Origin: Lingula anatina
Lineage: Eukaryota; Animalia; Brachiopoda
Direction: 5' to 3'
Assembly: GCA_051362555.1 (NCBI GenBank)
Contig: CM120646.1
Span: 3,038,001 to 3,102,000 of the forward strand
DNA length: 64,000 nucleotides
Shown here: in pieces, positions 1 through 64,000 of the stretch
How positions within the stretch are numbered: position 1 is the stretch's first letter
Layout of the letters: each line of letters opens with the position of its first letter
Made by a program: the position numbers and the translations under genes
The notes under the pieces: generated by a model
The model's database searches: none
What the model was told of the DNA's origin: nothing
What the model saw: the letters and a program-made list of their open reading frames with translations, nothing else

Positions 1-1
1 C

Positions 2-139
2 GGGGGAATCCTCCACTGTCTCCTGCATCTACCTTGCTTCCAGAAACACGACGAGCCTTCACCACATCAACAGAATGGAAACGTCATAGTGGCTGAAAAC
101 GTGGACTTGCACGAGATAGAACAAGTTGCATCAGTGTAG
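2..139 (+). CDS. 3' end (partial) of a gene entering from the left; possibly another SLC16/MFS transporter C-terminus
   Basis: Seen: frame 2 is open from the window edge, GGILHCLLHLPCFQKHDEPSPHQQNGNVIVAENVDLHEIEQVASV*, with TAG at 137-139. It is GC-richer than the AT-rich UTR-like sequence that follows (AATAAA near 1095). Inference: a hydrophobic segment then a polar tail resembles the last TM plus tail of the two MCT genes here ([10 protein letters not shown]..., [10 protein letters not shown]...). Confidence 0.5.
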   Translation, partial: GGILHCLLHLPCFQKHDEPSPHQQNGNVIVAENVDLHEIEQVASV

Positions 140-1428
140 CAGTATCTAATAAGGAGGAATTGTTAAGTTCGAAATGGTAGCAGTATGCATATACTGTGAG
201 ATATCCGTTTGGTTTAACTTACAGCCAGTTCGTATGCGAAAATACGCGATGATATACGAGGAAAAAAGTTCTCTGAACGCCAACGGAAAAATATCTCTGG
301 TCTTCTTGAAACTGTTGACTTCCCGCTAGGGGCTTGTGTTAAAAGAACACCTCACTGTACGGAGCACGTACCAAGGAACGTTGACTCTTTCACGCCACTT
401 GTGTTGTTGCGAGCGTGACCGAAATATTCGAAGTCAAATTCTATGCTGTTGAAAACGATATTATGCGATCTTATATTTTCTTTTTTAATTGCAAACAAAC
501 ACTCATTTTAGAAAATTGGTCGTCCATTAAACACTATCACTAGTCAAATGCAACACGTGTCTGTTTGTAAAAAAAAGAAAATGTGAGATCTTAGAATAGT
601 TTACCAAACAGACGAACTCATTTCAGTTAACTGCAGCATGCTTTATGGAAACGATGCACGATGCTTTATGGAAAGACTGATAATGTTGAAATATCCACGA
701 CATCTCATATAAACTCATCTATTTTAAAGGTGCATACACTTGGGTCGTCATTTTTACAATTCCTATTTATTTGTTGACTATATTGTACGAGTACACTATG
801 CTAAATTGATTTTGTTGTTTATGACAGACAAAAGCTGGTGTTTTTTACTTTTGTCAAATAACAACAAAATTCCCTTTGAAAACTCGCTGCAACGTGAGAC
901 ATTTTACCTCGTTTGTTTTAGTGTTAGTTTTACTGGTGTTTTGATTACTTTAAGAACAAATTACTTTTCGAAATCTCACTGCAGCACTGAGTGAATATGT
1001 TTAAATTGTTTTAGTTTCAGTTTTACAATTGTTTAGACAAGTGTGCAGTCAAATAGCTATATTCATTGTTAAAAAAAGAAAGAAAAAAAAAACAAATAAA
1101 AACAGGAATAACAACATAGTTGACTTTTGACTTCTGTATATCTGTATCCACGCATTAGTGCCATTGGCTACACCATCGAGTGCATTTCTTTTGTATATTT
1201 TTATAACAAAATCATCAATAATGCTAATTTGTCATTTAGTCACGCAAAGTATTTTTATTATCTTATATTCACCAAATTGATTTTTTCAAATAGTGAATTC
1301 GAATTAAAGTCCCATCAAATGGAGTGTCCGTATCAAATGTTATCTGATCCAGTATTGAGTGCGTATTTTTCCAATAGTAGCAAAACAAATATGGCACAAC
1401 CTCGGAGGCTACTTCTATCTTCTCGGTG

Positions 1429-4400
1429 TTAGCCGATGACTGGGCGAGAGTTCACCTGAGCTAAGGCAGCCAGTTGGGTCTTCTGGGCGTCGTCAAAGGC
1501 CCAGTACACCTTGCTAAGTGCCTTTGCCTGGCTAAGTGCCACCACACCTGGAAGAGAAAAAGTTTGTAAATGACTGCCAGTCCAAAGTCGATAGGACAGA
1601 TTTGGTGGGTTGATATTTTGAACACTGCTCACCAGTTCATGAAATGTCATTTTCATCTGCAGCCACAATGGTGCGCCGCAACCGTGAAAATAAATGAAAA
1701 TAGACTTTGGCATACACAGTGATACCTGATAACCTTTTAGAAAGCAAACCTCAAGCATGTAATACTTGTATCAAAATTATTATACAATATACTAATTAAA
1801 ATGTGATGATAATACTGTGATAACAAAATAAAAAGTGCACATTTGAAGTTAAAATAACATTCATATGAAGTAACCAAAGGGGGATACGAAAACACACCTT
1901 GAGAGGTGAGACCCTTTTCACATTGAACGTGGTACATTGCGAAATGAAGTATCACCCATACCCACCCCACACCCCACCCCCCGTAGCGCAATTACACGTC
2001 AAAACCAGTCAAACTGGTGCTGTTAAAAACCATAACGTTCCTTGTGAATGCGGTCTCAGGGAGCGTTCACAATGTAATTATCGTACTAGGTAGTTCGAAC
2101 TAACTCCGCGGGGACTTTCGTTGGACGCAATCAGATCAAAATATTAACACGCCTCCTGGCGCTCAGTTGGGTACAAGAACGTTGATGACTAATACGAGTA
2201 AGTTGAAAACAAGAGAAGGCGCGTTAATCTGTTAACCCAACTGAATTCAGTGAGAGTCCCAGCAGAGAACTACTTAGTACGACAGTTTCAATGTGAACGC
2301 ACCTTATCCCTTATACTGCTTTATCTGAGACAAGAATCGAACCACTGCCACGAACACATACATCCTTAGACTGGGCTCCCATGCCTAGATCAACTTAACC
2401 GGCTTAAATGCCTGTCACGCTTACCGAATCAGTTAGAAAGTAAAGATAAACACCCCCTAGCAGCTTTACTGGGCGTGACACACAATTAAGCCGGTTAAGT
2501 TGATAGCATTTTAGTGAGACTCTCCATGGAGATAGATCGATCCAAATATCTGTGGGAATGGTCCCTTACCTTCGTGGCGGCTGAGTGTTTCAGCCCACTG
2601 TACAATCCTGTCCTCCCTAGCCTTGTCTCCGTCCTTCAGCTTCCAGATCTCTGCCAGGATTTTGTCGTGGATCTCCAGGATGGCCTTCATGTCCTTGGTC
2701 TCCTCCAGGGTGGCGTTGTAAATGACCTGAATAGCGAGAACAGGAGTTTGGAGAATGTGGATGGTATTTTGGGAGGTGCTAAAATCACAGTTGTTGTGGA
2801 TTTGTGGATGATGTATTGTTATGTGGCTATGTAAAGTAAGTTTGCCATCGAAAATTAAGGTTGTTCATACATTTGTAACCTTCTTTGTGTTGTTTTGAGT
2901 GCCTTACCTGTATAGTTGTTATTGCGTATTTTCAAATTTGCGTTGATGTATATTTGTTAGCAGACGTAGATTTTCTTTGCTGTGGAAAGGATCTTACGAC
3001 CGAATATTAAACAATCTTCATTATGTTTTTAATAATTTAGTTCATATATACAATGATTTAGAAGAATCGGGGAACATCCACAGAATTAATGTACAAGTCT
3101 AAAAAATATTAAAACGTAGATTTCCCTGGGTGTGTTAAAGATTAAAGATTCTTACGAACAAATATTTTTAAATATATAGTGGTATGAAAAACAGGAGGTT
3201 TAATTTACAAATCTTTAAATATCTATTAAAACATGTCCATTTGACATACCCTTTTCTGTTCCTCTGTGCAAATATCTAGAAACTTTTTGAACGCGTCCCC
3301 CCTCAGTCCTGCCGCCTGGCCGATCCCAGAGTCGATCTTACTGTACGAACGGAAAGTGGCGAACCCGAAGTAATTAGCATATCGGGCAAGTTCGGTCCAC
3401 TTCGCCTGTTCCATGGTCGACGTGGCAAAGGTCATGGCTTTGGCGCTAAGATCACGGAGATTACCGGCGTGAGATGCGTCGCCGCTATGGGGACCCAGTA
3501 AGTCGCCGTGACTGTTGCTGGACGTGGTCTCGTTGTATGCGTACTCGCCCGTGCGGACTGGGAGAAGTAAAGCCCGTTGAGAATCAGTCATGCTGTTTAG
3601 CACGGCAACCATTGCTACGGCCTGGTCGTACCCGAGTTTACCTGGAAGAGATTGTAAGGCTTGGGGCTTGTTTCCATGGCCAATTGGTACTGTTTCAGAG
3701 ACAGTGTATGTACCACATGTATACTAAATTTCTCAGAGATATGTATGTTCCAGCTCACCGGTGATTTTTACTCACAAGTGATTTTGTATATGATACTTTG
3801 CTTTTTTTTCTGATTCGAAGATGAATTGGTCGTTTGCATGAGGATGTAGAATTATCATTACCCATTTCGATCGCAACTTTTGTGCAATAGCGTTTACTGG
3901 TGGTGTAAATATGAAAACCATAATAAGGAAAACCATAATTAGCAAATTCAACTCACCCTCCCAATAACCGGCCGTGGCAGTTTGGTTCAGGATCAAATTT
4001 TCGTCAATCTTGGCGCCCTTGGACTGTTTGAGTTTGTACAGCTCTTCAATGGCGATGTTTCTGGCGGTCATGTAATTAGCATCCATAGGTGCTTCTCTTT
4101 CCACAGCGTCCCAGAGAATCTGGCGCTGGTCTCGAGTCAGAATATCGAGGAAGGTGAGACCCACGTCGGCGCGAAGAGTCGCGGAAGACGCCAGATTGCT
4201 TCCTTTCCCGCCACGGTCAGCGTATCGGTAGTATCCGAAGGCGAAATAGTTGCCGACCTTGCCCTTGGGAAGGAATTGGATCTCGCGCAGCTGGAATGTC
4301 AGCCATGACACACCACGTGACGCCAAGGTTTGCATGAGGTCAACGTTCGAGAGAGTGAGGTTGCCACCAATGCTGAACTGTGGAGATTTGTCAATCCCAC

Positions 4401-4883
4401 CAAGCTTGGATGCTTGAAAACAAATAGGCTTTTGGTCAACATCTCCCCCAATTATTAGTTTAATTAATAGTGTAATGATAAGATAAGTGTCGCAGTAAAA
4501 ATTCTTACATGCACCCTTTTGCTTTTTAAATCAAACATAGTACACTAAAACTTACAATTGAATTAGGATATTCCCAATGACTAGCCAATCTTCAAAAACA
4601 CTATGTTCTTTCTCATACTCCGCAAAGAATATGTGAAATAGGAGTAAATATCAATTTGTAATATCCGTCCGAAAGCACTATGAAGGAGGCCTTGAGGAAG
4701 CATATTATAAAGCCTCAATAGGGTTGGACGATGTAAACCGAATTCAATGGAATTACCTCCTGAACCCTTGCCTCCGGTTCCTTTTCCGCCTCCTTTGCCG
4801 CCTTGGCCCTTGCCGCCTAGTCTCCCGCCAGCTGTGAGGGCGAGACCAACGATAACGAGAACTAGGGTAAATGTCGGTTGCAT
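1429..4883 (-). CDS. Secreted ~416-aa protein: signal peptide, (GGK)n tail, two tandem Spy/CpxP-like (LTxxQ) helical repeats; uncharacterised
   Basis: Seen: coding exons 4883-4757, 4412-3957, 3641-3250, 2726-2570 and 1547-1429, all GT-AG, intron phases 1,1,0,1. Total 1251 nt = 416 aa + TAA. An alternative in-frame ATG at 4901 adds MFKTNK, and the acceptor for that exon is at 4913/4914. N-terminus MQPTFTLVLVIVGLALTAG is signal-peptide-like, followed by GRLGGKGQGGKGGGKGTGGKGSG. Internal repeat: GNYFAFGYYR...LRADVGLTFLDILTRDQRQIL...EG...MTDSQRALL versus ANYFGFATFR...LRGDAFKKFLDICTEEQKRVI...EG...FDDAQKTQL. Minus-strand AATAAA at 1259-1254. Gene structure is well supported; the family assignment is inference. 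Confidence 0.88.
2060..2303. mobile_element. Foldback MITE, family B (PIF/Harbinger-like TIR), in the last intron of the secreted-protein gene
   Basis: Left arm GGAGCGTTCACAATGTAATTATCGTACTAGGTAGTTC pairs with the right arm (reverse complement GGTGCGTTCACATTGAAACTGTCGTACTAAGTAGTTC). Inner arms are also complementary. Flanks are TCA(G)/TTA. Homologous to 7764-8022 and 15900-15998. Confidence 0.75.
2389..2504. repeat. Short inverted-repeat element (19-bp perfect arms), probable MITE relic
   Basis: ATCAACTTAACCGGCTTAA (2389-2407) is the exact reverse complement of TTAAGCCGGTTAAGTTGAT (2486-2504); inner TGTCACGC/GCGTGACA also pair. Confidence 0.7.
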
Positions 4884-7763
4884 TTTGTTTGTTTTAAACA
4901 TATATCAAGGATCTGAAAATATAACGTAAAAGTTATGTATTGTGGATATGTATCTTTATCTCTCATTTAAGATTAGCTTTTCATTTCTAAAATACATGCA
5001 TGTATCTCATAAAACAACCTTTCAAAATTCATATTACGATGTTACAACATTAAAGACCTAATTTCGTAAAAAAATACACTCAATTTTTGTACAGAAAGTT
5101 ATAATCATCACAATTTTAGTTATATATATCGTTAATTTAAAAAGAAAGTTTCATGACTGCTCCCAAACTCTGCAATATACAATTAACTGTATCTAATACC
5201 ATTGATGTAACTGTTACCCCAACCTACAATGCAATTCCCGGCAGGTGCTCTGTCAGTGTCTGGTATGGTGTGTAGACCGCAGTATAAATGTCCTCGCCAC
5301 ATGGCGTAGGCACACGCGCAGAGAGGCCATTTCACACGCTGCCTACGTCGTTGCTATATCAACCGACCCACGTACACTGCTCGCAAGGTATAAAGGACTA
5401 AAAAGATTATCAGCACAGGCGGACCTGGGTTTCCACTGGGCAAAATCTGGAACGATCCACGTTCACTCCTTGGTCGGTCATGTTTACAAGGGATTGAGTC
5501 AATTTATGCATATGTTAACAGTGTAATTTTAGCAACAACCAGATCTCCCTGTTTCAGAGTCTACTTGATGAACTAGACGACATCCCTACCTGGGGAGCAT
5601 CGGCATTGCCTTGGGTTGTGTCCTTGGTTCGTACAGTACTTGTATACCACAATATGACACAGTGTAAACGTGGGTACGTCCAGGTCTTCTTTCAAACTCC
5701 TACGTCAAGGTCTTCTAGACGCCTTTGGGCAGTGTAGAGGAGGGGATAAGTCCTTATTTGAATTATTTGGTGTATTTAATATCAAACGTCATAATATAAT
5801 CTCATATATATCTTAATTAGTAGGTGGACATGGGCTTGTCATACTGTATTTCCGTAGTACTTTTTAAAACTGAAGAAAGAGACTACGAGATGGAAACTCA
5901 TTTATACCGAATTTGTCCTTTGCGCATTTAATTCTGTCCAAGGACAGAGGATACTAATGCGTATATTTTAGTAGCGTAATTAGCGCTATTGCTTCTTGGA
6001 TGAAGGGTACAAATACTCTTTGAGTAGTGCTGGGATTGTATTAATACGTTCACTCAGGTACAAACATTGTGTAAAACATAGACTCAAGAAGGTTTGTTCT
6101 ATTAGGACTGGGTAGCAGACCCCATTGTAATTCTTTACATCAAATAAATGTAATGTTAGTAAGTGACAGCATGCAGCGAATAAGAGCGGGGAGTGTTTTG
6201 TAGTGTTACTTTAGTTGATTGACACGACCTTATTGTACTTAAGCGAAGAATGTAATGTAGACGGGGAGAACGATATAAGAGGTTGAACGGAGAGGAACAA
6301 ACTGTAGATAGCGTAGTTAGAAAGCGATAATAAAGCATATGGAAAAACATGGAATTGTTTAGTTGTTACCTCGCGCCACCAAGACAAAGTCAGTAGCGTC
6401 GTCACATAGATCACAATCCTCTAAATAAATCTCTCTTTGGGGCGTTTGTTTTTTCTCTATTTTTTTACGAAAAAAATCTATTCACATTTCTCAGTATATC
6501 ATCCATGTAGCTTTCTAAAACGCAGTTCCTTGCATCCGGAAAACAACATTAACAGAGAACTATCAACAGTGCATTGCTCCTTTTATTATTTACGGGCCAG
6601 TGTACATAAACAGCCTTGTTTACGTCCAGGAACGAATCTGGATACCGAGTCGAAATAATGTCAAGTTAGCCAGGTTCAACAACTAACATTCACTGCATGA
6701 TTTATTGACACTTCAGATCAAGGTTTAGTTGTTGGACAGTCAATGCAATTCTTAACCGGGTTAAATAATTAAAGAAATGACCTTTCATGCAGTTATTCCT
6801 TACGCTGTATGAAGGTAATATTTGCAAGGCGGTTTAAATGACTCTAGTTGCAAATAATAACCTACAAACTGGTATTACTCAGGGGGGCGTTAATGCACTT
6901 TTGTCTCTCGCAGCCAAGCCGCTCTGAATGGTGAAGCCAGCAATATGTAAAGCAAGACGTGCTTTTGAGACGCGTTTTCAGGCATTTAGACTGTCATAGT
7001 GATGCAAGACACATATCTTTGCTATTATATGTCGTTTGGCCATTTCCTTTGAGCTATATTTAACAATAAAAACTTCATAGGCCCGCATGTATACAGCATA
7101 TGAAATAATGCGGTTATTGCCCTCTTCCTCTCCCCTAGAAAGTGAAGGCACGTGTACCCTCACATTCTGAACACACTGTATGCTGGCATTGTTGGGCTGT
7201 ATCGTTGATGTTCTTCACACACTGAAAGCAGCAGAAACAAGGCGCACACATACTGCAGAGCCACAAGCACAGTCTGTTTAAGTTAAAGCACTTAAGCTTG
7301 GCACACATGCTGGTAAGTCTTAGATTAAGCAGTCGGGTTATTTTATACCAGAGACTGTGTGAAATTAAGTTATTTGACCCTGTGAACAGCAACACCGCAA
7401 GTCAGCTGTTCAGTACTGTTTATAATTTAAAAGGGTCAAGGACGAAGGAATGCATGAAAACTATGATGCATGATGGTGGTAGCTAAATGTTGTAAATCAT
7501 AAATGGTTTAAAAACTGTAGAGAACAATTTTGTTCACTTTGCTGCTTTACTAAACGGAAGAACTAGACATAAACATGCATTCATGTTGTACATCTGGAAG
7601 ATGAGATATTTTCTCAAATAAATGAGGGTATTTCGGTGCTAAACGCTGAAAACGTACGCATTGCGGTTGTAAAATCGCGTTTACAGATGAAACGTTTTTA
7701 GTGACACCAAGGCGCTGAGTTCATCTCCACGCACTCATAACCTCTGCATATATCAGCGTCTTA

Positions 7764-8022
7764 GTACTCATTCCCAATGAAAGTACCGTTTTAAGTAGTA
7801 CAGATCGATCTAACCAACTCTGCTGGAACTCTCGCTGAATGCAATCAGGTTAGCAGATTTACACGTCTCCTCCTGTGGGGTCAGTTCTTTGGTAATCCGA
7901 AGGGTCCGGTATTCCGTAAAAGTTTATTGATGCGACAGCTGCATCAGTTGTGTAATTCAGCGAGAATCCGTGCAGAGTTGGGTCGACTCGCGTAGACCTA
8001 TAGTATCTTTAGGAATGGAGTC
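7764..8022. mobile_element. Foldback MITE, family B, with TTA target-site duplication
   Basis: TTA|GTACTCATTCCCAATGAAAG...AGGAATGGAGTC|TTA. Internal arms CTCTGCTGGAACTCTCGCTGAAT / ATTCAGCGAGAATCCGTGCAGAG match the copies at 2060 and 15900. A 3-bp TWA TSD is typical of PIF/Harbinger. Confidence 0.7.
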
Positions 8023-8483
8023 TTAAGTAAATACTTCCAGCGTCATCTTCAGCATGCATGCCCACATTGTGGATTAAGCAGAAGGATTAAGGTCATGCCC
8101 TGGATGTGGTGTTAAGGAGAAAAGGAAGGCACAGCGTTTTTATCTTATTTAGTAAAAAGTCCTTTCTCTCCGCGTCCTGTCAGTTTAGACCAGTTCACCC
8201 GAAAGCTTGTCTCTTCTGTTAGTAAGCGCACCCTAGGAAATGCGGTACTCGGTATGGAGAATATGAGGCTTTCTATGTCTTGTCAATATCAAAACATAGA
8301 CATCTCACTGGGCCTGTCAATCAGGTCCCAACCTGACCCTCAGTAGGTCTGTTCACACAGGACTGCTTTAGACCGAGTGAAAACACAAGCACCTGTATCT
8401 CTCAATCATCGTCGAGAATCCAAACCCCCATATTTGCGGAAGACCTCATAAATCTCATCTATTAGGTACGTATTCCACAATTA

Positions 8484-8673
8484 CAGCGCATTCACAACAG
8501 CGGACTAACAGATCCGCGGATCAAATATGGCGACCCACTAAAAAGCTTGCCTCTTAATTCCCGATTAGACACTTAATTTAACAGATGCCCCCTGGGGATT
8601 ACGCAACACACATTCAAGTGGGTCGGCCATACTTGATCCGCGGATCTGTAAGTCCGCAGTTCTGAATGCACTC
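8484..8673. mobile_element. Foldback MITE, family A (short copy)
   Basis: Arms (C)AGCGCATTCACAACAGCGGACTAACAGATCCGCGGATCAAATATGGCGACCCACT ... AGTGGGTCGGCCATACTTGATCCGCGGATCTGTAAGTCCGCAGTTCTGAATGCACTC; flanks TTA/TTG. Confidence 0.8.
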
Positions 8674-8924
8674 TTGTTCTCACTCAAACCATGGGTCTTG
8701 GAATAGATCAATCTTGGAGGCCATATTCCTATTTATCTTCCTGTATATTAGGCCGTAAATGATTCATGAGATTTTTCAGTCGTAAATTTGTTGTTTTATG
8801 GTCTATTTCGATGTACTGAAAACAACCCAGTTAATGGTAGGTGGTGTAATCTTGTTACCGGCGCAAATCTCTGACATCAGAAAGGGAAATACAGGGTTGT
8901 TAAGCCAGAAATAGAAGGACAATT

Positions 8925-9410
8925 CATTGTGTGTTCAGACACGATAGGACAAAGGTGACCTTGATCAGGGATAGTAGGCGAGTGCGAGTTCAGTCAAGAA
9001 ATAAAAGGACAAGGTATGTTCAGATCAGGAGTGTAAGACAAAATTCAGAACAAGTTGATCCGCGGACTAACAGATCCGCGTACTTAATATGACTTTAAAG
9101 CAGCGCCGACTAATTCCATGATGGCCTCCCCGCCTCCACACGCGCCGTCGCTGCAAGGGCCTTGCTTTTAAGTCATTATTTAATTAGTCACAATAGCTTT
9201 TACGTTTAGTCGGCCATTTTTAGTCGGCGGATCAGTTAGTCCGGGGATCATATGTTCTGAATGCGCGCTAAGATCAAGGTGAGTTCAGACCAGGAATGTA
9301 AGGTCAAAGTGTGTTCAGACCAGGAATGCAAGGTGGTGTGTTCAGACGAGGAATATGAGGTCAACGTGTGTTCAGACGAGGAATATTAGGTCAACGTGTG
9401 TTAAGACGGG
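8925..9410. repeat. Degenerate ~30-bp minisatellite (GTGTGTTCAGACCAGGAATGTAAGGTCAAA-like) split by a MITE
   Basis: Repeated GTGTTCAGAC(C/G)AGGAAT...AGGTCAA units lie on both sides of 9037-9268. Removing the MITE and one TAA restores a unit (GTGTAA|GATCAAGGTG). Confidence 0.75.
9037..9268. mobile_element. Foldback MITE, family A, with TAA TSD
   Basis: TAA|GACAAAATTCAGAACAAGTTGATCCGCGGACTAACAGATCCGCG...GCGGATCAGTTAGTCCGGGGATCATATGTTCTGAATGCGCGC|TAA; TAA at 9034-9036 and 9269-9271. Confidence 0.8.
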
Positions 9411-10744
9411 TATCAACTTTGTGCCCGACTGTGCTGATTGACCAATAATGGTTTTGACCGCCTCCGCTGCCAGTTTCCTGGCACTGTTGTCCAAAACCTG
9501 GCCTGTCTGGGTTTATGTAGTTTTTACACTTACCGTAGTGGTTGGCATTACAAATATTATCGATCATTTAATTGATTATTAATGATCCACGCATCAATCC
9601 GGCATGCGGTGCTATTCTGTAACTGATTTGTCAGGCAATATGGTTATTTAGTCTCATATAGGTAAATATGTCTCTATTTTAGAGACCAGCTGAGTGATGA
9701 AATGAATTTCATGCAAACATTCAACCCTACAGAAGCAGAAAGAGTGTATAGAATTACATGTAGCCAGAGACATATCTGTGAATATCAAATGAAATATTTG
9801 GAGGCTAGTATACACAGATTCTGGTGCCTTCAGACGCACTCTAAATGCAGACTAACTGAGACGGGTTAGACACACGGATCGTGGTACTAAAGAAGAAGAA
9901 TCGAACTCAGTCAGTTCGCACGTTTTTGTAATGTTTACATGTCTGTCAGCGTTGTTATAAAATAAAGACCGACACAGTAGTTAGGGTATGATTTAGCAAC
10001 TGTAAACAGGTCGTAGTTCGAAGAGCCAAATCATGCGACGAACGAATATGATACGGCTAAATGTCACGCGGTGTAAGCACTTAGACTCTGAAGTCGGCTT
10101 TCACGATCTATTTCAAGCATCAAGTGGTTTATTGTCATTAAATCAACTGGAAACCGTTTAAGGGACTTTGGGATTTTGGCAAGCTAATAGAAGGCGCACG
10201 CGCCATGAGGGCAATGACACCAAGTTAAGTGCCGATTGACGCGCAAGTGTTTTGTAGTCCCAACGTTGAGTACAATGGCAGCCGCAGGGCCCAAGCAAAT
10301 TGATATGCTATTATCACTGCTTTAAAGGAAATAACATCTTGTCTTGATGCTGCTTTGATTGCCTCTGGACCTTACGTGCCCTCAGGTGAAAGAGAAACTG
10401 AAAATGTGTAGAGAGGATATTGCATTTTATCTTGGATACAACGAATCCTGACCCTGCACATTTTTTTTGTAACAAATGATTGTAATTTTAAAAAAGACAT
10501 TAAGATTATGTCTGTTGCAATAACAAGCCTGTTTATTCATCTCGCGAGCTGCAAAACCAAAACCAAAACGAAACCAAAATAAAACTCCCCAAAACCTAAA
10601 TGTTGTTTACTTAATGTGCTGTCCCACGATATTGTAATATTATCACCAACAGACAAAACGAACCAACGTGAACTCTGATCCAAGTTGAAGGGGACGGCAG
10701 TGTCGCAGGGTTAGTACCATAGCGCGCAGTGATAGGAGAAAGGG

Positions 10745-10780
10745 ACACACACACACACACACACGCACACACACACACAC
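10745..10780. repeat. (CA)n microsatellite
   Basis: Direct reading of an ACACAC... tract with one interruption. Confidence 0.95.
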
Positions 10781-11853
10781 GGCGCTTGCTGACTCTTTTA
10801 AAAGCGTATCTGAAATTTAAAGAAATATTTCTGGCTGGCGTCTGGGGAGGCATCATGCTGTATATTAACTATTATTTGGTTGTCGCGGTCTGGTTCTTTG
10901 ATGAAGTTGGAAAATCAGTCAATTAAGGCTTAAGTGCAAATTCATTGTTGAGGCGACAGGATGTAATATAACGCCTGTCAGATGCTTTTTGTATGCGCTG
11001 GGTGGGGTTTGACAGAGCATCATTATTTCATTACGTATTCTGTCTATTCGCGGTATTCTCTTTGGCAAAACAATAACATATGTTTTATTTAATTTGTAGA
11101 CAAATCCATCTATTGAAAGGAGTAGGCTTGTAGTGTTATTAAGTTATGTCATTTGGGTTGATTGGCAGTGTTGTGATCATTTGAGGGACTTTGGTCTCTT
11201 TAATCAACAGTCAATTGTGAAGTAAATGTGCAACTTTTTCTCTAATTTACCGATATTACTTTATTTTCTGTATTTATTAACGGCCTCAAATATTATGTAG
11301 CAACAAAGCAACACGCTGCAATTTATTAATGTCTATCCTCTTATTGTCACTGTTATCTACTTTGAAGTATTGTGCATCGATCAAACAATGGTATTAACGA
11401 CGTTTGATTTTAATTGAAAAAAAGTTAAATTTAGCCGAGAAACCACCTTGCGCACAAGACGCTCAGCTGGTCCTTGATTCATGGTTCGTGCGACGGGAGC
11501 GATCCTTACTGAACAAGCTGGTACTGTGTGGATATATACATGTTGCATCGCCTTCTTTTTATCGCATACCATTTTTGTAACAGTCTGTAAACCAGCGCTG
11601 GCTTGGCACAAGAACCTTTTATGAAATGCATAAATCTGTTGTTGACTGCGTTGCTAACAATGCCAACTGAAACATTTAGTCAACAGAATCGATACTCAGA
11701 ATGGGTCTAGATGATGTATAAATGGGTATACCAAGCTCAAAAAGTACGTGGATTACGTATAAATGCGTAGAGATGCTAAGTCTACTAGATAGAGTAGATC
11801 ACAGGCAAGCTCGTCACATTTTGTTATTTTCAACCGACGCATGTTTGATATTT

Positions 11854-11854
<1 letters not shown>

Positions 11855-11897
<43 letters not shown>
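11855..11897 (+). repeat. Poly(A) tract (A43)
   Basis: 43 consecutive A; no clear TSD or retro-element body recognised. Confidence 0.95.
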
Positions 11898-11900
<3 letters not shown>

Positions 11901-13173
11901 TGTTTTAAAGTACTTGGCGTGCAGAGCTCTCTTTACTCGCATGTTGGTCAAGGTGTTTTCTTGGAATTACTAATAGGAGGTTTGTGGGGGACACAAGAGT
12001 GGGCGTATTCTAAGAAATCCAGTGTACATGAGTTTTGCGTTTCTTAGTAACCTGATGTCTTTAAAGTATTGACGGTAGCTTTATTTAGATAGTATATTGT
12101 TTAATGATGGCCACATTTTTCTTCTTTTTTGATTTTGATTGATTCGTTGTCTTATTAATAATGGTTCCTAGTGCCCACAGTGTACTGTTAAGTCAGTTTG
12201 CAAGTTGTGCGCAGACGACAGCTACAGCTATGCTGTTTTTAAAGAAAAAAAAATTCCCACGTGAAATGGCTTAGAGAAATCTGCAAAACATACGCTGTAT
12301 AAATATCAATCTCAATATCCGTGTAGAAGGCAGGATGACCCGTAGACAAACCATTTTTGTTTAGAAATGGCGTTGGTTTTATGACGTACGTGAAAGAAGA
12401 ACGCGCAGTTTCGCTGCCCGATTACATAACATGAACTTTAAAAAAAAAACGTGGACATATTTTGTTAACATGTGCTCAACACATTTCATCAGTCCATTTG
12501 CTTACGGCGCTATGTTGATTAAGAAATATAATACTGCCTTGTGAGCAGACGACCATATTAAACTTTATTGTTTTTCAACCTTCATTGCAACTTTCCCAAT
12601 CTATAAATCTTAGAAATAGAGTTATTTGGCAATAAACGTTCAGCTTGCCCTAATCCGAATCACTTTTCGGTCTATCAAGAGTCCAGACAGACATCGATAA
12701 CTAGTGTCAATAACAGAGGGACGCGTACATTTATATGAAAGACATGGGTCACAGGTTGGATCCTAAGCCTATTACGTCACTATTACGTCACGGTTGTTTT
12801 AACTCTTGATGATCCCATATCCTGTAACGGTTAATTTGGCCCAACCTTTGCTTTTTTTAATTAAGTCTATTTCTCATGAAAAATAGAACTATTTTTTCGC
12901 TACTGTGTGCACTTTTATTTTTCCACGATTTAATTTCCGGTTTGCCGTGTTCCTTTAACATGAAATCCTTGTGTAGATCACCTTCAATGAACCCGTGACA
13001 CCCAGTGACTAAAATGTGGTTTCTATTATTTTTAATATCTGCACTCGGGCCTGGGGTTTCTGTATCCTCTACCAGGACATAACTAGTATGCGGGTCAAAT
13101 ATTGCAACTCACCAAAAGTTTACCGTTTTATCTGCTAATATAGACACTGAATTGATTCCCCGTGGGGAAGTAT

Positions 13174-13233
13174 TCAAATGGGTCGGCCATATTTGACCCT
13201 CGGACTAGTAAGTCCACCGCTCTGAATGCGGTC
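13174..13233. mobile_element. Family A MITE, solitary right arm
   Basis: TCAAATGGGTCGGCCATATTTGACCCTCGGACTAGTAAGTCCACCGCTCTGAATGCGGTC matches the right arm of the 8484 and 13571 copies. Confidence 0.7.
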
Positions 13234-13570
13234 ATACACAGATTTGTCTCTGGTGTATTCTTTACAATTTTTTCTGCTGTCCAGTGAGAATTTTTGCATG
13301 GAATAAATGTCATCACTCAGTTGGTCTTTAGTATAAATATCTTTTATATTTATCTTAGCAAGCTGGTCGCAATAGTCCATCATTAAAAGTATGTGCAACA
13401 ACATGTAAATTTTTATATCCTCGGTGAATCAGCAATTAGTTCCTAAAGGAAGATTAAATGCAGTAATATGTTGAGTTAAAGAACGGCACAATCGTAATAG
13501 CCACCGATACTATATTCTTATTTGAAAGTCTCGCAAGTCCAGTTTACACTCCCGAGTTTGTATACACTCT

Positions 13571-13865
13571 GAGCGCATTTAAAACAGATGATGCGCGGAC
13601 TTACTGATCCATGGACAAAATATGGCCGACCCAACAGAAAACCAAGCCTCTTATTCCCCTGATGGTCACAACGTCTCCACAAGCGCCATTAAAGGGATTA
13701 AATCTCGCCTCTGATGTTTAATTAACAGACCCCTGCAGCTACGGCGCGTGACGGCGGGTGCGGAGGCGGGGAGACCAGGGCATTAGCGGCATCACTTTTA
13801 TGTGGGTCGGCCATATTTGATCCGCGGATCTGTTAGCCTGCGGACCATCTGATGTGAATGCGCTC
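13571..13865. mobile_element. Foldback MITE, family A, with TCT TSD
   Basis: TCT|GAGCGCATTTAAAACAGATGATGCGCGGACTTACTGATCCATGGACAAAATATGGCCGACCCA...TGGGTCGGCCATATTTGATCCGCGGATCTGTTAGCCTGCGGACCATCTGATGTGAATGCGCTC|TCT. Confidence 0.85.
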
Positions 13866-15899
13866 TCTGAGGTTGGAGAGGAATTTACTGCTTAGCGAGG
13901 TTTTATGAAACTGGACATCATCGTTTGAGTCCGTTGTCATGAACTTTCCTCGTGAACACCATAAAAGGAAAAGGTTGTTTCTTGTTTTTTCTCTAGCAAA
14001 CTTTAAACTAAAATACAGCTCGTTTTCTAAAAACCAACATGATTAGATTATTTTTCTTGTTACTGTAGTTGTAATAATAAAAAATTTTATCATTATTTTA
14101 CTGTGTAATGCGATTCAACTTTTTACACCCTCCTTTGGCAAAACCTGCCTGAAAAATAATATTGAATACTGAGTACTGTTTGTATTGTTTCATACATTTT
14201 TTTCTCCAACCATTATTATTGATTTAGTCGGCGTATCTGCTTACAAACCTATTTAAAAGCAACCCGATTCCCGATGTATCGATTTGGCACTTTTCGGGGG
14301 AAAGTTTTGCGTGTAAAGGGAGATATGATATTTTACATTTAATGAGTTTGCACCACAAGGTAACAGAATAGTTATCACATAAACCGTTTTTTTTTACTTT
14401 CAAGACATACACTGCACGTTAGAGTTTTATATACCAGGCATTGATTTTCCTGGCAAATTTCAACAATTCCCCCGCAATCAACAAGGAATATCTTATCGGA
14501 AACTGTTGCGAAAAATTACGATCTAAAACCCCGTTTTCTAGTTGTAAATTTCAATTTTTGCCAGTCTTCATCTTCATTACGAGTATACTGCTAAGTTAGA
14601 AATAAAGTTTGTTAAATTTGGGATACCTAGTACCAACAGATAATATATATTTACACCGATATTTATCCCAACTGTGAATATAAAATAACGTCCTCGTGTT
14701 GGAAAACATGATTTCGCTTAATGGAGATTGATCGAAAAAACACACTTAATCACATTTAGTACAAATACTTATATCTGATCATCTACATAATCGGCGGAAT
14801 GGGCAAATATTGTATACAATGCACAAAACACGACAGGTTGAATGTGAAATAGAAAGCTCCTTTGAACAGAGAATAAAGAGCGGTGCATCCCTTTCTTCAT
14901 GGTACCCTGAGTGTGTTGTAATCTTGTTTACAGCACGTGGCACGCGCCCGTCCTCGTGCAATAAACAAGTTGCATGTGACTGTGAGTGTATGACTGCTAG
15001 TGAGTCATGAACACAAATCACTACATCCATTCATTCTGGACTGTGTCCTGCAATACGACCAGTAAACTGGTACCTTCCGCCTATCGCATGTGGGTTCTGG
15101 CCATTGTGGCTGCTGAAGACGTGCCCCCGTGACTCATTACCATAAAACTCCGGCTTGTTTTGCGTTTTCTTTTTTTTTTTGCGACACCCTACTGAAAAGA
15201 CTTGATGGAAATCTTGATGGAAATCTGCGACAAATTATCTGTATCAAGTTTGAGATAATACACTGTCACTCTTGCGATGAACACACACCAGGAGTCCGCG
15301 AGATGTGATCAAGACAAATACCGCGAGAGGGTGGCGGTGTATTATTTGACATATATTCCCAGAGAAAGTACCTGTATTTCACCGAAAAACCCCTAAAATA
15401 CCCCTAAAACCGAATAAAGCGTGTATCGCCACAGTCACATAACATTTCAAGGTGTCGTGATATCAGCTTTCTACTTTCTGCCTATGATGCCACTATAAAC
15501 CACGAAGACGGCATGCTTCAAGAAGTGTACCGATACCCTTGGCTTTGCCCTCTACTCGTATTCGACATATACATGTATGTTTACTATGTGCCCCTGTGAG
15601 AGAGACACAGTGTGAGTAATGACTGACTGACCCCTGTACAAGCCACTAATGACCACTGACCGATAATGCAGTTGACTTAGCACACAAATAGTCAGATTAA
15701 TCGGTAGCAGGCATTGGAGCCGTGCATTAATATTGTATTCAATGCACTACAGGGTGGGATTGACTTCCAGGAAAGAAGATAAGAGAGTGGATGTCTTAAA
15801 ACTATTGAATGAGCCCAAAATACATCCCACCTTTCTTCTTTACTCGTCAGCATGTCATTTTATTAAAATGCTGGCGTTGAACAGTACTTTGGAAATAAC

Positions 15900-15998
15900 A
15901 GAAGGCGTGTTAATTTGTTAAACTGATTGCATTCAGCGAGAGTCCCCGAGGAGTAGGATCGGTCTACTTAGACCGATAGTTTCATTGGTAATCAGTAC
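15900..15998. mobile_element. Family B MITE, right arm
   Basis: GAAGGCGTGTTAATTTGTTAAACTGATTGCATTCAGCGAGAGTCCCC...TTTCATTGGTAATCAGTAC is the reverse complement of the left arm of the 7764 copy. Confidence 0.7.
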
Positions 15999-16526
15999 TG
16001 ATGTTATCATAAGTGTAGTAAAGTCCATATTTGTCCAAACGCGGGGAGGGGGGCAGGTAAATGAGGGGGAAGGTCGGCAATTGAAACGAGCCGCCCAAAT
16101 GGCGTTTTAGAAGCCTATTCTGAATCAATACATCGTTAAAAACTGTGGCTAAAAAAGCGACCTGAATAGCCGTATGGTCGGAATGCAGGACAGCTTCTTA
16201 AAAAATGGTTAGTTGAAGGGTTATATAGAGAGACTAATTTCCGTGGAAATTTCAGCGATTCCCTTTGCACTGCCGTGTATAAGTACATAGATGCGTATGA
16301 CCTGCAAGAGTTTTGAATCCAAATGAGCGATCAAAGGAAACGGACTATAGCTATGCCGTTGGGTCCAACTTTTGTAGTATAAGTGTGGTGATAATGCTCA
16401 CATCTACACTTAGTTTTCCTGCAACATTGAGGTGCATCTTATGTACACCATTGGGTTTCTTAGCATTTATTTTCGACACTCAAAAATATAGGCAGTTCAA
16501 GTGTTTAGCTAGACCACTGCATACGC

Positions 16527-16538
16527 ACGCACACACAG

Positions 16539-16572
<34 letters not shown>
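16527..16572. repeat. (CA)n microsatellite (followed by a poly-C/CA tract at ~16628-16660)
   Basis: Direct reading. Confidence 0.9.
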
Positions 16573-16575
<3 letters not shown>

Positions 16576-17799
16576 TACTTGAAGCAGTGGAGTAAGGGGC
16601 ATTTAAACTAAGCAATGAGCTGGTAACCCCCCCCCCCCCCACACACACACACATACACACAGAAAAAAAATTAACAAAAACAATCTTTGCCCTATCGTGA
16701 GCATTCCTCACTTAATATATTGCTGCAGTGGATCACGGGGTTTCATGCGTCTCTTAACCTTTTGGAAGGAGCTGCAAGTCGTTAATTACGACCTAAATGA
16801 CCAAGGTCAGTGAAACATGAAAGCATTTTTTAACAGCGATAACTAGACTCGTCTCATTTCGTTTACTTCCCCCATACATAACGGGACACCAAGCAGTTAT
16901 CTATAGTCTACAAGACCACCACCAATTTTCTCATAATGTCCCTTCTCCATGTTTCTCATCTGTTTAAACTGTAAATCACCCAAATACAAAGCCGCGACCG
17001 ACCAGTTTAAACTGGTAGGTGTCTATGTAAAATAGTAATCAACAAAATACCAAATTCTAAAGGTCCAAACATTCACTTTTGTGAATACGCATGTACGGTA
17101 TATGTAGAACAGTCTGTACAGCCGGATGTCTGATATCAAGTCCACGTTAAAAAAGTGTTCCAATTTCTTCCGGATTCTAATTATATGACCCGTGCTGGAT
17201 GTTCGATGACAGTTTTATTTCTAGCAGACTGCATAGAAACCTGGTTATCAAAGGTTAAAGTTCAAGGACTTGGGGGCCATCTCAACACCACAGAAGACCT
17301 GCACATTAAATCCAATTATTCCTAGCCTAGTTATTTTTTAAAACCATCCCAATTCAATAAAGTTGGTAATTGGGTTAATTAAAGGACCTAAGGAGTTTCT
17401 CGTCACCCAAAGGGACGGCAATTAAGACATTAATATTGTGTGTGTTAACCGGTGAGAGGTTCTGTGCGTTTCCCCAGCGTGGTTGAGTATCATTGAATCA
17501 ATACTTTAAGCTTCTTGGTTGATATGTGACAAGAGCAAGACTTGAGTAAGCAGCTAGCATTTGTTTCTCAGGTCTCGAACATCGGCGAATGCACCTGTAC
17601 AGTACGTGCAGTGTATACAGCTAGCTTATATGTTTGTCCTTATGTGTGTTTTTCATGCAGGGAAATATAATCGTCAAAAATTCATGTGACCCCCTGTGAA
17701 GTCAAGTGAAACCATCACATGTTGGTGAGGCGACAGACAAAGCATATACACGGTCTAGCGTGTGACGCTTTGCTTACCGGTGACTGCGCCGTTCTTACG

Positions 17800-18041
17800 T
17801 ATAATTCAGCTCTTTGAACTTTTATAGAAACTCCGAGCGTGATAAGCAGAGAGGCAGTAGGACTAAAATGCAGGGATGAGGCTGGCGGTTTTCGGTTAAG
17901 AAGAGAAAGAGGGACAGAAAGAGAGAGAGAGCGAGAGCTGGGCGCCAGGGACTACACATAAGTAGCTATTGAGACGCCAGCGGCTTCATCTGATAACGTT
18001 CAGCTCAAACCAGAGGGCAGCCCCAGACGAGTCCAAACCAG
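17800..18041 (+). promoter_or_regulatory. Candidate non-coding first exon of the + strand MCT gene
   Basis: Perfect donor CAG|GTAAGT at 18041/18042 ends a GC/GA-rich block. The MCT ATG exon begins with an acceptor (32833-32834), so an upstream non-coding exon must exist. Linking this exon to it is inference, and the 5' boundary is approximate. Confidence 0.45.
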
Positions 18042-19002
18042 GTAAGTCAATACGCTAACTCTTCACAAAATATCACCAGTGCACGTTTATTGAAATCCTC
18101 AAATTTTGCACTAGATTTCAGTCCTGCTGATTTCTTATTTGACACAAAAGTAAAACACGGTCTGTGTTAGAATATACTGTATGCACGTTGTAACCAAGGG
18201 CAAGAGTTATTTCATGCATAGCCCGCTTGCCGTTGTTCATGATGACTTGCTATCACGGGGCTGTCGAATTAAACCCGCATTTTAATCCACGATCATGATT
18301 TGAGTCGCTAGTCTAGTAGCTGGATGCTGCGTTATATGGCGAAAGCTCGTAACGTTATTAATAATTGTTTTATGGCATACACAAAAAATATTCAGACAGC
18401 GAATCATTATAATGGTGTTTATAGGGAAGAAGGTTTTTTTTGTAAGAGGAAAATGCAGTGACAAACCAACTTTTCAGTATGTCACGCTCATTTCTGAATT
18501 TACATACAATTCTACTAGCTTTGAAAGAGAAAGCATCAAGGTACATTTTATAATTAAAACGTACTATAGCCCTAGAACTGCTTCTGTTTGTTATGCGAAC
18601 ACATATAACATAGTGACTATATTGGTTTTATATGTCTCGTTGTTTTCAACATTCCATATTTTGCTAACGTTATGGGCCCGTGGTCTAACCTGGTTATTAT
18701 TGGGTTATGATAACTTATGAGGACACTCTTTCATTGCACTGTATCATTTACTGGGTGGAACAGTGTCATATAGGCAATTTTTTGTCACAAATGACATGAT
18801 GTGCTTACCTGTCCCTGTAAAAAGACGTCCCGCATTTTTTTCACAACAATAAGGCTATGACTTAAGGGTATGTGAGTACAAGGGTCGTATAGGGAGAGCT
18901 TTGACCTCACTCTCGCACTAACTCACAATAATGCCCGCCACTGCACCCTCTCTCTATATCTCCTTGTATCCCCGCGCTCTTTGATAGAGTACAATGCAAA
19001 TT

Positions 19003-19026
19003 TCTCTCTCTCTCTCTCTCTCTCTC
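19003..19026. repeat. (CT)n microsatellite
   Basis: Direct reading. Confidence 0.9.
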
Positions 19027-19485
19027 ATAGCGTGGCAACCGACCGTCAATTTACTGTACAATCCACATTAGTCTGATTGATCCGCAGTGTTTCATGGAAT
19101 TATTCCCCCAACAACTTTACATATGTATTATTCATGCATGCTATTATTTTCAGTTCTACTTTATAAACCTTCAAAATGTCAAAGTTTCGTTAAATGTTCC
19201 TGCACAAGCAATATGTGTATATGTGTTGATGGTCGGCACGGTTTCTCTTACTTTCTTGTTGGAGTATGTGTGGTTGTAGAGAAAAGGTATCTTTGGCTGG
19301 TAATATAGTCACGGGTTTCTGCTATTTTCTCATGTATGTGAGACTTGGTTTGTAAGAAGGTCCCCGTGGCGCAGTACGTGCGGTGGACTGAAAGTGGTTG
19401 ATGCATTGCAATGGGGATTCACGCGGTACACAATTCATTATACCGACCCTTGGTAGGTTAAGAGTGGTTTTAATCGGCTACATTG

Positions 19486-19838
19486 GTGCGCTTTCGGAAC
19501 AAGTTGATCCGCGGATCAAATATGGCCGACCCACTTGAAAGCGATGCCGCCTATTTCCCTAATGGACTCCCCGCCTCCCAGACACGCCATCCCTCCAGGG
19601 GCACAGCAATAGAATCTCGACTCCACTTTGACGCAATTCGCTCTTATGATGATATTTGCCTTGTTTTCTACGTCTCATCAAAGTGGAGCCAAGATTTAAC
19701 TGCTGTGCCCCTGTAGGGACGGCACGTGTGGGAGGTGAGGTGTCCATCTAGGGGACTGCAGCTTTGCTTTCAAGGGGGTGGGCCATATTTGGCCTGCGGA
19801 TCAGTTTGTCCACAGATCAAATTGTTCTGAATGGGCCC
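19486..19838. mobile_element. Foldback MITE, family A (longest copy)
   Basis: GTGCGCTTTCGGAACAAGTTGATCCGCGGATCAAATATGGCCGACCCACTTGAAAGC...GCTTTCAAGGGGGTGGGCCATATTTGGCCTGCGGATCAG...TTGTTCTGAATGGGCCC; inner arms AGGGGCACAGCA / TGCTGTGCCCCT also pair. Confidence 0.8.
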
Positions 19839-20839
19839 AAAGATTGAAAATCGGGCTATAGTAGGGTTGGTATGCTCGTTCAATAAGTCGTGATCAGAAA
19901 ATTAAAGTACAAATGGCCTTCATCGGACGTTGCACTATGAACTTGATGTCTTTCCATTCACCCCCGAAAAGCGGTCAGACAATGCCCGGTAGTAATTGGT
20001 TGTTATCTGCATTGTCTGCTTTCACTACAAGGGTCAAACTGTTGTCGCGTGAGTCACGATCGCCCGGGTGAAGATCGAACACGAAGGTGGAGGTGTTGAA
20101 CCGGGGGTGGGATGTCTCTGGCGATCTCCTTCGTATCTTTTAGCGCACCCTAGGTGTGGCTGTGTGTGTACTAGTAGGGGGAGCGGCGGTTGGAAAGAGG
20201 GTCTGATGCTTTTAAGAGATGTTGCATGACTCAGCGTTAAATGAACCCACTACAGTAAGGGCGTTCACAGATAGGGGTTAGGGGATTGAAATAGTCATAT
20301 ATCAAGTCAACTTTATCGAAGCGCGTAGTCCCACGTACTTTTATCTTTGCTACTTATAAAGGTCGCTTGGCAAGCACTTAGCAAAATATATAACACTTAC
20401 TGGTAAATAAACATGCCAATAAAATCAACACCCACTGTAACAAATAAATGTTTATACCAGTGCCTATGTAGAGATCACATCAGATCCTCTTCAATGAATA
20501 TTCTGTTGACAGAATGCTGAAGGCTGTCAATGAGCCTTCGTTAAAAACATTCAAGATAGTTAATACTCTATTCCTACTTTAGTGTTTCAGAGTTCTTAGA
20601 GCGCACCGTTAATTGGCATTATTTCTTCTCTTGTGGGCACGTCTGCATGCCGTATGATAACGGAAGAGCATGTCTCCTTAAGCTTAATGTAGATTTATGA
20701 CAAGCACGCACTAGTCCATTGTGGTATTTTAATGTGGACGAGTCACATGATTTTCCCATATCTTCCCTCATTTCAAGCAATTTGTACAATGTATTAGTTG
20801 ATCACTGCAGGGAGTGTTTTTGTGATGTGCGTGCGGTAT

Positions 20840-20842
<3 letters not shown>

Positions 20843-20886
<44 letters not shown>
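20843..20886. repeat. (GA)22 microsatellite
   Basis: Direct reading. Confidence 0.95.
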
Positions 20887-20888
<2 letters not shown>

Positions 20889-23732
20889 CTCTGTAACTGC
20901 GTTTTAATTTATTCTGTCTTTCATTTATTTTCCTAATTAAGAACTATACATGTGTAAACACCCGATAACAAGCTCGATAAAAAACTAACATACAGCAAGC
21001 ACTGTACATATGCTCAACCCATAGAAACAGAAAACAAATAACAGTATATTTACTTAAATTTTGACAACTTCACAGTGTCAACATATGTGTACAATGTAGT
21101 ATATTGTACAGCAATCTTACAGGAACCTGTCCCTATCACTGCCTTTCGCTATCACAGGTTCTGAATATCTCTATCGTTGACAAATGTCAAGACATAAGGC
21201 GTAGCTTGTTCGCGGGGTTTCTTGTTAGGTCAATGAAAGAGGCTGGTCTACGTGTCTCTTCACCCGATTTTATCAATAAACCAAGATGCAGCGTCCTCCC
21301 GTTTGTTTGTTGATGATGCGTAAGAAATGTAGATAAAAAGACCTGGGATCGGCACTTTGGGAGAAAATCAAACCAGCACAGGAAAAAGAGGTTCCGGATA
21401 AATTTATCCCTCCAGGATGGTACCCGAATTTCAGGATTTTTTCCACTTAAAAGTGCCTTTGTCCAAAATCGTTATGATCGAAAAGGTCATTTTACTTTAA
21501 TAAAGGGAAGCGTGTAGTTAATTGTCCGGTGAAACTAGTCGACTGTATGTCTTTCACCTGTTCAACTCTACGCACTTCTTACTTTTGTGGGATTAAAGCT
21601 ACCCTCTACCAGGGCCACAGATTGACTTTTCACAGGATATTCTCAAATATGTCTTTAGATAAATAGACGGTCATTTTACTATCTCTGACCCTGTAATGAA
21701 ATCTCTAGGTTGATCACATGGTTGGTAATTGTTTGCATAACTGCTCAGGCACTGACCCAAGCAAAGTCCCCTTGACAGTAATCAAGACAAATAATTGATC
21801 TCAATTCAAGCACTTGCTCTTTTGTGACAGATAAAAGTAACCTCTTCGGAATAGCTTGTTACTTCAGATTGAAGTTAACTGAGGCATCTGCTGTAGTAGC
21901 GCTTCCATCTGGCCAAAAGTTACAGGGTGGTTTTTTCACTTTTTCCCTATAATAACTGCCACCCTGTGAGAGGATACAGTGTATATTAAAGTCATGCTTT
22001 ATGTCCTCATACATGTATCTGTTAATGATTTTTTATTTAACTTGGGTCGAATTAGACTACACTTATATATTTCTTAAAGTCAAGAACAGTTTAGGTGGTG
22101 CCACCAAGCGGCAGCTGGCTGTAGTGCACTGGATCATCAGGTCTTGGTCGCATTAATTGAAACCGCGCCAAACGTTTGCAATGATTGAAGAAATCCAAAA
22201 TATCCCATTGGTATATTTAGAAGGGATTCTTCAATAAAGCGCCAATAATTTCATGCACTAATGTTTCACCACTGAATTGTTGCGCTTATCTTTGGGGACC
22301 ATTGGAATGTCACTGAATAATTGATATATTAAAAGGAGTAATGTGATTAACGCTAAAAGGCCATTGTAACTGAACCTTTGAAGGGAGAGCGCAATGCGTT
22401 CGATGGCACAAGGAGAATATCGTGTCATATAGGCGGTATGCCTTCCAATGATAGCGCAGATAATAGTTAGACAAAATTACATCACATTCAACCGCAGTGC
22501 CCAAAATGATTTACCTCAGCTCTAATAAAGTGTGTTTTCAATAACTATATCGATCAAACATTGTCTGCGCTCCGCTGGATCAGAATGGGTCATTACTCTA
22601 CTGCGTTTTGTCTGGCTTTGTTATAAGTAGACACTCAATCTAATGCAACTTCACTTGTCCGGGAATTCGCCTGTCCTTTGAATTGGAAGAGTGCGCATTG
22701 GCTACCTGGGCCTGGTGCCCACCTTGTATCGCACCTTGTACCAGTGCGTTGGTAGTTTCCAATGGATTGTCCTGGTTTCTGTTCTCGATGGAAATGGCTA
22801 GATCAAGGTGTATAAACAGGGAACTGGTTGTTACTGAAAAGCGTCATTGAATCTTGACTATGGTCACACCTACGGTACCTTGTTGTTAAAAAGTTCATTT
22901 GTCAGATACATAATAGTTCGATAACAATGTCGGAATAAAGCGCCCATTCCGTACTTTCTTGAAAAACAGAGTCATTCTCCTTGCACAGTTGAATATTATT
23001 GCCTGTGTTGTCTATTTTGATGATATACGCTCTTCTTCCCTATCAATATATGCCGGTATCTCAACCCCCCTTCCCCCTGAAAGGTGTTTTATTAACATTA
23101 AGTGATGGTCCTCCAATTTGATCTATACATCGAGGTGTGATAAAACTTGTGAAAGCGATCTTACACGTATGTTAATTTATCTATATGAAAGGTTGCCTCA
23201 TCTTGACTGAAAATACAATAGCCCACTTGGTAAAAGTGGCGGTGGCCCATTCCCCAAAACACCGAAAGATGCTTACTGCCAGTTTTTATTCTGATAATCA
23301 TATATGGCTATCATGCAGTCCATCGAGTTAACATGGCATGTTCATAAAAGCTGTTCTATGACAGTGTAATATTAAGTGGAATTCCATAGAATTGTAAAGA
23401 ATGTTTTTTTGAGATCATTTTATTTTTTAATCTAATACTACCTGTACAATGTATAATAAGCAACAAGGCCATGATGAAGCATTGATCATCTTGTTAATGA
23501 AATACCCACGAAAGTATTATAGACAGACCGAGTATGCGTTAGAATTGTAAGCTGAGTAAAGATGCACTGAACTGCATTAAGAGCACCGTCCATTATATCC
23601 GTCTAGATTATTAACAATGTGCGGTTAGGGCACAATTTTGGGGCATACATTTCCTTTGTACCAAGTTTATCGTCTGCGATGGTCCCCTTCAACACAACTG
23701 TCGCACCCAACGCCTCGCACCTCCTGATCTGG

Positions 23733-23848
23733 TATAAAGGGGTCATTAAGTGCACGTCGAGGACCCGACTGTCCACTGCGTCCACTGATTTGATATTATC
23801 TATAGAGCATACTCATGTACGCCCCCTGCCTTGTGCATCATTTTTCGG
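23733..23848 (+). promoter_or_regulatory. Candidate TATA promoter and short non-coding first exon (alternative 5' end of + MCT)
   Basis: TATAAAGG at 23733 followed ~110 nt later by the consensus donor GG|GTAAGT (GT at 23849-23850). Confidence 0.45.
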
Positions 23849-23875
23849 GTAAGTCTCTCAAAATACTATAAAGTC

Positions 23876-24035
23876 GGACAGTAAGACAGACAGACAGGCA
23901 GACAAACAGACAGACAGACAGACAGACTGACAAACAGAAAGACATACAGGAAAACAGGCAGGCACGCACGCAGATACAGGGGGAAACCAGACAGCCAGAT
24001 TGACAGACAGACAGACAGACAGACGGACAGACGGA
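23876..24035. repeat. Degenerate (GACA)n tetranucleotide repeat
   Basis: GACAGACAGACAGGCAGACAAACAGACA... Explains the spurious LSVC-repeat ORF 23858-24319. Confidence 0.9.
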
Positions 24036-26754
24036 GAGAGAGGCGAACAGTGAAACGATTGGATGCGTGAACTCAAATACGTGTTGTATTTATTGGTGCG
24101 ACAACTCATAACAGATATTAAAAATGGCAAAAAAAAAAAAAAAAAAAAAAAGCAGAAAAAAGATAGATAATTCCCTCCTGTTTTATTCAGATCCATTACC
24201 GGCGATGAATCCATGTACACCTTCCCCAGGTAGACTGTGCCAATACAGCCACGCAGAAACCATTTGTTGACTTTGTTAAACATTCGAACTAAATCGATAC
24301 TAAACGTATCCTGAGACATTGTATTGCCTCAGTCGTTCATATTACCAGAAACAAAAGCATATCTAATGTCAGTGTGCCATTTGCGGAGATGCGTGCGCAT
24401 CCCCTCTCGCAGTTCCAGTGGAGACATTCCCCTTGGAGCCGTGTGAAATGACATTGGTCACTTTGTTGTCATCATTAGCACACATATGGGGTTAAGTGAA
24501 CTTTAGAGGCATCTTGGTGCATAATTCATGGCAGATCCAGGCTTACGTGGTTCTGGGGTGCAGAGGATCCTTTATTTTCTGCGTTACGCAAGGGACAGCG
24601 TTCTCTGTGTTCCACGACAGAAATAATATTATTACTCAGCCTGAAGATAAAACGTCTGATTTCTTCACCAAGGCAGTGAAACATCTCGGCACGTCAAAAA
24701 CACTTGTTGGAACATAGATGAGGTGAGAAAACTTACCATTAATGGTGATCTTTCTTTTTAATTATCATTTTCTTTTGTCGTGGCTCTTTCGTCTATTTAT
24801 TTTCTTTTGATTTCACTTTACCGTCTTTAACTTAAAAGGTAAATGACGCTGCACTCGGTTTCACTGACGAACATGTGTATTCAGCGGACAACTTGACGGG
24901 TGATTAAACCGAAGAAAATCTGTTAAGTGAAAGAAATATAACGGAACCCCACACATTAAATAATATTTGCAATCACTGGCCGGGGATGTCCATAACCCTG
25001 CCATGTTTATTGATGAAGCGGCGTTTTTGACTTAGTGATCGGCAAATTTGCCAGGTGGATGAGGCCATTGATTTATCTCGTGTAAACACAGCTTCTGTAA
25101 TTTTTCACTCGACGGGCTTTAAAGTCGCGCGTGTTTGGTAGTGAATAAGCTGGGCTTTAGCGTTCTAGTGGACGTCGGTCAGATATTGGCACGAGTTGTG
25201 TACGGCGTAAATCGATTGATCTATTTGATGCAGTCATGTGCGTGTCTGTGTGTATGCGTGTGGTTCTGTGTGTTAGTGTGCGTGCGGTTGTAGGGTTTCC
25301 TATTTTGCGTATTAACGTGGGTTCTGCGCATAGCGGGGTTGATTTTTCTGGTTTCGAAGTTGGTTAAGCATTATTTGTTTACATAATTTAAAATGCATTG
25401 AACAGTGCAGTGTTTGCAAAAAAGTGCGTGTGGGTGTGCGTGCGTGGTTTACAAGTTTATTTGCACGTGTAGATGTATTTATTAAATTGCTGTGTGTCAG
25501 TCATTTTTACTTGAAAAGAATGACTGGAACGGCCTTGTAAATTAGTATCTGAAACGACACTTGTATGCCAATTTTTTCATAGTAAGTTAATATGAGGTAG
25601 GCAGTGACTAAACATGGCATTTATTAATTTAATGTACTAGAGTGAGCTGTGGAGCTGCCCATGACTTAACCTGGAACTGGTATATTTATTGGTTTTTGAG
25701 ATAAAAAGACCCAATTTACAATAGCAGTTCAGACATTTCATACATTGTAAACGGCGTTATCTTTGCAAAACAATTCTTCGAAAGCAGTAATATTACAGCC
25801 TTCGCGGAAACTCTCCGTACGTGTATATTTGCAGTAATGGGATGCGCTTGGTTGCATGGCCTAATGGAGCTACGGCGCTACTTTCCGGTGTGATTTTCTA
25901 GCTATTTTAGAAAAGGATTTAAGAATAGAGCACCATCATTGAGATGGATCTCATACTGGCATAAGTGCATTATTGCATTATACGGTTGATTCGCTCGTTT
26001 TTACATGAAGTGTGTAGTTTATAACAAACTTCTTTTTTTGCTATGACACCACAGTGGGATACATTTTCACGAACTGACTCAGATTCTACAAAAATCTGAC
26101 GGTGTTTGTGCAGTTCTCTGTATCCCTAACGTACCCAATATGCTTTTATTAACCGGGTAGAGAGGAAGTGGCTTAACATGGCATATCGAACTTTAACAAT
26201 TTTCAATGAAACTTAAAACCATTTATTAATTCTGTATCAATTCGTTTTTACAGGTCTGAAAGGAAAATGTTAGTTTCATTAATGCTTTACACCCCCACTT
26301 AGGATAAAAAAATAGCATTGTCACACAGGTATATAGATGTCTATTTTCTTTTTGGAAAAGAATAGAAGTTACAGAAATCATCTTGAAAGAAAATCCGAAG
26401 GCTCTAGACCACGCCCGCCTAGACCACATTACGCGCTCGCCCTTTGCCTACAGTACATTGTAAAAAGTAAAAATAAATGGCAGAAGTAGTCTTGCGCTGT
26501 GATGCAAGCTGAAAGCTTTCGTGACAGATATATAATTCCATGGCGTGTTTTATACAAATTGCTACATAGAAACTATACAAAAAGCATACAGTATTCCCCA
26601 TAGGGCTGTGTATCGAATGGCTATAAATGTTTCATATCATGTCATTTACATAGCGATTTGCCGTCAAAGTGAGTAGAGATGGCTACCTAACTGCGCCTTA
26701 GGCTGCACTTACACTGTGTTAATCTTGGATGCAAATGTACTAATACTATTTTAA

Positions 26755-26904
26755 TACGATTAACTCTTTTTAAACATTCGGTTAAAACTAATTAAAATGT
26801 GCAAATTAAGTATTACGCCGTTGCAAATTAAGTATTACGATTAACTCTTTTTAAACATTCGGTTAAAACTAATTAAAATGTGCAAATTAAGTATTACGCC
26901 GTTG
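26755..26904. repeat. Exact 69-bp tandem duplication with a 12-bp templated junction insert
   Basis: 26755-26823 = 26836-26904. The junction (TG)CAAATTAAGTAT(TACG) is a copy of 26800-26817. Confidence 0.9.
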
Positions 26905-28617
26905 GTGTGGTCAAGTCCTCTGTCTAGCAGAGGCGCCACGGTTATGGTTACACTTTTGCTATTCCCTCTACACTTTTTATTTATTGTGTGTCAATAAAGA
27001 AAAACTATACCGGTAGAACCATGTGTATACTTAACTGAGCGTGTGAAAGTCGAATCTACCAGCACTTACAGTACAGTGGTAATGCTCACTGTTAGTAATA
27101 ATGCCTCCAGTAAAAATCGCGGTGTACAAATCTAGTTGTGTGTGTATATATGGCAGGTAGCTTAAAGGGAAGACCTATCTAGTGTGATATTACATACCTA
27201 AATGATCATGAACTGCTGTGAGCACACGGCTTCAAGGTGATACAAAAGTGTTTCTACCTAAAGCGGGTCAGGTTCTTTTATTTTCCTGTTTTTTCGTCAA
27301 ATGACAAGTACATGTATGTAGAAAAACGGAGTAGCGTGCCTTTGGTTCTTGTTGGACTGAGGACCAGGCTGTTCTCAAGTCTTGTGTAGAACTGGCTTGG
27401 TCTTGCCTTGAGACACTTCAATGAAACTTTGTAGAACTTAAGGCAAACTGCCACTGCTTGCTTTCAAACTTAAAAATTAAATTCGAGTGACGGAATCACA
27501 ATTAAGCAAGCACGAGTAGTTATTAGTTAACGTTGAGAAAAAGACCATGCGTTCAAGCCACAGATCGTCATATCAATCCTGGCCATCATTATTTATTGCC
27601 CGACGTCAACATTTTGTACAATTTCCCAGCAGATTAACTCATGTGATGGGAAACGTGATGGCTGCACCAGACAAATATTGAGCTGATTTGTAAGCAAATG
27701 TTAGGTTAGCGGTCATTGAAACAGTGCTGAATGGAAACCAATTGAGATTACGGGCGCGGGTCACTGTGTCAATTCAGTGATTTATTGGAAGAACCCTCCC
27801 ATCCCAAAATCTCTGCAATCTTCATGTCTGAACTCCAAGGATATTACTTCACGTCTCAATCGATTCTATTTGTATTTATGAACCTCATTTTAAATCATAT
27901 TTCGTATCAGTGATGTGCCGTCCGTATTTTGTTATAAATGCCAGAGCAGAACAAAAGACTCAACTTTGCCATTCCGAAAATAAGTCGCAGACATCCGGGT
28001 AATCTCTAGAGAGCGTAATGGGTTCCATTTCCCTTTCTTTCCATTTCTTTTGCCGCCGTATGAATGTGGGCATTGTCTAAAAGCTTGGGTGATTGCCTTT
28101 ATACTGGTATATGCTACCAATCGTTCGAACATTTAATTGAGCAGATACACGTGCATGTACAACTGAGCTGAGAAGCACTGCTCAGAACAATTTGGTTTCT
28201 GCGTGGACGTTCGGTACTGTTTTAGATGAGTGATGTATCTGATTCAACGTTATTGATCGGTATTATAATAAAGTGAATGCAATTGTTGCGGATTCGGTGA
28301 CTTACATATACATTCATCTTTAGCTATGAACACAATAATGAACACAATAAACAAACACTTAAAGCTGATATCTTTGGAATATTTCACCGATTACAATGCC
28401 ATATTGGATCAGTTGCGTAGACGACGTGTTAAGTATTTACTTCGATATTTCGATGGCAATGAATGCCTTACATGGGAACACAGTTAGTAGACACAAGCCC
28501 AGACATACCCGAGACGAGTCTTATGTGAACAGAGCTATACATATTAGCATGTAAATGGGAAGGAGGTCGCCTCTCAATGATGACGTATTATGTAGTCACA
28601 CATTATTAGGTCACTAA

Positions 28618-28874
28618 GGCTTCGTTCACATGCAATGTCTATTTTCTAATTTCTATTTTCTATTTGCGCTATCTTATGATCACGGTCTGTGCCCTGAATA
28701 TCCCGCCGCGTAATTACTGGCAGCGCGAGCCAGTTACTTATAGTAACTTATAGTAACTGGCTCGCGCTGCCAGTAATTACGCGGCGGGATATTCAGGGCA
28801 CAGACCGTGATCATAAGACATACCGCAAATAGAAAATAGAATTTAGAAAATAGACATTGCATGTGAACGAAGCC
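28618..28874. mobile_element. Near-perfect 257-bp palindromic MITE (PIF/Harbinger-type), TAA TSD
   Basis: TAA|GGCTTCGTTCACATGCAATGTCTATTTTCTAA...CCAGTTACT [TATAGTAACTTAT] AGTAACTGG...TTAGAAAATAGACATTGCATGTGAACGAAGCC|TAA; ~120-bp arms with only a few differences. Confidence 0.92.
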
Positions 28875-29039
28875 TAATACATGTAGGCAGCCTTTTGGGG
28901 GAAAGTGTGCAAAACCATGCAGGTTAAGCTGTAGCTGTCCAGGCGGTCCAGCGTTTTCCTAGAGCTGGCGGCAATGGAAGACATTCCAGGGGTAAGTTCA
29001 GTAGGTACAGGATATACAGGGTCATCATAGTGGTACTGT

Positions 29040-29064
29040 TGTGTGTGTGTGTGTGTATGTGTGT
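29040..29064. repeat. (TG)n microsatellite
   Basis: Direct reading. Confidence 0.85.
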
Positions 29065-30269
29065 ATTATCAATACCATTTAAAATGACTGTGTGGTGATT
29101 TGGAGATCGCCTGCACACGCCTGCACGGGCGTGCTCATGTGCGCACATGTACATGCATCCTTCGTCATACGATTTTGAACAAATGCCAATAGACGCGACA
29201 TATTGTGTCCATGTTCTCATGATTATGGCAATTAAGATAGGGATGCTGTGATCGTCTTGTGCATATACTGATTAAGCATCTATAAATTGGCAAGCAGTGT
29301 TGTGCCGGTACCAGTGGTTTAACGATGTCTGGAGTAGGTTTCTCCATGAAGGCAGTAACATTAATGCAGCGACAGTGAAGCAATATAACATTGGTTTGGA
29401 TTCTCCTCAATATACACCACATCCCACAATTAATTATCCCCCTGTGATACTAATGATGGTGAGTTACTGCGATGTGTTTTAAGATGTTCCTTAGTGGTTG
29501 GTCAGCGCACATGTAAACATATGGTTTTGTTTACATTTCTTGTACGCATGAGTTATGAAAACAATGGTTCACAATACTATCAGTATTTCTATACAATGAT
29601 GAAAAACATAAAACTCGAAGGAAAATAGGATCATTGTTTAGATGTCTAAGAAAGGGTCCGTTTGATTTCAGTCCGTCATCTTTGTACAAGATGAATAATG
29701 GGCAATGGGTACAGATATGTGTAGTCCACTGCTCTTTCTGAACAGATATGAAAATAATAACATTTGGAAACACGCTTTGTGCGTGATTTAGAACGTGGAT
29801 CCAAAGTATATGGCACTTATTTAAAAAAAAACAAGTTGGTTGCTCCGGTTGCCACTGCAATAATGGTTTTTTGTCGCTTCAATTGTTTTACCTAAAGGTC
29901 AACTGATATCCGAGGCAATGAGAAGGTTGATAAGTGATATAGGAAAAAAAGGGCTCCAATTTGTCCAAAATCCCCGATGACTCGGCTCTATTGGGAGACG
30001 CAATCCATCATACTTAAACAAATCTTGCATTAACTGGAATACTTTATTGTCTTTCTGGCCACCGCTTTGCCGACGTTTATTCTGAGTGGTAGATGGAATC
30101 GGGTAATATTCTTGGCGTTCAGAAAAATAAGGTTGTTCTTCTGGTCAGTTAAATCTCGGACGTTAATCAGCGGTCAGTAAAAACTGGTGAATTGCAGCGG
30201 TGGTTATAAAACTAAATGAAATTGAAGCTTATAAAAGGGAAGTACTCTGTTTAATATTAAAAACACATA

Positions 30270-30655
30270 GAACTTTTAACTCCTATCAGATCACTTCGAT
30301 CTAGTGGACAACTTCAACTTAAGCGAAAAGACACCAAAAAGACTCTTAAAACATATGGACACACAAGTTTCGAGATTTGTGCACCGATTTTATGGTCTAA
30401 TTTTATCACAAGATCTAATGTGTCTCTGGATGACTCATATTACTGTTTTAAGAAGAATTTAAAAACTTTTTTATTCAAAAGATACTTTAATTTATAGCAT
30501 CTTTTTAGTTTTTAAAATTTTTAAGTTTTCTGTTTTAGTCTATACTGGCTTTAATCTATCTGTGGAGTTTTTATTTTTTATGTAAACAGCGCTAAGACGC
30601 ATGTGTAGCGCGTTTTAAAGAAGTGTTTTATTATTATTATTTATTATTATTAATA
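30270..30655 (+). mobile_element. 5'-truncated L2/CR1-group LINE remnant (ORF2 C-terminus plus 3' tail)
   Basis: 30288-30497 translates without stops: RSLRSSGQLQLKRKDTKKTLKTYGHTSFEICAPILWSNF...FKKNLKTFLFKRYFNL*. This matches the known L2 ORF2 end pattern (RxLRS...YGxRxFxxxAPxLWN...FKxxLKTxLF). It is followed by a GCGCT...AGCGC stem and a (TAT)n tail at ~30630-30655. Confidence 0.8.
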
Positions 30656-31401
30656 TTTAGTGCGTTCGCTGTTTCATTCACCTGTTTTATTTCAGGAAAT
30701 ACAGTTTTATTTTGTACTGCTCCGTTTGTAGCTTTCTAACCCAATTTGCATTTACCTAAAGATATGCAAGGCTGACTTGGGTCTGGCTTTACTATCGTTG
30801 CAAAACGTTTTATAGCAATAAACTCTCTAAACCTCTCGAGATGGATAAAAAATGTCTCGAATAAAGATTGGAAACGAAATGAAATCGCATTATCTAGGTT
30901 TATTATGTCTTATGAGACGTCTTCGAAAAGGTGTCATGCTTTTATTTTCCATCAGACTTAGTCTAGTGAAGAACGAAGGCTATCCTCTGTTATTGACGAT
31001 TGTGGTTCATTTAGAAATTTAGTCTCATATTTTGTCTTGGGAATTATTGACTGCCTTGTGCTACCAAGACGCGAGCGTCACCGCATTCCAAATTGAGCCA
31101 TAATAAAAACCCAACTGCTCCGATTACGTACAATCTATAGAACAAAGTGGTGTGGCTGAAAATCCCAGAAAAAGTGTCAATTTAGATTGGAATAGTTCTT
31201 GGATTATTCTTCATTCCCTGTTCATCAATAATGGAGGCCAAGCGGAGTTGACAGGAAATTCGATCTAGTCGGGCGATATATCACTGGGGCTGCCACGACC
31301 AATATATGTACAAAATGCTGAGCACTCATACTAACGACTGACAGTATTAATCACAGTGGCTTTCTATGCAATGTCGTTAATTAAAGTTCTCAGCTCTGAT
31401 T

Positions 31402-31508
31402 CCCAGCAAACAGAACGTTATTATAACGTTATCATAACGTTTCTGAATCCCCAGAGAACGCTACGGTAACGTTATGGTAACGTTATAAAACGTCATGTGT
31501 TTGCCGGG
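31402..31508. mobile_element. Mini non-autonomous DNA transposon with CCC termini and 11-bp subterminal repeats (EnSpm/CACTA-group-like)
   Basis: CCCAGCAAACA ... TGTTTGCCGGG inverted ends. Inside are 11-bp repeats (ATAACGTTATC / GTAACGTTATG) in both arms. No clear TSD; superfamily is inferred. Confidence 0.65.
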
Positions 31509-32837
31509 TGGTCAATGCTGTAAGTGTGATACATGATCACCAGTGACTACAACACGTACAACCTTCTGATTAGGATCAATTTAGACCTTCATTTGTCTAC
31601 TTAATTGCTGACCACGTAATCCACACTTCTGAATTTAGATATAAGGGCCGATTGAAATTTGACCTCGACGCATTTTTTTACCGAACATTGATGCATAGAA
31701 AATCTAAATTGTATAAGATGATACCATTTCCTTTGATTGCCTATGTACTTGAAGAAGTCATGTTCACACCACATCGTCTATATTAGTAAGTACATAAATT
31801 AAATTACATAATATATGTGTCTTTAACAGCGAGCCACACCGCTTTTTATGAGAGCTAAGCGCTCCAGATACCAATTTCGAATTGCGGTTTTTGTTTAAGG
31901 TTTATCCTGACAATACCTTGGTTTTTGACTACGTATGTATGCGGTTTTCACCAGGTTTTAATCGGGTTTCTTATCGGTTTATTGCTCTAAAACTGCACTA
32001 ACTTAAATAGCATTTGGTGAACGAAAGTCCCTGTTGTCTAACCAGTGCTAGGACGCATGCGCAACCATCCAATTTTTTCATTGTGATGAAAACAAGTGGA
32101 TATCCATTGACATTTCGATGCGAATTATTAAAAAAAATTCTTCACAAATTGTGAAGCCACGCTTTTTATCTGAAATGCATACATCAAAGGGTACCGTCAT
32201 ATAGTGATAAAAGCACTGAACTACTTCTACATTAGCCGTTTCTTTATTCGATAAACCATTCGGACCTGTTACGTCGATGATGCGATGGCACTGTTTAGTA
32301 ATCGAATGGAGAGTGCAGTTAGGAAATTAAATATAAAAGTCTGATGAGGTTTTGGGAGTCAGCGGTAATGATCGGCGTTGGCAATAAGTCAGATATGAGT
32401 GCATTGGCTATATATTGGTATCCGCCAACTCGTTATATTCTCATTAGCCCAGCGAATAAGGGATTTTTGGGAGAGAGGTGGGGATAGATACATGTATGTG
32501 CATTTAGATAACCACATGTAAGGTGTTAAAATCGTTCTGCAGGGGATGCTTAGTAAAGCGCACTGCAAAAATCGAATGACTGAAAAAATACTCGACCATT
32601 TTTCTATTACGTATATGTAATCATACGGGAATAAACTCCTTTTTGTCATTTGATAATTTTATTTGATGAAATAGGAAAATGGCAAATAATTGATTACCAA
32701 CTATATGAAAATGAAAGGGGATCTCTCTAAACAATGGTTACTATTGCAGTGAAACATATAAAAGCATATTCCTTAAGTGGCTCTATGTAAAATACGTGCA
32801 CTCTTCAACTTCTTTGTATTTTTTTCACATTCAGAAA

Positions 32838-35800
32838 ATGACAGATTCAAAACAAGGGCAGGATCAGGAAGAGGACAACGACCTCGACTTCGACACAGAA
32901 ATTCCCGCCTTACCCCCAGATGGAGGCTACGGCTGGGTCATACTGGTTGCGTCATTCTTTTGCAACGTCTTAGTAGACGGCGTGTGCTTTTCCTTTGGAA
33001 TATGGTACGTGGAGTTTCTGGCAGAGTATGGAGACAGCAAGAGTAAGACAGCCTGGGTGGGCTCGGTCCTCAACGGCATGTATCTTACCATGGGTGAGTA
33101 TAGACGTCGCCACCAATCTTTTCCTTTACGTCAGACGTCACTGGTGGCGGTGCCATTTTCAAACTTTTATTTTAGCGTTAAACATTATGATATTCATTAC
33201 AGTCATGCACCTACGCTCTGTAAAAATACGCACACACATATACACACAAACACAGGCACTTAATTTCAAACACATTTACACACTAAGACAAACGCCCTTG
33301 CACGCACACATTTCAACACGCGCACACGTGCACAGGAGCTTGAGCACTGGTTGACAATACATATGTCCAACATTTGTCAGAATTTAAATGCATTTTTCTG
33401 TTGTGTTTTCAAGGTCCGGTGGCCGGGGCACTATCAAACAGATATGGCTGCCGCAAGGTGACCATCGCCGGTAGCATCATCTGTGCTATAGCGTTCGCAC
33501 TCGCAATATTCTCACCCAGTGTCTCGGTTTTAATTATCGTCTACGGAGCACTAGGCGGTACGTCACACTAGTATATGCAGCAGCAATCATTGGCGTCGTT
33601 ATACCATTGAGCTCTTATTTGGGAGCACAATCTCCCGTGATTAACATAACACTTTGAGTTTTGTAATACATACGTTGTACTAATATCACTACTGTCAAGG
33701 AAACGGTTAAACAACAGCCTGTCAAAGTGAAGTTAAGCCATTTAATGTATGTAATTAACTACCCTGTTCATAATTACAGTATGGCTGTATCAGTTATGGT
33801 TTAAAGGAACGTTTCATTTTTTACCAAAATGTTGTTAAAATGTTGCATATTAGAGGGATTTTATCTTCAACAATTGCATGTTGTACATTGTAAATGACAC
33901 CTCATGTTGGTTACACTTTACCTTCGCGCTACTATGAGTTTTACTTTCTTTTGGGTAAATATATTGTTCACTGCCCTTTTTTCTTGATTTCCTGTATATA
34001 TTCAGCTGATACATATATTGTAACATCATTTTCTACAAAAACACACGTATTCTTTTCTGGGTTTTCAGGATTTGGGTTCGGTCTGATGTACCTACCGGCC
34101 ATTGTTATGGTAGGCTTCTACTTTGAAAAAAAGCGTGCGTTTGCCACAGGCATCGCCGTGTGTGGGAGCGGTGCAGGAGCGTTTGTGTTTGCCCCATTAT
34201 GCAAGGCACTTATAGACAACTTCGCGTGGCGAGGGGGCACCTTGATAGTTGCCGGGCTAGTCCTCAACGGCAGCGTCCTTGGCGCCCTCTTCCGGCCACT
34301 TGGGACCGAACCACGTAAAAAAGTCCTAGACGTCGAAATGGAGGACTTTTCCGAGAAAGAAACCACAAAAATTAAGAAGCCGGACAATGCTTTACAAATA
34401 GTGGAGAAAAACGGGCGTGATTTGGACATTAAAGACATAAGCTCGGCACCTGTGATAAATATGGACAATGGAAGTCAGAACTTACGGCGGCCAAGGGGTG
34501 TCTCTTTTGACGAACCAACGCGCCCAGCGACAAAGTCTCGTGCTGGCCCAGGCGGCAAACCTATCCCAAAAATATTAGTTCAGGAGTACGCTGACAAAGA
34601 ACATGCAAATGGTGACAGTAGCCCAACCGGAAGACCGCATCACGTGGTCACAACCGTGGAAGAGATCAACGCATCGCCCGTAGGGAGTCAGACATGGCGA
34701 ATCAGCCAAAGCTCCACCTCTATCCGCAGTCATTTACAGCGTCCCATGTACCGCAAAGACATCTTCTACAGCGGAAGTATCTTGCATCTCCCGGAGTACC
34801 AGCAGAGCACGTCAGTGGAGGACTATATTAAAAGTACGACGTCACTTCCGCCGGCAGTCCCACGGGTGGAACCTTACCTATGCAGATTTATCCCCGAATC
34901 CATGCGCGATATTCTGATGGAGATGATGGATGTTTCTCTACTTAAATTGCCCCCTTTTACATTGTACGGCATATGTTGCTTCTTTTCAATGGTCGGTAAG
35001 TTATGCTGGCATATATCAGAATGATATCTTTTTGTTATATTTTAAGGGGATTTAGCCCCGGGGTATTTTAATTAAAGTATCAGACACATAAGACTTTAAC
35101 ATTTCGTGATTTAATCTTAGCAATTGAATGCTGAGGGTGATTCTTATAATATAAAGACATTCGTCATTGGATACGTTAATACCAACGTATAATAAGATGG
35201 AGTCTTATCATCTATAAATGGCAAGTTTGCTAAGCGTGATCAATAGAATTTTCTAGTATCATTTAGGGCCATTAATTCGCTATCTTTGCAGAGAAAATTG
35301 CAATAAATCCATCACGCAAGGTAGTTGTCAACTATGGAAACGGAATTCTGATTCAACGCATTTTACCTCAGCAAGAAGTGACGATTATTTGAATATTTAG
35401 GGTACTTGCTTATTCTAGAATATGCTCTTTTATATGTTTTGAATAAAATTTTAGGTTTCTTCATTCCGTTCACATACCTTCCCGACTATGCGCAATCAGT
35501 TGGGGTTCCAGGAGGGGACGCCGTGTTCCTACTATCCATTATAGGAATATCAAATACTGTAGGCCGTATAGCCTCTGGTATGTATAATTTTTGCTTGTAC
35601 GCATTTCTTGATTATAGTATGTAGCATCACAGGGGGAAATAAACTTGATAACTTTCATATGTCATCAGTTTTTTATATATAAGATCACTATATCCTGGGT
35701 AACTTCATTCATTTATTTTGCTGCCATACCAGCATGTCAACTCACTTCCTAAGGCCTGCTCTAAGCCCAGTGATAATAAGGAGTTTAATTTCCCCATCAA

Positions 35801-37737
35801 AAAATGAAAACCACGTGCCGATTGAGGTTAATTAAACTATATGTTTTCCATTGCATCCCACGCGTAAAGTCGACCCACTGTCCGCCAGTTTTAAGGGATA
35901 TCATATTTGTTATCGAGGCAAAATGTTTTAAACTCAGTACTGTCTTTCAAGTAAAATTTCGGTTATAAGCAGATACTGGAATATTGGCAACACCAAAACG
36001 AAATTCGGAACCTTTGCCAGTATTGGCGTATTTTGCATCATTTTACATACATGTAGGTCCTACTTTATTCATACCAGCATATTTGAAGGACAAATATTTG
36101 TATTCAGCACGATACTATAACTGTTACTTTTTTATGTTTTTTTAGGATGGGTTTGTGACCATGCTTGGGCAAATAGTCTCGTCATCAGCAATGTGGCGTT
36201 AATCGTGGGTGGTACAGCGACCATGTTGGTGCCATTGTGTACGACGCATGCGCTTCTGGCCGTTTACTCTACGGTTTTTGGCCTATGTATAGGTATGGTA
36301 CACAATATCCGGAGCACGCATGCGTTTTCCTGCTTCTGATTACGATAGCGAGACAATTAAGCCCGTGTATTCTTCGTGCTTCAGCTGCATGGTAGAATAA
36401 AATAAGAAAACAACAGAATTTCTCACAAGCGTTTTTTCAATGCTCTAACGTTTTCAAAGTTCTAAATCATGTACAGTAATAGTTTTTTTGACTGTTTGAC
36501 CTTAAGATACATTAAAAGCGAAAGAACAACTGTGCATATTCCTGTAATGCATATACATGTAAATATAACAAGCTCCTTTCAAAATTCAAAGAAAGTCAAC
36601 TTGAAACAATGAACAAAATTATTCAGCGGACAGTAAAAAAAAGACTTTAAAGCTGCACATTTCTGGTCGTAAACTTGACCTCCTTATTCATCCGCCCACT
36701 TCGAAATGAAACGAACGAAATAAGGAAACAAAACCCCGGGATACTGGCGTTTCATTAAGTTGTTCTATTTGATAAGTCATACCATTTGAAACTTAATGTT
36801 GGTGTTTGATCGGATTTAGTGGCAATACATTTGACATGTCTACTCACTTAATATACATCTATAAAGATGATTACTTTTAAAACATAGGCCTATAGTGGAA
36901 ACCAGTCAGATAGAATTCTTCTCTCATCCGTCATTCATTAATAGCATCATTTACCTTCCAGCTGCCTACATTTCTCTCCGATCCATCATTCTTGTAGAGC
37001 TGTTGGGGTTGGATAAACTTACCAACGCGTTTGGTCTCATCACGTTGTGTCAGGGTCTTGCCAGCTTCATCGGGTCACCAATAGCAGGTGAATATAAACC
37101 ATACCATTTTTGAGTTACTGACAGGTAAAGTCAGGCGTCCTGATCTGTCGGGATGTTTGCGTGTTTTCTAAATACCACACACCGTACTTTGTATTCTCTG
37201 TTCACATAAGGAACGCCAGGGGTCTCTTACAAAGTTTGTGAATACAATTTTGTTAAGTGCTTTTTCTAGAGACCCCTGTGAGGGTAATTGGGTAATTACT
37301 TCGTAGGATCTCCTCTTTGCTGGCGGATCTAGAATTTTGCGCGGGGTGGGGCGAGGGGGGGGGGACAGGGTTTAAGGTTTATTTTAAATTGTGGGGGACA
37401 CCTCTGAAGCTAAGGGCAGTGGCATCCCCCTGGATACATCCTTGTTCATTAGTGTAGTGTCGACTTACACTGAGAAAAGTACGCTAGGTTCTGAGTGTTT
37501 AAAGTTTGTGCTGTTTGTCAGTATCGTCACTTCTGACCTCGTTTAACCGTCTACATTTCAGGAGGGTTGTACGATGCCACGGGAAGTTATACTATTTCTT
37601 TCGTCTTTGGCGGTGCCACGCTGGCCGTGTCGGGTGTGCTCTGTTTCCCACTGTACTGTTACGAGAAATGCTGTATGAAGAAAGGGGAACACCAGGCAGT
37701 CCCCGGGGAGGATAATGGCGATGCTCAGCCCAGCTAA
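32838..37737 (+). CDS. SLC16 / monocarboxylate-transporter family protein (MFS, 12 TM), paralogue A, 632 aa
   Basis: Exons 32838-33093, 33414-33557, 34069-34995, 35455-35577, 36146-36292, 36962-37087 and 37562-37737; all GT-AG, all phase 1; 1899 nt. SLC16 signatures PPDGGYGWV (TM1) and [18 protein letters not shown], a long TM6-7 loop with [13 protein letters not shown], and [12 protein letters not shown]. Exons 5 and 7 are not in the ORF track in the right frame and were translated by hand. A specific vertebrate orthologue cannot be assigned. Confidence 0.95.
37321..37441. mobile_element. Degenerate G-rich element with GGCGGATC...GGAT(A)C inverted ends, in MCT-A intron 6
   Basis: GGCGGATCTAG at the left, CCCCCTGGATACATCC at the right, G-runs between (GGGGTGGGGCGAGGGGGGGGGGACAGGG). 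Resembles short non-autonomous elements with GGCGGATCCAG ends; heavily decayed. Confidence 0.4.
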
Positions 37738-38757
37738 AACCTACCATCTGTCATTGATGTAGCGGAAAATATTGCCATGGAAATGGAGTGGACGAGCAAG
37801 AAGAAAACACTAGTTTTTCTGCCCCGGGGAAAATAAGTTTGTTGTGGTTTATTTGAGGTGATAAAAATGTACGGAAAAACAGGAAAAAATCCTAGCGCAG
37901 AAACATATTCACTTGCTGTCCACCCAGGGTTGATTTGCTAAGGAAACTTAAATTGAACGACACAATATCGAGTAATGTTTTGCTCGGCACATTACTGAAT
38001 TTGAGAGGACACGTTTAATTTAAGTACAACATTAAGAATGTTAACAAATTGCCCTAAGAAGGACACTGATACGTTGCTTTTTCCCTTGAACGATTTTAGT
38101 TATCTTATGCTTGAACTGCGCTATTTCGAAATATACAGATTGTATCGGGTACCAGGACGAGGCGTGACTACTGTGCTTATTGCAGTTTATATGCACAGCT
38201 GGCATGCCCCAAAACCAGCTTTCTTCAGTGAAAAAATAAGACAAAGCAAACCATGTTTCCACTGGTCCCATGTAGTCACAAGCTAACGAGAGAACGTCGT
38301 TGCAAAACCGCAGGTACTGGAATCCCGATATATTACAATTATTAGTATTGGAGCCTTAGATTCAGATCTATGAATTCAAACCATAATAATATACTTTTTA
38401 TTTCTTCGACTAAAAGGTGAAATGTCTACATGAGTTTAGTATGGATTGTTAAAAGTGGTTTATTGTTTAACATTTGTTTGTTATAATGGTATATCCCTAA
38501 TCTCTGCCACCCTTTTTGTCCATGAAAGTTGTTATACAATATTTGACTGGCGTGGTAAAAACTGCCATACAACTGGTTTGCGTTATGAATAAGGTATGAG
38601 AAAACAGCTTTTTTATTTGTCAACTTACTGCCTTTAGACGTATTTGCTTCAAGTGCTATTTTGTTTTGTAGGAAATATTTGCAATTAGACTTTTAAAATA
38701 TATAGAGTGTTATTAGATCGACGTTTATGAAACATTTTTTCTAAGATATAACGACAC

Positions 38758-38806
38758 AGAGAATGGCATGCGATAGTCACAGAAGAGAATGGCATGCGAT
38801 AGTCAC
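38758..38806. repeat. 26-bp-period tandem duplication in the putative 3' UTR
   Basis: AGAGAATGGCATGCGATAGTCAC occurs at 38758 and 38784. Confidence 0.9.
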
Positions 38807-40324
38807 GGAAGTATAGGCCAGAGGTTGAAAGCTTATCTTTATTATGCATTTATTTCTACTTTCAGCTGGAAACAAAATATGTTGCATTTTAAGTGTATAT
38901 TTGTACCATTAGTTCTACGCCCAACTTCAGACCTAATCTGAAATATTTTGAAAATGTAGCACTTTACATGTATGTTAGATTTCAGCTGGAAGCAAAAATA
39001 GTGAAATCATGCCTATAATTTTGTAGTGATAAATTTACTACGGGTTTTAGACTGATCACATTTGTGAAAGGTTCCCGTTCTTTTCTTATACCTCAAATTG
39101 TAAGTACTGCACATAACACAATAATAATAATGATAATAATAATTATTATTCTCATTTATAGTAATCATAAAAAATTGAACATGTGATCCTTATATCTATT
39201 GTAAATGGTTTACGAAAACACAAAGTTAATTATACAGATGAGTGTTTTTATGTATTATATTAGTACGCTATTAGTACGCACGTCTCTTGTATGTCTAATT
39301 TTACGTTTAACCGTCGAATTGGAAACAGCTGTCCTCGTTTGTAAAGTTACTTCTATTGCGAGTTTCCCATCTTTAAAATGTATCCGTACTGAGCCTCCCG
39401 ATGGCGTTTAAGTCTTTAAAGGCCAATTTTTTAAAACTAATAATTAGAAACACTTCATATGATCGAATGTTCAACGCAAATATCACTTGTAATGTACTTG
39501 TAAGAAGTTGGAAGCCGATGAGTGATTCTTTTGTTATCATAATAATTATACTTATAAAAAGTTACATAGGCTTTTTGTTTTAAACCTGGTCGACAAACGG
39601 TTAATAGCTTTTCTGGGTTTACATGTACCTAGAAAACACATTGTGGCGGTAAACCGAGCGCGCGATCGACAAAATCGTATATCAAAATGTTGAATTTATT
39701 TTTCTTATTTTCTTAACAGACACACGTATGGAATCGGATGTGTGTAGAGACAGGTGTCACAATGCACTGGAATGAACCTTGGTAGAATTACCACAGTACT
39801 TAACGTTTGTGAAAGAGAGGGTGAAAAAAGTTAACTTATTACTATTTATAGACCAGAACATTTTAAGTTAAGTTAACAATTAAGCAGGCCTCAGATTACT
39901 GTACGTGACAGAGAATTGCGTTGCAGACCTTCCACGAAAAGGTCCAAATTACAGAGAAATCTATTTAAAATACTGTAATAATATGGAACAACCCCCTCCC
40001 CCAGTCTGGGAGGGGGTAGTGATTGAAATCTGCGGTCGATATGATTGATTGATTATAAAATGGGTTCTTTAACTCCGCTGAAAATAATATACCCCCCTAG
40101 CGGAAAATAAATGAGTGAATGGGTAAATATATAAGTAAAGTGAATAAATGCATAAAATGCAACCAAATCCCATATGTGGGTGGATGAGACTACATGTTTA
40201 TCTTCAACTTATAAATTTCTAAATGATATTATCAGTCCCGGTATATTTTGCGCGTTTCATTATCTTTATGATATGCAAATAAGTAGAGGAAGAAACAATG
40301 AAAATTCCACCATTTGCAGCAGAC

Positions 40325-40375
40325 AATAAAACAACTCGCAACGCTGATAAGGATCGTATCTTTGAATTTTTTATT
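40325..40375. terminator. Opposed polyadenylation signals between the convergent MCT genes
   Basis: AATAAA on + at 40325-40330 and AATAAA on - at 40375-40370, with T-rich sequence downstream on +. Other + strand AATAAA occur near 40106 and 40143, so usage is not certain. Confidence 0.45.
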
Positions 40376-42355
40376 GGATTATTTTTTCATTGTTTTCATT
40401 TTATACTTTTATGGTATTCATAATCGTAACAGATAATAATAATAGTTTTGATGCATGACAAATGGCTGGCGACTCTGATATACAAATGGCAAAATGGACT
40501 GACAGAATGACATTGATAATAACTAGTTTACAAATATACAAAATGTACTTTATATATGTAGGTGCTTCTTGACGCCTCACTGTTTTGGTTAAACGCAATG
40601 TATCTTTCAGTTTTTTTTTATCATTTGAACAGGTTTCCCCATGTTCTGTTTATATATAACCCTGTTGGGAACAAAATCGCCAACTGGCGACTAAAATTAT
40701 ACCTGTTGTGTGTCACGACAACATGGTTAAAATACCATCAACATCCAGAGTAACAATTGCATTGGATTTTTCTTTAAAAATGTGACATACTCATTATGTT
40801 ATGCGACCATGAGTTTGTTAAAGGCCTTCACAAGTATACATACAAATATAATTCATCCACTTGGTCTTTTTTTTACCAAGTGCAAAAAAAAGAGCATTTA
40901 ATGGCATGCTTTTGGTAATTGTGTACAGATTCAAAGGCAACAGGTAATGGAAAAAATATACGACCAAACTATCGCCACTGAGTATGACTGAAGTTTAAAC
41001 TTCATTAAAAAATGAAATAAATTTTAAAATCGTAATACAAAAGAGGGCGCTCTGACACCTAGAGCATCACATCGTGTTGGTTGATAAGATTGCGCGAGCA
41101 CTGGAATAAGAAAGAGTTCTTCTTTTATGACACTGAGAGCTCGTGCCACGTTCAGTTGAGTACCTTAGAATAAAGTGAGAATTTTACGTTCAATGGACAT
41201 CAATGCAATGTTACCCTCGGGCACTTCCTTCAACATAATACAGAAAATGAGATCATTGTGAAATAAACTATACATAATAATGTACACATAAGTGTGGTAA
41301 ATCATTAAATGTCGACTTCACCATAAGTCTTGCTACTGCTGTCCCTTTAGAAGTGGAATCTATTCTACATAATCCCCCATTTTTTCTCTTTCTTTTTGTT
41401 CATATAGGAGCACCTTTGTGAAATAAAATATCCGACAAATTGTTTTCTTTTTAACAGGTTATGGCTACATATACTCCTCAACATCAGTATGATTAGAAAA
41501 AAAATATTCCTTAACGAAGTACTAACATATAACATGTCAAAACAAAATTAAGGATACTACCACATAATTGGTATAATATCAGAAAAGTATACTGTGGCGT
41601 ATACGAAAACTAATGGTCTTTCCATGAACTTTTGTTAACTAGATATTAATGAAAGTATCACCGCATTCTGGCTTGCGAGAATCACCCCCCTCCCACTCAA
41701 CTTCAACCCCCAAACCCACACCCCCGAACCCCTAACCCCTTATACTTTGGCAAATCACACTTCGTAACAAGTCGAGTGAATTCGGTCTATTTCGGCATAT
41801 TCCGTCCAGCAGAATACGGTGATATGGCAGTGGTTTTCACCTATACAGTCGTATACCAATTATAACAATACATATAAATGTGCCTAATTTTAGAGGCATT
41901 TTTATCCAACCTTAAAATATTATCATTGGCGCTCTGTGAATAAAAATGTTGTTTGACATCTTTGTACTCCTTATAGGAGAGCAGCAACCAACGGTTGCAC
42001 AACGTTTCGACGTAAACCTCCATAACGTCTGTTCAATAATGTACCTCTCGCCCTGTAATGACCTCATTGGAGGCCAAAAAATATACGTCATTGTGCTGTG
42101 AGGAAAATGCAAAAAGAACGTTAGCATTTCGCTTCACTCCAACTGAAATGTCCGCTTTAAATATCTATTCTGAACACTTGAAGGTGGCCATTGAACACTT
42201 GAAATAGGTTCTTGCTCAATCGAAGCGGCTTTGTGGCCAGACACGCTGTAAAGAAAATCTGGTTCTTCATCACAGGCAATAAAATGTGGAAGAACCACCC
42301 GACTCACAAAACGTCTTTGTGTCACTACGTTTAACTTGCAGGCACCTTCGTTTTT

Positions 42356-45300
42356 TTACATGACGGATTCCTTGGATAACAGCACTTCCACTTCTTTCAC
42401 TTCCCCCTCTTGCGGCACGTAGAGACCCTGCATTTTTTCCAGATGTTCTTTAGGAAGTTGAATGGTAATGTGAACTGGGGCTGCGGCACCGGAACACTCG
42501 CCTTTCTCTATTTTGCCATAACCGTCTGTGTATTCCATTCCCCTTTTCTTTTTGTCTGAGAGTTCCCAGTTTCTAATTATCCTCAGTGGCAGCACCAAGA
42601 GCCCGGACAGCGCGATAAGAGTCCCCGCGGCGTAAAATGCATCGTCCAGACTGCCGCTGCTGTCGAATATCTTACCTGTAATTAAAGAACAACAAATTGG
42701 GGATTAGCTTCATTAGTCGCCATTTACTGGTAAAAATATAAATGAAAGCGGAATATATTTCTGCGCTAATGCTCTCTTTTTATTAATCAAGTCGACATAG
42801 ATCATTTGGACCCCAGCGTGCCAAAATTACACCAAAATTGCTACAAGAATACCATTTTCTAATTTTTGCACTATTCTTTGTTAGTTCATATTATCTCCGA
42901 TTAAAAACCACCGCGATATTATATTCAATACAACTACCTCCTCAATTATCATATATGACATTGTTTTTCGCGGATTAACGAGATGTATTTTTCATTTCAA
43001 TGATAAAGAATTAAGGGGCTATCACTTACCAGCAATAGGCGTTCCCACCATGGCCGCTACTCCTTGGAGAAGTATGAGAAGGCCAAATGCATTGGTCAAC
43101 TTGTCCAGTCCCAGGAGGTCAACCAGAATTATTGACCGCAATGATACAAAGGGGGCTGAAATAAAAATAGAGAACAGACTTATTAACCGCAATAATACAG
43201 GAGGTGATAAAAAAGCGTACAGAAATATTAACTGCTATAATACAAAAGGGGCTAAAAATAGAGACCAAAACCACTAATCGAGAAGACACAAAAGAGGCTG
43301 ACATAGAAGAACAGAGTTATGAACCACAAAAAAAAAAAAAAAAAGAAAAAAAAAAATATAAAAGGGGTTAAAAAAGAGAAACGTGACAAAGCTATTTTAT
43401 AACACTAAATCCAATACACAGTTACAAGTTATTTCTACCCAAATAGTAATGGTTATAATAACAGCAGTTAACATGGGGGAAATGGACACCTACCTGTAAA
43501 AAGCCCAAAGGCCACTGAATAGACCACAAATTGCGTATAGATACTCCAGAAAGGGAACAAGTCGTTGAGTTTCGGACACACTGCAGTCATGACTCCAGCA
43601 ATGATGAGGAAAACACCGTAGATTTTGAGTGAATCTGCCCAGGGGCGGTCCGACACGGCACCAGATAGGCCCCGCCCTATGGCGTTGGCCACGCCCATCC
43701 AGGATATGAATTCCACGGCTTCTTCGTACTTGATCTCCTGTTGTATCGCCATAATTGGCACGAACACGTAAGGGATGAAAAAACCTGAAAATATATAACC
43801 AATTAATGTTTGATTACACAACAACTCACGAAATGAATACACAAGAAGGAAAGCGTTTTCGAGCTTAAAATGTTTGCAAGTTTCCATCTTCCAACGTTCA
43901 CGAGTAAGTTACCTAGAACTAGCAGTCACAATATCTTAGCTCTGCCGTTGAATTATTAGAAAATAGATGATTTTATTTCTCATAGTAAGATTTAAATGCA
44001 GTCATTATTTTCAAGCACCAAGACTCATACAGAAAGCTAGCGACGGAGTTTTTTGGAGCTGCACTTACCCATCGTACTCAACAACGTAGAAAGGCACAGG
44101 ATAGGGAAAGTGATGTTCTTGAACAATGACAGGTCCAACATCTCCTTGATGACATCAAATATGGGATTGTGATGCACCACAGGCACGTGTGTGACACTCT
44201 TTAGATACTGCTGCAGATCATTGTGAGCCGCCTGAAACTGTGGAAGGTGCGCCACGCTGCCATTGAAGAAAATATCCCTCCTGTAGAGAGGCCGTGCCAT
44301 GTCTTCCCGTTGTTGCTCTTCTTCCTCTGGGTTTTCCGATGTGTCCCCGTGCTGTTGCCAAATTTCTTCGGTTTCGGAAGACGCATGCTGTTGGCTGCCG
44401 CTTGGAAGACTTTGCGTGCTGGAATAGCCGCTAGATGGCGACATCTCCTTATCGTCATCCGAGGATTTATAAGTCAACATGTGTGGTTGTAGCGACATAG
44501 TGCTTCCTGGGTTCAAACCAGAAGGTGTACAATAAAACCGACTTCGTTCAAGGACCTCTACCAGTGGTTTATTCTTTATTGCTACTGACCGATTCATCTG
44601 TCCCGTACAACTGAGACTAACGTCCGCCGGATTTACCGGTAAAATTGAGGGTCTGGGTTTAGGTTTTTTGTGAACCGTTTCATCGACAGCGATGATAAGC
44701 TGCACCAAGTCTTTATTTCGAATCAATCTGTTGTCTTTTGTGATAATTGTATTGTCTAAAGAATGCGTGGAGATAGTCCTTTGCCTTTTCTTTTCCGCTA
44801 TCAGTTTTGTCATAATATTGCCACGGTAAATAATAATTGGTTTCCTTTTCTTGCGCTTTGGTACGTCTAGTGGCCGAAAGAGGGCGGCACAAATCACGAT
44901 CTGCAAGACAATCCCTGCTACAAGTACGAGTCCACCTCGCCAGTGGTATTCCTTGACGAGTTTGCTAGAGAGCATTGGAAAAACAATGATTCCGACCCCA
45001 GATCCCGACACTGCAATACCGGTGGCCAGCGCCCTCTTTTTCTCGAAGTAAAACCCCACTATCACGATGGCGGGGAGGTAGATTAGGCCAAACCCGATGC
45101 CTGGAAAAATTAAAGGGTTTTTATTAGCAAAAAGTTTCATCTTATCAAACCATAACATAATACGTGCTGTTTGTCTTGCGAACAATTTCTTTCTGCTAAA
45201 ACCGTATTCTATTTCTAGATAAGTGGCGGCCGTAATTAATGGCACAATCCAAATCTGTTCACACACCGTACGTGTAGTAATGCATCTACATACATATATT

Positions 45301-47052
45301 AGTAATCGACGGTCATTAAACCTCCCAAATTACCACATAAAACGTGCAACCGGGGAACTCTCACACACTCCACGTTAAAGTACGATCATTGGCCAATAAT
45401 TGACAGATGATGCTACATGTATATAGAACATAAAAAAACCCATGCCCGCCAAGAATGCATTCAAAGGGCATGATATATTACGATAGTGGCGGTACATTAA
45501 ACCGGTTTCCAGGAGAAACCAACGACCCTGACAGGATAACACGAGAGCTCTCTCTCCACTCACTGGACCCTGGATTTTACAGCCTTTTTATATCTTGTCT
45601 ACAGGTAATTGGGCTTTTTTCATAATGCAGCTAGATCTGCTCTTTAAAATCGGGGCGCTTGAGAATTAAGCACTTAATTCGTTTGCTTTACCAATACTTA
45701 GGTCATGTACAAATGTAGCCTGCACATGTTAGCCGGATTTTCCCGCAGAATATTAGCTGGGTGATCAAATGATGTATTGTTGGCTTTTTTGATTGCCGTA
45801 TTTTTAAACTGTGAGTGCTGGGTGCGTGTTCAAAACGTGGCTGGTTACTAAGCATGGGATGAAGGACAAATGAGAGAGGATGTGTGGATGAAAGGCAACT
45901 ACATGTTCCCTGCAAAGACTAACTAAATTTACTCTTCAGAGGAACTTATTCTACATGGCTAGAGCTCCTATCACCAACCTAAATCACACAAGGGGGCGCA
46001 TGTGCATCCTTTGAAGCGAACAGGCATTACGACTAAGATTACAATGTATAACTCAACTAGAACTAGCCAATATTTTTGGTCCAAAATGTTAAGAATAAAT
46101 CCTTATGTAAAAATGCAAACAGCACAAAAAACAGTGACAACAGTTCATTGTCAATTAATCCTGCTATGTTATGTCAGCTCCCCCTAAAATACTGCACAAA
46201 ATCACACTACTTTCAAAAATTTGTAAGAGCCTACTAGCGCACCCTTTGGCCAGAGAGTAAATTAATGCCATCGCCTCACCTCCAATAACTCCGTATGTAA
46301 GAATTAACCAGTTTAAGTTGGTGGTCAGCGTACTGAGGAGGAAGGCCACGGTCGCCATCACGGCGCCGGATATCGCCACCATACGGCACCCGTAACGGTT
46401 CGCCAGCGCACTCGTGATGGGCCCTGAAATTAAAGAGAAAGAAAATTAATTGATGACATCATATCAAGTTTTTTATTTGTCATGTCGAATTATTTAATTT
46501 TTTAGTAAACAACCACTTCTATTCGAAGTAGTATAGTCATCCAATAATGTTAATGTGTAATATTAAAAACAGAATAAATTATTATTAATACTTACGAGTT
46601 GATGAGTTTCCTTTTTTTTTCTTTTTTTTTTTTGTGAAAAAGAAAACCACCAAGAGATATACCAATCACATAAGTACGTATAGAAGGATGCAAAGTGGAC
46701 ACAATGCAGAAATACATTTCCATCTGCATCTACGACATTCTTGACTCGTGAAATTGATTCCTTTTACAAAAACGTCACTATGGTCAGAAAGAGGGCGCCA
46801 GCGTTACTCACCCATAAGGAGATAGCACCCCGTGAGGCAGGAGCCGGCCCAGGCCGTCTGCTCGGCCGTCGACTCAAAATAATGCATGAACTCCAACATG
46901 AAGATCATGAAGGAAAAACTCACGCCGTCCACCACCACATTGCACATGAAGGACGCCGCCACCACCACCCACCCCCACCCTCCGTCAGGGGGTACGGGGG
47001 GGCCTGGAACCTCCGCATCTTCGTCCACAAAAACCCGCCTTTTAGCACCCAT
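42356..47052 (-). CDS. SLC16 / monocarboxylate-transporter family protein (MFS, 12 TM), paralogue B, 717 aa
   Basis: Exons 47052-46812, 46423-46280, 45100-44069, 43784-43494, 43155-43030 and 42675-42356; all GT-AG, phase 1; 2154 nt. Motifs [40 protein letters not shown] and [12 protein letters not shown]; ends ...KESVM*. The acceptor upstream of the ATG at 47061-47062 implies 5' UTR exon(s). Confidence 0.95.
43131..43275. repeat. Degenerate triplication of the intron-4 acceptor / exon-5 start of MCT-B
   Basis: Three ~48-bp units begin ATTGACCGCAATGATACAAAGGGGGCTG / ATTAACCGCAATAATACAGGAGG / ATTAACTGCTATAATACAAAAGGGGCTA. Confidence 0.75.
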
Positions 47053-48262
47053 GTTCTATTCTGGAAAACAGAAACAGAAAAAGTTTAATGAAATATATTC
47101 CAGGGATATTATGTTACGGATCATTTCGTTCGTTCAATTATATGTAACATCCCTGGTGACATCCGTGTTCGATTCTGAAAAATTAAACGTTTAATGTTGT
47201 GACATTTTATAGGAGGTAACGTGAATATCTATCAAACATTTCAAGCTACTGAATTGGATCTAAAACTGCCATTATCACATTTTAAAATAACTTATTTCCA
47301 ACAATGCATTTAACTTGAAATAAAACACTACACACAAGAGAGAGAAAAAATTATATATAACCGTTTCTGACAAGTCTTAAGCCGTTCTATATCATTTTCA
47401 ATATTGAAAATAAATAGCTAAGGACACGCACAAGTGACAAGATGGTCAGGTCACTTTTTAACACACAACTTGACTGTCCTGAACCCGTGCCGTTACCGTG
47501 GTCTACTTCACCTATATGAACCTTGTCTGAATTCAGTTTCATAACATAAAAAAACTAATATATATAGCTACCGTGCACGGAATCCTATACACGCACCTCC
47601 GTCCATAATGGAGTTCATTATGTGGCCGTACTAATCTGATTGGTATCAAACCCTAAGTACTGAGGTTGTGCCACATGGACTAAATCCACCGACCCTAAGC
47701 TGAATTACTTACAGGATACTTCGCCCTCAGTCCACGAGAATAGGAAAAGTCCGTTCCAACATCGATATAACTCGGTTGTCTAACAGTTTCGTATATACAT
47801 GTGTATTAACTATCTACATAACTCGTGTACGTCCGCTAGCTGCTCACACAATTGTAATCTGGGGCAACCTATCCAGGGTTGTGCATCTACAGTGCCCGTA
47901 ACTCTCTCGCTCTCTCGTTCTGCATTCTGCGCACCCTTCACATCCAGACACGTGCGTATGTATATCAGTGTATATATATATCACTAGAATTAAGTATCTG
48001 ACCTCAACGCCCCTCTTTTCCGAAAGTGCCTAGCTAGGTTTATAACTAATGGTGACATTCAGCTGCTCGACATTTGTAAACTTAATACAACATACCAACG
48101 ACGATTGCACTCTATACTTAGTACCCGGTACATAATGAAAACGTACAAACGCCATTACAATTTTTAAACTGAACTACAATTCCATGTTGATGCCAAAGAA
48201 AAATATGTCTAAATCTAGTGTCTGTGTATCGTAAATTAGTAAAAGCCTCCTTACGCCCTTAC

Positions 48263-48415
48263 CCTTGGTTGTTCTACCCTGTGGCAGTATTTCACATGTA
48301 ACTTAAGTCCAGCTGGATACGCCACCCCCTTCTGCCTCCGACCTGTCCAGTTCTGGACGCACTGACCGACTGGTAGCCACTCGTGTCGCGTGTCTTTTTT
48401 GAGACCAAATTATAT
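48263..48415 (-). promoter_or_regulatory. Candidate proximal promoter / non-coding first exon of MCT-B
   Basis: Minus strand: TATAATTT near 48414-48407, TCAGT Inr-like motif at 48365-48361, donor AGG|GTAAGG at 48263/48262. Confidence 0.35.
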
Positions 48416-49227
48416 TACGTTGTTCGCTCTCCTTCCAGGTCGCTATCCATGTGATGCGTATTTAACATAATACGTGCCGTGCTGTCGTTTTTTTTTTCTA
48501 GTCAAGGCCAATCATTTTCGTCAAGTCAACGAGAAAGAGACACACAATGGGACAGATAAAGGTGTAGTTACACTAACTACAAAGCCCTCTTGTAAGCACC
48601 CCACCTGTAGAGTTTATTAACCTTCGAGATATTGAAAGAAAGAGGGCCAGCCGTTGCTGCGTCTTTCTGCCAATCCCAGCACTTTCAAACAGGGCTCGAT
48701 CAGACCTAGAAAGATGAACAATGGCCGCATGAAAAGACCAATGTTCACTTGACGCACCGATTCCACGACAATGTCAACGCACCCTCATCTGTAAAGAAAT
48801 TGCTCTTCCTCAACAAATTGCTCTACGTCTCTCTAATCTCTGTATCTATAGGAGTCCACCGAAGCGCTTAATGATCCCCTTTTTGCCAATGTCCACGTTG
48901 AACCGATGGATGGATAATCTGGTCAAAGGAACAATAGGACTGGACGGGGTGAACCCCCCATAGTACACCCGGTTTGTGCCCAGTGAAAGGACGAGGTGAC
49001 GGTGGTCAAGCCCGCAGTTACACAAGGTCGAAAAAAGTTTGAACGTGGGCACCCTTTCGTGCACTCCATTCTACTGAGTTAAACTGGTCATCCTTATCTA
49101 ATGGAGTGTTCTCCCCAGATACCAACTAAATGCATTAGGTGTTACTTATTGCGACAAACTATTGCCACTTGACGAAATCAAAAGCGGTCACCGTGCGTGT
49201 CGATATTTGTACAGCCAGCAGCTGTTA

Positions 49228-49278
49228 AATAAACAAACAAACAAATAAATAAATAAATAAATAATTAAATAAATAAAT
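49228..49278 (+). repeat. (AAAC/AAAT)n tract, possible SINE 3' tail
   Basis: AAATAAACAAACAAACAAATAAATAAATAAATAA...; no SINE body confidently recognised. Confidence 0.7.
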
Positions 49279-52200
49279 TCTAACAAAATGACGTCATTAA
49301 GATGATGGCAAAATATCTCTTAATTTAATTATAACATTAAACAAGTGGTGCGTGACGGCAACCATGAAAACATATACTAATACACAATGTCTATTACCTT
49401 AGCTATACGATTAGCTGCAACTCACAGGTGTAACTAAAACGAGTTAATGGAAAAATTCTTGCGTAACACACCCAATCAATATGGCTTAAACGTAACATAG
49501 TTGCAAAACGCCAAGAACTACGCAGGCGTTGAAGCCCGTTCGTGAGCTAATTAAACATTGGCCGTTAAACGCGATGACTCATATGCTGGTCACCGTATTT
49601 GACACGAACTACAATCTGCTAAGAATTTGTCTATAACTCCAACATTACAGTACAAGACTGAGTTATTAGCGATGCTATGTACAATGTAGGTTTGTGTTCT
49701 CTCCCCCCCCCTCGTATCTTTGAACGTGCATTCCCCTATCACGCCTGTTTCTTTTGCCTCACTGTGTATAATAACCAGGTTGTTCAACCCTAGGAGATAC
49801 CTTATAAATTTGCAACAGATATGGCACGTCAACATCACAGATTGCCTTTCTCAACGTACCATCATGAACTGCACAAAAAGCATAGCATACGTGGTGTATT
49901 ATGATACGTACTGTATACAGCTATGGCTTCAGCTTCAGCTCGGACTGTGTGTATTCTCAAATGCGTTAGTTGCGTTATGAAACAGTCACGCAGAGTTACC
50001 TAAAATTGCATTAGAATCTCTGACACACCTTTCTCTTTTATACCATCTACTCTACGTTTGACGTCAACCTTTTCAAGCGGGCCGCTACGAGCCTTTGCGC
50101 CCAGCTCTAACCCCCACGGACATCTGGACGTCTACGTACGGCAGGGGTAAACACTCTACTGGGGCAACAAGATGACAACAGCGACCCTGACCTCAATGTG
50201 TCCCGCTCTACTTCTTATTGACAAATATGACAAACACACTGTGCTATGATAAGAAAAAACAGAATCTTGTGACACCAGTGTTATATTTCTAAGGATCCAC
50301 TATTCTATACGTATTGCCCACGCAAGACATTCGGCTATCAAGATAAAGCATAGGGCATCGGATGTCTGATACAGGCTGGAGTTTGTTAACCTATATTAAC
50401 GAAAGACTGCCCGAATTATTTGGAAGGCAACTATGTATTAATAGAATCCAGTGTAAAAAAAATTGGGGGAATGGATAAATTCCTTGGAGAGAATTCCTTG
50501 TCTTCCGGGCCGGGTTTGAATTGCCTGTGTATCTGAAATGCCACTATATTCATGGTATATACGTAACATTTAACAGGAAGAGGCAAATATGTTGTGTGGA
50601 ATAAGAACAGAAGAGCGACTTGTGTTTTGCCAAGGTGCTCAAAAGTAACAAAGAACAGGTTTTTGAACTCCAACCGCAGTTCTGTACCGGGTACTTCATA
50701 TGCACGCTTTCAACCACAAGAATTTCACCAACACCAAGATTGACATTATCACGAAAAACTGGTGTTTTAACCACAAAATATTTCGAAAGTGTTAAATGCA
50801 GTAATAAAATGTGAAGCCGTTTAACGAAAAGTGCAAATGTACACCAACGCAGGGTAGGCCTTCACATGCCGCACTGCAGAACTCGCGTTTTCATTTTGTC
50901 CTTTTCGTGTTGTTGTTATATGACAAATAAAATCTGACTCCATAAAAACCCGCTTTTGCAGACATCAGTAAATGAATAAACATCTTGCAATGAACTGAAT
51001 GACTCGCAAACTACGCTCGATTTTAAATATCTGAATTATTGAACTGTGTTGTAACTGTAAAACCTGTCAGAGCAAACAAGAAAGGACGCCAATGACGTCC
51101 ATGAGGCCTAATACAATGTACATGCCTCGATCGTATTAGTAATGGATTATTAAGTCTTAAAGAGCAGAGATTCACATCGCATAACGGCAATACATCTTTA
51201 GTGACAACTGCAAACATGCCCACTGAAAAATGAGTGACCTCAAACAGTCGCTGAAACCACCACCATGACTTCTTTTCTGCATATCAAAATGGGCCATCGC
51301 CACCGCTGTTGCACAAGTTGAAATAAACAGCCGGGAAATCGCGTGTGACAGGCAGGGTCTCATGACTGAATGCGGGCGCCCAAGTAAACAAGCTCACCTC
51401 GGGGAGCGACAAGTGCAATGATCTCCCAAGATAGTGACTTTATTTTCCACAAGTACACACTGAGCCCCGGGCGCCGGGCTCGTATGATTCTACCCTTGGC
51501 ATGGAGAGCTCGGGTAAATAGACACTGGGTATGACCCGTATTGTAGAACAAGGGACAATCTCTTGTTTTTTCAGCTTTACAGCGTCCCTGGTCATTATTG
51601 TCCTTGTCTCGTGTAAACAGACCTTTAAGTACAAGTTAAGACTATCCCAACAAATTCTCTTTTCAAACAAATATCGAACAGCGGTGGAGAGAAACAGTGA
51701 AAGGTGTGTAACGATCCAATCAACAGTGCTGCCACCTGGCGACACAGGTGCGCGCTGATAGAGGCCGCGGTTGTTGAGCGGTTTCTGAGGAATGAGAATA
51801 AAAATAACTTCTCAGCATCCAGGTCAATACAAGCTCCGGATGAAATTATGAGAAAATCTACAAGGATATTTGCAATGCATTTGAGGAGTGATCAATAACG
51901 CGTTCTCCCTTCTGAAACATTCAGCGAGTAATTGCCAGCGCTTTCCGCTCGTAAGTGATGTAATTTCTTCAAAACTGGCGATTTCAAGGTCGCATATTGC
52001 TTAGCGGCGGAATGAGCTCGGACTTAAGACCATCATCACCCTGTGTTATTTTACCTAAACTTGTGGTTACTATAAAGAATTAATGCACGCTGAAACATGA
52101 AATAATTTAAATTATAAGGCTAAAGCGTCCTGTTTTTATTAGTAAAATCCTGAAGTCGCTTCTCCATAAGATGGTCGTGACAGCACACACCCATAAAATA

Positions 52201-54837
52201 AATGTGAAAATCCAACGTGCGTTGGTGCATGTGCATCAATGTTCCACACGGCATAGATTTTGATAGCGTATGTTGAATCTACAAGACACTTATTTAACCA
52301 CGCGATTTTTTATCTTATCATTTTTGTTTTGCAACGACAAAAATTGTTTTTATGCCACCAGCACCCCTATGCCCCCTATCCCTGACGACCATGAGAATTA
52401 AATTTACCACACAGAGCACATGCCAAATACGAATGAAATTCCAAGAAACTGTTTTTGTACTTCAATTATAAACCGATGTATATTCAATAGAGGTTTTAAT
52501 TGTATCATTTGGATGACGTTTTGCTTTGTCCTCCGTAAATGCCTACCCTTATACAAATATCACCGTTTTAATGATAAATGCTGGTTTGTACTTTTATTCT
52601 TAGTTGAAATGGTTTATGGACTTTTAAAGATAGTTGAAAAATAGTAAAGTCAAATACTGCTTTTGGCATTTTTTTAATGTAACGGGTATCGTTTCAGTGG
52701 CACGTTGCAATTTATAGCAAGGACCGCGTCTTGTCTTTCTATTTTGACTTCCCTAGTCTTCCAAATTTATGTTGCCTAATTGATGTGTCACATAGACCTT
52801 ATATAAAGAAAAAAAAAGATCAATAAAACTTCTTCGTTCTTTTCATTCTCTTTCTCCTCACTTACAACAATCCAATTATCTTAAAATGGACACTATTTTG
52901 GTCATGATTACTGACATTCAGAACTGACCAAAGGGTGCCTGAAATCACACTGCTCACGTTGCTATGGCAACGACCTGTGAATTCATTATTTGAGCTATAA
53001 TGTCAACGCGACCTGGCAGATTTGTTAATTCCGACATATGTTAAGCATGGCCATACAAACACAGATCGTATTCTATTCGATAATATATCTAGCAATGAAA
53101 ATATGCCAACAAAGATATCTTTCAATACAAAACGTGTTTTTTTTACAGACGCATTCCATTTGGACACTGGTAATTCCAGAAAGAAACAGAATCTCGTTCC
53201 ATCAAGTCAAGTCATATACTCAATGAAAATGACCTACATGTGGAGCGATCGATTTAATAACAAACCGCTAATTCTGATAGTTATGTAACCCACTACTTGT
53301 TTACTGCTCGGACAAGACCACATGCCATGTTAAATCTTTTATGTAAACTGACATCGAGGATCGAAACCCAAACCCGTTCTACGTCATACCAATTGTTTGC
53401 CCCGACGTGTTTATGTCAAAAGCTTGCTGTAACGGGTCTCGGGTAAAACCTCTGGGTTTCAAAAGATACTGGACACCGGTTCTCTGTACGGTCAGTTGGA
53501 AACAGCATATTGAGATGCCGATGGAAGAGGGGAGAATCCACTGACCTCTGAATTTCTGGGTGCTGGAAGTGCAACTCCTCTCAACCGAAAGCCCTCGTCA
53601 AAAGAAAGCAGGGTGTTTGGATTGTTGAAACTGGTCAGATTCGCCTCCAGCGTCCAAATTGCATATCATAAAGGGTCATAACGGTTTCAAGGTCGGGCAA
53701 AAAATTGTAAACACCTTTTGAAAATGTTAATCAAACAAGGGATGGCTTAAATAAATAAAATACCGGAATATCTTCTATCGCGCAAACTACTTGAAAGCAA
53801 ATTTATGTGAAACCGGATTTGTCAAGCAGGCCCTAAGTTGTAGGGCATTGACATGTTATCAACATTTATGTTTGTTTGCTTTTTGTTTCATTGCAGATAT
53901 GAAACGTGGCAGCCAAATGTTTGAGGTCGGGTTTGGCTTTAAACTGTATCTTCATATTGATTAAATAGTTAAACTATTTCGAATTCCAACGTCCAATGTT
54001 AGAACTTTTATAAATATGAACGCACGGAGGGTAGAATGTACCTTGGGTGTACATGAACAGAAACGGCAAAAGTACAGAGTGTATTCATACAACGTATGCT
54101 TAGAAGCCACTAGATGAGGTAAAAACGGGCGTGAAATACAATCTTAACGCAAAGCGCCAAGGGCGTTTGTCCTCCCTTAAGCCGACTTTAGTCGCCTCCC
54201 TAACTTTAGCCTGACCTCAACATAGCCCTATCGTTGACATTTGACTAAATTTAACAAAAGCAGGTGAGAACCTCCGTGTCCTGTAACCAAAGGTTGTCAC
54301 CTCACTGATCAACCGTGTCATTTAATATTCTGTCACCACACCTGTCGCATCAGGACACTGAGACGAGGTTGTAATATAAACAACTCTAAATAGTGACGAT
54401 CGCCGGATTCAACTCTTTATCTGACTCTACATAAAATACAGTTGAGGTCAGATTATTTGATACTTAAAGGTCTAACGTGTTGAACGCTTTGAGAGCATGT
54501 CGGTACGTGAACTATTCTCACTAAAAACCGACGAGCGGTGTGCAAAGCAAAGAGAAAGGAAGCGTTTTTCCGTCATTCAGTATTAATAACCATCTGTATC
54601 CTTAAATTGAACTATACATACATCCTCATGAACCTTAAGTACTTGATTATCAAATCTGTAAAAACCAAAGCCATTGCCTTATCTTTGTTAAACTTGGTTC
54701 TTTTCAATCTTTTGCAAAACTGTAAGGGTATACGTACCAAAATCTCATCCGAAAATTTATCCTTGCCTTCCCCCACGTAACAATGGTTAATAAGTCAAAC
54801 AAGTCAAACTCTATAAGACGCCAGATCAGCGATTTAC

Positions 54838-55471
54838 CTTGTCTCTAAATCGAATCCCAATACTGTGAGAATAGCAACTCTGCATAAAAACCATTAAGTT
54901 ATTTCCTTGGATGTTCAGCGCACGCATCTAGCTCAATTGTCTTGTTTTATCTTGTTTTTACATCGTCTTAAGCACATTTCATTGATTTTAATTCAGGAAA
55001 TTGTTCTGTCCTTTGCAAAGAGCAACAACCTCAACCGAACTATACTCCTAGCAACTCACGCGAATCTTCAAGGTAAAAGATCGTCCAAGTAAAAGTCGAA
55101 GTTTCTTACGAGTCCAAATATGCAAAATCCTAAATCCAGCATCAGCAGACTGGTAACTACACAGGCAGCGGTTATCTCCAATGTCTTTATCTATACATAT
55201 AAGTAAACTCTCTCTTTCTAGTCAGTCTTCCACCTGTCAATTCCACGATATGCTAGTCTAATGTCCCTTGGCTGACCGTTCAACGCAGGCTAAGTTGTCA
55301 AAATAGAAACACAATGGACTTCTAACCCGTAAGCACCTAAAACGCATGCTCCAGCGAGACCTGCTGGTAGAGCGTATAAAATACTACACGCTACAGAGAT
55401 GAGCATATATATCCCCGTATATTCTTTAAATAGTCTTCAGCGCGATTGGTAAGTAACAAGTTGTGACGTCA
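54838..55471 (-). promoter_or_regulatory. Candidate distal promoter (CRE-CCAAT-TATA) and non-coding first exon of MCT-B
   Basis: Reading the minus strand: TGACGTCA 55464-55471, CCAAT 55449-55445, TATATA ~55412-55405, then donor AAG|GTAAAT at 54838/54837. The spacing is that of a classical Pol II promoter; assignment to MCT-B is inference. Confidence 0.4.
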
Positions 55472-58400
55472 CTCTCCTGGCTACAAGTACATGTAATCTT
55501 GAAATGTACTTATTATATATCACCTTGGATATATATAAATGTGCGAAGTTACTAGTCATCACTCCAGCCTGTTACACTTCCCTCACAAATCATAGAAATG
55601 AGATAAACAACATGCAAATGCTGCTGCCCTGCCTCCTGCTACGTCACTATGCCTTGACACACATATATCACGGACAGCGTGCTTCACATGTTATGTCATT
55701 CACCGAGAGCATATATAAACAAATTCGGGTCAAACCACTTAGCTGATGTGAGCCTCATTTTCTCACAAACGGTGTGTACGTGTTCATGCTCATGGAAAGT
55801 GAATATCTTAATTACTGTATTCCGTTAAACAGATTTTGATAAATTCCTTTGACACGTGTTTTATAAATTAAGTAATATATATTATATATACAACAAATGA
55901 CCACTCTGTGTGACACGACAGGAAGTAAACAAAGTATCGCTTCCAAGTGCACTGGCTATCGCGTTACTTTCTATATTATACAGTGTATATTGTGGCTCTT
56001 TAGGTTCCGCTGGCGTTATAATGTGAAAGAGCAGGTGCCCGTTTATCTAGAGTTACGCGAAAGTTTAAATCCCAGTTCAAACTCAAGGTCAGTCTCCATC
56101 TAATAACACCTCTGGTGTATGGCAACCCAAATGTTTAACGACAAAATAAGTGGTGTGTTTGAGTCGCAATCTAACTTGCTACAGCCGCAAATGTCGAAAA
56201 AACTCCCTATAAATATTTCAACTGTAACCCCTTTACATATAGAGCATGAAGTTGGGATTCGCATATATTTCATACTTAAAGCTATGGCAACAGCAGCGCA
56301 TGCGTGGAATAAATCCTAGAGAGAATGCAGAGGTGTGTCAGCTACGCGTGTTCTCATTGGCTGATTTCTGGGTTAACTGGTGGCATGATGTATGAAAATG
56401 TGCAACGTGAAAAAAAAAGACATTTGCGGAGATTTGTGCAGTGCCGTTTTTCAGATGGCAAAGGGAACGACACGAGGCACAAATATTTTCCCTTTTATAT
56501 ATCATTTGCTTGGCTTTTGCAGAACAATTTGACTTGCCTATTTTTATAAATTTGTTTCCTTTGACTGTTTGCGCTTTTTGCACGCGAAGTGTACTTTGGA
56601 GCCATAAATACAAATAACAATTACAAAACGGTGCGAATTTGACACGTTGAGCCTTTAACGTGTCAGTAAATATTAAAGTACACCCAAAAATAGAAACCTG
56701 TTCTAAGACATTTGACATTTATAGCAAACATTATTACATAGTTTAATGTATTAAAATCCTAACCTTCGGCTCTTCCACATAATTTGAACTCTGTTGTATT
56801 TAGGCTGCTTGTTGAGTCCAAGGGTAAACGGAAGCAGTTAAAAACAAAACAAAACTACTTGAAATTTCTACAAGTGGCCTTTGAGCTGCACAAAGATTAT
56901 GAATGTATAAAACAGTTCTCGTTCAATTACAGGTTGACGTGGAGTGAAACTACTAGTTACATTTCCTTATCCATGCAACCTCACTTCATTAACTAAATCA
57001 TAACGGGATACAGCGTGGCTATTTTTAAAAGGCATGAGTGCGGTTACCTAACGAACAGAGGCTTTAAAACAGAGTTTCACGGAGACAAACCACTAGATGT
57101 TTTTAATGATGTGATATTTGACGTCATGAAGCCAAATAGACGGAAATGAAAGCACCCAAACAAGTATTAGGCTTCACAAAATAATGGAATAATTCCACTT
57201 GTATCGAAGCCGGACTAGAGAGGAGGTCGCGATTCCCGTCTTCAATCTTGCTAATGTCAAACACTGTCTGATTCAACTCGATGCTATTCCGATGCTTCAA
57301 TGTTTTCTCGCCCTACTTTTATGTCAGTCTGAACTTTTTCATTTTTGAACTGTGGGTTCACTTATACTAACAGCAAAGTATCCGAAACATTGTATCAACA
57401 CCTTTAGTGAAATGACTCTCGATAGTTTGACAATATGTTTTGCAATACCAAAGTCTGGCATATAGCTTAAAACCCCATGTGAAGTTATCAGGCTTCAAAC
57501 TAATAGAACATTTTAGATTAACTTACTTTTGACGGTCACGAAATCATGAAGCTGACTTCGATTTTCCACCTCCACTCTTTTCTTTTCTCCTTTATATGTT
57601 TTTTTCTTCTTTCAGTTACTTGAATTCAAGGCTCATTTACCGTTTGCTGCAAAAAGAAAATGAAAATATTTAGTTTAACAGATTCACAATTTGGTCTTCA
57701 TTTTTTGTTAGATAAAACGAACGGAAAATTTTCCAGTACATGTATTTACTATACGCTGGCCGTTCGACGATTTGAGCTGCAGCCTCATCATTTGAGGAAC
57801 AAGTAAAGGAAATACTCCCAAAAGAACAATAGCTAATGTGCCGAAATCGCACCCCTTGCTTTGTTGCACAGCCCAAACCACTTTGGCACGCCACAGGTTT
57901 AAACGTTATCAGAGAGGTGCACCCTTGCCTACATGATCGCAACTGGACTTCTTGAAATCGCCACAGGTTTAAGAACAAAACCCGCGAGCACAATGACCAT
58001 TGTCGCCTTTCACGAGAAAGTATTACAAGAGTCACAGTGACACCTTACCATTCATTCACCACGCATCCCTCGCACGCGAGAGCCTCGTCAAATTGCTCAG
58101 CGACGATTCCTAACTGACAAATTCCTTTTCGGACGCATTCACTCTTGACTTAATTAAGTGTTCTATCCAACTTCTTACACAATTCCCTACGTGTAGGATT
58201 GTTAAATTAAAATACATTAAAAACCCTTTTCATCTTTTTTTTCTCTCTAATGATCTAATTTAACTCGCATTATCGGTCTGGTGATACTTTGTATGGGGGG
58301 ATTCTACACAACAGGTTAACTCTATTTATCTAATTGTTTACATCGTATTTCAGTTTCAAGTGTACCGTCGCCTTCGATAAATGTTCTGAAAAAAGTTCGG

Positions 58401-59240
58401 CATTGTTGTCGTTTGAAGTCATCTGTTATCACAATAACTATACTCAGTCCCTAACAAAATATATGCAACGTAGAAATTAGCAAAACAGCCATTTAGAAGT
58501 GTTTTTTGGACATTTGTAATACATCGGGTAAGCATCCAAGCTACATGCTTTACAGGTCTCATTTCTTATTACATTAAACTCGTCTTCGTCTTACCAACAG
58601 TGAACCCCTCCTAAAAATTGGTGAACGTTTTAAAGAGGCACCATAAGTTAACCAGAACGCCACACAAAACGCCGACGACTCTTTGTCGCCATGTTCAAGC
58701 TATAGCCTGTATCAAATCAGGACGCCGTAGATGTGAGGTGGACCATAACATGGCAGTGTTTATAAAGCACATCGTGTTGCACGCGTCATGAACCCTGGAG
58801 AACAATGCCTTGATGGCACCTCACAAGCTTACCTGATATGACCTAGATCAAAAATATTTTTAGGTTATAATACAGTTAGCCCTATTGTAATGAGAGTGAC
58901 TCCACTATGGTTCACAAAAAGGTTTGTAGATTCTACAAGTCAACTGGCGGTCGTGTTACCTTTGTTATAAAAACATAGGGGTATATCGATGCAAGTAAAG
59001 GTTCAATTTTGTAACAAATAAAGCATTGTAAATAAATATATAGTGAAAGTTTTAACTTAAACATTAATACCATGCACAGCTTTTCGACAAAGCTGGCGTT
59101 CCGGAAAAATATTTTCATTTTTTTACAGGAAAAGTTAGGGCAGGGGCTGGACTGTCTCTACTTTTTTCTTTGAAGGAAAAGATATACAGCCACAAGCAGT
59201 TTTACACTGAGAATGAGCCTAAGAATAATTTTTCATTTAG

Positions 59241-59330
59241 TGTTACGTCACTGATATCTTATTGTGTTACGTCACTGATTTTCCACTGTATGTTACGTCA
59301 CTAATATCGTCATTTGTCTGATGTGCCACT
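59241..59330. repeat. ~25-bp tandem repeat with three TGTTACGTCACT cores
   Basis: TGTTACGTCACTGATATC / TGTTACGTCACTGATTTT / TGTTACGTCACTAATATC, plus a decayed fourth unit. Confidence 0.8.
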
Positions 59331-62300
59331 GGTATCCCCTTCCCTCAGAAATGTTCAGGTGGCGCAATGAAATTCCAAACCATCCCGCCGTTTCCTTTGC
59401 TGTTAAAGAGTGTCCAAACAAAGAGCAAATGAGTCGTAGTCCAAGTTGACAAAAAGATAAAAGAGCAGTTAACCTCGGCTATTTTTAAATGACCATATCA
59501 TTCCCACCTTGTCACTTCAAAGAAACAGCAAATACCTAGGTCAATGACCAATGAAGGACTGTCCACCACTGGTCAATTATTCAAACAAGACGGGTACTTC
59601 AGGGTCGGTGACAGTTTAATCTGTCTTTAAACACAGCAGAGTTGGAGAGCACATGGCATTCGGGCACGGGGCCAATTCTGGGCTAATCACCTTCCATCAC
59701 CGGCGGTGTCCTGTCAGCCCCTGGTCACCGTGCGCCAACTGGGTGCTTTTCTCCCAACCATAAACAGATCTATACTGACAAGGAAGGCTTACATAGCATA
59801 TATCGTCCGCAGGTTGGAGTTACACATTTCAAGTTTAAACTTTAAGACATTTCAGGTTTCGGGAAAAGTAAACTACGTTGTACACGTTGGTTTTTCTCAA
59901 AGCAGACCAGGTGTATCGTGTCCATCGACTTCACTTATGCCCTTAAATAACGTTAGAGTATTAAAAATGTCCCCTGCTCAAAAGTCGTGGCAGTGCCAGA
60001 TCAGCTAAGAGCGCTTACCTCTTCCTTCCCTGTAACTGTTGGAGCAAACCACATAGTGAACATTAAATAAGAATGAGATCAGAACATATATCATTTATGT
60101 TATTTTTTCCGGATAGCTTTCAAAAAAGATGAATATATCTCTACTTGTTTTTCTTCAGGCTGCCTCCAAACAACTCCGGGAAATTAAACCAAATGCCGTT
60201 TCTCAGAACCACTATCTTTCCCCAGCTGCTTCGCTCATTTCGCATCTCCAACACTTGGCTCTAAAAATAGGACGCACTCGCATCAGCTGATTGCTGTTAT
60301 GAATCATTTATTGCGATTGACTATTTTCTAGCTTCCTGCTCAAAAATCGATGGCGTGGTTTTTGTTAATTCATCGCGAACATCAATATTAAGACAAGTAT
60401 TAGTATTTGCCTATCGCATTCGACAGTCGTGGACCACACAAACGAATTACCCCTTGGGTTTTCCCCAATAGTGTACGTATATGAATAATATTTTACGATA
60501 AACGTTAGAACCCTAGCTTTCATATTTATCTTCCGATTACGAAAAGAGTGTTTGGCATTTCGTCTTGTACGTGACTCCTTTGCAAAACTACATCATCACG
60601 TGTCTTCTTCTTTATGATTCCTCTAAAACTGTCTTGATACGAACCAATGCAGATACACAGCGATCAAATGTGTTATATGTACGATTACTTTGCTGACAAC
60701 GCACTAAACATTTACAAATGCCTCTCAAACCACAGAGAGACGGCATTAACAGCTCAGCGAGGAGTGCATTCGGCTAGCCCACCAAATGTATGAAATTGGG
60801 CTCTTTCTGTCCAGGACCCTGGATGTCAACTAATGCCCCGAACAGCTAAATTGGTATCTGGTAGTCAAACCGTACACCTAGCGAATACATAAGTGGTCGT
60901 AAACCCGCAGGTGCGTGTCTTAGATTCCACAATCCTGCCCAGGTGTTCACTTGGTCTCTCTCAGTCCCACTGCCATAAACATCTTTTTTAATAACGGGCC
61001 CCTTGATGGCTGTATTTTCTTATCATACTATAGGTTTAATCGTGACACATGTTTGAAATCACTCTGAAAATGATGTTAGAAATAAACCTTTTGAAAACTA
61101 TCTAAAAACTATGCAATCGCTCATCTCAGTTATCTATCCCAAATCGGTGATCAAATGTGATTTGTAAAACGAAGATCCCATTTTCCTTCAAGTGAACTAC
61201 TTCTGGATTATTTCGAGCACATTTTTTATCTTTGAGTATAGGTTGACTTTCTACGTAAAACCGCATCCAGGTACTCCGTTTACCGCATCATCGATCGGGA
61301 TTTCAAATTTAAGTAGATGTAAAATTTTAATGCATTCCGGCCAAGTACCGGCAAAAATTATACAACAAAAAAATTCGCTTGAACAATTCGTCTCTTATTC
61401 TGTTTGATCTTGATCAAGGAAAAAATTAAGTGAATTCTAGTTTTAAACATGATAATGTAACAGTCCAATAAATGTAAATCTATTATATATTTTTCAAATG
61501 GCAATGGAAATAAAAGACATTCAAACATCGCCTCATTTAATGTACAATACAATATACTCCAATTTGGTGACAACGTTGTCGCATTTATAGTTTTCAGAGG
61601 ACCCCGATAAAAATTTTACAAAATACAGTCGGCAAAGTTGTCGGAACGCACACCTTGGTCAAAAACCTGAGACTAAATCATGCAATAATCTGCTTATTAA
61701 CAAGTGGAACAAAATCTACACGTAACACATTACCTGCTGTTCAAAGAAACACATAAAGCAGTGCAAGAACATCTGCGAGAAATATGGCAACTTGGCAATG
61801 TCCAACAAGTGACTTGACGACACTGTCCACTGAATGCAGTTTATAACGCAGAAATCCCAAGGCTTATGAACCAAAACCCGTGATAACTGATGTCTGCTCC
61901 TCCACAGCGACAATAAGAATATTGTTCATCTGTGGATATATAAACAGAAAAGAAGCCAAGATTTAGGTCCCAGACGAAGCGCCTATACTTGCTTCTTTCC
62001 AAGCTATCGGGGCAGAAAATACTACAAAGCAACTTCATTCAGATGTCAGGTTGTTCTGAAAGTGAGTCCTGTCTGGATTAGTTTCAGGCAAACCACAAAA
62101 CACAAAAAGTCCACCCTTACTATAAACATTGCGTCAGGCAGTGAAACCCGCAAGCGTGACCTTTTTCACACATTTGTGTCACGAGCACTCATGTGTCAAT
62201 CTGGGGGATTTTTAGTCAAAACAAAGCAATTATTTCCAAGTTCTGATACTGTGCAACGTGGTGTAATTACCTTGCTTTTGTTCACCTTCACAGGTCTTAC

Positions 62301-62996
62301 AAAACTCACCAATGCCACAAAACGCAGCAGACACCATGTAATATCTGATTTTTTTCAATAACACTCCATAAACTCAATTGCCCAAAACCCATGCATCCTG
62401 CCGTTTCAACGTGTAGCTCTTGTTTTGACTGAAGTTCAAGGTAGTTGTTTCAGAGGAATTGACAGCTTTCCGTCACATGTTTGTCTCTGAATCAAGTTGC
62501 ACTAGCACAGATGTGGGAAAAAAACACCAATACATAATGTTTCTCGGTATGATATTTTTCGCCATAATTCGTTTTTTTTTCAGCAGGGAAGAGACGGATG
62601 AATATACCGCTGAATAGAACGCTGTAAACAAAAACAGGAAGGCTCTTGACACCGCGGCCTCCTCACAGAGGGTTTAGTGTTAAGTTGTCCAACATTTCTC
62701 TTTGGGGGATTGGTCTGAAAGAGACGTATGTCTGGGATGACGATATTGAATACAACATGCTCTAATTCCATCTACTTGGGAGTTGCCATGGCAACTGGTC
62801 GACCCATCGTATCGTTTGCGTATGTCGTTCCAATTGGGAACTATCAGCACTGGAGGACACACTCGTTATACGGCATTTATTTTCATAAAATCTGAACTTT
62901 TTTGCTCATTTTTTGCAGGTCTCTTTTGAACGAGGAAAAAACAATTAGCATGTCTATGGTGCATGTAACCGCCATATGTTCTTCACAAACACAAAA

Positions 62997-63080
62997 GTGT
63001 GTGTGCATGCGTGCGTGTACCTGTGTGTGTCTATGCATGCGTGCGTGTTTGTGTGTGTGTATGTGTGTGTGTGCGCGCGT
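62997..63080. repeat. Degenerate (TG/CG)n microsatellite
   Basis: Direct reading; explains the His/Thr- and Cys/Val-rich spurious ORFs here. Confidence 0.9.
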
Positions 63081-64000
63081 CTGTACCACGCCTGACAGGG
63101 GACAAAAACAGTGGATAACTGCACTCGCCAACCTGTGGCTGTCATAACAGTCATCCCATACCGGTTGCGATGCCGGGAGTTCACCCAGTGCAAGCTGCTT
63201 CTTTGGATTAGTCGATAGCACAAGAAAATGTGGTTTCTTCCGATAAAGAAAATAAACAATGCCCGATAAAAAAGGGTCCCGCACACGCGCCTCCCAAGTG
63301 TTATTTCCTGTAGAGCTCGTGCCTATTATGAACGCCAAATTAGACTTGGTTGGTGCACGGTTCATTAAGTGAGCTGGTCCTGAATTAAGAACGGAGTCTC
63401 GTTCTATTTCAGTCCTAGCGCGGCGGATGGGGCTTCAATCACGGCACTCAGAAATGAAATTTTGCTTTTGCCTTTTGTTCCTGCCGCGTTGAATAACACT
63501 GTCGGTCATAGAGCGTGCTTACGAAGACGTATGAGTAGTTAAATCGCTGACTTAACATGTATTTTTTGATTCGCACCAGCTGTCCGACTATGTTACAAAA
63601 ACATCCTATTATTACAAAAGACATGGGGAGAGTATTTTTCGGGAACTCGCCCAATCATTCAGAGGGATTGGCACTAAATGCCCTTATGCGCGTGAACCCT
63701 ATCAAACCGCCTTCACCTTAACACAAGTGAACACTGAACTTCATATCTGATATACACTTTTTGAGAATAAATGAATATTCAAGGTGCACTCTATTCGACC
63801 ACACAGAGCCTTTACTACCTATGAAATCCGCATTCGCATGCAGTGAGCCTTTCCAACTTTAGGCGCGGACATGATCCCAGTCTTGTAGCATTCTGGTTAT
63901 ACAACCAGCCAGGCACCTTGTAGTCACGTATACAGGTACACAGGTACCTTTCGCACGTACGCGTGAAATCACGGATAGCCTGGGATGCTTTGTATGAAAC

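Follow-up and report, generated by a model that had tools for sequence, protein, structure and literature searches.

The locus examined here lies in a 64-kb window (the whole stretch of DNA that was analyzed) of the brachiopod Lingula anatina and raises the question of whether an animal carries a working gene for a Spy/CpxP-like protein and, if so, where the gene came from and what its product does. The Spy/CpxP/ZraP superfamily is regarded as a bacterial envelope family. The gene is on the minus strand, with five coding exons and four GT-AG introns (phases 1, 1, 0, and 1) in a 416-codon frame with a lone terminal stop. Coding exon 1 (positions 4757 to 4883) encodes the predicted signal peptide (aa 1 to 19) and then a Gly/Lys-rich, low-confidence linker. 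Exon 2 (3957 to 4412) encodes the bulk of repeat 1, and exon 3 (3250 to 3641) encodes the end of repeat 1, a linker, and the insert of repeat 2, followed by exon 4 (2570 to 2726) and exon 5 (1429 to 1547, including the stop codon). Compared with the L. anatina RefSeq protein XP_013399577.1, annotated as "uncharacterized," the product has 9 substitutions in 416 residues.

In eight RNA runs, picked by species label, read joints covered intron 2 (3642 to 3956; 315 nt, phase 1; 3 and 4 reads in runs X4 and X5), intron 3 (2727 to 3249; 523 nt, phase 0; 8, 17, 7, and 1 reads in X4, X5, X6, and X8), intron 4 (1548 to 2569; 1,022 nt, phase 1; 5 and 1 reads in X6 and X9), and, beyond the four introns noted at first, a 315-nt GT-AG intron of the 5' UTR (4913 to 5227; 4 reads in X6). 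No listed joint covers intron 1 (4413 to 4756; 344 nt, phase 1), which is supported by its GT-AG ends and by agreement with the RefSeq model. A 5' noncoding exon (5228 to 5400) was placed by read depth in X4 and X6 and the joint 4912-5228, and the 3' UTR (1150 to 1428) by read depth in X4, X5, and X6; the outer ends of both are approximate. Ten of 12 exonic read variants were silent. The five-exon frame, the near-identical RefSeq protein, and the spliced reads, for which the first-pass annotation had suggested looking, bear out its intron-containing, spliced 416-aa gene.

The intronic host repeats claimed earlier are present as inverted-repeat elements in intron 4. One is a MITE-like element with 37-nt inverted arms (2060 to 2303), part of which recurs at 15899 to 15987, and the other is a MITE-like element (32-nt inverted arms, 2389 to 2504) with an adjoining multicopy repeat (together 2389 to 2568), from which hundreds of reads continued into unlike sequence in all eight RNA runs. 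The SLC16-like genes to which linkage had been claimed are real and are on the same window, but at a distance of about 28 and 39 kb. No second copy of the gene was found within the window by tblastn, and its 69 other open frames matched no Pfam family. The spliced reads and the SLC16-like genes on the same window indicate that, as first proposed, this is a real host gene of Lingula, integrated and expressed.

The product contains two homologous repeats, which match each other at 25% across 157 residues (E = 8e-16, a value for this one comparison). Repeat 1 (aa 64 to 227; 3544 to 4350, minus strand) has an insert helix and a PxGK..NYFxF..R motif and then an LTxxQ hairpin at aa 134 to 225, and repeat 2 (aa 251 to 410; 1450 to 3474, minus strand) has an insert and then an LTxxQ-like hairpin at aa 319 to 410. 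The homology had been described for units of about 150 aa, but each is about 160 aa long, of which just about 92 aa are Spy-like. All of the LTxxQ-like, turn, and NYF(A/G)F motifs quoted earlier were found, but the last, assigned to the Spy-like repeat, sits in an insert of about 55 residues that precedes each Spy-type hairpin and that Spy lacks. The LTxxQ positions are L134/Q138, M212/Q216, C319/Q323, and F395/Q399, with the Gln conserved at 93 to 98% in 86 family cores. Conservation is highest in the insert motif (0.63 and 0.54, versus 0.36 to 0.40 for the hairpin helices), and both hairpins are net acidic (11 K/R versus 13 D/E; 14 versus 16). The N terminus is hydrophobic at residues 4 to 19, and the top windows include no other such stretch; this supports the claimed signal peptide by a hydropathy scan and not by a dedicated predictor, and the protein is presumably secreted. 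His345, common to the Lingula protein and homologue P0007, replaces an Arg found in 95% of the family, and several family glycines are missing, so the Lingula protein may differ in function from the family.

Homology to the Spy/CpxP/ZraP superfamily is very likely, because the family profile matches Spy at an E value of 0.004; the LTxxQ relationship proposed at the outset is also favored by structural matches that are topped by ZraP and CnrX at modest Z scores. With repeat 1 alone, ZraP ranked first (Z = 6.9; 79 residues aligned, 2.6 Å) and CnrX second (Z = 6.7; 99 aligned, 3.9 Å), and ZraP, CnrX, CpxP, and Spy all ranked high at Z of 4.4 to 6.9, scores below 8 that unrelated helical hairpins equaled. 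NccX/CnrX took Foldseek ranks 1 to 6, with no match reaching E ≤ 0.001. A single-sequence PDB search returned nothing, and the whole model, compared by Foldseek, matched nothing but transporters, all of them poorly (TM under 0.2). The AF2 model (pLDDT 85, pTM 0.85) is nearly all helical, as had been predicted, and the insert is confidently modeled, with helix 65 to 81 and the motif largely at pLDDT 84 to 96.

Judged by its sequence, the protein is a member of a patchy, mainly prokaryotic, two-repeat LTxxQ family that bears the insert. Among 1.84 billion representatives it had 170 matches at E ≤ 1e-3, and only two of these, itself and P0007, were at ≤1e-30; a profile search raised the family matches to 711. 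Two repeats per chain were found in 348 of 359 matched proteins, and both Lingula repeats matched the family repeat profile, which includes repeat 1 itself (143 and 70 bits). For Pfam PF07813 (LTXXQ), the protein scored 17.6 bits against a gathering cutoff of 24.3, which 9 of 75 homologues pass. Single-exon searches of Pfam and NCBIfam gave no noteworthy family, and word-indexed searches that used the Lingula sequence as the query recovered nothing but the sequence itself. Outside bioRxiv supplements, no published description of or experiment on the two-repeat family was found.

The two-repeat bacterial relatives that the first-pass annotation had pointed to were recovered in homology and genome-locus searches. 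The organism is named in 8 of the 120 profile-match rows listed, all bacterial; of 77 genome loci, 2 are archaeal and the remainder bacterial by title; and in the Atlas, bacteria make up 100% of the five feature rows shown and a bacterial cluster heads the structure rows (TM 0.70). The distribution within bacteria is patchy: in three phyla, 7, 7, and 0 of 400 additional genomes each had the family. A scan of metagenomes with the Lingula/P0007 pair gave one distant locus in 596 stretches (45 of 64 parts scanned), and searches of viral contigs yielded 0 of 72 and 3 marginal loci. The proposed homology search thus returned named relatives that are mostly bacterial, but family members also occur in two algae, the dinoflagellate Biecheleria cincta and the raphidophyte Heterosigma akashiwo. 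Taxon look-up covered 29 of the 149 listed homologues, of which 3 carry a taxon, two of them eukaryotes. No other animal protein was present among matches with an organism name, most matches being unnamed, and the closest relative (42% identity to the Lingula protein) has no taxon label and could be animal.

The two repeats are predicted with high confidence to form a single-chain pseudo-dimer, as first proposed, from the AF2 model together with antiparallel helix 3-helix 3' couplings between the repeats and reciprocal insert couplings. Coevolution was calculated from 337 sequences (effective number, 224), with one bacterial subfamily dominant. Same-repeat blocks were used as the control because shuffled pairing also removes shared ancestry. 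At z ≥ 4.5, the inserts had 4 and 6 coupled pairs with the other repeat and 1 and 0 with their own. The top pair was Y98-A370, and L80 was coupled to Y392, which maps onto Y104 of Spy, a client-cross-linked residue of the concave face. The cradle is probably occupied by its own inserts, because these are predicted to swap between repeats onto positions matching the Spy client-binding face; occupancy was read from coevolution and not from model coordinates, with motif coupling for repeat 1 only. The open, Spy-like cradle suggested earlier as a chaperone or metal binder is disfavored, since the insert likely fills the client face and no His, Met, or Cys is conserved.

The reading that we prefer, at a probability of about 45%, is that a horizontally gained Lingula gene encodes a predicted secreted, single-chain, insert-filled cradle that binds a specific small anionic ligand or partner and is not a general chaperone. 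Specific-ligand binding is itself tentative, with general chaperone activity or CnrX-type metal binding less likely. A gene of a mainly prokaryotic family would have been transferred horizontally and become a spliced, transcribed Lingula gene, whose two Spy-type repeats may fold into a single-chain cradle. The concave face would be covered by the insert helix, swapped between repeats, and by the PxGK..YFGF..R loop; conserved Lys/Arg and aromatic residues (K94, F101, R105, R160, R281, and F286) may form a binding site. A phosphate- or sulfate-like ligand is suggested only by bacterial gene neighbors: purple-acid-phosphatase-like genes occurred in 36 of 71 bacterial loci and PEBP in 17 of 71. 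This operon context is drawn from a subfamily distant from Lingula, and the sole locus of the clade nearer Lingula (L079) had none of those neighbors. The Lingula shell consists of calcium phosphate. XP_013399577 was absent from the Lingula shell-matrix list of XP accessions (PMC13425148, supplementary data S1); the supplement of PMC4595640 gave no match to the peptide or to family words, which does not exclude the gene.

A Spy-like function, in which a horizontally acquired, extracellular, ATP-independent chaperone uses the inserts as a movable lid and has secreted enzymes as clients, is the strongest alternative but unlikely. It agrees with the Spy-type hairpins, in which each of the four LTxxQ glutamines is conserved, with the fusion of bacterial homologues to many secreted enzymes, and with a two-component system (both genes) beside the family gene in 27 of 71 bacterial loci, an arrangement reported for cpxP (PMC6737893). 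According to PMC9122904, the N terminus of Spy itself enters the cavity, releasing clients. However, the insert of the Lingula protein is confidently folded, best conserved, and coupled to positions matching the Spy client pocket, and its hairpins are not basic, in contrast to the concave face of Spy, which is described as positive.

With regard to origin, horizontal acquisition is very likely, because the named relatives are mostly bacterial, and an algal intermediate is possible. The bacteria-to-animal transfer proposed initially holds to this extent, but a direct route is unproven, given the two algae and a closest relative without a taxon. It is improbable that an old eukaryotic gene was inherited vertically and then mostly lost, or that the gene was gained via an alga and not directly from a bacterium. 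The algal family members, the long Lingula branch, whose named relatives all have about 30% identity or less, and the weak sister position to the Lingula pair (90/69 and 81/53) of P0015, a multicopper-oxidase fusion whose best match is the dinoflagellate protein, would fit such a history. Holding Lingula, P0007, Biecheleria, and Heterosigma together was nevertheless rejected (AU P = 2.6e-5), so in the proposed phylogeny the algal copies do not group with Lingula, and no further animal protein was among the named matches. In an unrooted tree with corrected repeat order, the Lingula/P0007 pair joined a clade holding an Opitutales protein at 96/92; the reordering was chosen from an earlier tree, and without it the position of the pair is unresolved. 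A broader proposal is comparably improbable: an undescribed Spy/CpxP branch that became, by duplication and a domain-swapped insert, a closed ligand binder of phosphatase operons, was independently transferred to a brachiopod, a dinoflagellate, and a raphidophyte, and serves as a secreted phosphate/polyanion handler in Lingula.

Still less probable is a role as a metal sensor or buffer of the CnrX/NccX or ZraP type, gained by horizontal transfer. CnrX and ZraP bind metal via His/Met/Cys ligands. In favor of this role are ZraP, CnrX, and NccX as top structural matches, Pfam Metal_resist (PF13801) matches to several homologues (one above the cutoff), fusions to cytochrome c, di-haem peroxidase, and multicopper oxidase, and the His345 shared with P0007. 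Nonetheless, at family columns conserved at 60% or more, the majority residue is never His, Met, or Cys, and the hairpin and insert of repeat 1 have no His. Contamination or a dead relic, to which one might ascribe the singleton status of the protein in 90% clusters, the two of eight RNA runs without exon reads, and the low depth in three others, is effectively refuted by the spliced reads, with five GT-AG introns, intronic host repeats, SLC16-like genes on the window, a separate RefSeq record, and mostly silent read variants also against it.

A spliced, apparently selected animal member of a bacterial envelope superfamily is unexpected. It points to hundreds of uncharacterized prokaryotic proteins of a new architecture, in which inserts likely fill the client site of a single-chain cradle, and offers a potential test case for the change from a promiscuous chaperone fold to a specific binder, with a possible role in brachiopod extracellular chemistry.

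In comparison with known systems, the Lingula protein shares with Spy/CpxP a long helical hairpin that has an LTxxQ motif on either side, long helices that pack antiparallel, export (predicted for Lingula), and bacterial relatives that often adjoin two-component systems. Spy/CpxP is a homodimer of small single-repeat subunits, whereas the Lingula protein has two repeats in one chain, a conserved insert in each, net acidic hairpins, and an animal host. CnrX/NccX and ZraP are the best structural matches of the single repeat and resemble it in having an N-terminal helix packed on the hairpin; in Lingula this helix is apparently supplied by the other repeat, and the protein has no conserved metal-ligand residues and, by the hydropathy scan, is not membrane anchored. 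The unnamed bacterial two-repeat family (for example, WP_341471924.1 of "Ca. Chlorohelix allophototropha" and MCG8528853.1 of an Opitutales MAG) has the same repeat unit and insert motif at 20 to 30% identity across both repeats. Its members are annotated merely as hypothetical or Spy/CpxP-like and, unlike the Lingula protein, are frequently domain fused; in the Opitutales-containing clade, the repeat order is apparently opposite to that of Lingula. PMC11878542 describes msp130 as a bacteria-to-bilaterian transfer and as a secreted or surface protein with introns in Lingula, and thus a precedent for the present gene, from which it differs in having an unrelated fold, in being widespread in bilaterians, and in its tie to calcification.

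The gene at 1429-4883 on the minus strand has five coding exons (4883-4757, 4412-3957, 3641-3250, 2726-2570 and 1547-1429), which splice into one frame of 416 codons, as the first-pass annotation had described. Introns 1 to 4 are GT-AG introns of 344, 315, 523 and 1,022 nt, and the GC content is 0.55 in the coding exons compared with 0.31 to 0.42 in the introns. A protein search with exon 2 returned a single match, Lingula anatina LOC106165768 (XP_013399577.1, 416 aa), which is encoded on a 451,553-nt contig. This RefSeq counterpart differs from the window product at nine residues, four of them within the first seven. An in-frame ATG at 4884-4901, six codons 5' of the annotated start and within the spliced exon, could give the protein a longer signal peptide. 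The two halves of the protein can be aligned to each other (25% over 157 residues).

Eight of the nine listed Lingula RNA runs were used, at 6 to 30% of each. In X4, X5 and X6, reads covered the exons and left the unique parts of the introns uncovered. The first mates in these runs were nearly all on the plus strand, which minus-strand RNA in stranded libraries would give. The depth was low in X7, X8 and X9 and zero in X1 and X2. Reads crossed the splice joints of intron 2 (n = 7), intron 3 (n = 33), intron 4 (n = 6) and a 5' UTR intron at 4913-5227 (n = 4); the intron 1 joint was absent among those listed for the eight runs. Among the differences listed between reads and coding sequence, 10 of 12 were silent. 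Intron 4 contains two inverted-repeat elements and a further repeat that drew hundreds of reads from other loci; the sequences at 2209-2267, 7809-7986 and 15899-15987 are additional copies of the elements in this intron or are related to them. Two MFS genes, at about 33 to 35 kb (32700-35100, plus strand) and 42 to 47 kb (42300-47200, minus strand), are SLC16/monocarboxylate-transporter-like, with MCT1 as the best human match (E 2e-17 and 2e-10), and are convergently oriented. Contamination as the source of the gene is untenable, given the spliced reads, the intronic repeats and the MCT1-like genes.

A phmmer search against 1.84 billion representatives (E ≤ 1e-3) gave 170 matches, comprising the Lingula protein itself, the homologue P0007 and a tail at 20 to 33% identity. 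P0007 is a Logan protein of 406 aa from a 1,793-nt contig, with 42% identity to the Lingula protein (E 5e-74); it may represent another animal member or the closest relative of the donor. It has a His at the position equivalent to Lingula H345, and its Gly/Lys-rich repeats sit in the inter-repeat linker, not at the N-terminus. Its signal peptide is absent, perhaps through 5' truncation of the sequence. A taxon label was present on 3 of the 29 homologues examined, from an Opitutales MAG, the dinoflagellate Biecheleria cincta and the raphidophyte Heterosigma akashiwo. A 92-sequence profile matched 711 proteins, and the eight of 120 listed matches with an organism name were all bacterial. With a narrower profile, at least 77 genome loci (two archaeal) were found in 47 of 64 parts scanned, in Chloroflexota, Bacillota, Bacteroidota, Planctomycetota, Verrucomicrobiota and other phyla. 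Even sampling of further genomes recovered the family in 7 of 400 from the phylum of a Verrucomicrobiia locus, 7 of 400 from that of a Pirellulaceae locus and 0 of 400 from that of a Bacteroidales locus, and its occurrence is therefore sporadic.

In the tree, the Lingula protein pairs with P0007 on a long stem (100/99), and no close sister joins them. The Heterosigma protein groups with the large bacterial subfamily at 100/99, and the Biecheleria protein is placed close to that subfamily (86/89). A constraint uniting all four proteins was rejected (AU p = 2.6e-5) in a test devised after tree inspection; one of the four, P0007, is not known to be eukaryotic. A per-repeat tree suggests a reversed repeat order in the Opitutales-containing clade and a separate duplication in a cytochrome c-fused clade. 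After nine rows were reordered post hoc and 16 of 46 omitted, the Lingula pair and P0015 (two-repeat plus multicopper oxidase) united with the Opitutales-containing clade at 96/92. P0008 (MCG8528853.1, Opitutales MAG) has four repeats, a possible intermediate for the apparent order swap. The proposed horizontal acquisition of the Lingula member of the Spy/CpxP superfamily is upheld as probable. The simplest reading is repeated transfer from a mobile prokaryotic family, with an algal step to Lingula possible.

Two repeats were present in 348 of 359 matched proteins, four in 3 and one in 8; the last look like fragments. Bacterial Atlas clusters of 182 to 186 aa may be genuine single-repeat forms. 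Ordinary single-repeat Metal_resist/LTXXQ genes occur close to two-repeat genes (L076:300-791, L014:4020-4523 and L060:2556-3053). LTXXQ or Metal_resist matched at least 30 of 75 homologues scanned at E ≤ 0.01, 10 of them above a cut-off; the LTXXQ match of the Lingula protein itself (E 0.0065) was under it. Fusion partners in the 75 included cytochrome c (6), PEBP (6), sulfatase (3), gluconolactonase-like (3), di-haem peroxidase (2) and multicopper oxidase (2), and the dinoflagellate protein P0140 joins sulfatase, multicopper oxidase and two-repeat parts.

Neighbours were counted at the 71 of 77 loci whose gene was recovered by the ORF caller, which are non-independent top matches of one subfamily, Lingula being nearer to another. 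Purple-acid-phosphatase-like genes occurred in 36, a response regulator together with a kinase in 27, a PEBP gene or fusion in 17 and an ECF sigma factor in 5. A recurrent operon (L007:3606-11419, L012, L013, L016, L018, L030 and others) runs from response regulator and HAMP kinase to the two-repeat LTxxQ gene, often PEBP, and one or two purple-acid-phosphatase-like genes, in Chloroflexota, Bacillota, Bacteroidota, Patescibacteria and others. No description of such a two-repeat LTxxQ/phosphatase operon was found. In literature mainly without subscription journals, no paper was found for the Lingula accessions and peptide, and no animal LTXXQ member appeared by title or abstract start in the listed papers using "LTXXQ". 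Among the papers listed on Lingula in connection with horizontal transfer or an alien index, and on tandem or eukaryotic Spy/CpxP, none dealt with this gene.

The AF2 model of the Lingula protein (92 sequences; pLDDT 85, pTM 0.85) has two equal helical repeats, with residues 1-43 at low confidence. The top whole-model match was an ABC transporter (Z 6.6, rmsd 7.3), followed by CpxP (rank 2, Z 5.5, 99 aligned, 3.4 Å), CnrX (rank 3, 5.2), ZraP (rank 4, 5.1) and Spy (rank 11, 4.7). Repeat 1 modelled alone (pLDDT 90) matched ZraP first and CnrX second, and NccX/CnrX took Foldseek ranks 1 to 6 at E 0.3 to 0.9. These predicted-structure scores are modest yet agree with the family profile, whose best PDB match was Spy (E 0.004, spanning the first to second LTxxQ). 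The Spy/CpxP family assignment of the first-pass annotation stands. The top viral fold match in BFVD was A0A1C9C581, an uncharacterized 220-aa protein of Heterosigma akashiwo virus 01 (probability 1.00, TM 0.70 by target, E 0.014, 9% identity); the host also encodes family member P0104, and a giant-virus route for the fold is conceivable. About 92 of the roughly 160 residues of each repeat are Spy-like. The remainder is an insert, made of a helix (65-81 and 250-268) and a PxGK/R..YFGF..R segment, in which conservation across the family is highest.

Mean-field coupling analysis used 337 cores (effective number, 224). Antiparallel helix3-helix3' pairs were coupled (Y192-E371, G195-A370, K196-E363 and Y199-L355), as would be expected of a Spy-like dimer built from one chain. 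The strongest coupling was Y98-A370, and cross-repeat blocks held 4 and 6 pairs at z ≥ 4.5 compared with 1 and 0 in same-repeat blocks. The insert helix of repeat 1 was coupled to repeat 2 (G76-F315, Q70-K313 and L80-Y392) and that of repeat 2 to repeat 1 (F130-A263, L131-S260 and A145-L259). Together, the helix3-helix3' and cross-repeat couplings agree with the pseudo-dimer that the first-pass annotation had proposed; the function it suggested, chaperone or metal binder, is less well supported. The Lingula protein is a new form within the Spy/CpxP superfamily.

Anchored on LTxxQ, Y392 corresponds to Spy Y104, and A145/V146 to Spy positions 45/46. PMC3910116 places Spy Y104 and M46 in the lining of the concave pocket to which the client Im7 binds, and reports a crosslink between Im7 and Y104. 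Across the family, Gly, Ala or Ser predominates at several helix-3 positions (equivalent to Spy 86, 90, 93 and 97). We infer that the cradle of the Lingula protein is probably occupied by its own inserts.
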